Shown: one piece after another, positions 1 to 64,000 of the stretch
How positions within the stretch are numbered: position 1 is the stretch's first letter
Layout: each line of letters begins with the position of its first letter
NCBI GenBank assembly: GCA_965113315.1
Contig: OZ220371.1
Origin: Podarcis vaucheri
Taxonomy: Eukaryota
Length of the DNA: 64,000 nt
Reading direction: 5' to 3' (one strand)
Position numbers and translations under genes: made by a program
Notes under the pieces: generated by a model
What the model was told of the DNA's origin: nothing
Seen by the model: the letters and a program-made list of their open reading frames with translations, nothing else
The model's database searches: none

Positions 1-628
1 TAAAACAAGAGAAATATACCAGGAGGATGAGGGGTTCCATTTCTACCCTTCACCCATCAAGTGCCAGAATATTTTGGTTAATCATGTAATTATGTCCTAG
101 CATGCTTAAGAAAAGACATAAAAAGGTTAAATGATCTAGTGCTTCCCTTAGGTGTCTGTAGTCTCTTAAATAATTGTCAAGTAGTATTAAGAGGAAGGAT
201 TTGCTTGTGGTTAAGGCGGCATTCTTGCATTTAGGAAATCAAGCTTCAGTCACTGTTTCTGCCCTAGACTTACACTTAAGACTCTGGGCAAATATTTGAT
301 CTCTCTTCATTTTAAAGAGCTTGCCTCTTTAAAAATGAATATAACATGAATCTGTTTATTACAGGCATTCAGGGAAATGGTTTGGTGTTGAAAAGATAGG
401 TGTTCAGTACAGGAAATGGGGCAAGACCCAAGCATCTGCAGTTTGCCAATGTACTTGCAATTACATGCATGGCACCTGGCATTTCATGATGGCACTGCTG
501 AGTACACTGTCACAATTCTCTAGAGCGTATTTAGAGTGTAACTAGAGTTCTAACTCTAACAAATTCTAACTACAGTGTAGTTAGAAGCTTCCCTCTAACT
601 TTCTGGGGACCTGCACTTTGTCATGGCT

Positions 629-1226
629 TGTCATGGACTGGTTGGATGCAGAGGAATGGTGGAAGGAACCACCAAGGGAAGAAGGCCCAGAGCCAGGGGA
701 CTGGTGGTGGGATGATGATGAGTGGTCAGAGGGAGAAGAGAATGAAGACTGGGCAGAAGAGGTGTTGGAAGCTGAAGAGGCAACAGGGCTTCCTGAGCTG
801 GGAGAGCCTGTGGCAGAGAGAAGTCCAGAATCAGAAGCTGAAGCTGAAGCTGAAGCTGAAGCAGGAGAGTGGAGGGGGGAGCCAAGAGGCAGGAATGAGT
901 CAGGCTGGTAAAGAGTCACAGGTGTCTCCACCTCCTGCTGCAACAAGCTCCCCTCCTTGCCTTGTTTTCCAGAACCAGAAGAGGTATGAAAAGAATAGAG
1001 GAGAGTTTGGCTACATGTAGGCTCAGTCTCCAATTGCTTGGGAAAAGACCTAGAGAGGAGACCTAGACTGTTATGGCGAGGCAGGGACTTTCGGTCTCAG
1101 CAACCGGAGACGAGCTGTTGTGTTTATTAGACCTGACACTCAGCCAAGTGAAGATCATGTTTTTGCCACTAAAGAGTTAACTCCAACTTTGAATGGTGTG
1201 ATTTACTGCCAGCTCACTCTTTGACA
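629..1226 (+). mobile_element. Probable solo LTR (Gypsy-like)
   Basis: TGTCA at 629 (duplicated TGTCATGG at 619) and TGACA at 1222-1226 form TG..CA inverted termini. Purine-rich U3-like body with a (GAAGCT)n repeat at about 834-860 and an ACTAAA polyA-like signal near 1168. No clear TSD. Confidence 0.6.
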
Positions 1227-1348
1227 CGTCTTCAACATGGAGCTGTGCAGAGGATTAAGGTGACTTGCTGTTGTGTGCCTCCGTATCCAAGCCACACCAA
1301 TGTGGAAAGCCAGAGCATACAGTTGTGTAGAGAGCAGATACTTATAGT

Positions 1349-1668
1349 AAGGGCCAGCCCAATACATTTTTGTTCCTGAGGCAAAGGAGAAGATTGTAAC
1401 TTCTCCTGCTATCCCATGAGTAGTTTGGCAGCTGAGTCTTACTTCAACACTGGCAATGGGATAGCATCCTTAAGTGGACCTGAGGGCAGCAGGCTAGTTT
1501 AGGGAGCATATGACGGGCTGTGGCACACACACCACTGGCTTCCAACAGAAAGAAATGGCTGGAGGAATAGCTGGAGGGGCTTCTCCTGCTGCTCTCCATC
1601 ATGTGCTGCCCCCGTCATTTGCTCCCAAGGCAGTAGCCTCCCTCTGCTTATTGGTAGGGCTAGCCCTA
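1349..1668. mobile_element. Old non-autonomous hAT (Tip100-like) MITE
   Basis: Termini AGGGCCAGCCC / GGGCTAGCCCT; degenerate 8-bp TSD CTTATAGT (1341-1348) vs CTTACGGT (1669-1676). Confidence 0.6.
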
Positions 1669-1983
1669 CTTACGGTCAAACAAAAGAAGAAATCCTAGCT
1701 TTCATCAACATGGAACTTCATTCAAATGAGATCTAAGCCAAGGGGCAGAACATTAAAATTCTAGTGTTAAATCCATAATAAAGCATGATCAACAAAAGCA
1801 ACAGTAAATGGGTCAGCACAGAAAAGCCAGAGGTGAACTATTTCCCAAAGGCTACCTTAAAAGGGCAACTTCTTCATTTATTTCTTGACTACATTACATT
1901 AGGGAAATATTCCTGCAAAAAAAAAGAAAAGAAAAGAAAAGCATCTTGGGCAAGGGCTGCATATGAAACTGCATGCGTTAGGA

Positions 1984-2317
1984 CAGGGGTCAGCAAGGCT
2001 TACCAGGCATGGGCCAGATCACTTCCACGGAGATCCTCTGGGGGCCGGAGCAGCACAGTGTGACACCGGAAATCGTGTCTGCGCATGTCTGCTGCGCTGG
2101 AAATGGCTTCTGCGCAGGTGCGATTTTCAGTATCTGGGCATGCGCAGAAGCGATTTCTGGAGCCACGGAAGAGAGTCCCTGCACCACACTGCACCGGTTT
2201 AGCGCAGCACGCGGGGACTCGCCGAGCAGGCGGCTTAGTTTGGGGGTGGCTCGTGGGCTGGTTAAACAGCCTCCGTGGGCCGCTTCTGGCCCATGGGCTG
2301 CAGGTTGGGGACCCCTA
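1984..2317. mobile_element. Non-autonomous hAT MITE
   Basis: TIRs CAGGGGTC.. / ..GACCCCTA; perfect 8-bp TSD CGTTAGGA (1976-1983 and 2318-2325); internal inverted repeat CCGGAAATCG..TGCGCATG / CATGCGCAGAAGCGATTTCTGG. Confidence 0.9.
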
Positions 2318-5300
2318 CGTTAGGAGAATGAGACCTCAAAGGCATGCAAATTGTCATGCACACCTTTAAGATAAAATTATGCAAACTGATGGGGAAACGG
2401 GGTGAATCACGAGAAGGTAAAACTTGCAGATTTGTCCACCCCTAGGCAAGAGCAGGTCTGCTGGAGGGAAGGACTTTCCCAGACAGCATATCTGCTGCAG
2501 CTGTTTGTCTGCTTCACATGGCAGTCTAGAGCGATTACTAACCAGATTACCAACCAGTTGTTAATTGTCTGCCTATTTGAGGTGTGAGCAGCTCACCTTC
2601 AAATAGCCATGGCAGAACATCCCAGGAATAATTGAAAGAGAAAGACACAGAAGGGTAGCTTATGCCTCATTTTCCCCTGGTGTAGGTGTGTGCGTGCACA
2701 CAGCCCCCAGTGTGATACAAGCACACTTCATGGCTCTCTGCACAGTTTTTCCTTCCTCTTTCCATTATAGGCACTGCCTCATATGGCCCTCGAGGTCTGT
2801 GCGAACTGCTAGTCAAGCCACAATTCCTTAAAAGGACCTGAGCAATTGACTGTATTAATGAAACAATTAAATTGTGCTCCTTCTATCGTGTCACAATCTA
2901 ATCCAGGCTCTGCTCTGCTTTGCAAAGGATGATACAGAAAATTCTGGGAACTGCATGAAGTCTAATCGCTTTGGGCACTTCTCTCCCCCCCCCCCGCCCC
3001 CACGAACGCAATAGTAAAAAAGAAAAGAAAGAATTGGGCCCCATTCCCCAGCCCAATGAATCAAAAGAAATTAAATCAGCAGACAAATGCTTAAACCCCC
3101 TAAGGGCTTTCAGCCTCTTTCAGTTTTTGCAGTTGTTTATACTAGAATGCCCCCCCCTATATAAAAAGAAAAAGAAAACCCTGTGATACAACTCCAATCC
3201 ATAAGAACAGTATTTCTATAATTTCCAGAGGCAATTGGGAAAGTTACAGCAGATTTTAGAGCTGAAGGCTCAGTTCATTCAGGAACAATGCCAGATCATT
3301 ATTCTTGGCTTTCTAAAGTTTGAAAATAGCTTAGGGGCATGAGATGTTATGCACTGCTTGCAATATATTGCAAAGAAATACCTATCTTGTCAATCAAATG
3401 ATGTTTGTGTAGCTCAACTGAGTTTTGTTTTTGTTAGCTGCTCTTTAAAAAAAGCAGAGTTTGAAGATCGGCTGCCCCTTATCATCAGCAATGAGACTAA
3501 CTCCAGGTTGCAACACACAGACCACAAGGATGACACATCTTGGCACTGATGCACAGAGGCCCATAGGCACAGTCTTCTCTTACCAAATGCAATCATCATG
3601 GCATGTGTGTCTCCTGGAGCTATTTAACTTATTAAGCCAACAACTACTTAAAATGGCAGGTTGCTCTTGGAAAAAACCAACTTGCTGATTTCTGTCTGTA
3701 CAAGATCCCATTTGATGCACATAAATTCTGAGAAAATCTATGCCTAGAGCAACAATCCATCTCTGGGAGACTAGAAGAAGTGTTCTGAAGCATTCCTTGG
3801 AAATCATCTTTATTCACAATCGGCAAATGCAACAGGTACAAATCATTTGGGATCTGCTAAGGTGTGAGGGCAAGGATGTTGACTGATGGTGACCAATCCT
3901 TGACAGCAGTTGGCAACAGCACTGCTATTTCTGCATTAGTATTCTACAAAGAAGTCAGAAATGGGACACATGGCACTTGGCACTTATATGGAGTGCTTCT
4001 CTGCCATCCATAGGAGCCAACTCTTAGGGGCTGAAGAGGCTTCAAAAAAAGCTCAACAACTTTTGTGTCTCGACTTTCACTCTGTCACTTATTGAAATAT
4101 GGCAACCCTAGGCAACGTGGGATGAAAATCCTCACTGTATGACCCCAATGCACTCTTAGATGACTGTCCAATTCAGATGTTTGCAGTCACGATAGATTCA
4201 AGGATGCAGGAACCTCTTATCCTGATGAACAACTTCCCTGGGAGTCAGGCTGGCCAGAAGAAAAAGGCCTTGGGTAGCTGCTTATAATAAGTGACTAGCT
4301 TCTCTTGAGCCAAGTCCCAGTAGAGAAGGCCAGCTAGAAAGTTCACAGGGTACCAACTACTTAGCTAGAAAGATCCACTGTGCACAGCCTGCTTCCATGC
4401 ACTGATAATGACAACTTTCCTGTACCAGATTCCTTCACTTCACAAGGCAAGCACCTAATCCTTTAAAGCTTCTGACTATAGTGATAAGTGGTAAGTAATT
4501 CCATTATACTGACATGGTGAAAGCATAGGATTTGAATGTGCTTATACCTCTCCATCAGGTCAAGCCACTAAGATTAGTAAATGGGAAAGATCATTGATGC
4601 CATGACTTGTCATTCAAAGGAATTGCTGGTGAACTTTAGAAGTATCATCTGCAGGTCATGTCTGAAATTTATTATTTTTTTAAAAATGTATCACTTAGAT
4701 GAACAACTTGAACCAATAAGAAGGGACCAAGACAGTGGCTTTTCTTGCACATTCTCTGTCCATAAAATCTTACTCTAGTATAAATGTTTTCTTTGTTGGT
4801 TGGGTTCATTCTACATGGGGCCCCTCCAGTCTGGTGTTTTATTGTTTGTGTATTCTTGACACAATAAAAAGTTCATTAGTTGTGGATTATTTTGCTTTAG
4901 TTATGTGACACTAAATGTTGATGTCCAGAAGGGCTCTACCATGAGAAAAGTGGTACAAAAATAAACTAGAACATTTGTGTTATAAAGGTTTTGGGGATTT
5001 CAGCAGGAGATTACAGGATATGCCCTCCATGGAAATGAAGCTGTGAGATCTCTTGTCTGCCCAATAGCATCATGAACACAAACAATCATGAATACACAAT
5101 AAAAAGGATGACTATGAATGTCTGGTCTTTCTGGCAACAACCAGTGGAAAGAACCACCACCTTCTTCATTGTACATAATGCATATTTGGGAAATGAAAGA
5201 ATAGGCAAAAATAGAATGCAAAAACGGATCTGGAAGCTAGGAACTGTACTCAGAGTAACACAAATTAACTCTTCATCACATACTAAGAACGAAACACATC

Positions 5301-6651
5301 TTTCAATTACTTCTCATAGTTATGGCCATGGATTTCACACCTAGAATGCAATGGGGGCTGGAACTGTGGAGGTGATGGGAGGCAATATTTCTGAAATGTA
5401 GGTAGCAGGTTTTGCCTTTGTCTTTATTTTTCACCCCACCATATCCAAACAAATTCAAGCAACATAGAAACCAACTGAGGCATAGTTTACTGCACTAGCA
5501 TGGCATCTCTACAGGGAGGAGGCATGTGGGTGGAGGTATTGGTATACCAGTGAAGTGACCTAGTCTTAATGCATTTGAGAATGCAGTAAAATACATTTTA
5601 AGAGCATTGGTACGGTAGCAGTATTGTTTATGCAAGCCTTTAGCATGTCCTAGTTATGCCTTAACATCTTGTGCTGATTAAAAGCAGGAATCCACATGAA
5701 AACTTGAAATAATCAGTGAAAAGGAAATGGGAATAATAGGAGCTATTTCCTTTCTTTGCATTTTATGTGCCCGCTCTGATACGAGTATCTAGCAGTCCCT
5801 TGCAGCTTTGCAAGAGCCATCTCAACTGTATGCCTTTTTAATCTAAGTTTAGCCGTAATGTTGCAAGGATACCTCTCATGCCCCCACCACTTTGCCAACT
5901 GAGCAAATTTTGCCACAGAATCTCCTTCCTAGCTTTGTTAGGATTCTAGTATGCATAGTATGCAATTCTCATACGGAATGGCTCTTATTTTTGTTACATT
6001 TTATGTAGGCCAGATCACTGAAGTGTTTCAGTTGCCAAGATCTGCGTCCTGAGAAATAATTGCGTGGGTTGTTGCAAATTTCCTCCTCCTTCTTTTAATA
6101 AAAAAGTTGTATTGATGTTTCAGATATAAAGAGCAAAAAGAGAAAACAAGGAAGAAGGCAGCTCCCTCCACAACTTCTCGTCAGGGATCACATTTCTCAT
6201 CCCAAAGGTATATTTTCCTCTTCCATTTACTGAGCTCCAATTTTTGAAATTTTATTAAACTATCAATTTTGGGTACAACAAAGCAATTCTCTTGAGGAGT
6301 GTATGAGATAATTTGAACATGGAGGAAAGTGCCTGAACAAACATATTCTAGGAACAGAGGCAGACTCTCCTTCATCCAGTTTCAGTCTACCACCACCACC
6401 AGCAAGCTTTGCCTATTTTTCTGCTGCTCTGGAGGCCCCGCTCCCTTCATTTGATTGCTTAGCAACAAGGATTAAAAATCCTTAACTACAGCAAATTTTC
6501 TTTATCTGCCTTAGAAGGTTGCCTCCATGCTTTGCTTTCTAACTTTCTTTACAAATGTACTTACTTAAAAATAAAGCTAAGAGTCCAGGCCCTCTGCTGG
6601 CTTGGGGCCCAGTACATGTGTACCCCACTGTACCCCACAGTCAGTGTCTTT

Positions 6652-6746
6652 GACTCCCATCATCCCTGACTATTAGCAATGTTCGTTGGGACTAATGGGA
6701 ATGGGAATTCATTAACATCTGGAGTTCCACAGCTTCCTCACCCTTG
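6652..6746. mobile_element. Degenerate copy of short palindromic hAT MITE
   Basis: ACTCCCATCATCCCTGAC..ATGGGA..AACATCTGG resembles the MITE at 9801-9930. Confidence 0.5.
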
Positions 6747-8319
6747 AATATAGAGAATAAAACCTATGAGAATGAGATTCAAGAGCTGAGCTAAAATTGC
6801 CTTCCTTGTTCTGCTACCCATTTTGGGTGGTGGAGGAACAGGAGAGGTGGCCATTTTGGAAGCTACCAAATATTGGAGGAGGAAACTACTGCCATGAATA
6901 TTTTGGGGGAGGGCATTTACCCTTTCTCTCACACACACAGCTTGAAAATAAATCGGGGAGAATTCATTGGTGTGATCAGCAGCTGGACGCCCTTATTTTT
7001 TTCCTTTTAAAGACACTGGATGACACTGTCTTAAATCAAGACACAGTATTGTCCCAATGTCTTCTGGAAGCAAAATAATGCAGTTTGCAGCTGGCTGTCC
7101 CAAACAGCTCCCTCTTTTGATGTTTGCAGACAGAAACAGTATTTCTGAACTGTGGGGAAAGAATGAAGGTACTAACAGCTAAATACTTCCTGTGAAACAG
7201 TTCAGCTGCTATTTTAAGAGACAAAATACTCTAGTCAACCCACTCATGGTATTGACAAATTTGATAATTCTCACTGAGATATCTGGAATTTATACGGTTA
7301 AAAGGATGTAATTTTGCTTTCATGAAATCCAGTGGTATTTATTACAACACATTTCCTTTTCCTGTGTTCATTTTGACCTAAAGGTTATTAGAAGTGGGGT
7401 CTACAGATTACATATTAAACATTATAAGTATGAAGCACATACCTTGTTAATTTCATTCAAGAATATGTTTCTGTCTCAACACGATTGATCATGGTTTTCT
7501 AACATCCTCTGAAGGTCTGCAAAGCATCAGCAAGCCCATGTTGGTTGACATTTAAATCCTTGGGAGCTATTCAAACAAAATAAAGGTTCTTCTATTAATA
7601 ACTGTTTTATGTAGCTGAAATGGCTCACTGTAGAGGTTGTGATGACATCCATATCCCTACTCCCAACCTTTTTATTTTCCCTGGTGCTTTCTCAATCAAG
7701 AACTGAAGTCTTGCTCTTATGAGCCCTTAGTATTTCTTAGCATCCTGTTAGTGTAGTTCTGTATTTCATAATACTGTAGATATTATCTAGCACTGAAGGA
7801 AGGTGAGTGATATGCATCTCATATACAGAATATAAGAAAGTGGATCCTATTTTTTCAATGTAGTGACAATTTCAGTCTTGAGTCAGACACCACACTTAGT
7901 TATTGAAGATGTTTGCTTCCCCCCACCCCAGTCTTTTACGTCTGGTTGCATTTAGCAGTTGACCATCACAGTAACACTTGCTGGGTATTTTTAAAGTAAT
8001 CATACATATATTTCTGATTGACACAGAAGAACAGCAGGTTGCCCTGTCCAGTTTATTGGACCATAGTGAATCAGGCTTTGGGGGTTGTATATATATGGGG
8101 CAGGTGAGCAGTTCCTTCCTTCACAGTCTATTTAAATCGGTAAACATAGTGCAACAGTTCAATGAAAGAAGAATAAAAAATATCAGAAAGCAAAAACAAA
8201 ATACCTAAACTAGGAACCTGTAACCCTCCAGATATTATTGGTCCTCAACTCTAATAAACTCTGACTATTGATCACCCTGGCAGGGACTGAAGGGAGTTAA
8301 AACCTAACACCAACTTGTC

Positions 8320-8570
8320 AATAGCCTTCTTAAATTGTTGTGCTCAAAACTGGACACAGTATTCTAGGTGTGGTCTGACCAACACAGAATAGAATGGTGC
8401 CTATTACTTCTCTTGATCAGGACACTATACTTCTGTGATGCAGCCTAGAATAGCATTAGTATTTTTGCAGATACATCATGCTGTTGAGCTTGTGGCCTAC
8501 TAAGAACCCTTTTCACATGTACTACTGGCAAGCCAGGTGTCCCTCATCTTATATTTGTGCAGCTGGTTTC
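8320..8570 (-). mobile_element. Old CR1 LINE RT-region fragment
   Basis: Reverse complement aligns by eye with the CR1 at 41200-41470 (AACTGGACACAGTATTCTAGGTGTGGTCTGACC; GATGCAGCCTAGAATAGCATTAG). Confidence 0.75.
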
Positions 8571-8654
8571 TGTTTAGGTCAGAGATGGGGACTCTGTGGC
8601 CCTCCAGTTGTTGTACAGCCATCAGTAATGGATGCTTTAGTTGAAATTATTGTG

Positions 8655-8722
8655 TTGAGGGGGATTGGACTAGATGGCCCTTGGGATCCCTTCAAAACTC
8701 TACAATTCAATGTTTCTATAAT
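8655..8722 (+). mobile_element. CR1-type 3' tail fragment
   Basis: GGGGATTGGACTAGATGGCCCTTGGGATCCCTTC..ACTCTACAATTC matches the CR1 3' end at 41875-41936. Confidence 0.65.
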
Positions 8723-9230
8723 CCTTTGGCAGGAAGAGCTGCCATACTGAAAATTCATTTGGAAGCTATTCCAAGGCTGGTGATTAAAATAAGGAATATC
8801 CATTATGCCCTACATTACAGTTTTTGAAGAAAATGGGCTAAAATAAGAGAGAGAGATTGCAACCTTACCATGAAGATAGCAGTCCTCAATGAATTGTCTT
8901 ACTTCCTTTAACAAAGCCAGGTGGAAAGCTGAAGCCATCCCTGCTCTATACTCCTCTGTCTAGCCCAGAGAGATTTATATAACCCTCATTCTGTCATGAT
9001 TAGTCTCAGCTGGGTCAGCTTCTGCAGACTTAAATTAACCCCATATGGACCAAAAAGAGGAACATACCTTTTGACAATCCATTCTTTAGCAAAAAAAAGG
9101 ATTTCCTCCAAGTGCTAATTATTGCTATGGCTGTTTTTTGTTGTTTTTTTTGGAGGGCCTAGATTGCGCTCACACACACATTTCAGTGGGGCACTTTTGA
9201 ATATAATTGTTACAATATAATTATGGAATA

Positions 9231-9294
9231 CAAAAGCTTATGCCATAATACATTTGCTGGTCTTTAAAATGCCACAAGACTCTTGTTTTTGCTG
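9231..9294 (+). mobile_element. Old Penelope-like element terminal fragment
   Basis: AAAGCTTATGCCATAATACATTTGCTGGTCTTTAAAATGCCACAAGACTC is similar to the Penelope end at 44838-44897. Confidence 0.5.
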
Positions 9295-9369
9295 TAATTA
9301 TTGCAATTTAGTATGTGAAAGATATTTTTAAACAAAATTTACATTCTGAACAGTACTAGACAATCATAG

Positions 9370-9718
9370 GTAAAGGTAAAGGGACCCCTGACCATTAGGT
9401 CCAGTCGTGGCCGACTCTGGGGTTGCGGCGCTCATCTCGCTTTATTGGCTGAGGGAGCCGGCGTACAGCTTCCGGGTCATGTGGCCAGCATGACTAAGCC
9501 GCTTCTGGCGAACCAGAGCAGCTCACGGAAATGCCGTTTACCTTCCCACCGGAGCGGTACCTATTTATCTACTTGCACTTTGACGTGCTTTCAAACTGCC
9601 AGGTTGGCAGGAGCTGGGACCGAGCAACAGGAGCTCACCCCGTCGCGGGGATTCAAACCGCCAACCTTCTGATCAGCAAGCCCTAGGCTCTGCGGTTTAA
9701 CCCACAGTGCCACTTGCA
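9370..9718 (-). mobile_element. Sauria SINE (Squam1), full length
   Basis: tRNA-like head with A/B boxes at 9640-9713 on the minus strand, typical Sauria body, (ACCTTT)n tail at 9370-9380; TSD ACAATCATAG (9360-9369) / ACAGTCATAG (9719-9728). Confidence 0.9.
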
Positions 9719-9778
9719 ACAGTCATAGCTCAAGGAAATTCAAGTACTACCCTATCATTTTTAGTTTAGAAGGAAACC

Positions 9779-10128
9779 TAGTGTGGTATAGCGGTTAGAG
9801 CACTCAACCTTGGGTTTCCATATGTTGTTGGACTACAACTCTCATCATCCCCGATCACTGATCTTGCTAGCTAGGAATGATGGGAGTTGTAGTCCAACAA
9901 CATCTGGGGAGCCAAGGTTGAGAAAGGCTGGGTTAGAGTGTCAAATGAGGACTTGGGAGACCAGGGTTCAAATTCCCACTTGACTATGACACTTGCTGGG
10001 TGACCTTGGGCCATTCTCTGCCCCTCAGCCTAACCAGCCTCACACAGCTGTAATGGGGATAATATGAGGGAAGAAGTAAACTATGCACTCCACTTTGAGC
10101 TCATTGGAGAAAAAGGTTGGTTAGAATG
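9779..10128 (+). mobile_element. tRNA-derived SINE (MIR/Squam3-like) interrupted by a MITE
   Basis: A-box TGGTATAGCGGTTAGAG, B-box GGTTCAAATTCC at about 9965, core GGGTGACCTTGGGCCA..CTCAGCCTAACC..CTCACA. Confidence 0.7.
9801..9930. mobile_element. Palindromic hAT MITE nested in a SINE
   Basis: Near-perfect fold-back (CTCAACCTTGG..TGTTGTTGGACTACAACTC / GAGTTGTAGTCCAACAACATC..CCAAGGTTGAG); perfect 8-bp TSD GGTTAGAG at 9793-9800 and 9931-9938. Confidence 0.9.
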
Positions 10129-10250
10129 TGGTGCTGATAACACCATGGTTCCAGGTTCAATTCCCACATGGGACAGCTGCATATTCCTGCATTGCAGGGG
10201 CTTGGCCTAGATGATTCTCAGGGTCCCTGCCAACTCTACAATTCTATGAA
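10118..10250 (+). mobile_element. tRNA-head / CR1-tail SINE (Squam2 / P.s.1-like)
   Basis: B-box GGTTCAATTCC followed by CCTGCATTGCAGGGG..CTAGATGA..CCAACTCTACAATTCTATGA (CR1 3' end). Confidence 0.7.
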
Positions 10251-11815
10251 ATGCAATGAATAAATGAATCAATCAATCAATCAATCAATCATGTCTATGC
10301 ATTTGCAGCTGGGCAAAAACTGCACAATTATGGATACCATCATTTATAAAATCCACATCTCTTGATTGACTCTATTTTATTTGTATATTATTTGCTGATT
10401 TAATTGTTTCATTGTTTGAAGGCCACAACACTTGCAAGTGCATACACTGCTGTGTGTGACATATTGCCACGAAGCATATCATGGCGTGGCGTGGGATTTT
10501 GCAGAAGAAGAATAAAAATAGTTCACAGGTTTTAGAATTATAAAGTGATAGAATTGATCTTTGGCTTTGCAGCTTTCACGGAAGCATTAAAAGAAGTGGA
10601 GAAGACATATAACATGAATTAAAAGATGCTACCTTTAGCAGAAGAGCGAGAGCAAGAATGAGTGACAGTAGGAGAGTGGAATGAAACGTTGGGCAGGGTT
10701 AGAATGAGTGACAGGTTGAGAGTGAGACAGATGAAAGTGAGATAATGAAGAGATATTAAAACAAGCACATCCGTTGAGAAAAAGAGATCTGTATAGGAAA
10801 TTAGAACTATGAGTATTCTGTGTAAAATGACTACATGTTCTGTATGCTATATTTCTGGATTCTAAGGTATCAGATCCAGAATGGAATCCTGGCGAAGGGA
10901 CTTTATCCATTACCCTACACCATTTTCCCCATTAAAGTTGTCACTGCCAAGCTGCTGTTTGCCCCATATGTGAATGAAATTTTCAGTTATTATACAATTA
11001 CCTGTATGTTCTCTCTTCCACCCACCACCCAATAAATCTCAACTTCAGCATACAGTAGTAGGATTGTCTTTGCACTGTTCAATCAAACAAATGTTTACAA
11101 TACACTTGTTGGCAGTTATGGGGAATATATACAACATTAAGAAACACTGTAGAAAGCTAGCAGTTGACTGGACGGAATAGCTTCAGTGGAATACCAGACC
11201 ATTTAAAATGCCCCCAGCTACCACCAAAGGCTACGTATTTTTTAGAATGTGTTGATTTTTTAAGATCTGAAGTTCTATGGCACAGCTGGGATTTAATCAA
11301 CCCTGTCGCACAAATCTCATGGCCTCATTTCTATACTGAAGTTTTTGTTGAGAAAGAAAAAGAAAAGAGAACTAGGGGAGCTATCTCAAAGGAACTAAAA
11401 GCAGTACTGGAGGTATCTTCCCTGCAGGCACCCGCTCCCCCAAAATAGGCCAGAATTTACTTTAGGTCAAAAGAAAACTGCTGATCTGGAAATAATAGTA
11501 CATTCCGGAAAGGCCCAGCTGTCACCTCTCACCTCACAGCTGCTCTACATTATTGCAACAAGGAAACTAAACAAAACAAAAGCTCCAAAAGTATTATGGC
11601 GATGATTATTCCTGTGGCAATACTGCATCTCCATGGTATTTGTAATTAGTAATTTTCTTCAACAGTGTTATTAAGGATTAAACAATTACTTTGCCTTGGC
11701 AGCTCACTGGTAAGCAGGAATGATGTTCATTTAGGCACCAGTAAATGCATCAGGATCAATTTACCATCCCTATCCCAACCACTGTGGAACCAGCCTACAG
11801 ATGGACACCCAAACA

Positions 11816-12553
11816 TGTGTAAGCTCCTGTATGAGGTATCCAGAACCCTGGAAAGTGGAAAAATCTGCAATCACATATGACACCAGTCTACCCGTTCCAC
11901 AGACTCATCCATACCTAAATGAATGCCTGAAGATGGTTATTATCTTCCATGGTCATATATGCCTAGGACAATGGAATAGGAGGAAGTGAGGCCAGACATT
12001 TGTCCCAGGACAGCCAGGAAATGGTCTGCAATGGACCAAAGGACTCCAGTATTCTGAAGGCCAGGCCTGTAAAGACAGGCAGCCCAGCTCAGGATGCCTG
12101 GGCTAACCTTCCACATCAGGTTGAAGGAAATAATAGCAGCCCCAGTTAGAGATACCCTGGAACTGAGAGGTAGTCAGGATGAAGACATTACAAATGGACA
12201 TAAAGAACAGGCTGTAAGCTGTCTCTCTATACATGAATTTGAAGAATTTATAGACTATAAGCAAACAAACAAAAAAATATAAAAAGACATGACACAAGGG
12301 AGGAGGAGTTGGTCAGGGAATTGTTTCAATCAGCGCATTTTATCTTAAACATATATTTTAGTTCAGTGCATGCATTTTATAGTTTCAATGAATATAAAAG
12401 GGGAGGGCTTTTGAGCTAGGGGAGGGATCCACAAGCAAACCAATCTACCCGTACCCTTGTAGCCTTCTAGGGGGCGGGAGGTGGGGGGGTAGGAAGCAGA
12501 GTAGTTGGGAGTTTTGTCCCTGTGGTTTTAACCAGCTTCACCTCTCTCACACA
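11816..12553 (+). mobile_element. Possible old solo LTR
   Basis: TGTGTAAG..CTCACACA near-inverted termini and TATAAAA motifs at about 12278 and 12393; no TSD found. Confidence 0.3.
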
Positions 12554-15229
12554 CTGCATGCCAGGAGACAAATCCAGCAGGACTGAGCAGGTGCCATCTC
12601 TGAAATCTAGTAGGATTAGGTTTTACTTGTAGTTTAACAGGCATCGAGATATATTATCCCCTGAAACATTTCAATGTCAAGCTCTTAAAGATTTATCTAG
12701 CTTAAACAAATCATAGGGCGTTGCTAAGGGAGATACGGTAACAGAAGTGTTGTAACATTTCCGATGAAGGCATTGTTGACATGTCAGGTTTATACGGATG
12801 GCATTTGATGTGATTTCCTTTCATATGTTGCAGCAGAGCTTAGCCTTCCTTTCCAAACAAACTGTAAAGATACCTGTCAAACATTATAGAGAACCTTGGA
12901 AGTGAGAGTGCTTTGTGCTAGGTCAAAAACAGAGAATGAACATTCGGCTCCATAAGCCGGAGGCAGCTTTCATTGTTGTTCTAAGACATAGTAATTAAAA
13001 TAAAGGGGGTTGTTTTATGATAGGATTTTGGAGCAGGGCTTTCCCTAATAACCTTGAATAATAAAAATGACTGTGTGTGCAGCTGATTGAGGAATTAAAA
13101 CATACACTGGATCTAACCTGCCAAGATTATTCTCTGCAAATTCTAACATGTCCAGTATATTGACATTTGTGAAGGTCATGCTTTAAAAGAAAGGTGAACC
13201 TCAGATACAGTACATACTCATTGTGCACATATTAAAGGCACATAATACATTTTCTTATATTCTGCAGCAAAGCTGAACCTTCTCCAAGACCTAGAGTGTC
13301 ATATTTATTGCTTATCCCCAAGGATGGGGATTTAGCATTTGGATAGCTAATAGGAACAGAATGTTTTCATCTATGACTAATGCAATGGCTAAGTGCTGGA
13401 TTCCAACTGGAACCCAGACCTATTGGGAGAAAACAAATTGGGATATTAGGAAGATAACACTGGAACGTCTCTTAACCCTGTCAAAGTGGGAACACAGCCG
13501 TCTTTCCAGAGATGTTCTCCCGTGAGAATCCAGAAGTATTTGATAGTTCTCATTCAGTATAGCAAACTCCCATTTGGGATTGTTTTTGTTTTAAGTATGC
13601 ATGGACTGGGGTAGATATGAAAATCACTGGGAATGTGAATAATGACAACAACAATAAATGGAGCATATTATTCAATATAGTGAGAAGCTGTCAAAATGAA
13701 TTGTGAGTTATATAAGATGAAGACATGGGGCAAATCTACACTGGTCAGTTATAACATTAAAAATCCATTACAAAAATGAGACACCAGAGGATGTTGTAGA
13801 GCAGCAATCTGTTGTCAGTGGAAAATTGCATTGGGAGCCATATTATTATTTTCTAAGCATTTTTATAGATCAGTGTAGACCTAGCCTTGGTGTAGAATAT
13901 ATGCTGAGATAAGAGCTATGTATCTGTAGATCTGTGAAATAAGTTAGCATTCTAAAATTAATCCACACAGTATTTCTTTTTGAATGTTCTCTGCCTGTGG
14001 TCCAGGAAGAAAAGGAGGCTAATGTGGTAATGAGTAAAAACCTCTTGGTGATGCCTCTTAACAGTTGCTATATGGGCAAAAGTCCACGGGAGGAGTCCTC
14101 ACCTAGGGTAGAGGCATGGTTGATGATAAGAGATTGGGACTTTACAGTGGCTGCACTAATATTGTGGAATACTTGGCCCATGAAGCAAAGATGGAGCTCT
14201 TTCTGCCTGCTTTTACCAGCTGGTAAAGACATAATTTTAGGCAGGCTTTTGTCTACTAAGTATTATCTGAGAAGGCCATTTTCATCTGTGGTAATTACCA
14301 CTTTATGTAACTTTCAGTTGTTTTGTTTGCATCTTATTGTATTTTGATGTTAAATTGGATCTGTATATGTGTGTGTGTGTGTGTGTAGGCTTGCCATGCG
14401 CGATGGAAAAAGCAGTAGAAACAGCTCAAGAAACTTATTTTTGTGTTAGGTTTCCCCTCAAAAGCTCAACAATTTTGGGGTCTTCCTTTATGGAATATGG
14501 CAGCCCGAGAGTTTTAGGTTATCTATCCTTGTTTTTGAACTTGTATTTAAAAGTCATTTTTTAAAAGTACTTTTTTCTGGAAAAAGAAACTAATAAACAA
14601 GACCAACAATTATAATAACTAGTTGTAAACCAACCTGTGTGGTGCATAGAGGCTAGAATGGTGGGGCAGGAATTTCTATATAAAGAAATATAAATCAATC
14701 CTTATCCAAAGCATGTCTGTGTTGTGGCTTTACATTAAGGAGATTCTGGCCCTGGGAAATAATCCAAAGGAAGGAAAGAGTGGAGTGGAGTGACAAGGAG
14801 CCAAGTAGACTAGAAAGACGATGGCTTTCCTTCTGTTCCTGAGAAGCTGGCAAGCGCATCAATCTCCGATTGATTTCTCTTCCAAAGGAGGCAAATGTGG
14901 TAAGCTACCTAGGCTGCAGTTCAGAAGGTTCAGTATAGGCAATGTTGTGACTCAACACACCCATGCAACACATCAGATTCTCCTGATCTGGTAGGAATTG
15001 AAAGTTTTCCAGATTAGTTTGAGATTTTGCTTTGGCAACATTTGGCTCTCCTTCATTGGAGGTTTTAATTGAGATTCCTGCATTGCATGACCCTCTATAA
15101 TTGTACAATTCTATGAACATATAGTACTGGCTCCCCCCATCACAATTCTACACCCCCTCACCTGTGTCTTTGGCTTTGTGTTCTGCTTCTGCTCAAGGCC
15201 GTCTAAGGCCCAACATTTGACATGGTTGC

Positions 15230-15580
15230 ATTTGAACAATTGCATCTCAGTTTAATAAGCCAGGATACGTGCAAGACTTTAGCCTCTTCTCTCCTCCCAT
15301 TGCTGTGCCTCAAGGAAATGAGCAAGTGTCTTATTAACCATGGTTTCCTGTTTCACCCAAATCAGCAAACTATGGTTGCCTAATGCAGAACACAGTTTGA
15401 AGTGGGTTTATGTTACAATAACCATAGTTGTCCATTTCAGATGAAACAGGAAACAGGTTTATTAAACACTGCCCACTTTTCATTCAGACATGCTGTGGAG
15501 AGGGGACAGAAGATGCTGAGCATGTGGGCAGGTCTTGTCCATAGCTCAGTTTATTAAACTATAGGATGATCATCCAAACC
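15230..15580. repeat. Old fold-back element (probable MITE)
   Basis: Inverted arms: GTTTCCTGTTTCA..AAACTATGGTTG vs AACCATAGTTG..TGAAACAGGAAAC; AGTTTAATAAG vs TTTATTAAACT. Confidence 0.55.
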
Positions 15581-15658
15581 CATCCAATGCCTCACAAATA
15601 TATTCAAGAAGTTCAATATTGTCAACCAGCTGAAAAACTGTGAAAAGATCAGGCTTTC

Positions 15659-16302
15659 AGAAATGTTGGAAATGTAAAGAAAAGGATGGCACTTTTTACC
15701 ATATGTGGTGGGAATGTAAGAAAATGAAGAACTTCTGGGAATTGATATATAATGAATTGAAAAAAATGTTGAAATATACATTTGTTAAGAAACCAGAGGC
15801 ATTTCTTTTAGGAATTATAGGAAATGAAATAAATAGAAAAGATTGTAAACTTTTCCAATATGCAGTAACAGCGGCAAGAATATTACTGGCCCAGAAATGG
15901 AAACGGGAACATATACCAACATTGGAGGAGTGGAGAATGAAGCTGATGGACTATGCAGAACTTGATAAACTGACAGGGAAGATCAGATATCTACGAGATC
16001 AAAAGTTCATCGAGGACTGGGGAAAGCTAGTGGATTATTGGGAAGTGATAATGAAATAACGTTAGTGGCATTTAAAGAAGCTCTGTAAAAACCTAGGAAA
16101 TATTGTAAGAAAGAAAGAAAGGTGTGGAAGGGTATGTTAAAAGGCAATAGAAAATTTAGGAAATGTGTAATTAAAAAGTTTAATTCGGATGATTGTTAGA
16201 GAGGCTGAAGGAAGTCCAAAAACGAGAAAATTTGTTAAAGTTGTAAAGTGGTGCGATATGTATTTTTCTTGATGAAAATTAATTAAAAAATTACACAAAA
16301 AA
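15659..16302 (+). mobile_element. 5'-truncated L1-clade LINE (ORF2 C-terminus, 3'UTR, A-rich tail)
   Basis: CWKC..GTFYHMWWEC zinc-finger region of L1 ORF2, open to 16059; perfect 17-bp TSD GAAAAGATCAGGCTTTC at 15642-15658 and 16303-16319. Confidence 0.9.
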
Positions 16303-17855
16303 GAAAAGATCAGGCTTTCTGTTTATTAATTACAAGACTTTTAAACAAATCTAATGCTAAGCTACCTCAACTTTTAGCAGTTGTCCTTTATGTTAAAGGA
16401 CTGTGAATCAGAGTGACTTTAAAATTGCTCATTATTTGTGAATCACTATTTTTAAACAAAGGAAAAACAGGATTTATTGAGAGTATGTGTACTCTATGTC
16501 TAAATTTATTCTCTAAATGAGCTTTCCTCATCTGTTTTTTCATCTGTAAGGAACTAAAACTAGCTGAAAGATTGCTCCAGTAAGTCTTGATTCACCCCTC
16601 TTATTAAGCATTGAAGCCTTGGCTGTAATATGAACACATCCATATGCTGTTTCCCTTTCTCCCATCTGGAATTATAGCAAAGCATGCTGAGATGTTACCA
16701 TGGCTATGTAATAACAACCAATTGCATTTCACTGTCTTTCTGCCATACGATCTGTTTTGAGTTTGGAATATTTGCTGGAAGGAGTGATGGCTCTATGACT
16801 TCTGAGTCATATTTATTAAATGCAAAATGTTTTCACAGAACTCCTCTTAGAACCATAATAAAACAACGAAGACCAAGTAGCCAACCATCTCCTATAATAG
16901 GGTGTGCTGCCATGTAGAATGTGTGTGGGGAACCAGAACCATGTGTGCATGATTTAAAAAAAATCTTCTCAGTATAATGAAGAGCCAGAGTAGCAAATTC
17001 AGGGTTTGTTTAATGACAAGGAGTGAGACTTTAACACCAGTGTTGGATTGACGTCCGGGCTAAGCATGTTATAGGACAGCGTACTGGACAAACTGAGGTC
17101 ACAATGTTCTTTGAATGTGAGGTGGGCCTCAATATGAAGTATGAGGACGCTCTTAGGTTAGTCAATGCTAGTAGTGAAGAAATGTCAACTAAACTCAATC
17201 AGCTTGTGTAACAGTAGGGCCAGAGTCCATGTGATTTTAACTGACCAATTATTACAGACTGGTCTGCCCTGGTGCTCAGGTTAGTGATCTGTGTGTCTGT
17301 TAAGACAACATGGAAGCTAAATAAGTAAAACAGCCATGCATATTCAATTTAGAAGGAAGGAGTGTGATATTTCTACCTATAGAAAATGACATTATTTTCG
17401 CTTTCATATATATGCTTTCATGCACTCTATAATTTGAGTTGTCACATTTCTAAAGTGGCTGGGCTGGCTTCTTTTTGTAGTACAAACACACTGGCCCAAA
17501 TTGGTAATACTGTAAAAACACCAAATTAGGAGACTACAAATTTGGGTTTTTTTGCTAGTTTGAGCTAGAAGATGTTGTTTTGTGTGATATAATCCCAATT
17601 CTTTCCATCTGTGGAACAATTGCTGGTGAGCGCCTTCCTGCTTTTTGTTTTATACTCCATTTTTATCTACAGGCTGTTTCACAAAACCTTACTACTGTAG
17701 GATCAACCCTGGCTGAGCCAGTGTAAAGAAAGTGTTTGTATCCCATGTCAAAGCCTTTGAAAGATTCTCGCAGGTTAGGACATGGCGGCTGTTTTATGCT
17801 CAGAAGTAATATCCTGTCAGCAACACAAGGAGGAGACTCTTCATGTATATTACAG

Positions 17856-17982
17856 CAGGGGCAGCCAACGTGAAGTGTTGGACTGTAATGGCCAGGAGCC
17901 TCAGGCAGCATGGCCAATGGTCTGGGACAATGGGAGTTGCAGTCGAACACCACCGGGGGGGACACCATGTTGGCTGACCCAG
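17856..17982. mobile_element. Degenerate palindromic hAT MITE
   Basis: CAGGGGCAGCCAAC..GTTGGCTGACCCAG termini; internal TGTTGGACTG / CAGTCGAACA. Confidence 0.55.
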
Positions 17983-18308
17983 GATTATTATCAGTACAGT
18001 ACACTGTTGGATAATATAGGTTTATGTGACTAGGAATGAGCCCTGTATCTATGTATCTGTCTCTATGACAGCAGCTCCAAAATACAGTGAAGCAAGATGT
18101 CTAGCATTGTTTCCTGTGCAGAACCTTGTGAACTGTAGATACTATGCAGGTTCATATAGTTGACAGTAAGGGAAAGGGGTGGATTCCCTCCACCCAATAA
18201 AATAGGCAAAGTCAGCTTGATCTGCCACACTTGCTATTAATAGCATTATGCTATTGCTACTGAGGCAAAAGTCACTGCTTGAGCCTCTACAGCAGAATCT
18301 GTCTATGT

Positions 18309-18737
18309 CAGGGGTCAGCAAACTTTTTCAGCAGGGGGCCGGTCCACTGTCCCTCAGACCTTGTGGGAGGCAGGACTATATTTTTTTTGGGGGGGGGAAT
18401 GAGCCCCAATGGCTGCTTACTTGTGTCTTGTGAGCACCAGGGGCTGGTGGTGGCGGAGGGACGAAAGGGCTCCAGGGAGGGGCTGCTTAAAATGGTGGCC
18501 GCTTGAGTGCTGCTGCTTCTGGCACCAAAAAAAACCCAGCCCCCTTCCTCCTCTAGGCAGGGCGGGGAGAAGCCAGGAGGATGGAGGGAGGATGCATTGC
18601 CGCTGCTGCCATGTGAGGGAGAGGGAAAGAGCACGTGCACTGGCAATCCATGCTGCAATTCCCGGACTGTCCACAGGCCGGATTCAGAAGGCAATTGGAC
18701 CTGATCTGGCCCGTGGACCTTAGTTTGCCGACCCATG
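18309..18737. mobile_element. Non-autonomous hAT (Charlie-like) MITE
   Basis: TIRs CAGGGGTCAGCAAACT / AGTTTGCCGACCCATG; 8-bp TSD GTCTATGT (18301-18308) / GTCTACAT (18738-18745). Confidence 0.85.
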
Positions 18738-21700
18738 GTCTACATGATCAGACAAGCTGGACGGCCATCAAAAAGGAAGGGAGACCTTATTCTTTGTCCC
18801 CATGACCATTATCGTTTTTTAGAGATGCCTGTTTTTCAGAAAAGTGCCTTGTTCGATGATGGTGGTGGTGGTGGTGGTAGTGGTGATGATTTACTATTTA
18901 TACCCCACCCACTCTATTCTCTATCATGTAGATGCTGATTTCACATTTGTAGCAATTTTTTTCTACATTAGATGCTTGATATAGGTTGATTGGCATCTAG
19001 GGCAGAGACATCGGTGATAGAGATCAGTATCCATTAAATTAAATCCAATCACCTATGTGACTTCCTTCTAACTGTAGGCTTACTATTATCTGTGAATATC
19101 ATGTCAGTTAAAGAACACAACAAATGGCATTTTGTGGACCATGATTGTGGCAAAACGGACGCAAGGGGCCAACAGCTTAAGAGCAACACTTTTCAGAGAG
19201 ACACTGATATATTACTTCTCTCTGAAATCAAGCGATCTACAGTGCCAGCTACAATAGGACCCCCACTCCTTGTTCCGCATGCCTCAGCCTGTGCGATGCT
19301 CTAATTAATTTTGTTTTGTTTCAAGAAAGAGCTCTCCAAGTTCAAGCTGGTGCCAAGGGCAAGTTCAGAGACACAGCCAAGGAAGATAGAAAGGAACCGG
19401 CACTTAAAAGTGATGTTCTCCAGAAGGCACAAAATATGTAAAGGTCTAAATCTAAAATATTCAGTTATGTATGCCTTGAGCTTATTGCTCAACCTGCACT
19501 TCCCCGTTTCTCCCTTCCCTGGTGCCTCAAGGGGAATAAAAATTGATGAAACTACTTCCGAGAGCTGTTGGCTGTGTTTGGTGCTAGTTGGTGCACGTTC
19601 ATCTCTCCCTGCCCTCCCCTCTCATTCACATTTATTAGTTCAGTGCCAAATTCACTTGGCTCACACAATGAAAGAAATGTTATCTTTCTTTAGACACTTC
19701 CCATTTAGGCTGCACTCTTCAAAGGCACCTCTCTAAGCTGGTGCATTGAGCTTTGCTGGACACACCAGCATGCACTTTATTTCATTTTACTAATTGTAGT
19801 GGAATCTGAGGAATACTAGATGATTTGTGGGGTGAAATGCTTCCTTGTGGATAGCTCCACAGCAGCGCCACAAGGAGCGATTTAACTCACCTTCCATCTG
19901 GTGACCATAAATGTGTGCAATATCCAGTTCCTCATCAGGAGAAACCTGATTCTTCAGTTGGAATAGGGACACTGTATATATAATCTTAGAGGCATTTTCT
20001 TCTGGAAGAAAGAGAGGGAAAACTAATGAACAGTTATGCCATTTAAGAATAATATTTCTCATGCATAGCATGTCCAAAGTCATTCTCATTTTTATCTTGC
20101 TTATTTTCACATTGGCCAACGGAGAGACTGCTGTCATTTGGAGGAGGGGAGAGTGAGTACCGTATATGTTTGGGTCCTGTTTGCAGGTTTCCCACAGGCC
20201 TTTGTATCTTTGTAGGCCACTGTGAGAACAGGATGGTAGGCTACAGCCTTTAGTCAACCAAACCAGAGCAGTCAAAAATGTGGAAGGTGGAAATTACATT
20301 AACCTAAACCTTGACTTCCGGGTTTTGATGCAGCTCCTCTGCACAGAGACTATGTATGTACAAGAAGTTTTGTTTGAAGGTTCTGCTAATGTGATCTGGA
20401 ATGCTCTGAGATTCAGGGCTCCTAATTGTCTAGCAAGAAACTAGACACATGTCTAACTTACATGTACAAACAATCTGTGCAGGAGAACTGGATCAGTGTA
20501 GGGTGGTCAAGAGTAGGGCCACAAAGCACAATGCCCACTAGTCCTCCACATACTGACTGTGCCCTGTTTGGGCTTAAGACCCATTTCACACAAGCAGTAT
20601 TGCACATGGGGTTGCATGCCAGCTTCTGCATTTGTGGTTACCATGGCAGGTGTGGTGGGAGATTAGCCTTCTGACCAAGCTAAGCACCAGTGAGATGGTT
20701 GATCATCATCCCAGACATCCTGTGATCTCTGCCTATTTATCAACTTCTAAGTTGAAAGGAGGGGCTCTATTATTTGGTCCCTTTTTCTGAGGTGTTTGGT
20801 GCACCTAACACAGAGTGATCAAACAGGAGAGTGCTCTGATGCCTTTTCCCCTGCAGGTTAGGTTGGCATGGTGCTACTATATAGGGCCAAAGAAGACTCT
20901 GGTGGCCACAGTGTTTGGCTAGCAAGACCAGCCGAAAATTGTAGACTCCTGTTTGCATGGTTCTGGATTAAGCCACATACCATATCACATGCTATCATAT
21001 AGATATTGAGCAGAGCATCAAAAGACATTGTAACCTCAACCACGACTACCCACAACTACTATTACTAAAAATTTATAAAGCAGCAGCAATGTGTTGTGTA
21101 ACATTGTTATTCTGATTGAATCCTGCATTGCCACACATTATACACTTAATAAAATTACAGAGTGAGGAAGATTACAAAACCAGTGCTTAACTTATTGATG
21201 TGTTAAAGAGAGCATGTATTGTATAACAACCTAGATTATTATTATTAAAAGAAAGCACATATTTACTCAGAAGCAAATTAATGGAACTCAAAGGGATGTT
21301 TTCTCAGGTAAGTGGATATAGGATTGCAGTTTAAGGCAACACACCGGTGGTGTAAGCCCTATTGGCCACAGTATTACTTCTGAGTAGACTAGTTTAGGAT
21401 CGTTTTTAATCTGGTGTCCAAAACATAAGAACAATTTTTGGTATTTGCTTGGTTTGTTTTTCAACTTTTAGTTGAAGACCAGCTCATATAAAAAATATTG
21501 ATAATGACTTGAAAATCATGGTACAAACAGAAATTCTAATGGAAATGCCAGCAATCCTGACATGAATGGCGCCAGTATAAATACTTCCAAACTGACAGCT
21601 ACAAGCCCAGAGGCAAAATAAAAGCAAGTCTCTATCTTTCTATCTTTTTTTTTTTTAAAAAAAGCCCTGTTTCTTGGCCTTCTGTTACTGGTGATGTCTC

Positions 21701-22815
21701 ACCTAAAGTGTATCCAGTGACTCATCTTCCAATTACTGTTGCTGTCATTCTGGTCCAAATTAAGAGACGCTTTAGAAGATTAAAATAACCCAGTTGTGAG
21801 GCCTTATGAAAGCTTTGCTCTAAGCAACCTGACTTCCCTCTGATTATGCTTAAGAGGCTTTTGGATTCACATGTAAAATACATCTCAGGAACAGCAAATG
21901 GCCTTTGCCTTTGAAAATAAGACAATGGGAGAGTTGCTTTAAACAGGAAAAGCCTTTCTTTCAAAATAACCATTCACTCAATATCATCTTAAGCTATTTT
22001 CAAGGGTACGTCAAATATGTTGAGGTGGACATGAATTACTGTTACTGCAGAGTGCTTGGATTCAAGATATTGTTGAGGAAAAGGTTTCACCTGAATTAAC
22101 TTCGGGTAATCTGATGCTTTGAAGGAAAAAGAGAAATCTAGCAAAGGTTCCTCACTGTGCTACATATTCACAAGTCCTTTGTGCATATTCACAATGTATC
22201 CTGAAGCCTGAGAAGCAGGTATGCACTTTGAGGAGGTAAAATTCACTCCAGCTCTCAGATGTTTGTAATACAAAAGCTTTTTCTACAGTCAGAACACATC
22301 GATTTCACTGCTCTGCTCCTGACTTCTATGCATTTCTCATCTCTGAGCATGGGTTCTGTGTGCATACAGCCTCTGCGCGTACATCTTGTACATGCATGAT
22401 CAGGGACCCTGCTTCTTTGAAGGGTTCCAGTTCATGCATACAGAACCTATCCACATACAGCTAAATGCAGGGATGAGGGATCTGTGGAACTCAGGATATC
22501 AAAGAGGCTGTGAAAGTTGTGTAATGCAGTTCTGGCTGCAGCTGTGAGGTGCTTTCCTATATATTTACTTTCCTTAGTCTGATCTGATCAGAAAAATGTA
22601 TTGATGGAAGAAATGTTGGTGTCCTCCCAAGCAGGGCTCAGAAAAGAACCGTGGGGCCATGCAAAAGCCAACCTCAAAGGAGAAATGAGTTTTACATGCC
22701 CCTGAATCCTTCTGCAGCTTGGATTGAAATCTAAGGTGGGAAAGAATTGCTGGCTCCTTCCACTATGCGATGCAGGGGAGCAACGTTACCCACCATTTTT
22801 TTGTCCCTGCATCTA

Positions 22816-22852
<37 letters not shown>
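22816..22852. repeat. (TAT)n microsatellite
   Basis: About 12 tandem TAT units. Confidence 0.95.
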
Positions 22853-22854
<2 letters not shown>

Positions 22855-23798
22855 TTTAAGGCAAAGATTTAGTTTAAATACAGGCAGATTTAAGAGACTG
22901 ATAGGTGGCAGATTTCTCCAGGCCTTGGATTCACTCAGGAAAACGCTCCACAATTTTCTGAATTTTGTGTGTGGAAGATCTTGCATATCCATCTATAGTG
23001 GCCAGATACCCAAGTTTCCAATGCACAGAGCTGTATTTTCCCCAGAAAGGCAATCCATCCTCCCAATACAACCTCCAGAATGTAGGTCTAGCTGACATCT
23101 GGCAAGTCAAGTTCCGCCAAACACACAACAGTATGTTATTTGCCTCCAGATAAAGTCAGGCCAGCCTTAGTTGAACATTTAATAAACAATTTCCTAGTGG
23201 AAACCACACATAACTTTACAAGGCTAGGGCTGCATCAATAAATCCATCATTCTGTTTTTAGATAAACATTAACAGAGATTAGAGAGCCAGGTCACCCTCT
23301 GAACTTCCATTCTTGTGTGAGTGTGCTGTCAACAATCAAGCTGTATAAACAAAGGTCTGTGTGTGCCTGTGCAGCAAAACGTCTCCTCTCTCTGTTGCCT
23401 CAGCTTCACTTTAGCAAGGGCGGAGCAGAACTGGAAATGTCTGTCTCCTGCAAGACAAAATCTGGAGGGGAGCCAAATTCCACTGGTCCTACAGCTTCAG
23501 GGAGGAAAGAGTTGTAAACCAGCAATTAGTAATCCTGCTACTAAGAGGAAAGATTGCTGGGAAGTATAAATAGGGTCACTGTTTATACACAAGTTAAACT
23601 AGGAAGTGATCTGATTATATTGCTGCCAAAATGGCATGAGGGGGGAAAGAGCTCAGCTTGTGAGAATCACTGGGCTAATTCACATGACTCTTTCAGCAGG
23701 GCAAAATGTTGTTTGACTCGGCCTGTGAGCTGTTCTACACATGGTGTAGACTGAAGGTGAAGGGAAGTTTTCTGGCTAGCAGTGCTTCAGACTGCAAG

Positions 23799-23861
23799 TA
23801 ATAATAATAATAATAATTTATTATTTATACCCCACCCATCTGGCTGAGTTTCCCCAGCCAC
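23799..23861 (-). mobile_element. Very short L2 3'-end fragment with (TTA)n tail
   Basis: (TAA)n then TTTATTATTTATACCCCACCCATCTGG..TTCCCCAGCCAC, similar to the L2 tail at 57070-57110. Confidence 0.55.
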
Positions 23862-24137
23862 AAGTGGGTTGCGTGTGTCCTATTCTTAAATTTCTCCTTC
23901 TTGAATGTGACAAAGCCAATACGCTGGGATACAGCTTAGTAAACAATACAAATGGAACAATTTAAGCAGGACTTTCAGAAATGTGGCACATTCACACCCC
24001 AATCTACAGTGGCACGCCTCACATAATGGCTTGGTTGGTAAGGTGGTTTGCCAAGTTTAGTTGCTGGGAGTGATTTATCTGATAGCTTTGTTATATATAC
24101 ATGAGGTTATTATTGGTTGCTCTATCATAGTCTACTC

Positions 24138-24465
24138 AAGGGTGGGAATGAGGTAGATTAGGATCGATTGGTAGATCTCTGAGTGATCTGCAAAAGATTA
24201 ACAATGGCAGCAGCAAAATGATTTCCCCCACTTAAATTAGGGTGCTGAAATGATGATGATGAGCCAGGAGTAGCTTTTGTGTGAAAGGACTGGGCTTGCT
24301 TCAGTTCTGGTACTGGTGGGGGGGGGGTAGGCAATTGCTAGGATCAAAATAGTTCTTTTATTCTAACAATATGTCTTTTGCAGTTGGTACTGATTGATAC
24401 TGTAGATCTGGGGGTTCTAGTAAAAATGAATTAGATTTGACAAGCATACGGTCTGCCTACCGTTG
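24138..24465. mobile_element. Old hAT-like MITE
   Basis: Flanking 8-bp near-duplication GTCTACTC (24130-24137) / TTCTACTC (24466-24473); degenerate TIR AAGGGTGGG / CCTACCGTTG. Confidence 0.45.
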
Positions 24466-24980
24466 TTCTACTCAGAATTGTGGCGAGCATGGCCCTTTTG
24501 GTTCTCGGGCAGATGTCTTTTGCAGCACTCATTATTAAATCCCCTTCACTGTGTGCTCAAATTATAGCTTGGTCAGCACAGATACAGCACACTGGTGGAT
24601 CAAAGATGGCATTTGGGAATGCAATGAAATAACCAGATACATGTTGAACAAAATGGGGGACAGCATAGATCGGCAAGGGACTTCCTAACACTTATGTCAC
24701 AGGACATAAAGTGCTGCATTTACAAGTACTATATGAATAACATTTTCATTCAGTTTTTTTTTTAAATAAAAAAGATTAAGTCCAGTCTTAAGATTCAGTA
24801 TGGAAACCAAATAAGTGATTGATCAATGGAATGAAATTGCACAAAGTAAGTCTCAGAGTAGATACTGTTGTAAATAAAAATATGCCCTTTTCCCTTATGG
24901 GGTATCCAAGAGCCCATATAGAGTCCTTACTTAGGTTCCCTATTGGTAGGAGAAAATAACAGAGGCCAACCAGAGAATAT

Positions 24981-27900
24981 TAATAATAATAATAATAAAT
25001 TTTATTTATATCCCGCCCTCCCCAGCCGAAGCCGGGCTCAGGGCGGCTAACAACAATAAAACAGTACAAAGGTACAACATAAACAACATTCTAAAATCAT
25101 TCATTATAAAAATTAATTAATTCAAGCCACTAGCAACCATTGGGCCAGAGCTCTGCGAAGATTGCCGAGGGAGGGAGTCAGGCTGTGCCCTGGCCAAAGG
25201 CCTGGTGGAACAGCTCTGTCTTGCAGGCCCTGCGGAAGGATGTCAAGTCCCGCAGGGCCCTGGTCTCTTGTGACAGAGTGTTCCACCAGATCGGAGCCAC
25301 AGCCGAAAAAGCCCTGGCTCTAGTTGAGGCCAGCCTAACTTCTCTGTGGCCTGGGACCTTCAAGATGTTTTTATTTGAAGACCGTAGGTTTCTCTGTGGG
25401 GCATACCAGGAGAGGCGGTCCCGTAGGTACGAGGGTCCTAGGCCATATAGGGCTTTAAAGGTTAAAACCAGCACCTTAAACCTGATCCTGTACTCCACCG
25501 GGAGCCAGTGCAGCTGGTATAGCACCGGGTGAATGTGATCTCGCAGCGAAGACCTCGTAAGGAGTCTCGCTGCAGCATTCTGCACCCGCTGGAGTTTCTG
25601 GGTCAGTCTCAAGGGCAGCCCCACGTAGAGCGAGTTACAATAATCCAGTCTGGAGGTGACCGTCGCGTGGATCACAGTGGCTAGGTCAGGGCGAGAGAGG
25701 TAAGGAGCCAACTGCTTAGCTTGGCGGAGATGGAAAAATGCCGCCTTTGTTATAGCTGCAATCTGCGCCTCCATGGAAAGGGAGGTGTCGAAGATTACAC
25801 CCAAACTCTTAACAGACGGTGCTGGCACTAATTGCGCCCCCGCAAGAGATGGGAGTTGCCCCCCCAATCCCATATCGCCCCGTCCCAGCCACAGGACCTC
25901 TGTCTTCGAAGGATTTAGCTTCAACCGGCTCCCACGTAACCATCCAGCCACAGCTTCCAAACATCTGGTCAGTGTGTCTGGGGCCGAGTCAGGATGGCCA
26001 TCCATCAACAGATAGAGTTGGGTGTCATCGGCATACTGATGACAACCCAGCCCAAAACTCCGAACAAGCTGGGCGAGGGGGCGCATAAAGATGTTGAAAA
26101 GCATCGGGGAGAGTATCGCGCCCTGAGGTACTCCACACACCAAGGAGTGGCGCGATGACAATTCCCCCCCAAGCGCCACCCTCTGTCCCCGACCAGAGAG
26201 AAACGAGCGCAGCCATTGAAGGACTGTGCCCTGGATCCCCACGTCGGTAAGGCGGTGGTCCAAAAGTTCGTGATCGACCATGTCGAAAGCTGCTGATAGA
26301 TCTAGAAGAATCAGCAGCCCTGACCCGCCTCGATCCAGCTGTCTACGAAGGTCATCTGTTAGGGCGACCAGAGCCGTCTCGGTCCCATGACCAGCGCGGA
26401 AGCCAGACTGGAATGGATCCAGAGCCAATGTTTCATCCAGAAACCCACCAAGCTGTTCAGCAACCGCTCTCTCAATCACCTTACCCAGGAACGGAAGATT
26501 CGAAACCGGGCGGTAATTGGATAGATCTAAAGGATCTAATGATGTTTTCTTTAAGAGCGGGCGCACCACTGCCTCCTTCAGTTCCCCTGGGAATGTCCCC
26601 GTGCCAAGGGACAAATTGATGATATTCCCCAGGGGGGCCCGCACCTCGTCTGGACACGCTCTAATCAGCCAAGATGGGCACGGGTCGAGAGGACAAGTGG
26701 TGGGCTTTCCAGCTCGGAGGAGTCTGTCCACATCGGCTGGGGATATCTGGTCGAAGTGGTCCAATACTGGACCCGAGGACAGTCGAGGGGCCTCCAGTTC
26801 CTTTATTGTATCCAAATTGGCAGGGAGGTCATGGCGGAGCGACAAGACCTTCTCCGCAAAAAAGCTCGCAAATGCCTCACAGCCGTGTGTCAATTTGTTA
26901 TTTAAATTTGGCTGTCCCTCAAGGGACGTTAAAGACCTAATAATACTAAATAATTGCGCTGGGCGAGAGCTAGCGGATGCAATGGAGGCCGAGAAGTATG
27001 ACTTCTTAGCAGCCTTCACCGCCATCTCGTAGGTTTTCATAAAAGCCCTATAAGATGTTCTTGAGGCTCCGTCACGGGCACCCCGCCATACTCGCTCTAG
27101 CCGTCTGAGGTCCCGCTTCATTTTCCGAAGCTCCTCGGTAAACCAGGGAGCCCGGTTTCTGCGGGGTCGCAGAGGGCGCTTAGGTGCGATCTCATCGATG
27201 GCTGCCAGGAGCTGGGCATTCCAGCCCTCAACAAGCTCAGTCAATGAGTCGCCAGGGGGAGCAAGGTCCCGCAAGGCTTGGCGGAATCTCTCGGGGTCCA
27301 TCAGCCTCTGCTGGCGAGCCCAAATTGGCTCGCCACCTAAGCAGGGTGGGGGTGGAAAGTCAATCCTGGCTTTCAGAGCGTAGTGATCAGACCATGGCAC
27401 CTTCGTCGGAGGAGACATGATCACATCTATACCGACGCCAAAGATCAAATCCAGCGTGTGGCCTGCTTGATGTGTGGGGCCCGAAACAAACTGGGAGAGC
27501 CCTAGTGTCGCCATGGAAGACACCAGGTCCAGAGCCTGTGAGGAGGGAGTGGCATCGGCATGGATGTTGAAGTCCCCCAATACCAATAGGTTAGGGAACT
27601 CCAAGGCCCAGCCGGCCACCGCCTCCAGCAGGCCTGACAGGGTGGCTGCTGGTGCGCTAGGTGGCCGGTACACCAGCCAGACAGCCAAGCTCTCCTCGGA
27701 GCCCCACACTAGGCCAACACATTCGATGCCGGGGATCGATGGCGATGGTAGAGCCCTGAAAGGACAATCTTCCCGGATTAATAATGCCACCCCTCCCCCC
27801 CGGCCCACAGTCCGCGACTGGTGGAGGACAGAGAAACCCGGGGGCGCCATCTCTCGTAAGGTAACTGTTGCCCCTTCGCGCACCCAGGTCTCCGTCACAC

Positions 27901-28490
27901 AAGCCAGGTCGACCCCCTGCAAGATAAAGAAATCTCGCAGGGTGGCGGTTTTATTGCCTATAGACCTGGCATTGCACAGCACCAGTGACGGAGGTGAGTA
28001 ATCCTTGCTCACCCTACCCTCGTCCCTCGGGATGGGGCGCAGATTGGAAAGGGTACGAGCGTATCCATATCTCGATCCCCTTCGCCTGTAACATCTGCCC
28101 CCACCGCCATACCTCCCTCGCCCCTCCACGGTAGCAATCCCAGGCCTCATAGTGGCCTCCATTGATGGCAATTAATATTATTCTTTCGCAGCCTAGAACA
28201 ATAAAACCTTAAACCAGTAAAAACAAAAAACAAAAACAACCCAGAAAACAATACAACAATACAAACAAAAACTGCAAAAATTACAAATTCATCAAAATCT
28301 AACAAATTCCCCAGCCCACCCAAACATCCATCCCACCCCATATATAGAATCGAAAAGGAAAGGAAATATTAAAAACAAAAACAAAACAAAACATGTTAAA
28401 AAGGGCTCTGCACTCCTCCGGGTCCTCCTGGGCAGTAGCAGCATCAATGGCAACAACCATCCTTGTGAGGCCCCACCCTGGGCCAGATAT
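24981..28490 (-). mobile_element. Young, apparently full-length L2-clade LINE with a single ORF
   Basis: (TTA)n tail at 24981-24998, 3' stem-loop at 25013-25046, intact CpG-rich endonuclease-RT ORF, about 300-bp U-rich leader. The 5' boundary is approximate. Confidence 0.85.
25178..28162 (-). CDS. L2 LINE polyprotein: APE endonuclease + reverse transcriptase (994 aa from the first ATG)
   Basis: APE motifs LCNARSI, VTETW, YRPP, GDFN, HTLDL, SDH; RT motifs NYRPVSNL, DLSAAFD, GVPQG, YADD; L2-type C-terminus SRLDYCNSL..LQRVQNAAARL..LHWLPV. An in-frame TAA lies immediately before the TTG at 28171, so the first ATG is at 28162. Confidence 0.92.
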   Translation of the reverse strand: MEATMRPGIATVEGRGRYGGGGRCYRRRGSRYGYARTLSNLRPIPRDEGRVSKDYSPPSLVLCNARSIGNKTATLRDFFILQGVDLACVTETWVREGATVTLREMAPPGFSVLHQSRTVGRGGGVALLIREDCPFRALPSPSIPGIECVGLVWGSEESLAVWLVYRPPSAPAATLSGLLEAVAGWALEFPNLLVLGDFNIHADATPSSQALDLVSSMATLGLSQFVSGPTHQAGHTLDLIFGVGIDVIMSPPTKVPWSDHYALKARIDFPPPPCLGGEPIWARQQRLMDPERFRQALRDLAPPGDSLTELVEGWNAQLLAAIDEIAPKRPLRPRRNRAPWFTEELRKMKRDLRRLERVWRGARDGASRTSYRAFMKTYEMAVKAAKKSYFSASIASASSRPAQLFSIIRSLTSLEGQPNLNNKLTHGCEAFASFFAEKVLSLRHDLPANLDTIKELEAPRLSSGPVLDHFDQISPADVDRLLRAGKPTTCPLDPCPSWLIRACPDEVRAPLGNIINLSLGTGTFPGELKEAVVRPLLKKTSLDPLDLSNYRPVSNLPFLGKVIERAVAEQLGGFLDETLALDPFQSGFRAGHGTETALVALTDDLRRQLDRGGSGLLILLDLSAAFDMVDHELLDHRLTDVGIQGTVLQWLRSFLSGRGQRVALGGELSSRHSLVCGVPQGAILSPMLFNIFMRPLAQLVRSFGLGCHQYADDTQLYLLMDGHPDSAPDTLTRCLEAVAGWLRGSRLKLNPSKTEVLWLGRGDMGLGGQLPSLAGAQLVPAPSVKSLGVIFDTSLSMEAQIAAITKAAFFHLRQAKQLAPYLSRPDLATVIHATVTSRLDYCNSLYVGLPLRLTQKLQRVQNAAARLLTRSSLRDHIHPVLYQLHWLPVEYRIRFKVLVLTFKALYGLGPSYLRDRLSWYAPQRNLRSSNKNILKVPGHREVRLASTRARAFSAVAPIWWNTLSQETRALRDLTSFRRACKTELFHQAFGQGTA

Positions 28491-29046
28491 TGAGAAGCAA
28501 AGCAGCTAGTAAGCTTGATCTTTATTGATCTGTTGCAACAGGGTACTCCCCTCACACGCAGGAGAGGAAGAGGACCCAGAACAATGGCCTGCAAGGCCTT
28601 ATAAAGACTTTTGAAATTCCCATTCTCTAGATCAAGACCACCCCCAGAAACATTATGCATACATCACAGAAGGGGTGTAACCTAAGACTACCCCTCAGAT
28701 ACATCCCACCTACATCACAGAAATTTAAATGTTGTTTTTCTCCTGTCACAGTTTATCTCCTGTCTGGCAAGTTGCTTGATTGGATTTCTGGGAAGCCTGG
28801 CCATTCTTTTGTAGTGGTAAAATACTTATTTCCTGGGCCAGGTCACAGGCTCACACCTTATTCATATCTTTGAGACAGGATTTGTGAGGAAGAGACAATG
28901 GGGAGGCTTTTCCATTTTTACCATGCAGAGAAACATTTGCTCAGTTTAGGAATCAAAATGGTTCCAGGTTGGCTTTCCTGTGTTGATCTATGTATGTGCA
29001 GTTATGAACATTACCATATATCTAAGACCATAAAATTCCTATCACA
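28491..29046 (-). mobile_element. Solo LTR (ERV-like)
   Basis: TG..CA termini (TGAGA / TCACA), 4-bp near-TSD ATAT / ATAC, minus-strand TATA (TTTATAA, 28605-28599) and AATAAA (28526-28521) in U3-R-U5 order. Confidence 0.7.
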
Positions 29047-31084
29047 ATACTCATTGTGTGAATTGTAAGTTAGACATGGCCCCTAGGAAGGTGGTTTTTA
29101 CCCTTGAAGCTAATAGCAAAGAAACAGTAAATGGTCAAAAGAGGTGTTCACCTAGAAGTTTGAGCTTATTAGGTAATTTAACCACTAATACTAACTGCTC
29201 AACCTTTCACCACTGGTTTTAAAACAGGTTTAAAACAAACACAACAGCCAAGAAAATTAACAGAAAAATTACAGTCACCCGAATGACAACAAAAAGAGTA
29301 CAGATAAAATCAGTCAACAGTAAGAACAAAGTATTAGAAAAATAAGTTTTCAGAAAGTTGCAATATGGATCCCTAGGACAGGGAATTCCAAAGGAGGCTG
29401 CGATGGAGGAAGTCCTCTCTTGCATTTCTGCCAGCCACACCCAAGGATGGAGGATAAATAAGTTCATTTTTTCACCTTGAGTAAACTGAAGTAATTATCT
29501 GGTCCTGAATTAGATCAGAATGAAACTATTAATTGGATCACAAACTTCTCTGAATTTTGCAATGCAGTTTGGGTCTTCCCCCACAATCTTATTTTTCCAT
29601 GTATATATTTTTTGGAGTTAGTGCACTGGAAATCATTCAAAAATGTACACTTCAGGGGCAGAATGCACATAATAAGTATACAATTTAAATGTGAATTTTT
29701 ATGCATTTTTAAAACAAAGATCTGCCAAGAATGGGATTGATGGGATCTATTATTGAGACATACACAGATGATGTGGAATGGGAATAGGATGATCCAATCA
29801 TCCCTCAGATGGGGGTGGGCATGCAAAAGTGCCTCCCTCAGTGACCTCAGTGTGTGGAAGGGATTGTGGATTCTGTCCCTGCCTAAGCTTCTGTAAAAAG
29901 AGTTGTGCTTCCAAGGTGTTAGAATTTGGGCAGAAACAAGCATATAGAAGCAGGATTCCAATCAATTGTTCCAACATGATCATCTCATCAGTCTGGTCTA
30001 CTCTTCTTTTTGTCACAAGCTTAAAAAATGCTTTCTCTTATTTTATTTATATGTTAATTTTATCAGTTGATTTGTATGATTAATTGACTAAGTTTTCTTC
30101 AGCTGGGTGACTACTAACTAATGACTGGGCTGAGGTTCACAAGCAAGCATAGTATACACAACAAGACTGATTAGACCTGACAGGCACCAAGTTCAGAGCT
30201 GTAGGGAAGAATGACAGCATAAAATGAGGAGGAAATCATTTGTGACATGCCCTTCACTTAACTTATTGGCATGTCATTTCCAGCCTAAAGTATATGACGG
30301 ATCTGAAGCATTATTTTAGAAGACATCCCTCCCCTTCCTTTGCTTAGAGAAAGAGGTATTGTTAATTATAGCTTAATTTCACTTATGTCAGGGCCAAGGA
30401 AATTCTGGTACAGATTCACATTCAATGCAGATCAGGCATTAAAGTTCACATAGTCTCTTGTACAACAACAAGTGAAACCTGCAACAAAATGTTGCAGGGC
30501 ATCCTCACCCGCAATTAGGTGTTCTGTGCAGGATTCCAGATATTCCAGATTTTCCTTCCTTCCAAGCAGGGTATTTTTCTTCCCACCCCATTTTTGTCCT
30601 AGGTGACATTTAATATTTTATGGTGGCTCAACATGCTCAGTCTTCATGGGGCTGGATATATTTTTGGAGCAGGGAGATGTCCTCATAGATTTTTTTTTTT
30701 AAAAAAAGATTTTTGGACTTCTGCAAACCTCAGTCTCCACCTTGACTCTAATCCTGTCAGCAGTCAACACCTGAGTTTGTTACTATCTTTGATTGCAGAT
30801 CTTAAGTAGTGCCTGAATTAGTTGATTTTGGACCTGTGAATGTATACTTGATTTCAATATGTTCTGTAGGAATTAGAGGATCAGACGTAGCAATCCTTTG
30901 GGCCTGTCATGTAAACTACAAGTTTGGATCTAGATCTATATTCACATTGCTCTGGGGCAGGTGTGTTCTTAGAGCATGAATATAGGTTGAAATCCTCTCA
31001 TCTTCCTAAGCTTGTCCATGCAGATTAAAAGTTTAATTTGCTCTAATCATACACACAACAATATGTGGTCACACTTAGTCATAC

Positions 31085-31087
<3 letters not shown>

Positions 31088-31115
<28 letters not shown>
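31088..31115. repeat. (TG)n microsatellite
   Basis: About 14 TG units. Confidence 0.95.
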
Positions 31116-31118
<3 letters not shown>

Positions 31119-34107
31119 GGCAGCATGTTCAAAAATAGTATAAATATTATGGAATGCAAACTATTGTACTTTGGGAACACCCATCACCTCTGGCATTGGC
31201 AAGAACTGCGTTACATAAACAGTTATGCAATTTAAAAAATAGATTAATTTAGGGGCAACAGAAAGGCACATGTTGAAAAAGTACCTTCCAGAGTTGGAAA
31301 TTTCTGCAGTTCTAGAACTTTGGAACACACTGTTTAGATTGGTCTCTGTGTGTGCAAGTGTGTCTTTGCTGTGTGGGGAAGGCAGGACTGGCATGCGCAA
31401 GCAGAAATAGTGCACAATTCACTACTAAGTAAACTCATTCCTCTGTGCCTCTACAGGGCATTTACAGAGCAGGAATTATACTGGCTGGTTGACAGTAGGA
31501 ACTTGACTAAGTCTGGTGTGCCAGCAGATCTTGGAGGTGATCTGACATTGGGCTTATTATGCAAGCATGTCAGGAAGAAGGATGCCAGCATATAATTATG
31601 CTGGCACTGCCTCAACTCTGGTGCAACTTCACTGATACAGAAGCCTTAAATGGTGATAATGGGATCATGGTGGGGAGGAGCAGCCCTTTCCAAACATGGC
31701 TTTATTGGTATCTTAAACCATGGCTTCCCAATTTGTTGGGGCAGGGGGAGGCAATGGGCATATTTGGAATTTGAAGAAAGTGTCCATGGTGCCAATCACA
31801 CAATGGCTGCTGTGGAGCGTGTGTGTCAATGGCTGCTGTTGCGGTGTGGCGTAACCCAAAATGGCTGCCACATCTAATAGAGCAGAGAAAGAGATAGGGT
31901 CGCAAAATGATGTGGGCATGCCTCTCCTGACCCTGCTCTGGACAACAGTGCTTGCTCAAAGGCAGAAAGTCTTTGCACCTTTACTCTGTTCAGAGTGGAA
32001 GGAAGGCTATTGAATCCTGACATCCAATGAAATGGGGCTACAGGAGTGGGGGCTGTGTTCAATACAGGAGAGACCAAGCAAGTGAAAACAGGAGCTGAGC
32101 AGGAACATTGTGCATTGTGAGTTTTTGAGGGCATCTCTACTGAGATGTATGTGCATGGTAGGCCTGCAGATTTGATGGTAGACCTGCTATTATATTAAGC
32201 ATAGCCAGGCAGGATGCAGGGTTAAGATTGCAGCCAGTGTCATTTAGAAGAGAATCAAATGTTGAGTCTAATGGCAAAAAACTGTGATCAATGCAAATCT
32301 CCCTCCCCCCCGCCCCACCTTAGCTGTCAAAACAAATAAATTTCTGAAAGTGGAATGTACATACTGAAAGCTACCCTTAGGTTGTCTGTCTCATATACTG
32401 ATTAGCTACATGAGAATTTGCTAAAGTAATTACCTCCTAGTAGTTGGCAATTACCATGGCAACCTCACCATCACAAGATAAATTCAGCCGTTAATGAAAG
32501 CACCACTACCAATGTGTCAACTCTGAAACATACATTATATGCCTTAAAAAAGAAAAAAGAAGAACCTTTGAACAAAAGCCTTTCCTGACTAAATTGGAGA
32601 AACAGGTAGGCAGCATATTCATGCAAACTGTAGGACGGCCCTGAATCAGACAAGAGAATGGATGACTTTCATCCCCCCCCCTTCACTTTTCTGAACCCAG
32701 AATCTCTGACAGGTTAACAAAAAGTATCTTATTTCAACTCACACAATTGTACCTAATACTTACCAAAAGTGGTTTTAACCAAGAGACAAGTTAAATTTGC
32801 AGTGATTTAAGACAATTTATTTGTTCCATCTGAATATTGTGCAAAAATGTAGGTCTTTCAAATACTGCTCTTCAAATCTTACGTTCAGTTCTGCACATTT
32901 ACAGTTCGGTTTGCGATATTCTTTAAAAAAAACTCCCCATGAAAACTAGTGCAAATTCCTCCTTATATACATGCATAGCCTCTTGGGCTTGCCGATCGGT
33001 TCTAATCTACGCAACAGGGTAATTTTCACTAACGTGCATGTTAAGACAAATTTTACCCCAGTATGTGCATTTTTGTACACATTGCTTGGTTGGAGAACAG
33101 CACTGCAAAATTTGGAGAAATACGAATTTCAATAGATGGTTTTGTTTTTGTTCTCATTTTGCATCAGAAAGTGAAAATGAGGTAGGTTTGCCTTTAAATG
33201 TGACCTGAATCAAATTTCTCCCCAGCCGCTACTCAGAACAAACCTGTGAGCTAAGTTAGGCAGAGAGAAAGTGATTGTGAGGCCCAAGCTTTTTGGTTAA
33301 ATGTGAATTTTTTGTGGTTTCCCTGCCTTCTTATCACTCATCCTTGCCTCTCCTTTCTGCTTGATGCACCAGCTCCTAGCAGCCTTGGAAAAGGCCCAAT
33401 TTGCCCCGGGATTCAGGCCTTGGCCAAATTCAGGCCTTGGCACAATTTTAATAGATCCATGATAGATATGGATTGTGACTAATGTGCTGTGTAAACTACT
33501 TCCCAAACCAAAGGTGGGAGTGTACTGAATCCAGAGTAAATGGTTGTGTGTACACAGCCTCTGTATTCTTTCCGAAGGTCTTACTTTCCAGATATGAAGA
33601 AGTCTTTAATGTTTTCCAAAGAAACATGTTTCTTCAGGTTGATACAGTGAGCAAATTATGATGTTGCCTGCAGTGTTTCTTTTCCAATGAAGCTGCCTGT
33701 GGGCAAATGTTGGCGGGGTGCACATAAGAGGAGTAAACAAATATTTACACTCCTTTTACTATTTGCAGGAATAAGGTGTGGAGTATGTACCTAGCTTTGC
33801 CATGACTCCATTGTTTACAGTGAACTCCATTGTTTACAATGGAGAACTGATGGAGGCCAAAGGTACAGCCTTGTTTCACTGGGGGGGGGGAGGGATTTGG
33901 AGAAACTGTGAAGTCACAAAACATGCATTTTGCGGTATAATACTATGACATGCCCCTCATTTCTCCACATGCTTTCCAGGAACCCAAGATTACTGCCACC
34001 AGGTTTAGTTTCCCTTGGATAAGAGAGAGCTGGAAGCCTATCCTGTCTTTGCAATTTTTCTTTCATTTACAAATATACAGTCAGAGCCTACTGGAAGTAA
34101 GTAGATC

Positions 34108-34140
<33 letters not shown>
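34108..34140. repeat. (AAT)n microsatellite at the BovB 5' junction
   Basis: 11 AAT units. Confidence 0.95.
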
Positions 34141-34144
<4 letters not shown>

Positions 34145-35109
34145 CTCTATGTGGGACAAGAAGCTACAGTTAGAACTGGATATGGAACAACTGATTGGTT
34201 CAAAATTGGGAAAGGAGTACGACAAAGCTGTATATTGTCTCCCTGCTTATTTAATTTATATGCAGAATTCATCATGCGAAAGGCTGGGCTGGATGAATCC
34301 CTAGCCAGAATTAAGATTGCCGGAAGAAATATCAACAACCTCAGATATGCAGATGACACAACATTGATGGCAGAAAGTGAGGAGGAATTAAAGAACCTTT
34401 TATTGAGGGTGAAAGAGGAGAGTGGAAAATATGGTCTGAAGCTTAACATCAAAAAAACGAAGATTATGGCCACTGGTCCCATCACCTCCTGGCAAATAGA
34501 AGGTGAAGAAATGGAGGCAGTGATAGATTTTACTTTCTTGGGCTCCGTGATCACTGCAGATGGTGACAGCAGCCACGAAATTAAAAGACGCCTGCTTCTT
34601 GGGAGAAAAGCAATGACAAACCTAGACAGCATCTTAAAAAGTAGAGACATCACCTTGCCAACAAAGGTCCGTATAGTAAAAGCTATGGTTTTCCCAGTAG
34701 TGATGTATGGACGTGAGAGCTGGACCATAAATAAGGCTGATTGCCGAAGAATTGATGCTTTTGAATTATGGTGCTGGAGGAGACTCTTGAGAGTCCCATG
34801 GACTGCAAGAAGATCAAACCTATCCATTCTTAAGGAAATCAGCCCTGAGTGCTCACTGGAAGGACAGATCCTGAAGCTGAGGCTCCAATACTTTGGCCAC
34901 CTCATGAGAAGAGAAGACTCCCTGGAAAAGACCCTGATGTTGGGAAAGATGGAGGGCACAAGGAGAAGGGGACGACAGAGGACGAGATGGTTGGACAGCA
35001 TGAGTTTGACCAAACTGCGGGAGGTGGTAGAATACAGGACTACCTGGCGTGCTCTGGTCCATGGGATCACGAAGAGTCGGACACGACTAAACAACTAAAC
35101 AACAACAAC
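34145..35109 (+). mobile_element. 5'-truncated RTE-BovB LINE
   Basis: Open RT C-terminal frame: GKGVRQSCILSP, NLRYADD, FELWCWRRLLRVPW, GTRRRGRQRTRW; (CAA)n tail; TSD AATAATAAAT at 34135-34144 and 35110-35119. Confidence 0.95.
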
Positions 35110-35336
35110 AATAATAAATAGGCAGCAAACCAACAGGTTGTGTTTGTGGTTCTCAAAACAACAGCATAGATCTTTAGGGGGGCACCCTCAAGTCCATTTG
35201 CTTCCAGTCAAGCTAAACTCCTCCCTCTCCCCACAGTCTCATTTCATGCCTCTTTAGGTTCACCTTATGTGATCGATAATATTCTAAAGATTATGGTCGT
35301 CTAGAAATATTGGCCAAAATTGGCCCAAGCCAAAAG

Positions 35337-35706
35337 CTGGGGTGGAGAATATTTTTCAGCCTGAGGGCCAAATCCCCTTATGACAACCTTCCAAGGGCCA
35401 TAGTGTATTTCAGTCGTGGTGCGGCCAGAGGTAAAAGTAGGCAGCATCAAGGATGTGACTCTTGTGTTTTTATAGTGGCATACATTTCAACCACACAAAA
35501 CTCAGGGCTTTCTCTGCATATCTTCCTCTACCACCATCCTCCATCCAAGCAAGGAAGAAGCATTATCACAGTTCAAGGACATATTCTAGCCAGGCAAGAA
35601 CACTTCAGGTTGTACAACAAGTCCACTGATGAGTGTGACCTGGAAGGAGCAGCTAGAGAGACATGTGGGGCACATTTGGCCCCCAGGCCTCAGATTCTCC
35701 ACCCTA
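35337..35706. mobile_element. Old hAT-like MITE
   Basis: TIRs GGGTGGAGAAT..GCCTGAGGGCCAAAT / ATTTGGCCCCCAGGCCT..ATTCTCCACCC; TSD not recognisable. Confidence 0.55.
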
Positions 35707-36319
35707 TAAGCCCTTTTAACATATCTGTGTGTGCATGTAAGTGATATAATTCCTTTTTAAAGCAACGCAATAACAAAGGCCCAAAAGCATAAAACTACCT
35801 CATCACAATGTTATTGAAATTAAACTATTTGTTGTGGAGATTCAGAAATATCAATCTTTTCCACCCTTACTAAATACAACTCATGCATGGGAAATCAATT
35901 ATTCAGCCACATGGCTAAATTAATCACAGAAGGGAGCAGTCAAAAGCAGTGTTTGCTATAGCGTACGATATAATGTTACACAATTACCCAGGTGTACCAC
36001 AGTGGCTTTTCACTCAACACCTATGCGTATTACCCAGACACTGCCAGACACAGGATGCTAAACGAGATGAACGGGTTGATATGGCACCTCCATTGTTAAC
36101 TAGATGTTTGGAAATTAAAACTCTTCATAGAAGTGCACGCCTTAAAAACCTAACATGAACCACACATCTTAAAAGCTAGTACCATTCCGTGTTAGTTGTT
36201 TGTAAGTATTTTAACAAAAGAATGCCCTCAGAATGCATGAAACTACTGTTTCACCACTTGAACACAACTGAAAAGCAAAGTATAGGAAAGCATGATGATT
36301 AACTCTGCTGAAGCAATTA

Positions 36320-36510
36320 GAAAGGTCTGCAGCTTGGTGGTAGAGTGTGTGCTTCACATACAAAAGGCCCCGTGTCCAGACTTTGACATTTCCAGCTGAG
36401 AGTTGGAAATCTCTCTCTCTAAAACCCTGGAGAACTGCTACCATTCAGTGTAGGCAAAACTAAGTTAGATAGTTGGTTAATCTGACTTGGTTTAAGGAAG
36501 GTCTCTAGAT
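36320..36510 (+). mobile_element. Old tRNA-derived SINE (family also at 39553, 45994, 53033)
   Basis: GCTTGGTGGTAGAG head, AAACCCTGGAGAACTGCTACCATTCAGTGTAG body. Confidence 0.6.
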
Positions 36511-39108
36511 ACTGACAAATGTGCACACAAGCCCTTGGAATGGAATGATGCTAAATAAATTTATGAAATTGTGCTTTTGCAAATAAACAATTTGGAGCCA
36601 TGGGACTGGAAAAGAGAACTTCGTGGGGTGGGGGGTGGGGGAAGAGATGCAAAAAAGGGAACAAAGAACAAAACACCCACAGACATTTGCTTGCTTTCCT
36701 CTTTAGTTTCCAGAGTTCACAGCAATACAAGAACTTACTTGGGATGTAGGATGTGGGAAGGGATGTAATTTAAAGCTATTATACTTAGTGAAACAGTGCT
36801 TAGTGAGAACTGCAGGATTTAAAAATACTACTGTTTTTGTTGATGCTGTTGTCGTCATCAACATTGGCTTTGTTCATGTAATTTATCTAACACACATCAA
36901 TACTTCTAAATGAAATGTTTGCATTTCTATGAAAATCTTTGCCCGGGCATTCAAAGATGAAAGCAGTGAGACTTACTGCAACTAAATAAAGTTTTTTCTC
37001 TCCCCCCCCTTTCCCCCTTATTGCATGGGGACAATCTATACAGGCTTCCATGCCACAGTAGTCAGTATTGTGCATGGGCATGAATAGCCACAGCTTGAAT
37101 TTGCAGGATGCCAAAGGCTGTGAAAAAATATACCTTTCCCAAAGGAATTTAAACAAGTGTGACTGAATGAAAAGCTCAAGAATTTGCCTTTCACAAAACT
37201 TCCTGTCCAGTGTCCAAAAGGTTTCCTGCCTGCTTTGCATTCAGACATATAAATCCAGTCTAGCTGAATTCAAGGTATATAAAATGCAGGCAGTTCTCCT
37301 GTTATGGGTAGGATCTCTTGGCGGATATAAACTGTCACAATCAATCAAAGTCTACTGAAAAGGCTGCATTCCAGGTGGCATGCATAAGTTTGGTTGGAAT
37401 CCCAATCTTTCTAGTACTAGGACTTTATACGTGAGAATCGCTTCTTGCATTAAAAGCAATTGTGCATGGTATGAACAATGCAACTGCTTGAAAAGTATAG
37501 GATTCTGCAGATGAAGTAAATGCAAATGTGAAGGGCCAGATCTATAGCAACTGTCTATAAATTTCCTTCCATGTAATGAATGGTAACATGGTGACTAAAT
37601 TGATTGTTTGAAGCATGCACTAAATGATTTAGAGATCATCGTTGTCTTATGATATTCTGTTTCATGTTTATTTTCTAGGGGAAAGAAAAAAAACTTGGAC
37701 AAAGGCCAAGGGATAATTCAGCAAGTTTCTTAACTAATGAGCACAATGGCATTGGTCAAGGACGTTCAAATTTCATTGATTTTGGTGAGAGAAAATAAGC
37801 ATGTACTTATTTGCTTTACCTAAGCAGAAATCTAGCATGTGAAGGAAATGACTAGACTATAACCCTTGACTCTAATATGCTATCTATGATCACATCATGG
37901 CAATCCACTGTATAAAAGTTGACCTAAGCCAAAAGTCCTTTTGCACATGTTTGGCATGTGTGTGGTTTCAACACATGGCAGAGGAGTTTGCTGCCCTTGC
38001 CCTGACTTCTGTAGCCCTATTCAGGCATTCATAACAGCGCTTAAATGAACCCACAAGGACAGAGAAGATGTGTGAATGTGCTAGCTCAGACCCTTACACA
38101 ACTTAAAGGATGATGGTCTGCAGTGGGGAAGCCTCATGTAGTTGTGGAGGTACTTGCACATTTTGGAACCCTGATTTTTCATGCAAAATATGTGCATGGC
38201 CCTGCCTACCCCACAATCCAATATCATTGCTGTTTTCTAAAGCCATTTCACCATATTTGACTAAAGGATTAAAAACAGCCCTGCTGGGTGTCTATGGGAG
38301 GCCCCAAGAAGCAGAACATGAAGACAACACCACTCTTTTTCATTTGCAGATCTCCAAAAAAACCCTCACTCCCGTTTCTCTCTCTTTTTGCTATTTGCAC
38401 ATGCTAAAAGACTTGTATGTGGGAACTACTGTTAATTTGTTGGTGACACACAAATACTGCACATAGTCATTCCTTTTCTGAGCATTCTGGTTTTTTTTAA
38501 AAAAGCTAAAATGCTTGGGCAATTTTTCAGTTTATTTACTTACTTATTTAGTTGCAGCATTTATGTTGGAAGTCCAATAACATCATTCTCTGAGTGACTC
38601 ACAAAGATAACAGAGACATGGACTGAGGACAAATGCAATCCAAAAGACAGAATGTTGGACCTGGAGATGAATTGAATGCTTGCCCAGCCAGGAAATCACA
38701 AAGCAGCATTGGGCATGTCACTCTTTGACCTTGCCATTAAGAATTTCCACTTTGTGGGTTTGTTTAGTTTAGAACAGGGATGGGAAGACTGTGACCCTCC
38801 AAATGCTATGGGCCTCAGACAGCATGCTCAGTGTCTAACAATATCTGTGGTGTGTGGCAGGGCAGGGGAGACAAATTCCCTACCCTTAGGATAGAATATC
38901 CGTTTATTCTTTTTGTGAGAATGAGACTGATACAGACGGAAACTTTTAAGCTTTTAAATCTAATCAATCAATCAATTAAGGAATTTTCACACCAAGCACA
39001 CTTCCAAGCAATAAAATACGATATACTTGCATATTATCAGGCCCCATTGGGAACTTAAAATTTTCCACTGATTCTCCTTCAATGAACTGATTCTATTTGA
39101 GCAGTGCT

Positions 39109-39296
39109 GTTGTTGTTGTTGTTTAGTTGTTTAGTCGTGTCCGACTCTTTGTGACCGCATGGACCAGAGTATGCCAGGCACTCCTGTCTTCCACTGCCTC
39201 CCGCAGCTTGGTCAAGCTCATGTTTGTAGCTTCGAGAACACTGTTCAACCATCTTGTCCTCTGCTGTCCCCTTCTCCTTGTGCCCTCAAACTTCCC
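39109..39296 (-). mobile_element. Short RTE-BovB 3' fragment
   Basis: GTRRRGQQRTRWLNSVLEATNMSL..KSRTRLNN; (CAA)n tail; 7-bp TSD CAGTGCT at 39102-39108 and 39297-39303. Confidence 0.9.
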
Positions 39297-39552
39297 CAGT
39301 GCTAGCTGAGTCTTTTTAGCTTGGATGGTCTTAGCGCTGAGCTGAAACATTTTTACCTCCAGCAGCTACAAACAGCTCCCCATATCCCACAAATTTTGCA
39401 TCCAGTCGGGGGGGGGGGGAGGGGAACATGCTCCCTTTACAAGATGCACCTTTATGTTGGGATGCACACTGCAGAGGAATGGCAACCTGATTTAGGAATG
39501 TATTTGGATTGACATCTGGATACACATCCAAATGCAGGTGCCATTGTAGACA

Positions 39553-39729
39553 CAGGAAGGCAAGAAGCTGCCTTATACCAGATGAATCCGTTGGTCTACT
39601 GAGCTCGGTGTTGTCTACACTGATTGACAGTAACTCTCTAGTGTTTCCAGTCCTACTGGCAACGGCTGGAGATTGAAATTGCGACCATCTGCATACAAAA
39701 CAAATGCTGTACCACTGAGCTCTTCCCCT
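39553..39729 (-). mobile_element. Old tRNA-derived SINE
   Basis: Minus strand GGGGAAGAGCTCAGTGGTACAGCA head through TATAAGGCAGCTTC tail. Confidence 0.65.
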
Positions 39730-39874
39730 GCATTGAACTATCATCATATCACATATTTGGATGTGCATCCACAGAGAACGTTGGCCCCAGGGCCGTCTTT
39801 AGCATATGAGCCACCAGGGTGCAAAGATCCACCCAGCGCCCCCCAAATTTAGTTTAGCTGCCCCCCGATGAGAG

Positions 39875-40026
39875 TAGGATTGCCATACACCTGGAATTTC
39901 CCAGACATAGGCTGTATCCGGTTCTCGAATGGCAGCCCATGTCAGTAGTGTAGAAATCTTGATTTTCTTTTGATTGTTTCACAAAAAAGCTCAACACTTT
40001 TCACTTTTTGAAATATGGCAACCCTA
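39875..40026. mobile_element. hAT (Blackjack-like) MITE remnant
   Basis: TIRs TAGGATTGCCATA / TATGGCAACCCTA. Confidence 0.5.
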
Positions 40027-40912
40027 GACAGGAGTCCAGTAGCATCTGAAGGACCACAAGTTTCCCATCCTTGACCTATATTATTGCAAGCACCAGAAAC
40101 AATGGCTGCACATGGGTATGCAAAGATGTGCAAAAGAGTGAAAGGTGAAAGTGGGCTTGTGAGTATTTTTGTAGCCCCTGAAATGATTACCTTTAGAGAA
40201 AATCAAATGTCACATACCGGTAAATGTAGAACCCAGATTTTACTCTCAGTAGCCAATTGCTATATTCATAGTTCCCTGCCATTATCTTCTGGCACCTTTT
40301 GAAATTACGAAAGCTACTGGCATCCTTTCTTATTATGAGGAAAGGTTTACATCCACTTTTCCCCTCTACTGCGAGAAAAAGAAAGAATGAACTGAAATTA
40401 TAATGTACTCTCATGCAATTTGGCTCTTAAAACTGTTCACTTTATCCTATGGGGGCATCATGCTAAGTACTTTCAAAAATCGAACGGGATATGCTATAGC
40501 TCAGAGCCCAACATTTAATGATTATTCATTCAACCAAAGAAACACTTTCCTAAAAATCCTGTCTGAGGTAGTTTGTAACCAAGACTCTGGTCATCTGGAA
40601 AATCGCTAATGGAGAAATGGACAGGTATAGGGAGAATCTGTTTTCTTACCCTTCCTTGCATTACTTAATTTCAAGGGATTTTATTCCACAGCCTTTTCTT
40701 TCCAGCTTGTTAATGCTTTGCATTTTGGAATGTGATCCTGATGGTTATTAATGCTCTATATCTCCCCCCCCCAGTTATGCATTAAGCATCTGGAATCCAT
40801 ATGGAACCTTTACTTATTTAATTTAGTGGAGGCATCTTCAGATAAGAACAGGGAAGGGAACTGGGCTGACTGCAGGACCAGGAAGAGTCAATTGGCAGTC
40901 CTGGAAAAAGGA

Positions 40913-41936
40913 CAAGGGTGCTCATCAATGGTTCCTCTTCATCCTGGAGAAGAGTGACTAGTGGGGTGCCACAGGGTTCTGTCTTGGGCCCGGTCTTATT
41001 CAACATCTTTATCAACGACTTGGATGATGGACTCAAGGGCATCCTGATCAAATTTGCAGATGACACCAAACTGGGAGGGGTGGCTAACACCCCAGAGGAC
41101 AGGATCACACTTCAAAACGACCTTGACAGATTAGAGAACTGGGCAAAAACAAACAAGATGAATTTTAACAGGGAGAAATGTAAAGTATTGCACTTGGGCA
41201 AAAAAAATGAGAGGCACAAATACAAGATGGGTGACACCTGGCTTGAGAGCAGTACATGTGAAAAGGATCTAGGAGTCTTGGTTGACCACAAACTTGACAT
41301 GAGCCAACAGTGTGACGCGGCAGCTTAAAAAGCCAATGCAATTCTGGGCTGCATCAATAGGAGTATAGCATCTAGATCAAGGGAAGTAATCGTGCCACTG
41401 TATTCTGCTCTGGTCAGACCACACCTGGAGTACTGTGTCCAGTTCTGGGCACCACAATTCAAGAAGGACACTGACAAACTGGAACGTGTCCAGAGGAGGG
41501 CAACCAAAATGGTCAAAGGCCTGGAAACGATGCCTTATGAGGAACGGCTAAGGGAGCTGGGCATGTTTAGCCTGGAGAAGAGGAGGTTAAGGGGTGATAT
41601 GATAGCCATGTTCAAATATATCAAAGGATGTCACATAGAGGAGGGAGAAAGGTTGTTTTCTGCTGCTCTGGAGAAGCGGACACGGAGCAATGGATCCAAA
41701 CTACAAGAAAGAAGATTCCACCTAAACATTAGGAAGAACCTCCTGACAGTAAGAGCTGTTTGACAGTGGAATTTGCTGCCAAGGAGTGTGGTGGAGTCTC
41801 CTTCTTTGGAAGTCTTTAAGCAGAGGCTTGACAACCATATGTCAGGAGTGCTCTGATGGTGTTTCCTGCTTGGCAGGGGGTTGGACTCGATGGCCCTTGT
41901 GGTCTCTTCCAACTCTATGATTCTATGATTCTATGA
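40913..41936 (+). mobile_element. 5'-truncated CR1 LINE
   Basis: RT motifs [39 protein letters not shown]; (ATTCTATG)n tail. One reading frame with nonsense codons at 41326 and 41761. Confidence 0.95.
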
Positions 41937-42440
41937 CTCATCTTACTTGTCCTCAGGGACCTAAGAATCTAGCCTCCTCAGCCACCTAGGTTTTCAAGCA
42001 TTATTCTTGGCCTAGGCCCTCAGTTTTAGAATGGTGGGGGACTTAAAGTTGCCCTTCATCCATCCTTGGAGTCTGAAGTCTATCTGCTATTACAAGAGAA
42101 CACAAAGCTTGGGGGCAGGATATTATAAGCTTTCAAAAAAACAACAACACCTCAATAAAGATACCACTCCTCCACAAAAAGGTCAATGACACAAGGAAAT
42201 AACAGGGGTATCCTGGAAGATTATAGACAGTGGCTATGAGAGTTGAATTCATTTAAAGTAGGCTAGGTGTTCCCTTACCACCTCTTTTCCTATCTTGGGC
42301 TGCAGTTCCCTCCTTGCATCAGTTATTCTGTTATCATCAGGTTGTACACTGCCTTCCTTTTGGGTGAAGACAGAGGCAAAGTCGAGTAGTTCCACCTTCT
42401 CTCTTCTCATCCAATAGCATTTCTCTATCTTCTCAATATT

Positions 42441-42550
42441 AGGCTGAGAGACTATGAATGGCCCAAGGTCATTCAGAGAGCATCAAGCTGGAGTAGGAAT
42501 TTGAACCCTGGCTTCCTAGTTCCTAATCTATCAGCTTCACCACTACACTG
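42441..42550 (-). mobile_element. tRNA-derived SINE 5' half
   Basis: Minus-strand B-box GGTTCAAATTCC and GACCTTGGGCCA core, like 9940-10030. Confidence 0.55.
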
Positions 42551-44755
42551 GATCTTTAATAACACATACACAGAATAATTGTATTTTCAGAAGTATATCA
42601 TGGACATGTTTGTACAGCAGAAGGAGGGCATTTTAGTCAATATGGTACATTTTTGTTTTCTTGCAACTTCCAAAGTCAATTTTACATACAAGTTACCCAT
42701 TCAGATCACTGTTTAAGTACCTTTTTCAGTGAGAGTGAGTAAGAGAAGAGCTACACTCTCAGACTGTTATGGCTTCTTCCTTTCATGAATTTAAATGAAT
42801 TTCAGATTCCAGCTCAGTATCAAGCAAGTGTATGAGTATGTTCCACATCTTCCTGAAAATGGCAAAATAAATTTGCTGTTGAAACTGATGAGAGAAAAAA
42901 AGGGCCTGACAGACTGAATCTGGGCATCCTTTCCTGGCTTTCCCCTTGCCAAATCATGATCACTGAAAAAGCAATTCCTTCCCTCCTTGAATAAATGCCA
43001 TAGAGCTGTTCCAACAAGAACAGCCACATAGACCACAGAGGAGGAGGAGGAGCGCTTATGTTCAATAGCTTAGAACTTGTGTGCCTTAGAAAACAATGCA
43101 TGCTGAAGAAAATTAGCTGATAGAACAAATAATAACACTTCATGGAACTGGGGACATGGATAGTCATCATGTGATAATTATAATATCCATTGATGGCTGG
43201 CATGTGTGAATGTGCAATTACAAATAAAACAGCACTGACAGAATATTCACATCATCTCAGTTGTTTCCAGTGGGTCAGTTCATATATTTAGCTTCCAGTT
43301 CTCTATTTACAGTGATCAAATGTAGACAGTTCAAGTGATGTACATGCATGTGTGTAATACTCCTAGTCTACATCTATTTGTGAGGAGCTTTCTACATTCT
43401 GCAAAAGAGGGTGGAAGAAAGAGTGAAAGTGAAATGATATGTATTTACTCTTGGAGGTGTACAGATCAACTCCGTAGGGAGGTGGTGCCCTGCCTGTATT
43501 TGGAGCATGTGCTATTGGCCTTAGAATGCAATCTTAACTCCATTTACCTTGCAGTAAGCCCCAACGAATTCATTGGGACTTCCAAGGAGACATGGTGACA
43601 CTTGCAATGGAAGTTACATTTTAACTTACTTTTAAACTTTTGATAGTGTGTATTGGCTTTCTCTCCTGAATCATCAGGAGTAGTTCTATCAGAAACTCAC
43701 TGTGAGTGTGAATAAGAGGTTTGGATAATAATAAATCACAGAATGGATGGTACAGCTTTCTAGTTGGGGGTTGGACAATAGGACCTTCTGTTTCCTTTCA
43801 GCACTATCATTCTATAACTCTCTAACACCATCAATATGTTGTTACATCCTTAAGTATTTATGTTTTCAGAACAGGGGAAAAACATATTATGCTTTCAGAG
43901 TTGCAGGTTTGCTGTCTGTGTAGCAGTAGACATCCCTTGAGAATCTACCCATTGTGAATATTTGCCAGTGTGAATTCAACAAGGGGTGATGAAACTCTCA
44001 ATTCACATGCTTGAGTAGCTGACTAATAAAGAAAACGGAGGAAATTACACAACTTGTGTTCTCACGCAAAAGGAGGGCATCAGAAGTACTTCAGTCTTGA
44101 AAACAATACGGTGGTTGTTCCCACTATACCAAGGAGAGAGGAAGAAGCAATGTGTTTAAGCTTCAGGAAAGTGTACGTAGCTGAAGCAGGAGAAAATGAC
44201 TTCCTAACCATATGAACAGTTCAGTAACAAAACAGTCTGTCTAGGCAGGTTGTGAAATCTCCATTCTGTGAGGTTTTCAGGGCATGTACTAAATAGATAT
44301 GGATTGTGGATAATTTGGATTTATGATATCGTGATTTGGGGCAGAGTGGCAGAAGGAAGAGATGGATCAATTTACCTATGGAAGCTCTTTATAATTTGGA
44401 ATAATTCCTTAGGCTACAGCCTGGAATTCTGGCAACTGGATTCTTGGATAAATGAGTATGGGCTTCTAGACAGTCATTCATCTGATACAGTTCTCTTCAG
44501 AATACAGATTGGTCTCAGAATAAAAAAATACAAACATATTTTATAGTTTTACTGTTGTGGCTTTGGAAATAATTTTATACTGATTTTATACCAATCTCAT
44601 ACATTTGGGGGTTCTATTTGGGGAAATTGGGTTGGGTTGGGTTTCCTTGCTGTACTGCTGTTTGCCACCTTGGGTGGACATGGTGCAGAAAGACAACTTA
44701 TAAATACTGGTTATAGGTAGGTAGCCATGTTGGTCTTCTGTAGTCGAAACAAAAT

Positions 44756-44897
44756 AAAAAAATTCCTTCCAGTAGCACCTTAGAGAATACACTTCAGATA
44801 CACTTCTTCAGGTATCTGAAGAAGTGTGCATGCACATGAAAGCTAATACCAATAACAAACTTAGTTGGTCTCTAAGGTGCTACTGGAAGGAATTTTT
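44756..44897 (+). mobile_element. Penelope-like element terminal fragment with inverted duplication
   Basis: About 29-bp inverted repeat AAAAATTCCTTCCAGTAGCACCTTAGAGA / TCTCTAAGGTGCTACTGGAAGGAATTTTT flanking a hammerhead-like core. Confidence 0.75.
44811..44850 (+). ncRNA. Minimal type I hammerhead ribozyme motif (Penelope-associated, possibly degenerate)
   Basis: Stem I GGUAU/AUACC, core CUGAAGA (44816-44822), stem II GUGUG-CAUG-CACAU, GAAA (44838-44841), palindromic AGCU, cleavage triplet CUA. Confidence 0.7.
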
Positions 44898-44923
44898 AAA
44901 TTATAAATACTGAAAATAAATAC

Positions 44924-45192
44924 CCGTATATTTCGCTCTATAAGACACACCAGACCACAAGACGCACCTAGTTTTTGGAGGAGGAAAACAAGAAAAAAAA
45001 AATCTGAATCTCAGAAGCCAGAACAGCAAGAGGGATCGCTGCACAGTGAAAGCAGCGATCTCTCTTGCTGTTCTGGCTTCTGGGATAGCTGTGCAGCCTG
45101 CATTTGCTCCATAAGACGCACACACATTTCCCCTTACTTTTTAGGAGGGAAAAAGTGAGTCTTATAGAGCAAAAAAAAATAAAATAAAAAGG
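44924..45192. mobile_element. Tc1/mariner-superfamily (Tc2/pogo-like) MITE
   Basis: TIR CCGTATATTTCGCTCTATAAGAC / GTCTTATAGAGC(A-tract)GG flanked by TA; subterminal AAGACGCAC repeats; internal 31-bp hairpin at 45012-45082. Confidence 0.75.
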
Positions 45193-45800
45193 TAAATGAA
45201 AATAACAGAGGATCAGATTTTGCCTAGCCTTTTCCCTGTCATGCTTGCATTCTGTATTCAAGAATATTTTACTGATGAAGGGAAACACTCCAACATGTGA
45301 TCCCCGACACAGAACTGGATTCAGAAGGGGCCTAGTCCCAGGAGGGTCCCCCCCCCCTTGCGATGCTGGAGATAAGTTATAGGAAACAAAATATGAAAGC
45401 TAACGCTGTTTTAGCTGGGGAGATCTCATCATGGTGCTCTTTAGTAAGCCAAGAGAAAAATAGAAATGTGCAAACGCCAGCATTTTACAAAGCTATTCTA
45501 TCCTTCCTCTTCTTTTTCATGAATGGTGACACTGAAGCTCGTACCAATACTGTGTTGACGTGTTCAATTTGTCAGGTGTCGAGGCTGCCTTGATGGAAAT
45601 GGTGGAAGACAAGCTGAGCTACCTCAGGCATAGAAAACAGCCCCTCTCTAATTTTATTGGCTTTGAGGAGAGGAGTTTCTGGGTAAGTGATCTTTTTGTC
45701 AAACGTGTGCAATACAAGAAACAAGCATCTAAGACAGCTGAAGGACACAGGAGATGTTGCTGCCCACAAAGGTAGGAAAGGAAGGGAGATAATTAAGAAA

Positions 45801-45938
45801 AAGAAGAAGAGTTTGGATTTGATATCCCGCTTTATCACTACCCGAAGGCGTCTCAAAGCAGCTAACATTCTCCTTTCCCTTCCTCCCCCACAACAAACAC
45901 TCTGTGAGGTGAGTGGGGCTGAGAGACTTCAGAGAAGT
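45801..45938 (-). mobile_element. Squam3-like SINE, 3' portion
   Basis: (CTT)n tail, L2-like 3' stem-loop, CTCAGCCCCACTCACCTCACAG core. Confidence 0.7.
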
Positions 45939-45993
45939 TCTTATCCACTAAATCAAATGCCACTAGTGTTTTTTAAAACAGCAAGAAGCAAAA

Positions 45994-46186
45994 GGGGGAA
46001 AGACCACAGCTCAGGTAGAGCACCTGCCCTGCAGGTACAAGGTCCCAGGTTCAGTCCCCAGCATCTCCAGATAGGACTAGGAAAAGCACCTGCAGGAAAC
46101 CTTGGAATATTACTTCCTGTCACAGTAGACAGTATTGGGCTAGATGGACCAATGGCCTTCACTTGTCTTAAGGAAGCTTCCTATGC
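45994..46186 (+). mobile_element. Old tRNA-derived SINE
   Basis: AGCTCAGGTAGAGCA A-box, GGTTCAGTCCC B-box, AAGGAAGCTTCCTATG tail. Confidence 0.65.
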
Positions 46187-49100
46187 TTTGAAAACCCATC
46201 AAAGATCACAGAAACCTGCAAATAAAATGGGAAAGTGGTAAAGGGTGGCTCCAAAGGTTAAAATTACAGTAGTAGTATAGCCGAACAATCCTGACAGATG
46301 GATGTTTCTTAGTTCTCACTTTGCTTTGGAAAGTGGAATTTAGGGAGGTTTACCTTTAAGTGCAAACCAAATCAAATTCTTCTCAATGTCTAATCATAAG
46401 GCAACAATTAAAAGGTGTAGTCTTTAAAGTTTTGAGGATGCCCGGGTTCAGCAATGACACCTTTAGGTAACAATCCTATGGAAAACTGCCCTGGGAGTGC
46501 GTCCCATTGAACTCATTAGGGGATCCTCATGAGCAGACATGTTCAGGACTATACTGTTAATGTAACTGAATATACTGATATAAAGTTTTAGAAAGCTATC
46601 CTTCTGAAATCTTTAGCCTTCTTACCATCATTAGGAGCATATATTTCATTTTCTTCTCTTTCTTCTTTCCCAAAGAAATCAAAGAAACCCTTGGCTGAGA
46701 AACTTGAAGATATTAGGTAGATATTGCAAAGGGAATAGAAACTTTTAAGAGGCTGTTAATTTTATGATGGCAACATAGCCTGTTAAATCTGAGGTAATAC
46801 TTGACTCTTTGTTTTAGTCTTTTTTGTGTTTGTGAAATACTGTAATTTGAGGTAATTTTGTGACTGAGCATATTGTTGCCTTAAGGTAACAGAAGCTAGC
46901 TCTGCTTCCTTTATAGGGCTCGTGATTATGGACTTCCTGAGGAGAATTTTCTCTTATATGATAATAAATTTACCTTTGGATTTGTTCATTTTCTAATGAA
47001 ATTTATTTATTTTTTATGGCCATAGGACCTGTGGCATTTGATGAGGTGAATTTCCTGTTATATGAAGATACATTTGATTTTGTATTTGTGCATTTGATAA
47101 TGAAAAAAGAGAAGAAAAGTCTACAGAACCTGCAATATTTTGTTTTACTGAGCCTCTAAGGAAATATCGAGTGGCTATCGAGAATGGCTTTCTGTCTCCA
47201 CACAATTTTTAGTCTGATGGTATAGAAATGCTATCACCAAAAGGATATTTTGATTGTCAAATCAGACCCTGCTCAGGGGGATATAGCGGCTTTGATTCTG
47301 GTGAATCTATGGCTGGTTCTTTTCTACCCCTGCCTTGCCACTGAAATGCTCTGATTTGGAGCCTTATGCAGGCTACCTTATGCAGGAAAGAAGTGGTAGC
47401 TTCCTAACCACTTGGACTTTGGGCAGGTACAGCAGGGGCATTTACAGCAGCAGAAGTCATCAGAGGTACATCTATGCTTAATCCTAACTCCCTGATCAGG
47501 GACTGCAGATCAGGGTTAGGATTTGGCTGAAGATATTTAGCACCTTACAACATCAACAATACTGAGTCTCTTGAACCATATCTATAAAGCCATTCAACAC
47601 CAGCAAAGGCACATTACATCATCAAGAGGGCTTGCTGTTGCAGCTTGCAAGAACTGCAATTTCTGAATGACTATCTTCTGAAAAACTTTATCTTCACTTT
47701 GTGTTTTCTTTGTGACAGGCAAGAACTTTGTGGTTTACTACCTCAGACCCTCTGATCAGCAGGGGAAGGTCCAAACAGTGGTCCAGCCTTGAAGTTACCA
47801 GTGCCTGAACTGGTAAAGAAACAAAGCAAAATACTTTGTGAAGGCACATTATACATGGTGAATGATGTGAATCTTTGGTTTTCCCCCTTAGTCATGTTGC
47901 TCTCTCCCCACACCCCTTTCCACAAGCAAGACATTTTCTTCCATCTGGGTATAATGTAGGAGAAGAAAGAACTGGACCTGCTCTAAACCCCTAATTGTAG
48001 CACAGAGACTAATGAACTGCAAAGGTTTTTTGTTCCTAGTAACACTTGTAATAGTTGCCATTCAACTGCATTTTTAAAATCCAAATAAGAAACAGAAAGT
48101 ATGCAACTTGACTATGGGTTTTGTGGTTTCCCTGTTGGAAATACTTTTTCACCCAGCATGAAATTATGCTATAAATTTAATTGCATAGGATGCAGCACAG
48201 ACCAATAACTAAATAACATTCCGTGTTTAACCATCAATATGTTTGTCAAGCATGCAAAGAAATAAATAAATGGAGGTTGCCAAATTTGTGTCAATAACCC
48301 CCACCCCCATTTCTCATGACCTACACATGGTCCCATCCTAGTTGCAGGCTGTCATAGGGCGCAACAATCTTCACTGGCTTCCCCTCTCCTGCAGCTTCAT
48401 GCCCCCTCCACTTCTGGCACCACCAAGAAAATGAAATCTGCACAGATGGGTCATTGCCTGCCTGCCTGCCTCCCTCCCTCTAATAAATAAAACAATAATA
48501 AATATAATTATTAGTTTATAACCCATTCTTCCTTCACACTGAAGCACAGATCAGCTTATAACACAATATACAATTTAAATACATATTTACAGAGAAAGAG
48601 AGAGTAATACATCCACTGTGAAAACAGAAACACTAAGCCCCAACTTCATCCAGCATCAATAATCAGCAGGTTCATTTCTTAAGGCCTGGAGAAACTGATA
48701 CATCAGCTAAAATGAAGGAATATCGAATGATATGAGGTCATCTTGAGATAACACTATATAGGTGTGTCTTTCCATTCCAGATGCTGGCTTTTTATGGGAA
48801 GAAGATTCAACAAGATTTCCAAGAGAGAGGATCTGTTTGCAAAGTTTTGAGGCTGGCAAAGTTGTACAAATCACTTCCATGGAGTAATTCTGATCCATGT
48901 TCATCAGGAAAATCAACAAGTGTGTCTTCCAGTTTCATATTATTATTTTTGTAAAAGAATATTTTCAAAAACTTTGTGTGACTTGGTGTCCAGCGTCTTG
49001 CCCATTCATTTAAATGGGTCTTCTATGAGTATTACTTAGTTAGAAACCATCCCTACAAATTTAATGACAACTTCAATAGCCATATCCAGACATTTCCAAC

Positions 49101-50354
49101 TAACGTGCAACTCTAGGGCAAAAGGCATATTTTTCCATCAACAGCTACCCAGAGACATGTAAACCAGTACAAATTTATTGCAATGTTCCAGTTCAGTTTA
49201 TTTGTTGATATTATTCATTCCACTACTTTGGAGAAAAATAAAGCCAAAAGCTCTTCAAAAACGACGTTCATTCTGAAGAAACAGTAACATTATATATGAC
49301 AGACTTACATTATATGCTTCTTGGCAACGGGTTCCCTCAGATATCCCAGACAAAAGTCACTTTCTTGTTTCAAATTGGTATGCAAAACATGAACTCTGCC
49401 CTGCTCAACAACACATCCGGCATGTATCAGATTAATCTTCGGCACAGTCTGTACATACAAAATAAACATCTATCAAACAAGACTATCCAGTCATTCTTGA
49501 AGGTATTGAGGCAGATAGAGAAGCTAAAATTCATCTACAGCACTTTTTGATGCTGCTGTTTATTCTTATCATGTTATTTGATGGTAAATCTCTCTTAGAG
49601 TGGAGAATGCATTGTGAAGTTTAATTCATGTATATCATCACTGTGTCTCCAGGGCTCCAATTGTCAGGAAAAAATGGCTCCTACCTCCTACCTCTCTTCT
49701 GCCCTACAGAGTATTGCTGCTCTTTCCAATAAAGTAACATTAATTTGGGGGATTCTCCTTTCATTTTTTTTCCAATGAAGCAAAACAGCTTTGCATTATT
49801 ACTTACTTACTTACTTACACACACCACTCTATTCTTGATTTCATTTACATCTATTGGTAAAATTAAGCAATTTTATTTTATTTTTACTGTGATCTAAATA
49901 TGCCACAGGGAAGCCCTAATTTCCACATTTTATATCACCCTTCTTATGGAGTGACATATAGAATGCCCCCAGCTTTATCCTCACAACAGCACTGTGTATT
50001 AGGTTAGGGTGAAAGAGTCATCCAGTGCTCTGATCTAGAGGAAGGATGGGCTATAAATATTCTGAAATTAATAAATAAGAATGGTCCAAGGTTTTCCAAT
50101 AATCTACTCCAGAAACACATCAAACAAATCAAGCACCAGTTTTATGTTTGACAATGGTGCAAGATAAGCTTTAAATTTATCTTGGGTGCTATGCATGTTA
50201 ATAGATTTTATAATGCCTTGGACCATATTTCCTAAGGCAATAGGTGACATGGCACATAATCCAGGCAGAGTTGGGTTTGTCCCATTTCCACTGATATCAA
50301 AAGAAAATTTTAACATAACTGGGGAGCATAAGTAAAATCCGTTTCTCCCATTTA

Positions 50355-51932
50355 CAGTCATGGGGAAAAGAAAGTGCACCCTCTTTGAATTCTGTAGTTT
50401 TACATATGAAGACATAATAACAACCATCTGTTCCCTAGCAGGTAAATAAAACCTCAGATGAACAACAACACATGACATATTACTCTGTGTCATGATTCAT
50501 TTAACAGAAATAAAGCCAAAATGGAAAACCCATTTGTGAAAAACTAAGTACACCTTATGATTCAAAAGCTTGTAGAACCACCTTTAGAAGCAATAGCATG
50601 AAGTACGGTAATTGTTTTCTGTAGGACTTTATCCATCTCTCATATTGTTGTGGAGGAATTTTGGCCCACTTTTCTTTACAACGTTGCTTCATTTCATTGA
50701 GGTTTGCTAGCATTTGTTTATGCACAGTTTTCTTTATGCACAGCATTTTAATTTGGGTTGAGGTCTGGATAGCGACTGGTTCTGTTCTTTTTCAGCCATT
50801 CTGTTGTAGATTCACTGGTGTACTTGGCATCCTTGTCCTGTTGCATGACCCAATTTCAGCCAAGCTACAGCTGTCGGGCAGATGGTCACACATTTGACTG
50901 CAGAAGACTTTATTACAGAGGAGTTCATGGTAGACTCAGTGACTGCCAGGTTCCCAGGTCCTGTGGCTGCAAAACAAACCCAAATCATCACTCGTCCACC
51001 ACTGTGCTTGACAGTTGGTGTTAGGTGCTTGTGCTGATATGCTGTGTTTGATTTTTGCTAAACGTGGTACTGTGCATTAATGCCAGACACCTCCACTTTG
51101 TCTCATCTGTCCAAAGGACATTGTTCCAGAAGTCTTGTGGTTTGTTCAGATGCAACTGCAAACCAAAGCTGTGCTGCCATGTTCTTTTTAGAGAGACAAG
51201 GCTTTCTCCTGACAAACTTTCCAAACAAACCATACTTGTTCAGTCTTTTTCTAATTGTACTGTCATGAACTTTAACATTTAACATGCTAACTGAGGCTTG
51301 TAGAGCCTGAGACGTAAGTCTTGGTGTTTTTGTTTGCAGTTTCTCTGAGAATTGAATGGTCTGACCTTGGTGTGAATTTGCTGGGACGTCCACTCCTGAG
51401 AAGACTGGCAACTGTCTTGAATGTTTTCCACTTTTGAATAATCTTTCTCATTGTAGAATGATGGACCTAAAATTGGTTGGAAATGGCCTTAAAACCCTTC
51501 CCAGTTTCATGAACAGCAGCACTTGCTTCTCTAAGAGCATTGTGTTATCTTTCCTCTTTGGCATTGTGTTAAAGCACATCTGAATGCTCCAGACCAGAAA
51601 AACCCCCAAAACTTTGGCTTTTACAGAGGTGGGCACACTTGCAGATGATCAATTAAGCAAGGGCATTTGATTAGCAGCCCTTGTCTACTACTTAGCCTCT
51701 TAATTCCTATGGAAACAATATGGGTGTACTTAGTTTTTCACACATGATTTCTGCATCTTCACTTTATTTCTGTTTAAGAAATCATGACATGGTGTAATAT
51801 GTCATTTGTTGTTCATCTGAGGTTATATTTACCTAATTTTAAGACCTGTTAAGGAACAAATGATTGCTATTATGTCCTGACATGCAGAACCGCAAAATTC
51901 AAAGAGGGTGCACTTTCTTTTTCCCATGACTA
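50355..51932 (-). mobile_element. Full-length degenerate Tc1-like transposon (IR/DR type)
   Basis: TA flanks at 50353-50354 and 51933-51934; about 200-bp TIRs starting CAGTCATGGG..AAAGTGCACCCTCTTTGAATT with inner direct repeat AAGTACACC; transposase remnants on the minus strand. Confidence 0.92.
50560..51565 (-). pseudogene. Tc1 DD34E transposase, frameshifted
   Basis: Fragments MPKRKD, VHDSTIRKRLNKYGL..RRKP, FWNNVLWTDETK, QQDKDAKYT, PDLNP, NLNEMKQRCKEKWAKIP spread over several frames. Confidence 0.85.
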
Positions 51933-53032
51933 TACACCCATATTTTAATTTTTTTTGGGGGGGGAATCAGTTTGTCATTTTAAACCCCTTCCTGTGATTA
52001 ATCTATAGGTTAATTAGGCCGTTAAACCTCTTGTCAACAGTAGTGATAATATAAACAGCTGTGATCCAATCAGATTTGTGTATCTCATATGAATCTCAAA
52101 TAGATGTTCCTTTAAAAACTGATTCAATTGGCTGCTGAGGAAGAGAGAAAGATTATGAAAGCATTATACACTTAAGAAATGCAGGATCACAAGAAAATAT
52201 CAGAGCATGGATAAAAAAACCCAGCACTTCTGCTTTTAAGATAGTTTTTGGTCATGCTCTTTTTTGGGTTACATCCTTCCACTGTAAGGAATGACCCAAA
52301 AGTAGGCCAGTTCCTTTCAAAGTTCCTGCCCTGCTATCTCAAATGCCTTTCACTAGAAATGTCACACAGCTCAAACTTGGCAGGGTACACGCGAAGAATT
52401 CATTGTAACATTTCACTGCAGCCCATCCCAATGTCAGTATTTTAATCCTTTTTTGAACCAGTTGCCAATCAGAGTGTTAATCACGGGTGTGAGCGAGATC
52501 TTGCAGAAAGCACATATTTCTAGGAAATGAGTTGAGTACACATAATTCTGTGGGATCAAATCCTATATGAGCAATAGTTATAAAAATATAGCCAGAGTAG
52601 CCTGTGCAGGTCATTACTCAGCCTTTATTTAAAAGGAGAACAACCTTTATCTAAAAAGATTCCTGATTAAATTTTAAAAGTACAATTCTGGTGCAAGTCA
52701 TGTGAAATGTTGACACTGTGAGGCTTTTTTATGTATGTATGTATGTATGTATGTATGTATTGTGGCATTTGTATACCATCCCATCATGTAAAGTTCTCTG
52801 GACAGTTTCCAATATAAAATAAATGCATAAAACCAGAAAATCAAAAACTACATAGATATAGGAAAAAAACAAAACTCACCACACCCACAAAGTTCAACAT
52901 AGATCTGAAAATTCAGTAGTTACTTAGGAAATGTTGAACCACTCAGAAAATAAATCTATTACCTTTGCTAGTAAAAGGAGGAATAAATAGGTAAAGTTCA
53001 GACTGAGTGCTAAATAAAAATGAAATGGGGGA

Positions 53033-53243
53033 GGGGGCATGGTTTAGTGGTAGAGGCCCACTTCAAAAAATCCCCAGATTTAACCTGTGGCATCTCCAGT
53101 TAAAAGGATCTGGTGGCAGGTGATTTGAAAGATGTCTGCCTTAAGACCTTGAATTGCTGCTGCCCTATGAGAGAAGCAGACAATATAGCGGGCTAAGCAG
53201 ACTGTGCAAATAGCTTGACCTGGTATATTGCAGCCTTCTTTGA
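53033..53243 (+). mobile_element. Old tRNA-derived SINE
   Basis: GGTTTAGTGGTAGAG head, GGCATCTCCAG, GCAGCCTTC tail; similar to 45994-46186. Confidence 0.5.
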
Positions 53244-53823
53244 TCTATAGAAAAGAGTGTTTTAAAATGCTTTCTGAAAAGTATGGGTTGGTAGATGTGT
53301 TGTAAATATGGTGCTGTTTTGTGGAGTGTTTATTATTAGTGCGTTAGTGCCATCTGCTGTTACATGGCCTATCAAGGCTGCATTATTAAGAAGCACACTG
53401 TTGAATTCAGTTCGTCTCCAGCACTTAAGTGTTTAGGACTTGGGAATTCAGTAAAGAAACCCAACAACAACCCAGGGTTACGAAAGCAATGGGCAATTAG
53501 CAAAAAAGCAAATCAATTGCAATGTAGGGAAGGGGGAGCAATGTAGGGAAGGAAGACCCAAGTATAACCTGATCACTATTCATTGTGCTCACTGGGATTG
53601 CAACCCATAGCACATTATCGGTGAGGGTGCCCCGACAGGAGCTGTTTATTTAGGAAAAAAAGCCTGGGATGAGGATTCTTAGCCTGGGATGGGAGAAGGA
53701 CAGAACACAATCCTCCAGCCCTCTATGTTTAGCCCTTGAAACCCTTCACCAGCCCTCCTCAAATGTTTACCCTGGTTGGAATGCCCTTGTGAAGTGACAA
53801 TGTCTTTTGATCACCTGGATGGA

Positions 53824-53870
<47 letters not shown>
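53824..53870. repeat. Compound (GT)n(GA)n microsatellite
   Basis: Directly visible tandem dinucleotides. Confidence 0.95.
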
Positions 53871-56800
53871 CATTTGATTTCTACATGGCTGGAATGTGGT
53901 CTGCTGCCCCTGCCCCTTCCTGCCACTCATCTGTGGTACCTAGAACACCTGCCACCACCCATGAGGGAGTGTGGTCATCCAACTGAAAAACATTTCCCTC
54001 ATGCAGTAGGCCCTTCTCTTGGTTTTAGTGTATCTATGTGGGGTTTATTATCTGTTTGGTTGGTTGTAAGTCACTTTCAGTTGTCCTGAGCAAGATAAAG
54101 TAACTAACAAAGTTCAACAACAACAGCAACATCATCATAAGGGATTATTCCATCAGGCAAGCCGAAGTGTTTGCCCTCATGGAATGATCATCTTGGTGCA
54201 ATGTTGAACCCCTTCCAATATTTTGAACAGTAGTCTCAAGCCTTCCTCCATAGGAGCCAGCTCCTGGGGGCCAAGGCACTTTGAGGGCCCCCAATGTTAA
54301 TGTTCAGAGGGCATTTGGCTCTACCCCCTGGCTGCTCATGATGCTGCATGTGCAAAGTCAAGACATTGCATTGGGCTCCCCTATCATCTTGAGAAGCTGC
54401 CACCTCTGCCTTCCTCTGTTCTAACAGATCCATGTGCTCTTAGAGTCTGTCCACAAAATGTTAAGATTCCACTTTTATAAACCTTTATCCAATTCTGGAA
54501 GATATTGGTTACAGTTGTGAATATAGACTATGGAGTATAGCCCACATTTGGATTTGATAGGAAGCTCTCCTAAGCCAGCAACTCATAATTGGTTCAGAAA
54601 CTGGCATTTCTGATCTCCGTCTGTAGTAAAAAAAGAATTACTGGTGAATAGCATGGTGGTGTAACCTTGCCATTCATGGGTTCATTGTCTGATCTTTACA
54701 TCAAAGGTGACCAGGGTTTAATATTGTCACATGCAATTTTGTCTCAAAAGAACTATGTGTGTGATTAGTCCAGGAGCAAACCTGTCAATTCAGCTCCGTG
54801 TGAAGGAAAGCTGCTTAACTACTCAAGCCTTAAAATGGAGCTCCACTTGGCAGATTGCCCAGCAACAAATGGAATGGGGAATGGTGGTCAGGCGTGGGGG
54901 AGTCAGTGCATGCTACTGAATGTAAATCCCAAATTCAGTAAATGTGCTTCCCCAAGCAGGATCTCATCACTGAAATTAGGCACATCTGGGCATGCCTTTG
55001 AATAATTTTAGAAGGCAAAGTATCAGAGAACCGATCACCAAAGATCTGTGATCTTGCACGACAATGCACATGACATTTTAAGAGGCAGACAAATCACCTA
55101 CAAAACCTGATTTCTTGTCTATTGCTCAGACATACTGGAAAGAGGGCTACATATGGCATGTTGGAGCTTTTTGGATCAATTTTGATTCCACAGCAAAACT
55201 GTTGCATGAATCTCAAGACAGCTTTTAAAGCTTGAAAGCCTTTTGAATGTGGAGACTCTCAAGTCAGCAGAGGAGCTGCTGATTAGGAAAGACAAACACA
55301 CACACAATCCGGTGCATGTGAGGTTTGGCCACAAAAATGTACCACATAAATCAGCCTTAAATTACAGTCAAGAGAGCTTGAATAATTCCTGGGGCAATCG
55401 GCATAGCTCTAGGCAAATTACTTTTGGCCTGACTTTCAAAGGCACCAAAGGATCTGTATTAACTTCTTCACCTATAGCTTTTTCATCTTTGGGATGTTTA
55501 CCAAAACTGGAAGTCTAGCACTTCTAAAAATATTATTTTCTTAATGTATTCATAGAATTGAAAGTGAGGATTGTCTAATCAGATCCCACCAGAAATATAA
55601 GGGCAGATGTCCCCCTGTCACACACACAAAAAATAAGGTGGATCACAGAGCAGGCTAGTGAGACTGAGCTTGGTGGATATGGAATGCTGACTTACTGCTG
55701 AGTAGGAGGAAATGGGAAATGGGAAATGTAAAACAGTGGGTGGGAATGGGAACGGAATGGAGTATCCTGGAAAGGGGCATAGCTGCCTGGCTAGAACCGT
55801 GAAGGGCAGCACTCCACACTACAACGTTTCATTGCAGGTTCCACTTGTTCCCACCTTCATTGCACTGACCACATAGTTTTCATTGAACCGGCTGAAATGT
55901 GCCTTTTGGTGCAGATGCCATTCTGGGACATGACTTGTTGCCCATGACGAGAGCAGAGCTGAGGCCATTTATGTGTGCACATTTAAAATACAGAAGCACA
56001 AAAAGAAAAGATTTCCAAATGATTCAAGCGAAAGGCTTTCCTGCAGAAGCAAAGTGCTTTACCAACTGCCACAGCTTTGACAACCACCTCCTGGCTAAAA
56101 TACTTTTGCTCCGCTTTAGAGGATTATATTTCTTACTTCGGAGAGAGTTTAGATAGTGTGGTTTACAGTCTAAGGGAAGAGTAAAAAAAAAACCCACACA
56201 CCTAATGTTGTGCTGAAGACAACAAAGAAAGCATTTTCCCTTTTAAGATAATTATCATCCGTGTTTATAGTGATTAAGCTACAAAGATTAATAATCAACA
56301 ACACACAAAAGCTGCCTGAAGGCAACACCTGAGAGCTTAACATCAGTAAAGGCTTCTTAAGTTATTGCTCTCCCTCTCTCTCATCAGTGGAAAAGGTTTC
56401 ATTCACTGCCGCATTTTCATCTTGAGTTCATCTGAAACAGAAGAAAGCCGGGCTTTCCTACGCATAGCATGGGAATGCTGGGAGACTTTGATCCATTGTT
56501 TGTATATCAGCTCTTTGATAATGGGTTACAGTGTACTGTGGTTTTTAAAGCATGGTCATATGGTTCTTTTATACTTAGAGCTGTGCCAGCGTTTCCATGA
56601 TCACCGTGTCACATGTGCCTAGCGTTGCTTGTATTAATTTGTTCCAACCTAAAACATGATTGCTTCCGCCTTCCCTCCCCCACACCCCTGGAATGAAAAC
56701 ACAAGGCACTGCAAATGGGTTCAGTTGTGGGCCACAGCCTTGTTGACGTATGTGTTTGATTTGCAGTCAACTAGCCAAAGGCAATCTCTCCCCTAACTCA

Positions 56801-56919
56801 GCTCTAGTGTATTTGCTACCACGAAGAGAGTTAGGAAACGGCATCTCTTGATGCTCACCTTGAATAGGCAACCCTCCTTGGGCAAACCATCAGATCCCTG
56901 GTGTAGCAGGTGTCTACTC

Positions 56920-57011
56920 TTTGCAATCTTCAAAGATCTCAACAGCTGTCACCATGGAAGAAGGAAATAGCTTGTTTTCTCCTGCTCTGGAGGGCAGGAC
57001 ATGAATAATAA

Positions 57012-57069
<58 letters not shown>

Positions 57070-57633
57070 TAATTTATTATTTATTCCCCAGTCACTCTGG
57101 GCGGCTTCCAACAGAATATTAAAATACAATAGTCTATTAAACATTAAAAGCTTCCCTAAACAGGGCTGCCTTCAGATGTCTTCTAAAAGTCTGGCACTTG
57201 TTCTTCTCTTTGACATCTGGTAGGAGGGTGTTCCACAGGGCGGGAGCCACTACCGAGAAGGCCCTCTGCCTTGTTCCCTGTAATTTGGCTTCTCGCAGCG
57301 AGGGAACTGCCAGAAGGCCCTTGGAGGTGGACCTCAGTGTCCGGGCAGAACGATGGGGGTGGAGATGCTCCTTCAGGTATACTGGACCGAGGCTTCAAGT
57401 TATAAGAAAGGTGATTCCAACTAAACATCAGGAATAACTTTTTTTGACAGTAAGAGCTGTTTGACAGTGGAATGGACTGCGTCAGAAGATGGTGGACTCT
57501 CCATTTTTGGAACTTTTTAATCAGAAGTTGGATGGCCATCTGTCATGTATGTTTCAGTTGAGATTCCTACATTGCAGGGGTTTGGACTAGATGATCGTTG
57601 GGGTGCCTTCCAACTCTACAGTTCTATGATTCT
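56920..57633 (+). mobile_element. Old CR1 3' fragment split by an L2 insertion
   Basis: ..HMEEGNSLFSPALEGRT (to about 57004) resumes as GGCTTCAAG..GACAGTAAGAGCTGTT..CCAACTCTACAGTTCTATGATTC (57391-57633). Confidence 0.8.
57005..57390 (-). mobile_element. 5'-truncated L2 fragment with long (TTA)n tail
   Basis: Minus-strand C-terminal RT peptide region (RAFSVVAP..W) similar to the L2 at 25178-25450; (AAT)n at 57005-57072. Confidence 0.85.
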
Positions 57634-57847
57634 TTGAAGGCATGTGCTTTGCTACTAGCAATAGTCCTTCCCCACTGAACGCCTGACTTGTGTAACCCTC
57701 CTTTCATCATTCAAATGAATGAATGAATAAATTTATTACGGTCATAGACCAGAAGAAAGGGAAAAAAACAAAACATAAAAGGCAGCAATAATTTACAAGG
57801 GAATGGTGGTGTCAGTTAAAAGTTGTAAAATTATACATAAAAACAAT

Positions 57848-57884
<37 letters not shown>

Positions 57885-57955
57885 TACTCATATATGCACT
57901 ACAGTATATGTATGGGCTTAAAAAAGGGGGGGGGCTTATCCAGGGGTCAGATCTT

Positions 57956-60900
57956 TTACTTTTTTACAGCTAATGCCCTCCGCTTGATCGCGGCCGCAGA
58001 AAACTTGGCCACTTTCAATGTTACTTCTGGGTTTTTGTCTCCTAGTAGGATTTTCAGCCGCTGAGATTCAGATCGACCTGGAAATTTCTGAACGATAGGG
58101 GAGATAAACAGTAACCTGATATCCCCGTAAAGGTCGCAGTGTAACAACACATGTGAAGCCGTTTCCACCTCCTTCAGACCACATGGGCAAACTCGTTCAG
58201 CATAGGGTGTGCCCTCGTATCTGCCCTTTAGTAAGGCAGATGGCAATACATCAAATCTAGTAAGGGTAAACGCCCGCCTATATTTTGCGATTTGTAGGTC
58301 CATCAAATATGGGGTTAGGTTAAACCCTTTTCCATAATCTTGGATAGCTGGATATTTATCTATCTTGCTCATATGGTCCTGAAGCTCTACATCTCCTATT
58401 CGCTGGCTCACCATCATTTTAGCCTTTTCAAAGCCTGAGGCTATAAGTTCTTGTGAGGAAAGCCCCAGGCCCCTCAGTTTTTCATAGAGCGACAATCTCC
58501 ATTTAGACTGGAACGGGTCTAGTAGAGTCAATGGAGCCACTCCCACTGGGAAAAATATGAGTTTTAGCCAGAAATGAATCTTCAGGATCCATATCCTGGC
58601 ATTAATAGGGAGTTGGCCAACCTCCAGCCTAACGGCAGTGTTAGAGACACAGGTAGGTAACCCTAGTAGGGAACGATAAAATTTAGTTTGTACAGATTCC
58701 AGGGACTTGAGTTTTTGACAATTAAATATCTGGGTGCCATAGGTCAATTGTGGAAGTATTTTTGCAACAAAGACCTGGGAGGCAGCGGGAACATATTGAC
58801 CTCCTTTTCTATAAAAGAATCTTATGATAGCTCTGGAAGATCTTTGCGCATTTACAATGGAATTCTTAATCTGATGGCACCAAGATCCCTTCTCATCGAA
58901 AATTATTCCAAGATATCTAAAAGATGTTACTTGCTCAATAGGTTGGTTATTAATTTTCCATTTATGTCGGAGTTTTCTCTTGGAGAACACCATAATTTTT
59001 GATTTGGTGTAGTTTATTATTAGGTGTTCAGCTTCGCAATACTCTGTAAGAGCTCGTAAAAGTTTTCTTAGACCCACACAAGAGAAGGAAATAAGTGCCG
59101 CATCATCCGCGTACAAAAGGACCGGGATTGGTGTATTATTTAGATTTGGGGAGTGAGTACTTGCTTCCTCCATCTTTCCGACTAAGGAGTTTATATAGAA
59201 GTTAAAAAGAATAGGGGCAAGAACACAGCCTTGCTTGACACCATGGGAACTTTGGATTTCCTTTGATAGGTTCCCATAACGGTCGCATCTAACACGGATC
59301 CGAGTATTTTCATGTAGTCTATGGATAAGAAGCAAAAGACGTCTATCGATGTTTGTGACATTTAGTTTTTCCCAAAGTCTGTGCCGGGGTATCGAGTCGA
59401 AGGCTGATTTGAAATCTATAAAGGCTACATAGAGAGAGCCTCCTTTCTTTGAGGTGTATTTCTCCACTAGATGTTGCAATACCAGTCCTTGGTCTAGAGT
59501 TGATCTATGTGCCCTGAAGCCAGCCTGGGCTTCCTTTAGGATGTGCTCCTGTTCTAGCCAGTCCGCAAACTTTTCACGTAAGTGAGTTGCATAAAGTTTG
59601 CTGATGATGCTTAAGAGACTGATTGGTCTGTAATTGGCTGGATCAAGTTTACAGCCTTTCTTGAATATGGGAACGATGATTGCCAATCCCCAGTCCTCTG
59701 GTATTATTGCTGTTTGATCTATGCTGGTGAAAAGGGTGGCAAGGACTGGGGCCCACCAGTCAATATTGGCTTTGAGAAGTTCAGGAGAGATGTTATCTGC
59801 TCCCGGGGCTTTTCTGTATTTGAGTGCCTGAATAAGCCTCCTAATCTCCGCAACCGACACCGGAGGCCACTCATCATCTGCCGCACACTGTATTAGTGGC
59901 TGTGTCAGAGGCAGAGCTGAATATGAAGATTGAAAAAATGCCTCCCAAGTCCCTGCAGGTATAGTATACTCCACTTCTGAGGAAGTAGGTCGCACTCCAT
60001 TTGCTACCAGTCTCCAGAAGGTGGCCGAATCTCTCTCTCTGGATACATCTATTAGGCATTTCCATTCTCTTTTCTGTGCCAGGAGTTTTTTGTTTTTGAT
60101 CAAAATTTTATAATTCCGTTTATCTTCAAACCAGCCCGTGGGGAGTTGGGGTAAATTGGCAGATCTATAATTCTTGTATTTTTTCAGTAAATTTAGCTTC
60201 ATATCCTGACATTCTTGATCGAACCAGGGTTTGGAGTTTTTATATACTGAGGATTGTCTACTTGGCCTGTTCCTTTTTTCCTTCAGGGGATCTTGAAGGA
60301 GTAAAATTAGCTCCTGAAATAAATTTATCTTTAATTCATGGCTTGAGGAAGTTATGAGGTTTTCTCTCTTAATGAGGAATTCCTTTGAGCATAGCCTACT
60401 TGAAATTTCCTTATGCAGTTCATCTGTCCATCTAATGCGCGAATATCTGAGCTCCAAAGCTGTAGGGCTCGAATGCTCGATTTTTTCAGCGCAGGATAAA
60501 TCCTTTCCCGCAGCCACAAGTGCACTTAATGGCAGATGATCACTGTCTAAGCGCTCCTCCACTTTGCATTCCAGAACTTTGTTTTGAAGATCATACGACA
60601 CAATTATATAATCAATTGTGGAGGCGCCATTGTTAGATATAAATGTGAATTCTCCGACCTTCTCCCCCTCTGTGCGGCCATTTAATATAACCAGGTCCAA
60701 CTTATTGACCAAGTGTAGTAGGCATAAGCCGGCATAATTGCAGCCTTTATCCTTTGAGATTCTAGCTGGTATTGGGTGGGTTTCCTCTATAATGGGGGCT
60801 GTTTCGTGGAAATGGGCACACAAAGCCTCATCAGATTGTCCAGTTCTGGCATTTAGGTCACCTGCCACCACTACAGAGGCATCAGGAAATTGATTTAGTA

Positions 60901-61321
60901 GTTTGTCAAGATACTGTTCTAATTGAGCCCAAGTATTTCTTATCAGTCTTTTCTCTCTTTGTGGAGGTAGGTATACATTAATCAACAGCCAGCTTTGGGT
61001 TCTCCACTGTACTTGCACAGCTGTGGCCAGATGGTCTAGTGGGTCTAGTTTTTTAAATGTGGCCCTTAGCCTTGTTGAGATTAAGGTAACTAACCCACCT
61101 TTAACTCGCCCCCCTCTAGTACTTGAAAGACCTGGGAGGGAGAACGCAGAAAAACCATTTAACTCCACTTCACTTGTGCTCCAGGTCTCCTGGAGAAACG
61201 CAATGTCATGTCTCTGGATATATTTAGCAAAGGATTGGTCAGAACGCCTCTTTTGCCAGCCTGCAATATTCCAAGTTAGCAAGGCAAGGTTGCACGTTGT
61301 CTTGCCAAAAATTGGTCTTAG
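57956..61321 (-). CDS. LINE ORF2: APE endonuclease, reverse transcriptase, C-terminal zinc knuckle; no AUG start
   Basis: TWNIAG, LQETW, GDLNAR, IDY, SDH; NYRPISLL, FIDFKSAFD, GVKQG, LYADD; CPC..ETASHVLLHC. The frame is open from the ORF1 stop; the first Met is at 60202. Confidence 0.92.
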   Translation of the reverse strand, partial: LRPIFGKTTCNLALLTWNIAGWQKRRSDQSFAKYIQRHDIAFLQETWSTSEVELNGFSAFSLPGLSSTRGGRVKGGLVTLISTRLRATFKKLDPLDHLATAVQVQWRTQSWLLINVYLPPQREKRLIRNTWAQLEQYLDKLLNQFPDASVVVAGDLNARTGQSDEALCAHFHETAPIIEETHPIPARISKDKGCNYAGLCLLHLVNKLDLVILNGRTEGEKVGEFTFISNNGASTIDYIIVSYDLQNKVLECKVEERLDSDHLPLSALVAAGKDLSCAEKIEHSSPTALELRYSRIRWTDELHKEISSRLCSKEFLIKRENLITSSSHELKINLFQELILLLQDPLKEKRNRPSRQSSVYKNSKPWFDQECQDMKLNLLKKYKNYRSANLPQLPTGWFEDKRNYKILIKNKKLLAQKREWKCLIDVSRERDSATFWRLVANGVRPTSSEVEYTIPAGTWEAFFQSSYSALPLTQPLIQCAADDEWPPVSVAEIRRLIQALKYRKAPGADNISPELLKANIDWWAPVLATLFTSIDQTAIIPEDWGLAIIVPIFKKGCKLDPANYRPISLLSIISKLYATHLREKFADWLEQEHILKEAQAGFRAHRSTLDQGLVLQHLVEKYTSKKGGSLYVAFIDFKSAFDSIPRHRLWEKLNVTNIDRRLLLLIHRLHENTRIRVRCDRYGNLSKEIQSSHGVKQGCVLAPILFNFYINSLVGKMEEASTHSPNLNNTPIPVLLYADDAALISFSCVGLRKLLRALTEYCEAEHLIINYTKSKIMVFSKRKLRHKWKINNQPIEQVTSFRYLGIIFDEKGSWCHQIKNSIVNAQRSSRAIIRFFYRKGGQYVPAASQVFVAKILPQLTYGTQIFNCQKLKSLESVQTKFYRSLLGLPTCVSNTAVRLEVGQLPINARIWILKIHFWLKLIFFPVGVAPLTLLDPFQSKWRLSLYEKLRGLGLSSQELIASGFEKAKMMVSQRIGDVELQDHMSKIDKYPAIQDYGKGFNLTPYLMDLQIAKYRRAFTLTRFDVLPSALLKGRYEGTPYAERVCPCGLKEVETASHVLLHCDLYGDIRLLFISPIVQKFPGRSESQRLKILLGDKNPEVTLKVAKFSAAAIKRRALAVKK

Positions 61322-63577
61322 TCAATTTGCCTTTGAAAGATTTTTTGGGCCTATCTTTTTATCTGTTAGTTGGATTTCATTCATTTTGGCAATGTCCATA
61401 GATGTATTATCGCCCAGGTACTCAATGGAATCAATTGAGGGGTGCAGCGTGCTAACGTTAGTGATCAGTACTCCTTTTTTTGGCGAGTCCACCTTGAGGT
61501 GTTCTATTTGACTGGTGCCAAGTTCATCCTCATCCAGGTATCTCATGCTGGTCCAGGAGCGCGTTGTGGTTGCCATAGGGATGGTTTCCTTCTTAGATGG
61601 TAGGTTGTTGCTGTCCCTTACGCACTGTGTTAGATCTGTTGTTGTCAGGTTTATCTCTGCAGCTGCAGAGGTAATATAAGGGTAGTCCTTCGTGGTTGCC
61701 ATAGGGATGGTTTCCTTCTTAGATGGTAGGTTGTTGCTGTCCCTTACGGGCTGTGTTGGATCTGTTGTTAACAGGTTTATCTCCGCAATTGTAGAGGTAT
61801 TATAAAAGTAATCTTTCATGAGGTCTGTCTTAGCTTTTTCAGAGAGGTTCTCTTTCTTCAATTGGTCCGTTGCCGGTTCTTTCTCTCTTACTTTTTCCTG
61901 AGCATTCATCTCTGTTAACTTATTTCTAAGGGTCTCCAGTCTTCTCAAGATCTCAGATTGGGCAAAGAAAGGCAACAATCCAAACTGGTTTATTAATGCC
62001 TTTTCTTCTGGATAGAAGTTATCCATCCCCTCATTAGGCAATCTCATCTCCTGTCTTAGTTTCAAGGGCCCTTGCTCAGTATGTTCCAGTTTGTCTTTTG
62101 AGTGTCCTCTCTCCTCCTTTGGTTTACAAGTAAATCTTATCTCAGCAGTCGTAAACTCATCAGGGAACAATTTCAAACATGTGCTGTTTTCGAAAAATCT
62201 TGTTACCGTTATCCTTTTCTTTGACAGCAGATGTCTTGATCTATATATATATTTAGCCAAGTTTTGATCTTTGAAGGAGGTAATCACTCGCAGAGAATAT
62301 CCATTGTAGAATATGAAATCTACTGAGGTAATGTCATTTAATTTTATTTTCCCTGGCAGCATATCATCTAAAATATTCACAAAATGCACCAAGCGTTCTT
62401 CCTGTGTAAGGAAGCCCTTTGGCTTCGGGTAGTTAAGAAAAGCTAACTTCCTATCTGCCAACATCAGTTTCCATCCTTTATCCTGGGGCAGGTCTTGCCC
62501 TGCTACTGGCTCATCTTGAAATCTGCCATAATCAATAGTGTGGGGTGAGTCTTCTTTAATATTTATGGATCCTTGGGGTTTCAGCATAGAGCACCCGGGT
62601 AGTGATTCCGTTTCCTCACTTGTTTTATTAGGCAGCAATGATGTTTCTTTCAGAGACTTCAGCTGGATCTTTTTTCCTGGATCCACACTGTTGTTCTCTC
62701 TGCTGCCATGTGTAGCAGGTTTGTTAGAGTTTGTTTTTGATTTTGTTGGAATCAGCTTATATAGTCTTTTCCAGCATACTTTGCATGCACGTCGGTTTGT
62801 AACAGATTTCCTTGCAGTTTTTATGTTCTTACTTTTCTTTTTAGTTTCAGCTTTCTTCTTATGGGATCTCTTACTAATGCCTCGCTTCTTTTGATTTACT
62901 TCAATAGGAAATTCAGTTTTAGGGGCAGATACATGCAGTCCTATGTCCTTTCCTTGGTGTAAATGATTTTCCGCTGCTGATCCTTGTGTGCACTTGCTGG
63001 TTGCTGGTTGCTTTGTATATTCTGGCCCTTGAGGGGTGGTTTGTGGATCAACACCATAGGGTTCTGAGCCTTTAGCTTGGAAGGGATAATTTTCCACTAA
63101 TGTCAGGAGCAGCCCGTTTGTTATTGTTAAGTATTTTTTCATAGCTGCCAGATCCAGATTTATAGAGAGCAGCCAGTCCTGAGGATAGCAGTCATTGTTT
63201 TCCGTCTGGGAGCCCATAGATGAAGTCTGGGGTTTCTGGGAGTTTCGGGTTTCTTCGTGTAGCTCTGAAGATAATATCTCAGCCAAGACTATTTCATGGG
63301 CCAGGCTCATTGTATTTCTATTTTGGTTGTTATTCTCTGTGTCCTGTATTCCTCTAGAGAAGGTTGAGTGATCTTGAGCAGCAGAGGGAAAAGGAAGAGC
63401 CTCATCCTGCTTCAACTCAGCCATCTCAGCCATCTTTTGCTCATTTCCATTTCCATTTTCGTTGTCCCTTGTGTGTAAAAAGTATTGCGTGATTTTACTC
63501 TGTTTCTCATAACACTCCTGGAACAGTGGGCTTGTCACTATCCCCAGGTCCCTACATTGCTTTCTGGTAAGTACCAT
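61322..63577 (-). CDS. LINE ORF1 (751 aa from the first ATG), putative RNA-binding protein
   Basis: Uninterrupted frame upstream of ORF2; Lys/Arg-rich tract with CxxC, RRM-like segment, coiled-coil-like helices, 42-aa tandem repeat. Confidence 0.8.
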   Translation of the reverse strand: MVLTRKQCRDLGIVTSPLFQECYEKQSKITQYFLHTRDNENGNGNEQKMAEMAELKQDEALPFPSAAQDHSTFSRGIQDTENNNQNRNTMSLAHEIVLAEILSSELHEETRNSQKPQTSSMGSQTENNDCYPQDWLLSINLDLAAMKKYLTITNGLLLTLVENYPFQAKGSEPYGVDPQTTPQGPEYTKQPATSKCTQGSAAENHLHQGKDIGLHVSAPKTEFPIEVNQKKRGISKRSHKKKAETKKKSKNIKTARKSVTNRRACKVCWKRLYKLIPTKSKTNSNKPATHGSRENNSVDPGKKIQLKSLKETSLLPNKTSEETESLPGCSMLKPQGSINIKEDSPHTIDYGRFQDEPVAGQDLPQDKGWKLMLADRKLAFLNYPKPKGFLTQEERLVHFVNILDDMLPGKIKLNDITSVDFIFYNGYSLRVITSFKDQNLAKYIYRSRHLLSKKRITVTRFFENSTCLKLFPDEFTTAEIRFTCKPKEERGHSKDKLEHTEQGPLKLRQEMRLPNEGMDNFYPEEKALINQFGLLPFFAQSEILRRLETLRNKLTEMNAQEKVREKEPATDQLKKENLSEKAKTDLMKDYFYNTSTIAEINLLTTDPTQPVRDSNNLPSKKETIPMATTKDYPYITSAAAEINLTTTDLTQCVRDSNNLPSKKETIPMATTTRSWTSMRYLDEDELGTSQIEHLKVDSPKKGVLITNVSTLHPSIDSIEYLGDNTSMDIAKMNEIQLTDKKIGPKNLSKAN

Positions 63578-63977
63578 TTGTAAATCTTTGTCCACCCAGC
63601 TATGGGCTAAGGTCCAAAATGAGGCAAGATTTGGGATAGCTGTTTGTAATTTGTAATTTGATAGCTTATAGTTCAGAGCGTAGCACGGAGTTGGCAATAA
63701 ATCAGCTGTCAACCGTTTTCCTTGTTGTCGGTCAGACTTGAGGGGTGCGGCGTCGCGGGGAGCAAAACCCTCCGGACATCAAGATAACAAGGTAGCAAAG
63801 GAGCTCTTTTTCTTTAGAAGCAGCAAGCTAAAAGGACTATTAAACTACTTAAAAAACTCTGGAGGAGTTAAAAAATATTATAAAGGGAGTTTCAAAGGTT
63901 GGCCCGGTGTCGAGCCTGTTTAAAAAGCAGATTTAGAACTTGCCTCAGATAACCTCCAGAACTCTGCAGCTAGTTCG

Positions 63978-63988
63978 GCGGCCATCTT
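63978..63988 (-). promoter_or_regulatory. YY1-type motif in the LINE 5' leader
   Basis: AAGATGGCCGC on the element's sense strand, near its presumed 5' end. Confidence 0.5.
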
Positions 63989-64000
63989 CGCCTCCTGCCG

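Follow-up and report, generated by a model that had tools for sequence, protein, structure and literature searches.

How ORF2 is translated from the bicistronic RNA of a LINE is a long-standing question, and experimental answers exist only for L1 (unconventional reinitiation) and SART1 (stop–start coupling). We investigated this question at a LINE of a lacertid lizard, carried on the minus strand of a 64,000-nt stretch of DNA that was analyzed as a whole (hereafter, the window). According to the translations and a script, ORF1 and ORF2 of this element lie in the same frame, with a lone TGA between them. The AUG-less layout with a single in-frame stop is common to a young, intact vertebrate family and to 30 distant relatives, which makes a different answer directly testable. 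The element is laid out as follows.

57714–57955, minus strand: 3′ UTR, with a (TG)n microsatellite (57878–57849), an AATAAA signal and a terminal (ATTC)n/(CATT)n tail (57732–57714)
57959–61321, minus strand: ORF2, 1121 codons by translation, closed by a TAA stop at 57958–57956
61319–61321, minus strand: CTA, the codon right after the TGA, completing the type II readthrough context UGA-CUA (context table in PMC13517186); unchanged in other copies
61322–61324, minus strand: in-frame TGA stop between ORF1 and ORF2, read from the sequence; no variant is listed in contigs or reads of four organisms
61325–63577, minus strand: ORF1, 751 codons by translation, beginning at ATG 63577 and running to the final sense codon (...NLSKAN), with no internal stop
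63578–64000, minus strand: 5′ UTR or upstream sequence; the 5′ end of the element may be outside the window

On the minus strand, the junction reads GCA AAT TGA CTA AGA CCA ATT TTT GGC AAG ACA ACG TGC AAC CTT GCC TTG CTA ACT TGG AAT. The inter-ORF spacer has zero length, and the L1-type arrangement of a spacer with an initiation codon at the start of ORF2 is absent. A script scan of the 90 nt 3′ of the TGA found no ATG in any frame, and the earliest in-frame ATG of ORF2 is codon 374 (60202–60200), past the endonuclease domain. ORF2 is therefore without a usable AUG. If the TGA were decoded as sense, the product would span 1873 codons (751 + 1 + 1121). The TGA CTA at 61324–61319 has the form of the type II readthrough signal, in which CUA (or CGG) comes after UGA, and UGA-CUA is the type II context of Sindbis virus, O'nyong-nyong virus and PSIV (PMC13517186). 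The original prediction had named the letters of the junction, the position of the TGA, the common frame, the lack of an ORF2-frame AUG as far as 60202, the length of the fusion and the alphavirus-type context, and sequence, translations and the published context table agree with it on all of these.

ORF1 and ORF2 were used as two separate queries throughout. The domain content of ORF2 is that of an APE-type LINE, with an N-terminal apurinic-type endonuclease followed by a reverse transcriptase (RT). Since the Pfam domain Exo_endo_phos (APE endonuclease) spans ORF2 residues 15–262 (E = 6e-14), endonuclease homology begins about 10–15 codons past the TGA. Pfam RVT_1 covers residues 554–807 (E = 4.6e-33), the RT region matches the L1 ORF2p and R2 structures (E of about 1e-22 to 1e-16), and the C-terminal end carries a CxC...H...C motif. 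At least 10 distinct intact ORF2 calls, 94–97% identical, were found in other assemblies; none of them extends upstream, and gene callers shorten ORF2 by choosing a GTG or TTG within it as the start. In both ORFs, synonymous differences are in excess: 13 of the 21 listed for ORF2 are synonymous, and those listed for ORF1 relative to other species comprise 11 synonymous and 8 non-synonymous changes. The substitution pattern also indicates that ORF1 is evolving as a coding sequence over its final 300 codons. Many near-identical copies occur in several organisms. The element is apparently a full-length, intact and active APE-type LINE, and the (ATTC)n/(CATT)n tail at 57732–57714 is its probable 3′ end. 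At the other end, the first in-frame stop upstream of the ORF1 ATG is reached after 68 codons, and no ATG lies in between. The window is free of N runs.

ORF1 itself is less informative. It carries a 42-aa tandem duplication, and Pfam, a PDB sequence search and the ESM Atlas revealed no known domain in it. A single-sequence AF2 model was poor (pLDDT 50) and gave no fold match in Foldseek. In an hhalign comparison with the ORF1 profile of distant relatives (see below), E was 0.06.

The element probably belongs to the L2/CR1 group (Jockey superfamily). We prefer an L2/CR1-type assignment over RTE-X, which the original prediction had named, because the 3′ tail is (ATTC)n and the relatives have an ORF1p of L1 type; a long ORF1 together with a microsatellite tail does not suggest RTE-like elements. 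The L1 clade is argued against by the RT-only matches, which are equally strong for L1 and R2. LINEs of the L2/CR1 lineage resemble the lizard element in their APE and RT domains in ORF2, C-terminal Cys/His motif and microsatellite 3′ tail. Their ORF1 is reported to be of the Tnp22, esterase, PHD or an unclassified type (Metcalfe & Casane 2014, PMC4120745), a range that accommodates what we found: the ORF1 of the relatives matches L1 ORF1p (Tnp22), as in several L2 and CR1 subgroups, and the ORF1 of one L2 subgroup is without hits, like that of the lizard (PMC4120745). Stop codons, frames and readthrough are not mentioned in that study (PMC4120745).

We then asked whether other copies share the stop, a comparison that the original prediction had proposed. 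In other assemblies, eight distinct ORF1 homologs were called (88–95% identical, 738–753 aa), including a subfamily only 88% identical, and all of them finish at the same ...KAN. High-depth contigs of organisms A, E and H cross the junction with TGA-CTA and no listed change, and contain no indels between 60500 and 61700; in one contig (run X8, contig record 20), all five differences fall outside the TGA. Among the ORF2 homologs, with lengths of up to 1962 aa eligible, no fused gene call exceeding 1249 aa was found. The closest vertebrate relatives, P0002 (58–63% identity) and P0003 (36%), as well as P0015 and P0018, were compared by their protein ends alone. Because the eight ORF1 calls and the contigs of other organisms share it, the TGA is, as far as these copies tell, a conserved feature of an active family and not a private nonsense mutation, in line with the original prediction.

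The same layout recurs far outside the lizards. We examined relatives whose ORF2 is about 25–29% identical, mostly invertebrate LINEs from symbiont MAGs and metagenomes, and assigned a locus to the in-frame class when ORF2 was separated by exactly one in-frame stop from an ORF of 100 codons or more upstream of it. Thirty of the 40 determinable loci fell into this class (binomial test against 1/3, p = 8e-8, the loci not being independent). An ATG ahead of the endonuclease was present in 3 of these 30, compared with 6 of the 10 loci of other layouts (Fisher p = 0.003). The distance from stop to endonuclease ranged from 0 to 294 codons among the relatives; therefore, many indels have occurred with the frame kept. 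In the first scan, 12 of 16 in-frame loci had mutually alignable upstream ORFs, whose profile matches human L1 ORF1p (2ykp, E = 6e-12); the upstream ORFs outside those 12 loci were called by open frame alone. In-frame loci occur throughout the tree, in which the lizard family falls within the clade of 99% support. Judging from these comparisons, the same-frame single-stop layout appears to hold across a deep LINE clade and to accompany the lack of an AUG.

The choice of stop codon is not even. The 30 in-frame relatives use TAG in 25 cases, TGA in 4 and TAA in 1, whereas TAA occurs in 5 of the 10 relatives of other layout. Stop choice in the in-frame class is thus biased away from UAA, which is the least leaky stop. 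The base after the stop is G in 26 of the 30, and one type of UAG-G junction (L016) carries a conserved run of G at +12 to +15. Known readthrough contexts are found among them, namely UAG-G as in MoMLV and WDSV, and UAG-CAA-CCA as in TMV (type I).

We consider stop-codon readthrough to be the best explanation for ORF2 production and, on the whole, a probable one. Since 30 of the 40 relatives share the one-frame, single-stop layout, the RT is probably made as a rare ORF1–ORF2 fusion. In the proposed scheme, most ribosomes would halt at the UGA and release ORF1p, whereas a small fraction would decode UGA-CUA by a near-cognate tRNA and go on into ORF2. The resulting 1873-aa ORF1p–endonuclease–RT fusion would be the sole source of ORF2 activity, and ORF1p and the fusion would be made in a gag/gag-pol-like ratio. 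Both the efficiency of readthrough and the identity of the fusion as the active form are things we infer. A point against this scheme is that the element is without a protease, and the endonuclease would therefore have to act while joined to 751 residues of ORF1p. A broader proposition, on which we find belief and doubt evenly balanced, is that an ancient metazoan L2/CR1-like LINE lineage, spanning marine and soil invertebrates as well as lizards, produces its endonuclease–RT only as an ORF1p–ORF2p fusion by recoding one in-frame stop (mostly UAG-G, and UGA-CUA in lacertids). In the searchable full-text literature, we found no prior description of readthrough for the ORF2 of a metazoan LINE.

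Viral and cellular readthrough systems offer close parallels. In MoMLV (UAG-GGA, with a pseudoknot at +12) and WDSV (UAG-GAU), a structural RNA-binding protein and a polymerase share one frame with a single stop between them, and a rare fusion supplies the enzyme, as proposed here. Unlike the gammaretroviruses, such as MoMLV, and the epsilonretrovirus WDSV, the lizard element is a non-LTR element without a protease, has no detected pseudoknot and uses UGA-CUA instead of UAG-G. UAG-G is not known to be leaky in the absence of a pseudoknot, which weighs against readthrough. Sindbis virus nsP3/nsP4 (UGA-CUA, with a stem-loop from +16) and PSIV have the same six nucleotides as the lizard element, in which a candidate hairpin starts 7–16 nt downstream. 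The vertebrate genes AQP4, LDHB and MDH1 have the readthrough context UGA-CUAG; the seventh base is A in the lizard and G in these genes.

The original prediction had also placed a stimulatory stem-loop 3′ of the TGA. Folding of the first 55 nt gives the following feature as its best structure.

61271–61315, minus strand: candidate hairpin CCAA-UUGGCAAG...CUUGCUAA-CUUGG

The predicted 6-bp stem, GGCAAG (61306–61301) with CUUGCC (61288–61283), is an alternative to it; both strands of this stem are present and pair in minimum-energy folds. Across the junction, however, z was −0.35 over 106 nt and −0.33 over 200 nt, and reached −2.9 only in a hand-picked 55-nt window. Covariation is absent from the stem, as none of its positions varies among the copies examined. 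Compared with the alphavirus stem-loop, the lizard structure is short and statistically not robust. At the junctions of the relatives, RNAalifold yielded no convincing conserved structure in two subgroups, and these junctions exceeded control windows in structure by only a small margin (mean z −0.62 versus 0.02, p = 0.045). An Rfam search found neither SECIS nor any other Rfam element. A stimulatory stem-loop 3′ of the TGA is thus not supported, and the absence of a conserved downstream structure, in the lizard and in the relatives, counts against readthrough. As regards the predicted readthrough fusion, the anatomy of the element, the conservation of stop and frame, the missing AUG and the clade-wide architecture are observed, the stem-loop lacks support, and the decoding event itself is deduced from sequence comparison.

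Termination–reinitiation, or another non-AUG start right at the stop, is the foremost competitor, and we regard it as unlikely yet worth serious consideration. Ribosomes would complete ORF1, remain on the RNA and start again at a non-AUG codon within about the first 9 codons of ORF2, much as in the AUG-independent ORF2 translation of human L1. ORF1p and ORF2p would then be separate proteins, and their common frame would be historical. Near-cognate codons are present early in ORF2, and the first 14 codons include the in-frame candidate restart codons ATT (61312), AAG (61303), ACG (61297) and TTG (61282). The zero-length spacer could have partly frozen the frame, and the failure to find a strong readthrough-stimulating structure also suits this explanation. 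Work by Alisch in 2006 is said to show that translation of L1 ORF2 tolerates loss of its AUG. Unconventional termination–reinitiation has been proposed for L1, and in SART1 stop–start coupling is aided by downstream structure (PMC5972666). Both are bicistronic LINE RNAs from which ORF2 is made far less than ORF1 in dependence on events at the ORF1 stop, as we propose for the lizard; but human L1 possesses both a 63-nt spacer and an AUG for ORF2, and Bombyx SART1 an overlapping AUG (UAAUG), whereas the lizard element has neither spacer nor AUG and its frame is conserved in the clade. Moreover, reinitiation gives no reason to expect the same frame with exactly one stop in 30 of 40 relatives despite the many indels between stop and endonuclease, the association of AUG loss with the in-frame state, or the avoidance of UAA. 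A 2013 review also argues that ribosomes reinitiate inefficiently once they have translated a long upstream ORF (PMC3894237).

It is very unlikely that ORF2 is translated apart from the ribosomes of ORF1, either by internal ribosome entry or from a shorter or spliced transcript starting near the junction. Although the intergenic regions of LINEs have been considered as sites of IRES-type non-AUG initiation (PMC3894237), an intergenic region is absent here, and ORF1 shows coding-type evolution over its last 300 codons. Such translation would also leave the conserved frame and the stop-codon bias unexplained.

ADAR editing, which is likewise very unlikely, would change A to inosine in the UAG of the relatives or the UGA of the lizard and thereby give UGG (Trp) and an ORF1–ORF2 fusion from some transcripts. 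The amber/W site of hepatitis delta virus is a precedent for such stop removal. A single A-to-I change yields UGG only from UAG or UGA, which make up 29 of the 30 in-frame stops, and UAG is the preferred ADAR triplet; however, no strong double-stranded structure surrounds the stops, the A of the lizard UGA is preceded by G, the least favored ADAR neighbor, and one relative has TAA. Finally, CpG decay often yields TGA, but a private nonsense mutation (e.g., CGA to TGA) in a dead single-ORF copy is contradicted by eight other ORF1 calls with the stop at the same position, by high-depth contigs from other species that share it and by the lack of any fused call above 1249 aa, and a selenocysteine codon is unsupported, SECIS not being detected by Rfam, which leaves these two readings with next to no probability.

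If readthrough is indeed how ORF2 is produced, the element would follow a retrovirus-like gag/gag-pol strategy without a protease, a third solution beside L1 reinitiation and SART1 coupling. Production of ORF2p as a fusion with ORF1p would determine the ratio of ORF1p to ORF2p and make cis-preference a physical property of the ribonucleoprotein. LINE ORF annotation should then change as well, because gene callers at present cut ORF2 short, starting it from a GTG or TTG inside the frame. Some plant LINEs reportedly have an in-frame amber stop. In Paramecium LINE group 3, ORF1 and ORF2 are in one frame, and readthrough of the ORF1 stop was suggested in one sentence on the basis of consensus sequences (PMC5405496). 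That group differs from the elements described here in being a ciliate-specific clade, and the study contains no context analysis and reports no metazoan or vertebrate case (PMC5405496). The UAG-G sites of the invertebrate relatives would constitute a large natural set of candidate readthrough signals outside viruses, and the triplet after UAG is often GGG, GGA or GAC.

We found a single copy of the LINE in the 64-kb window, which contains no N runs, and its two ORFs occupy one frame separated by one stop codon, with junction sequence and TGA position exactly as in the original prediction. The element comprises the following features:

63577-61325, minus strand: ORF1, 751 codons from ATG 63577, stop-free
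61324-61322, minus strand: TGA between ORF1 and ORF2, single in-frame stop
61321-57959, minus strand: ORF2, 1121 codons, same frame as ORF1, closed by TAA at 57958-57956
57732-57714, minus strand: terminal (ATTC)n tail of the 3' UTR, which also holds a (TG)n run and an AATAAA signal

The minus-strand junction reads GCA AAT TGA CTA AGA CCA ATT TTT GGC AAG ACA ACG TGC AAC CTT GCC TTG CTA. Pfam placed an Exo_endo-type endonuclease at ORF2 residues 15-262 and a reverse transcriptase at 554-807, and detected no protease domain in the element. In the ORF2 frame an ATG first appears at codon 374 (60202-60200), 3' of the endonuclease, confirming the predicted lack of an earlier AUG, and no ATG occurs in any of the frames within 90 nt 3' of the TGA. 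Near its C-terminus, ORF1 carries a 126-bp tandem duplication (61566-61805, minus strand, 1.9 copies, 91% identical) encoding two 42-aa repeats, and one other-species contig has an in-frame 6-base deletion at 61730-61736.

Hits of ORF2 to human L1 ORF2p and to R2 proteins were of similar strength and confined to the reverse transcriptase region (E about 1e-22 to 1e-16), so the element is probably not an L1; an (ATTC)n tail such as its own typifies stringent L2/CR1-type LINEs. In its 90% protein cluster, ORF2 is grouped with UniRef entries of Podarcis muralis and with at least 10 distinct intact calls of 1070 aa (94-97% identical) from independent assemblies, pointing to a lacertid lizard family that is young and probably active. 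Because the ORF lacks an ATG, prokaryote-style gene calling placed the start of every 1070-aa call artefactually at the Val52 GTG.

Judged from other copies, the TGA is not private to the window. Other assemblies yielded eight distinct homologous ORF1 sequences, which form two subfamilies at 95% and 88% identity; all eight end at ...KAN, and several lie on contigs equal in size to those bearing ORF2 calls. We also compared contigs or reads of four organisms with 60500-62300 at a likeness of at least 80%; the junction was crossed by high-depth contigs from sequencing runs X1 (record 3, 61256-61486), X8 (record 20, 61289-61486) and X12 (record 9, 60500-61394), and at only about 2x depth by the raw-read run. 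Among the differences listed, none fell at 61319-61324 (TGA-CTA) in these three contigs, and no indel fell between 60500 and 61700 in contigs or reads of the four organisms. All five differences of the X8 contig were assigned to positions outside TGA-CTA, and the claim of an unchanged stop is slightly weaker for the X1 and X12 contigs, in which two or three differences have no listed position. Among the differences listed, the closest change to the stop was at 61315 (CCA to TCA, Pro to Ser), in the third codon after the TGA. Synonymous changes made up 13 of the 21 listed differences in ORF2 and 11 of the 19 in the ORF1 end, a sign that both ORFs are under purifying selection in their common frame. 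No fused ORF1-ORF2 gene call was found among the ORF2 homologues, a search that admitted proteins as long as 1962 aa. Between the window copy and the other-species contigs, plus-strand G>A was the dominant difference across 60500-62300 (18 of about 39 in run X8), a strand-asymmetric excess of C in the window copy versus T in the others on the element sense strand.

Searches of a bacterial/archaeal genome collection and of metagenomes returned many full-length LINE relatives whose ORF2 aligns along almost its entire extent at 25-29% identity. They lie either on short contigs binned into symbiont MAGs (e.g., a Sulfurimonas endosymbiont of the Alviniconcha snail, Sedimenticola, Thiodiazotropha) or on metagenome contigs from soil or aquatic samples; we infer that they derive from invertebrates, as host or as environmental DNA. 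Loci L002-L081 include dozens of full-length eukaryotic LINEs filed under bacterial MAGs, among them a gammaproteobacterial bin and Brevinema, and the symbiont-MAG contigs look like mis-binned host DNA. A 236-kb viral-collection contig (L001, IMG/VR IMGVR_UViG_638276401_000001) holds a reverse transcriptase-domain relative, 29% identical over ORF2 residues 453-805.

Walking upstream in the ORF2 frame from every locus that includes the ORF2 N-terminus, we could determine the layout at 40 loci. In 30 of them an upstream same-frame ORF (104-691 codons) was separated from ORF2 by its first upstream stop alone. These stops were TAG (25), TGA (4) and TAA (1), followed by G (26), C (3) or A (1), against a G background of 18.5% across ORF2 (composition from the 16 first-scan loci); GAC, GGG, GAA, GGA or GTT were the most frequent next codons, and one relative had TAG-CAA-CCA, fitting the tobamovirus CAR-YYA type. 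At the 10 loci of other layout, the nearest in-frame stops were TAA (5), TGA (3) and TAG (2). The first-scan upstream ORFs are mutually homologous, and a profile of 12 matches human L1 ORF1p (2ykp, E = 6e-12), which identifies them by homology as real ORF1 genes; at metagenome loci the upstream ORF was classed by open frame alone. The distance from stop to endonuclease homology ranged from 0 to 294 codons, so indels were frequent while the frame was kept. An ATG lay between stop and endonuclease at only 3 of the 30 in-frame loci, versus 6 of the 10 with another layout (Fisher p = 0.003). In three metagenome loci that are not in-frame (L085, L099 and L115), a +1-frame ORF1 overlaps the ORF2 start by 13-67 nt; a +1-frame ORF1 also occurs in some other non-in-frame relatives, including genome-contig loci L021, L028 and L034. 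L085 has no ATG before the endonuclease, and its layout suggests programmed frameshifting as an alternative route to a fusion.

In ORF2 trees, the in-frame state extends across a clade of 38 sequences that has 99% support and contains the lizard family; three nested lineages switched to other layouts, two long-branch outgroups are not in-frame, and path lengths are greater than 3 substitutions per site. The raw binomial for 30 of 40 loci (p = 8e-8) overstates the case because the loci are not independent, and a lineage-level count on the first data set (about 10 in-frame vs 3 others) gives p = 0.002.

Since the in-frame stop is conserved clade-wide and an AUG is missing, stop-codon readthrough is, with moderate confidence, the best explanation for ORF2 decoding. 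Ribosomes already translating the ORF1 frame would continue into ORF2, yielding a 1873-aa ORF1p-EN-RT fusion, in which the ORF1 tails, long and poorly conserved before the stop in the relatives, may act as linkers. Such decoding fits the kept frame, the exactly one stop, the avoidance of UAA, the absence of AUG only where the frame is shared, and the known contexts. UGA-CUA is the leakiest short context known in vertebrate cells. The original prediction named it as an alphavirus readthrough context, and it appears as such in a 2026 review table for Sindbis (UAC UGA CUA ACC, type II, stem-loop from +16) and O'nyong-nyong, as well as for PSIV (PMC13517186). The lizard junction has this same context, whereas the UAG-G of most in-frame relatives falls with the class of MoMLV (GAC UAG GGA, type III, pseudoknot at +12) and WDSV (UAG GAU) (PMC13517186); on this reading, UGA-CUA would have replaced the common UAG-G in the lizard family.

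The main alternative, non-AUG reinitiation next to the stop, would resemble L1 ORF2 translation, which is reportedly AUG-independent, but it leaves the frame conservation, the AUG-frame link and the stop bias unexplained and we regard it as rather unlikely. Independent ORF2 initiation or a shorter transcript is a far less probable source of ORF2 protein. A-to-I editing, by turning UAG or UGA into UGG, would be another route to a fusion and agrees with the stop bias, but there is no evident double-stranded structure, and it ranks marginally lower still. A private nonsense mutation or selenocysteine is effectively excluded, with the stop common to other copies' ORF1 ends and contigs and no SECIS found (Rfam).

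Of the readthrough model as predicted, the clade-wide stop without AUG held, but the downstream stem-loop is unproven as a stimulator. The 6-bp GGCAAG/CUUGCC stem does appear in minimum-energy folds of the lizard junction, but windows of 106 nt (z = -0.35) and 200 nt (z = -0.33) were no more stable than shuffles, and the stem positions are invariant in all copies compared, leaving no variation for judging covariation. The first 55 nt fold as a longer hairpin (z = -2.9, in a window picked after the fact). RNAalifold gave no convincing shared structure in the relatives; the 70 nt after the stop at 17 junctions were marginally more structured than ORF2 control windows (mean z -0.62 vs 0.02, Wilcoxon p = 0.045). 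Many of the first 16 relatives have a G-run at +12 to +15 (G at +14 in 14 of 16). Many invertebrate relatives, among them L015, L016, L018, L020, L023, L013, L014 and L009, share G at +4 and this G-run after the in-frame TAG (TAG GRNNNNNN GGGG ARAGCC), encoding x-x-x-G-K/R-A. The lizard F-G-K-T stands at a similar distance and resembles the x-x-x-G-K-A of one relative subgroup; the G-run may therefore reflect a peptide rather than an RNA constraint.

Some plant LINEs reportedly have in-frame amber stops. In the full-text literature, with subscription papers and Repbase notes beyond reach, we found no description of readthrough for a metazoan LINE ORF2. A review of LINE protein biogenesis gives stop-start coupling, reinitiation, IRES and 2A, with readthrough absent (PMC3894237), a reinitiation review treats L1 and SART1 (PMC5972666), and a study of Jockey-superfamily ORF1 does not mention frames and stops (PMC4120745). 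The only precedent in the searchable literature is Paramecium LINE group 3, whose same-frame ORFs were taken, in one sentence, as implying readthrough (PMC5405496). The junctions argue, somewhat better than evenly, for gag-pol-type readthrough in an element class where such decoding was hitherto not established.

Immediately 3' of its tail the LINE is followed by a dispersed repeat of another kind (57401-57637), 75-85% similar to 41702-41936, 10183-10249 and 8610-8717 and probably a SINE or other short retroposon; beyond it is an (AAT)24 microsatellite at 57004-57073.
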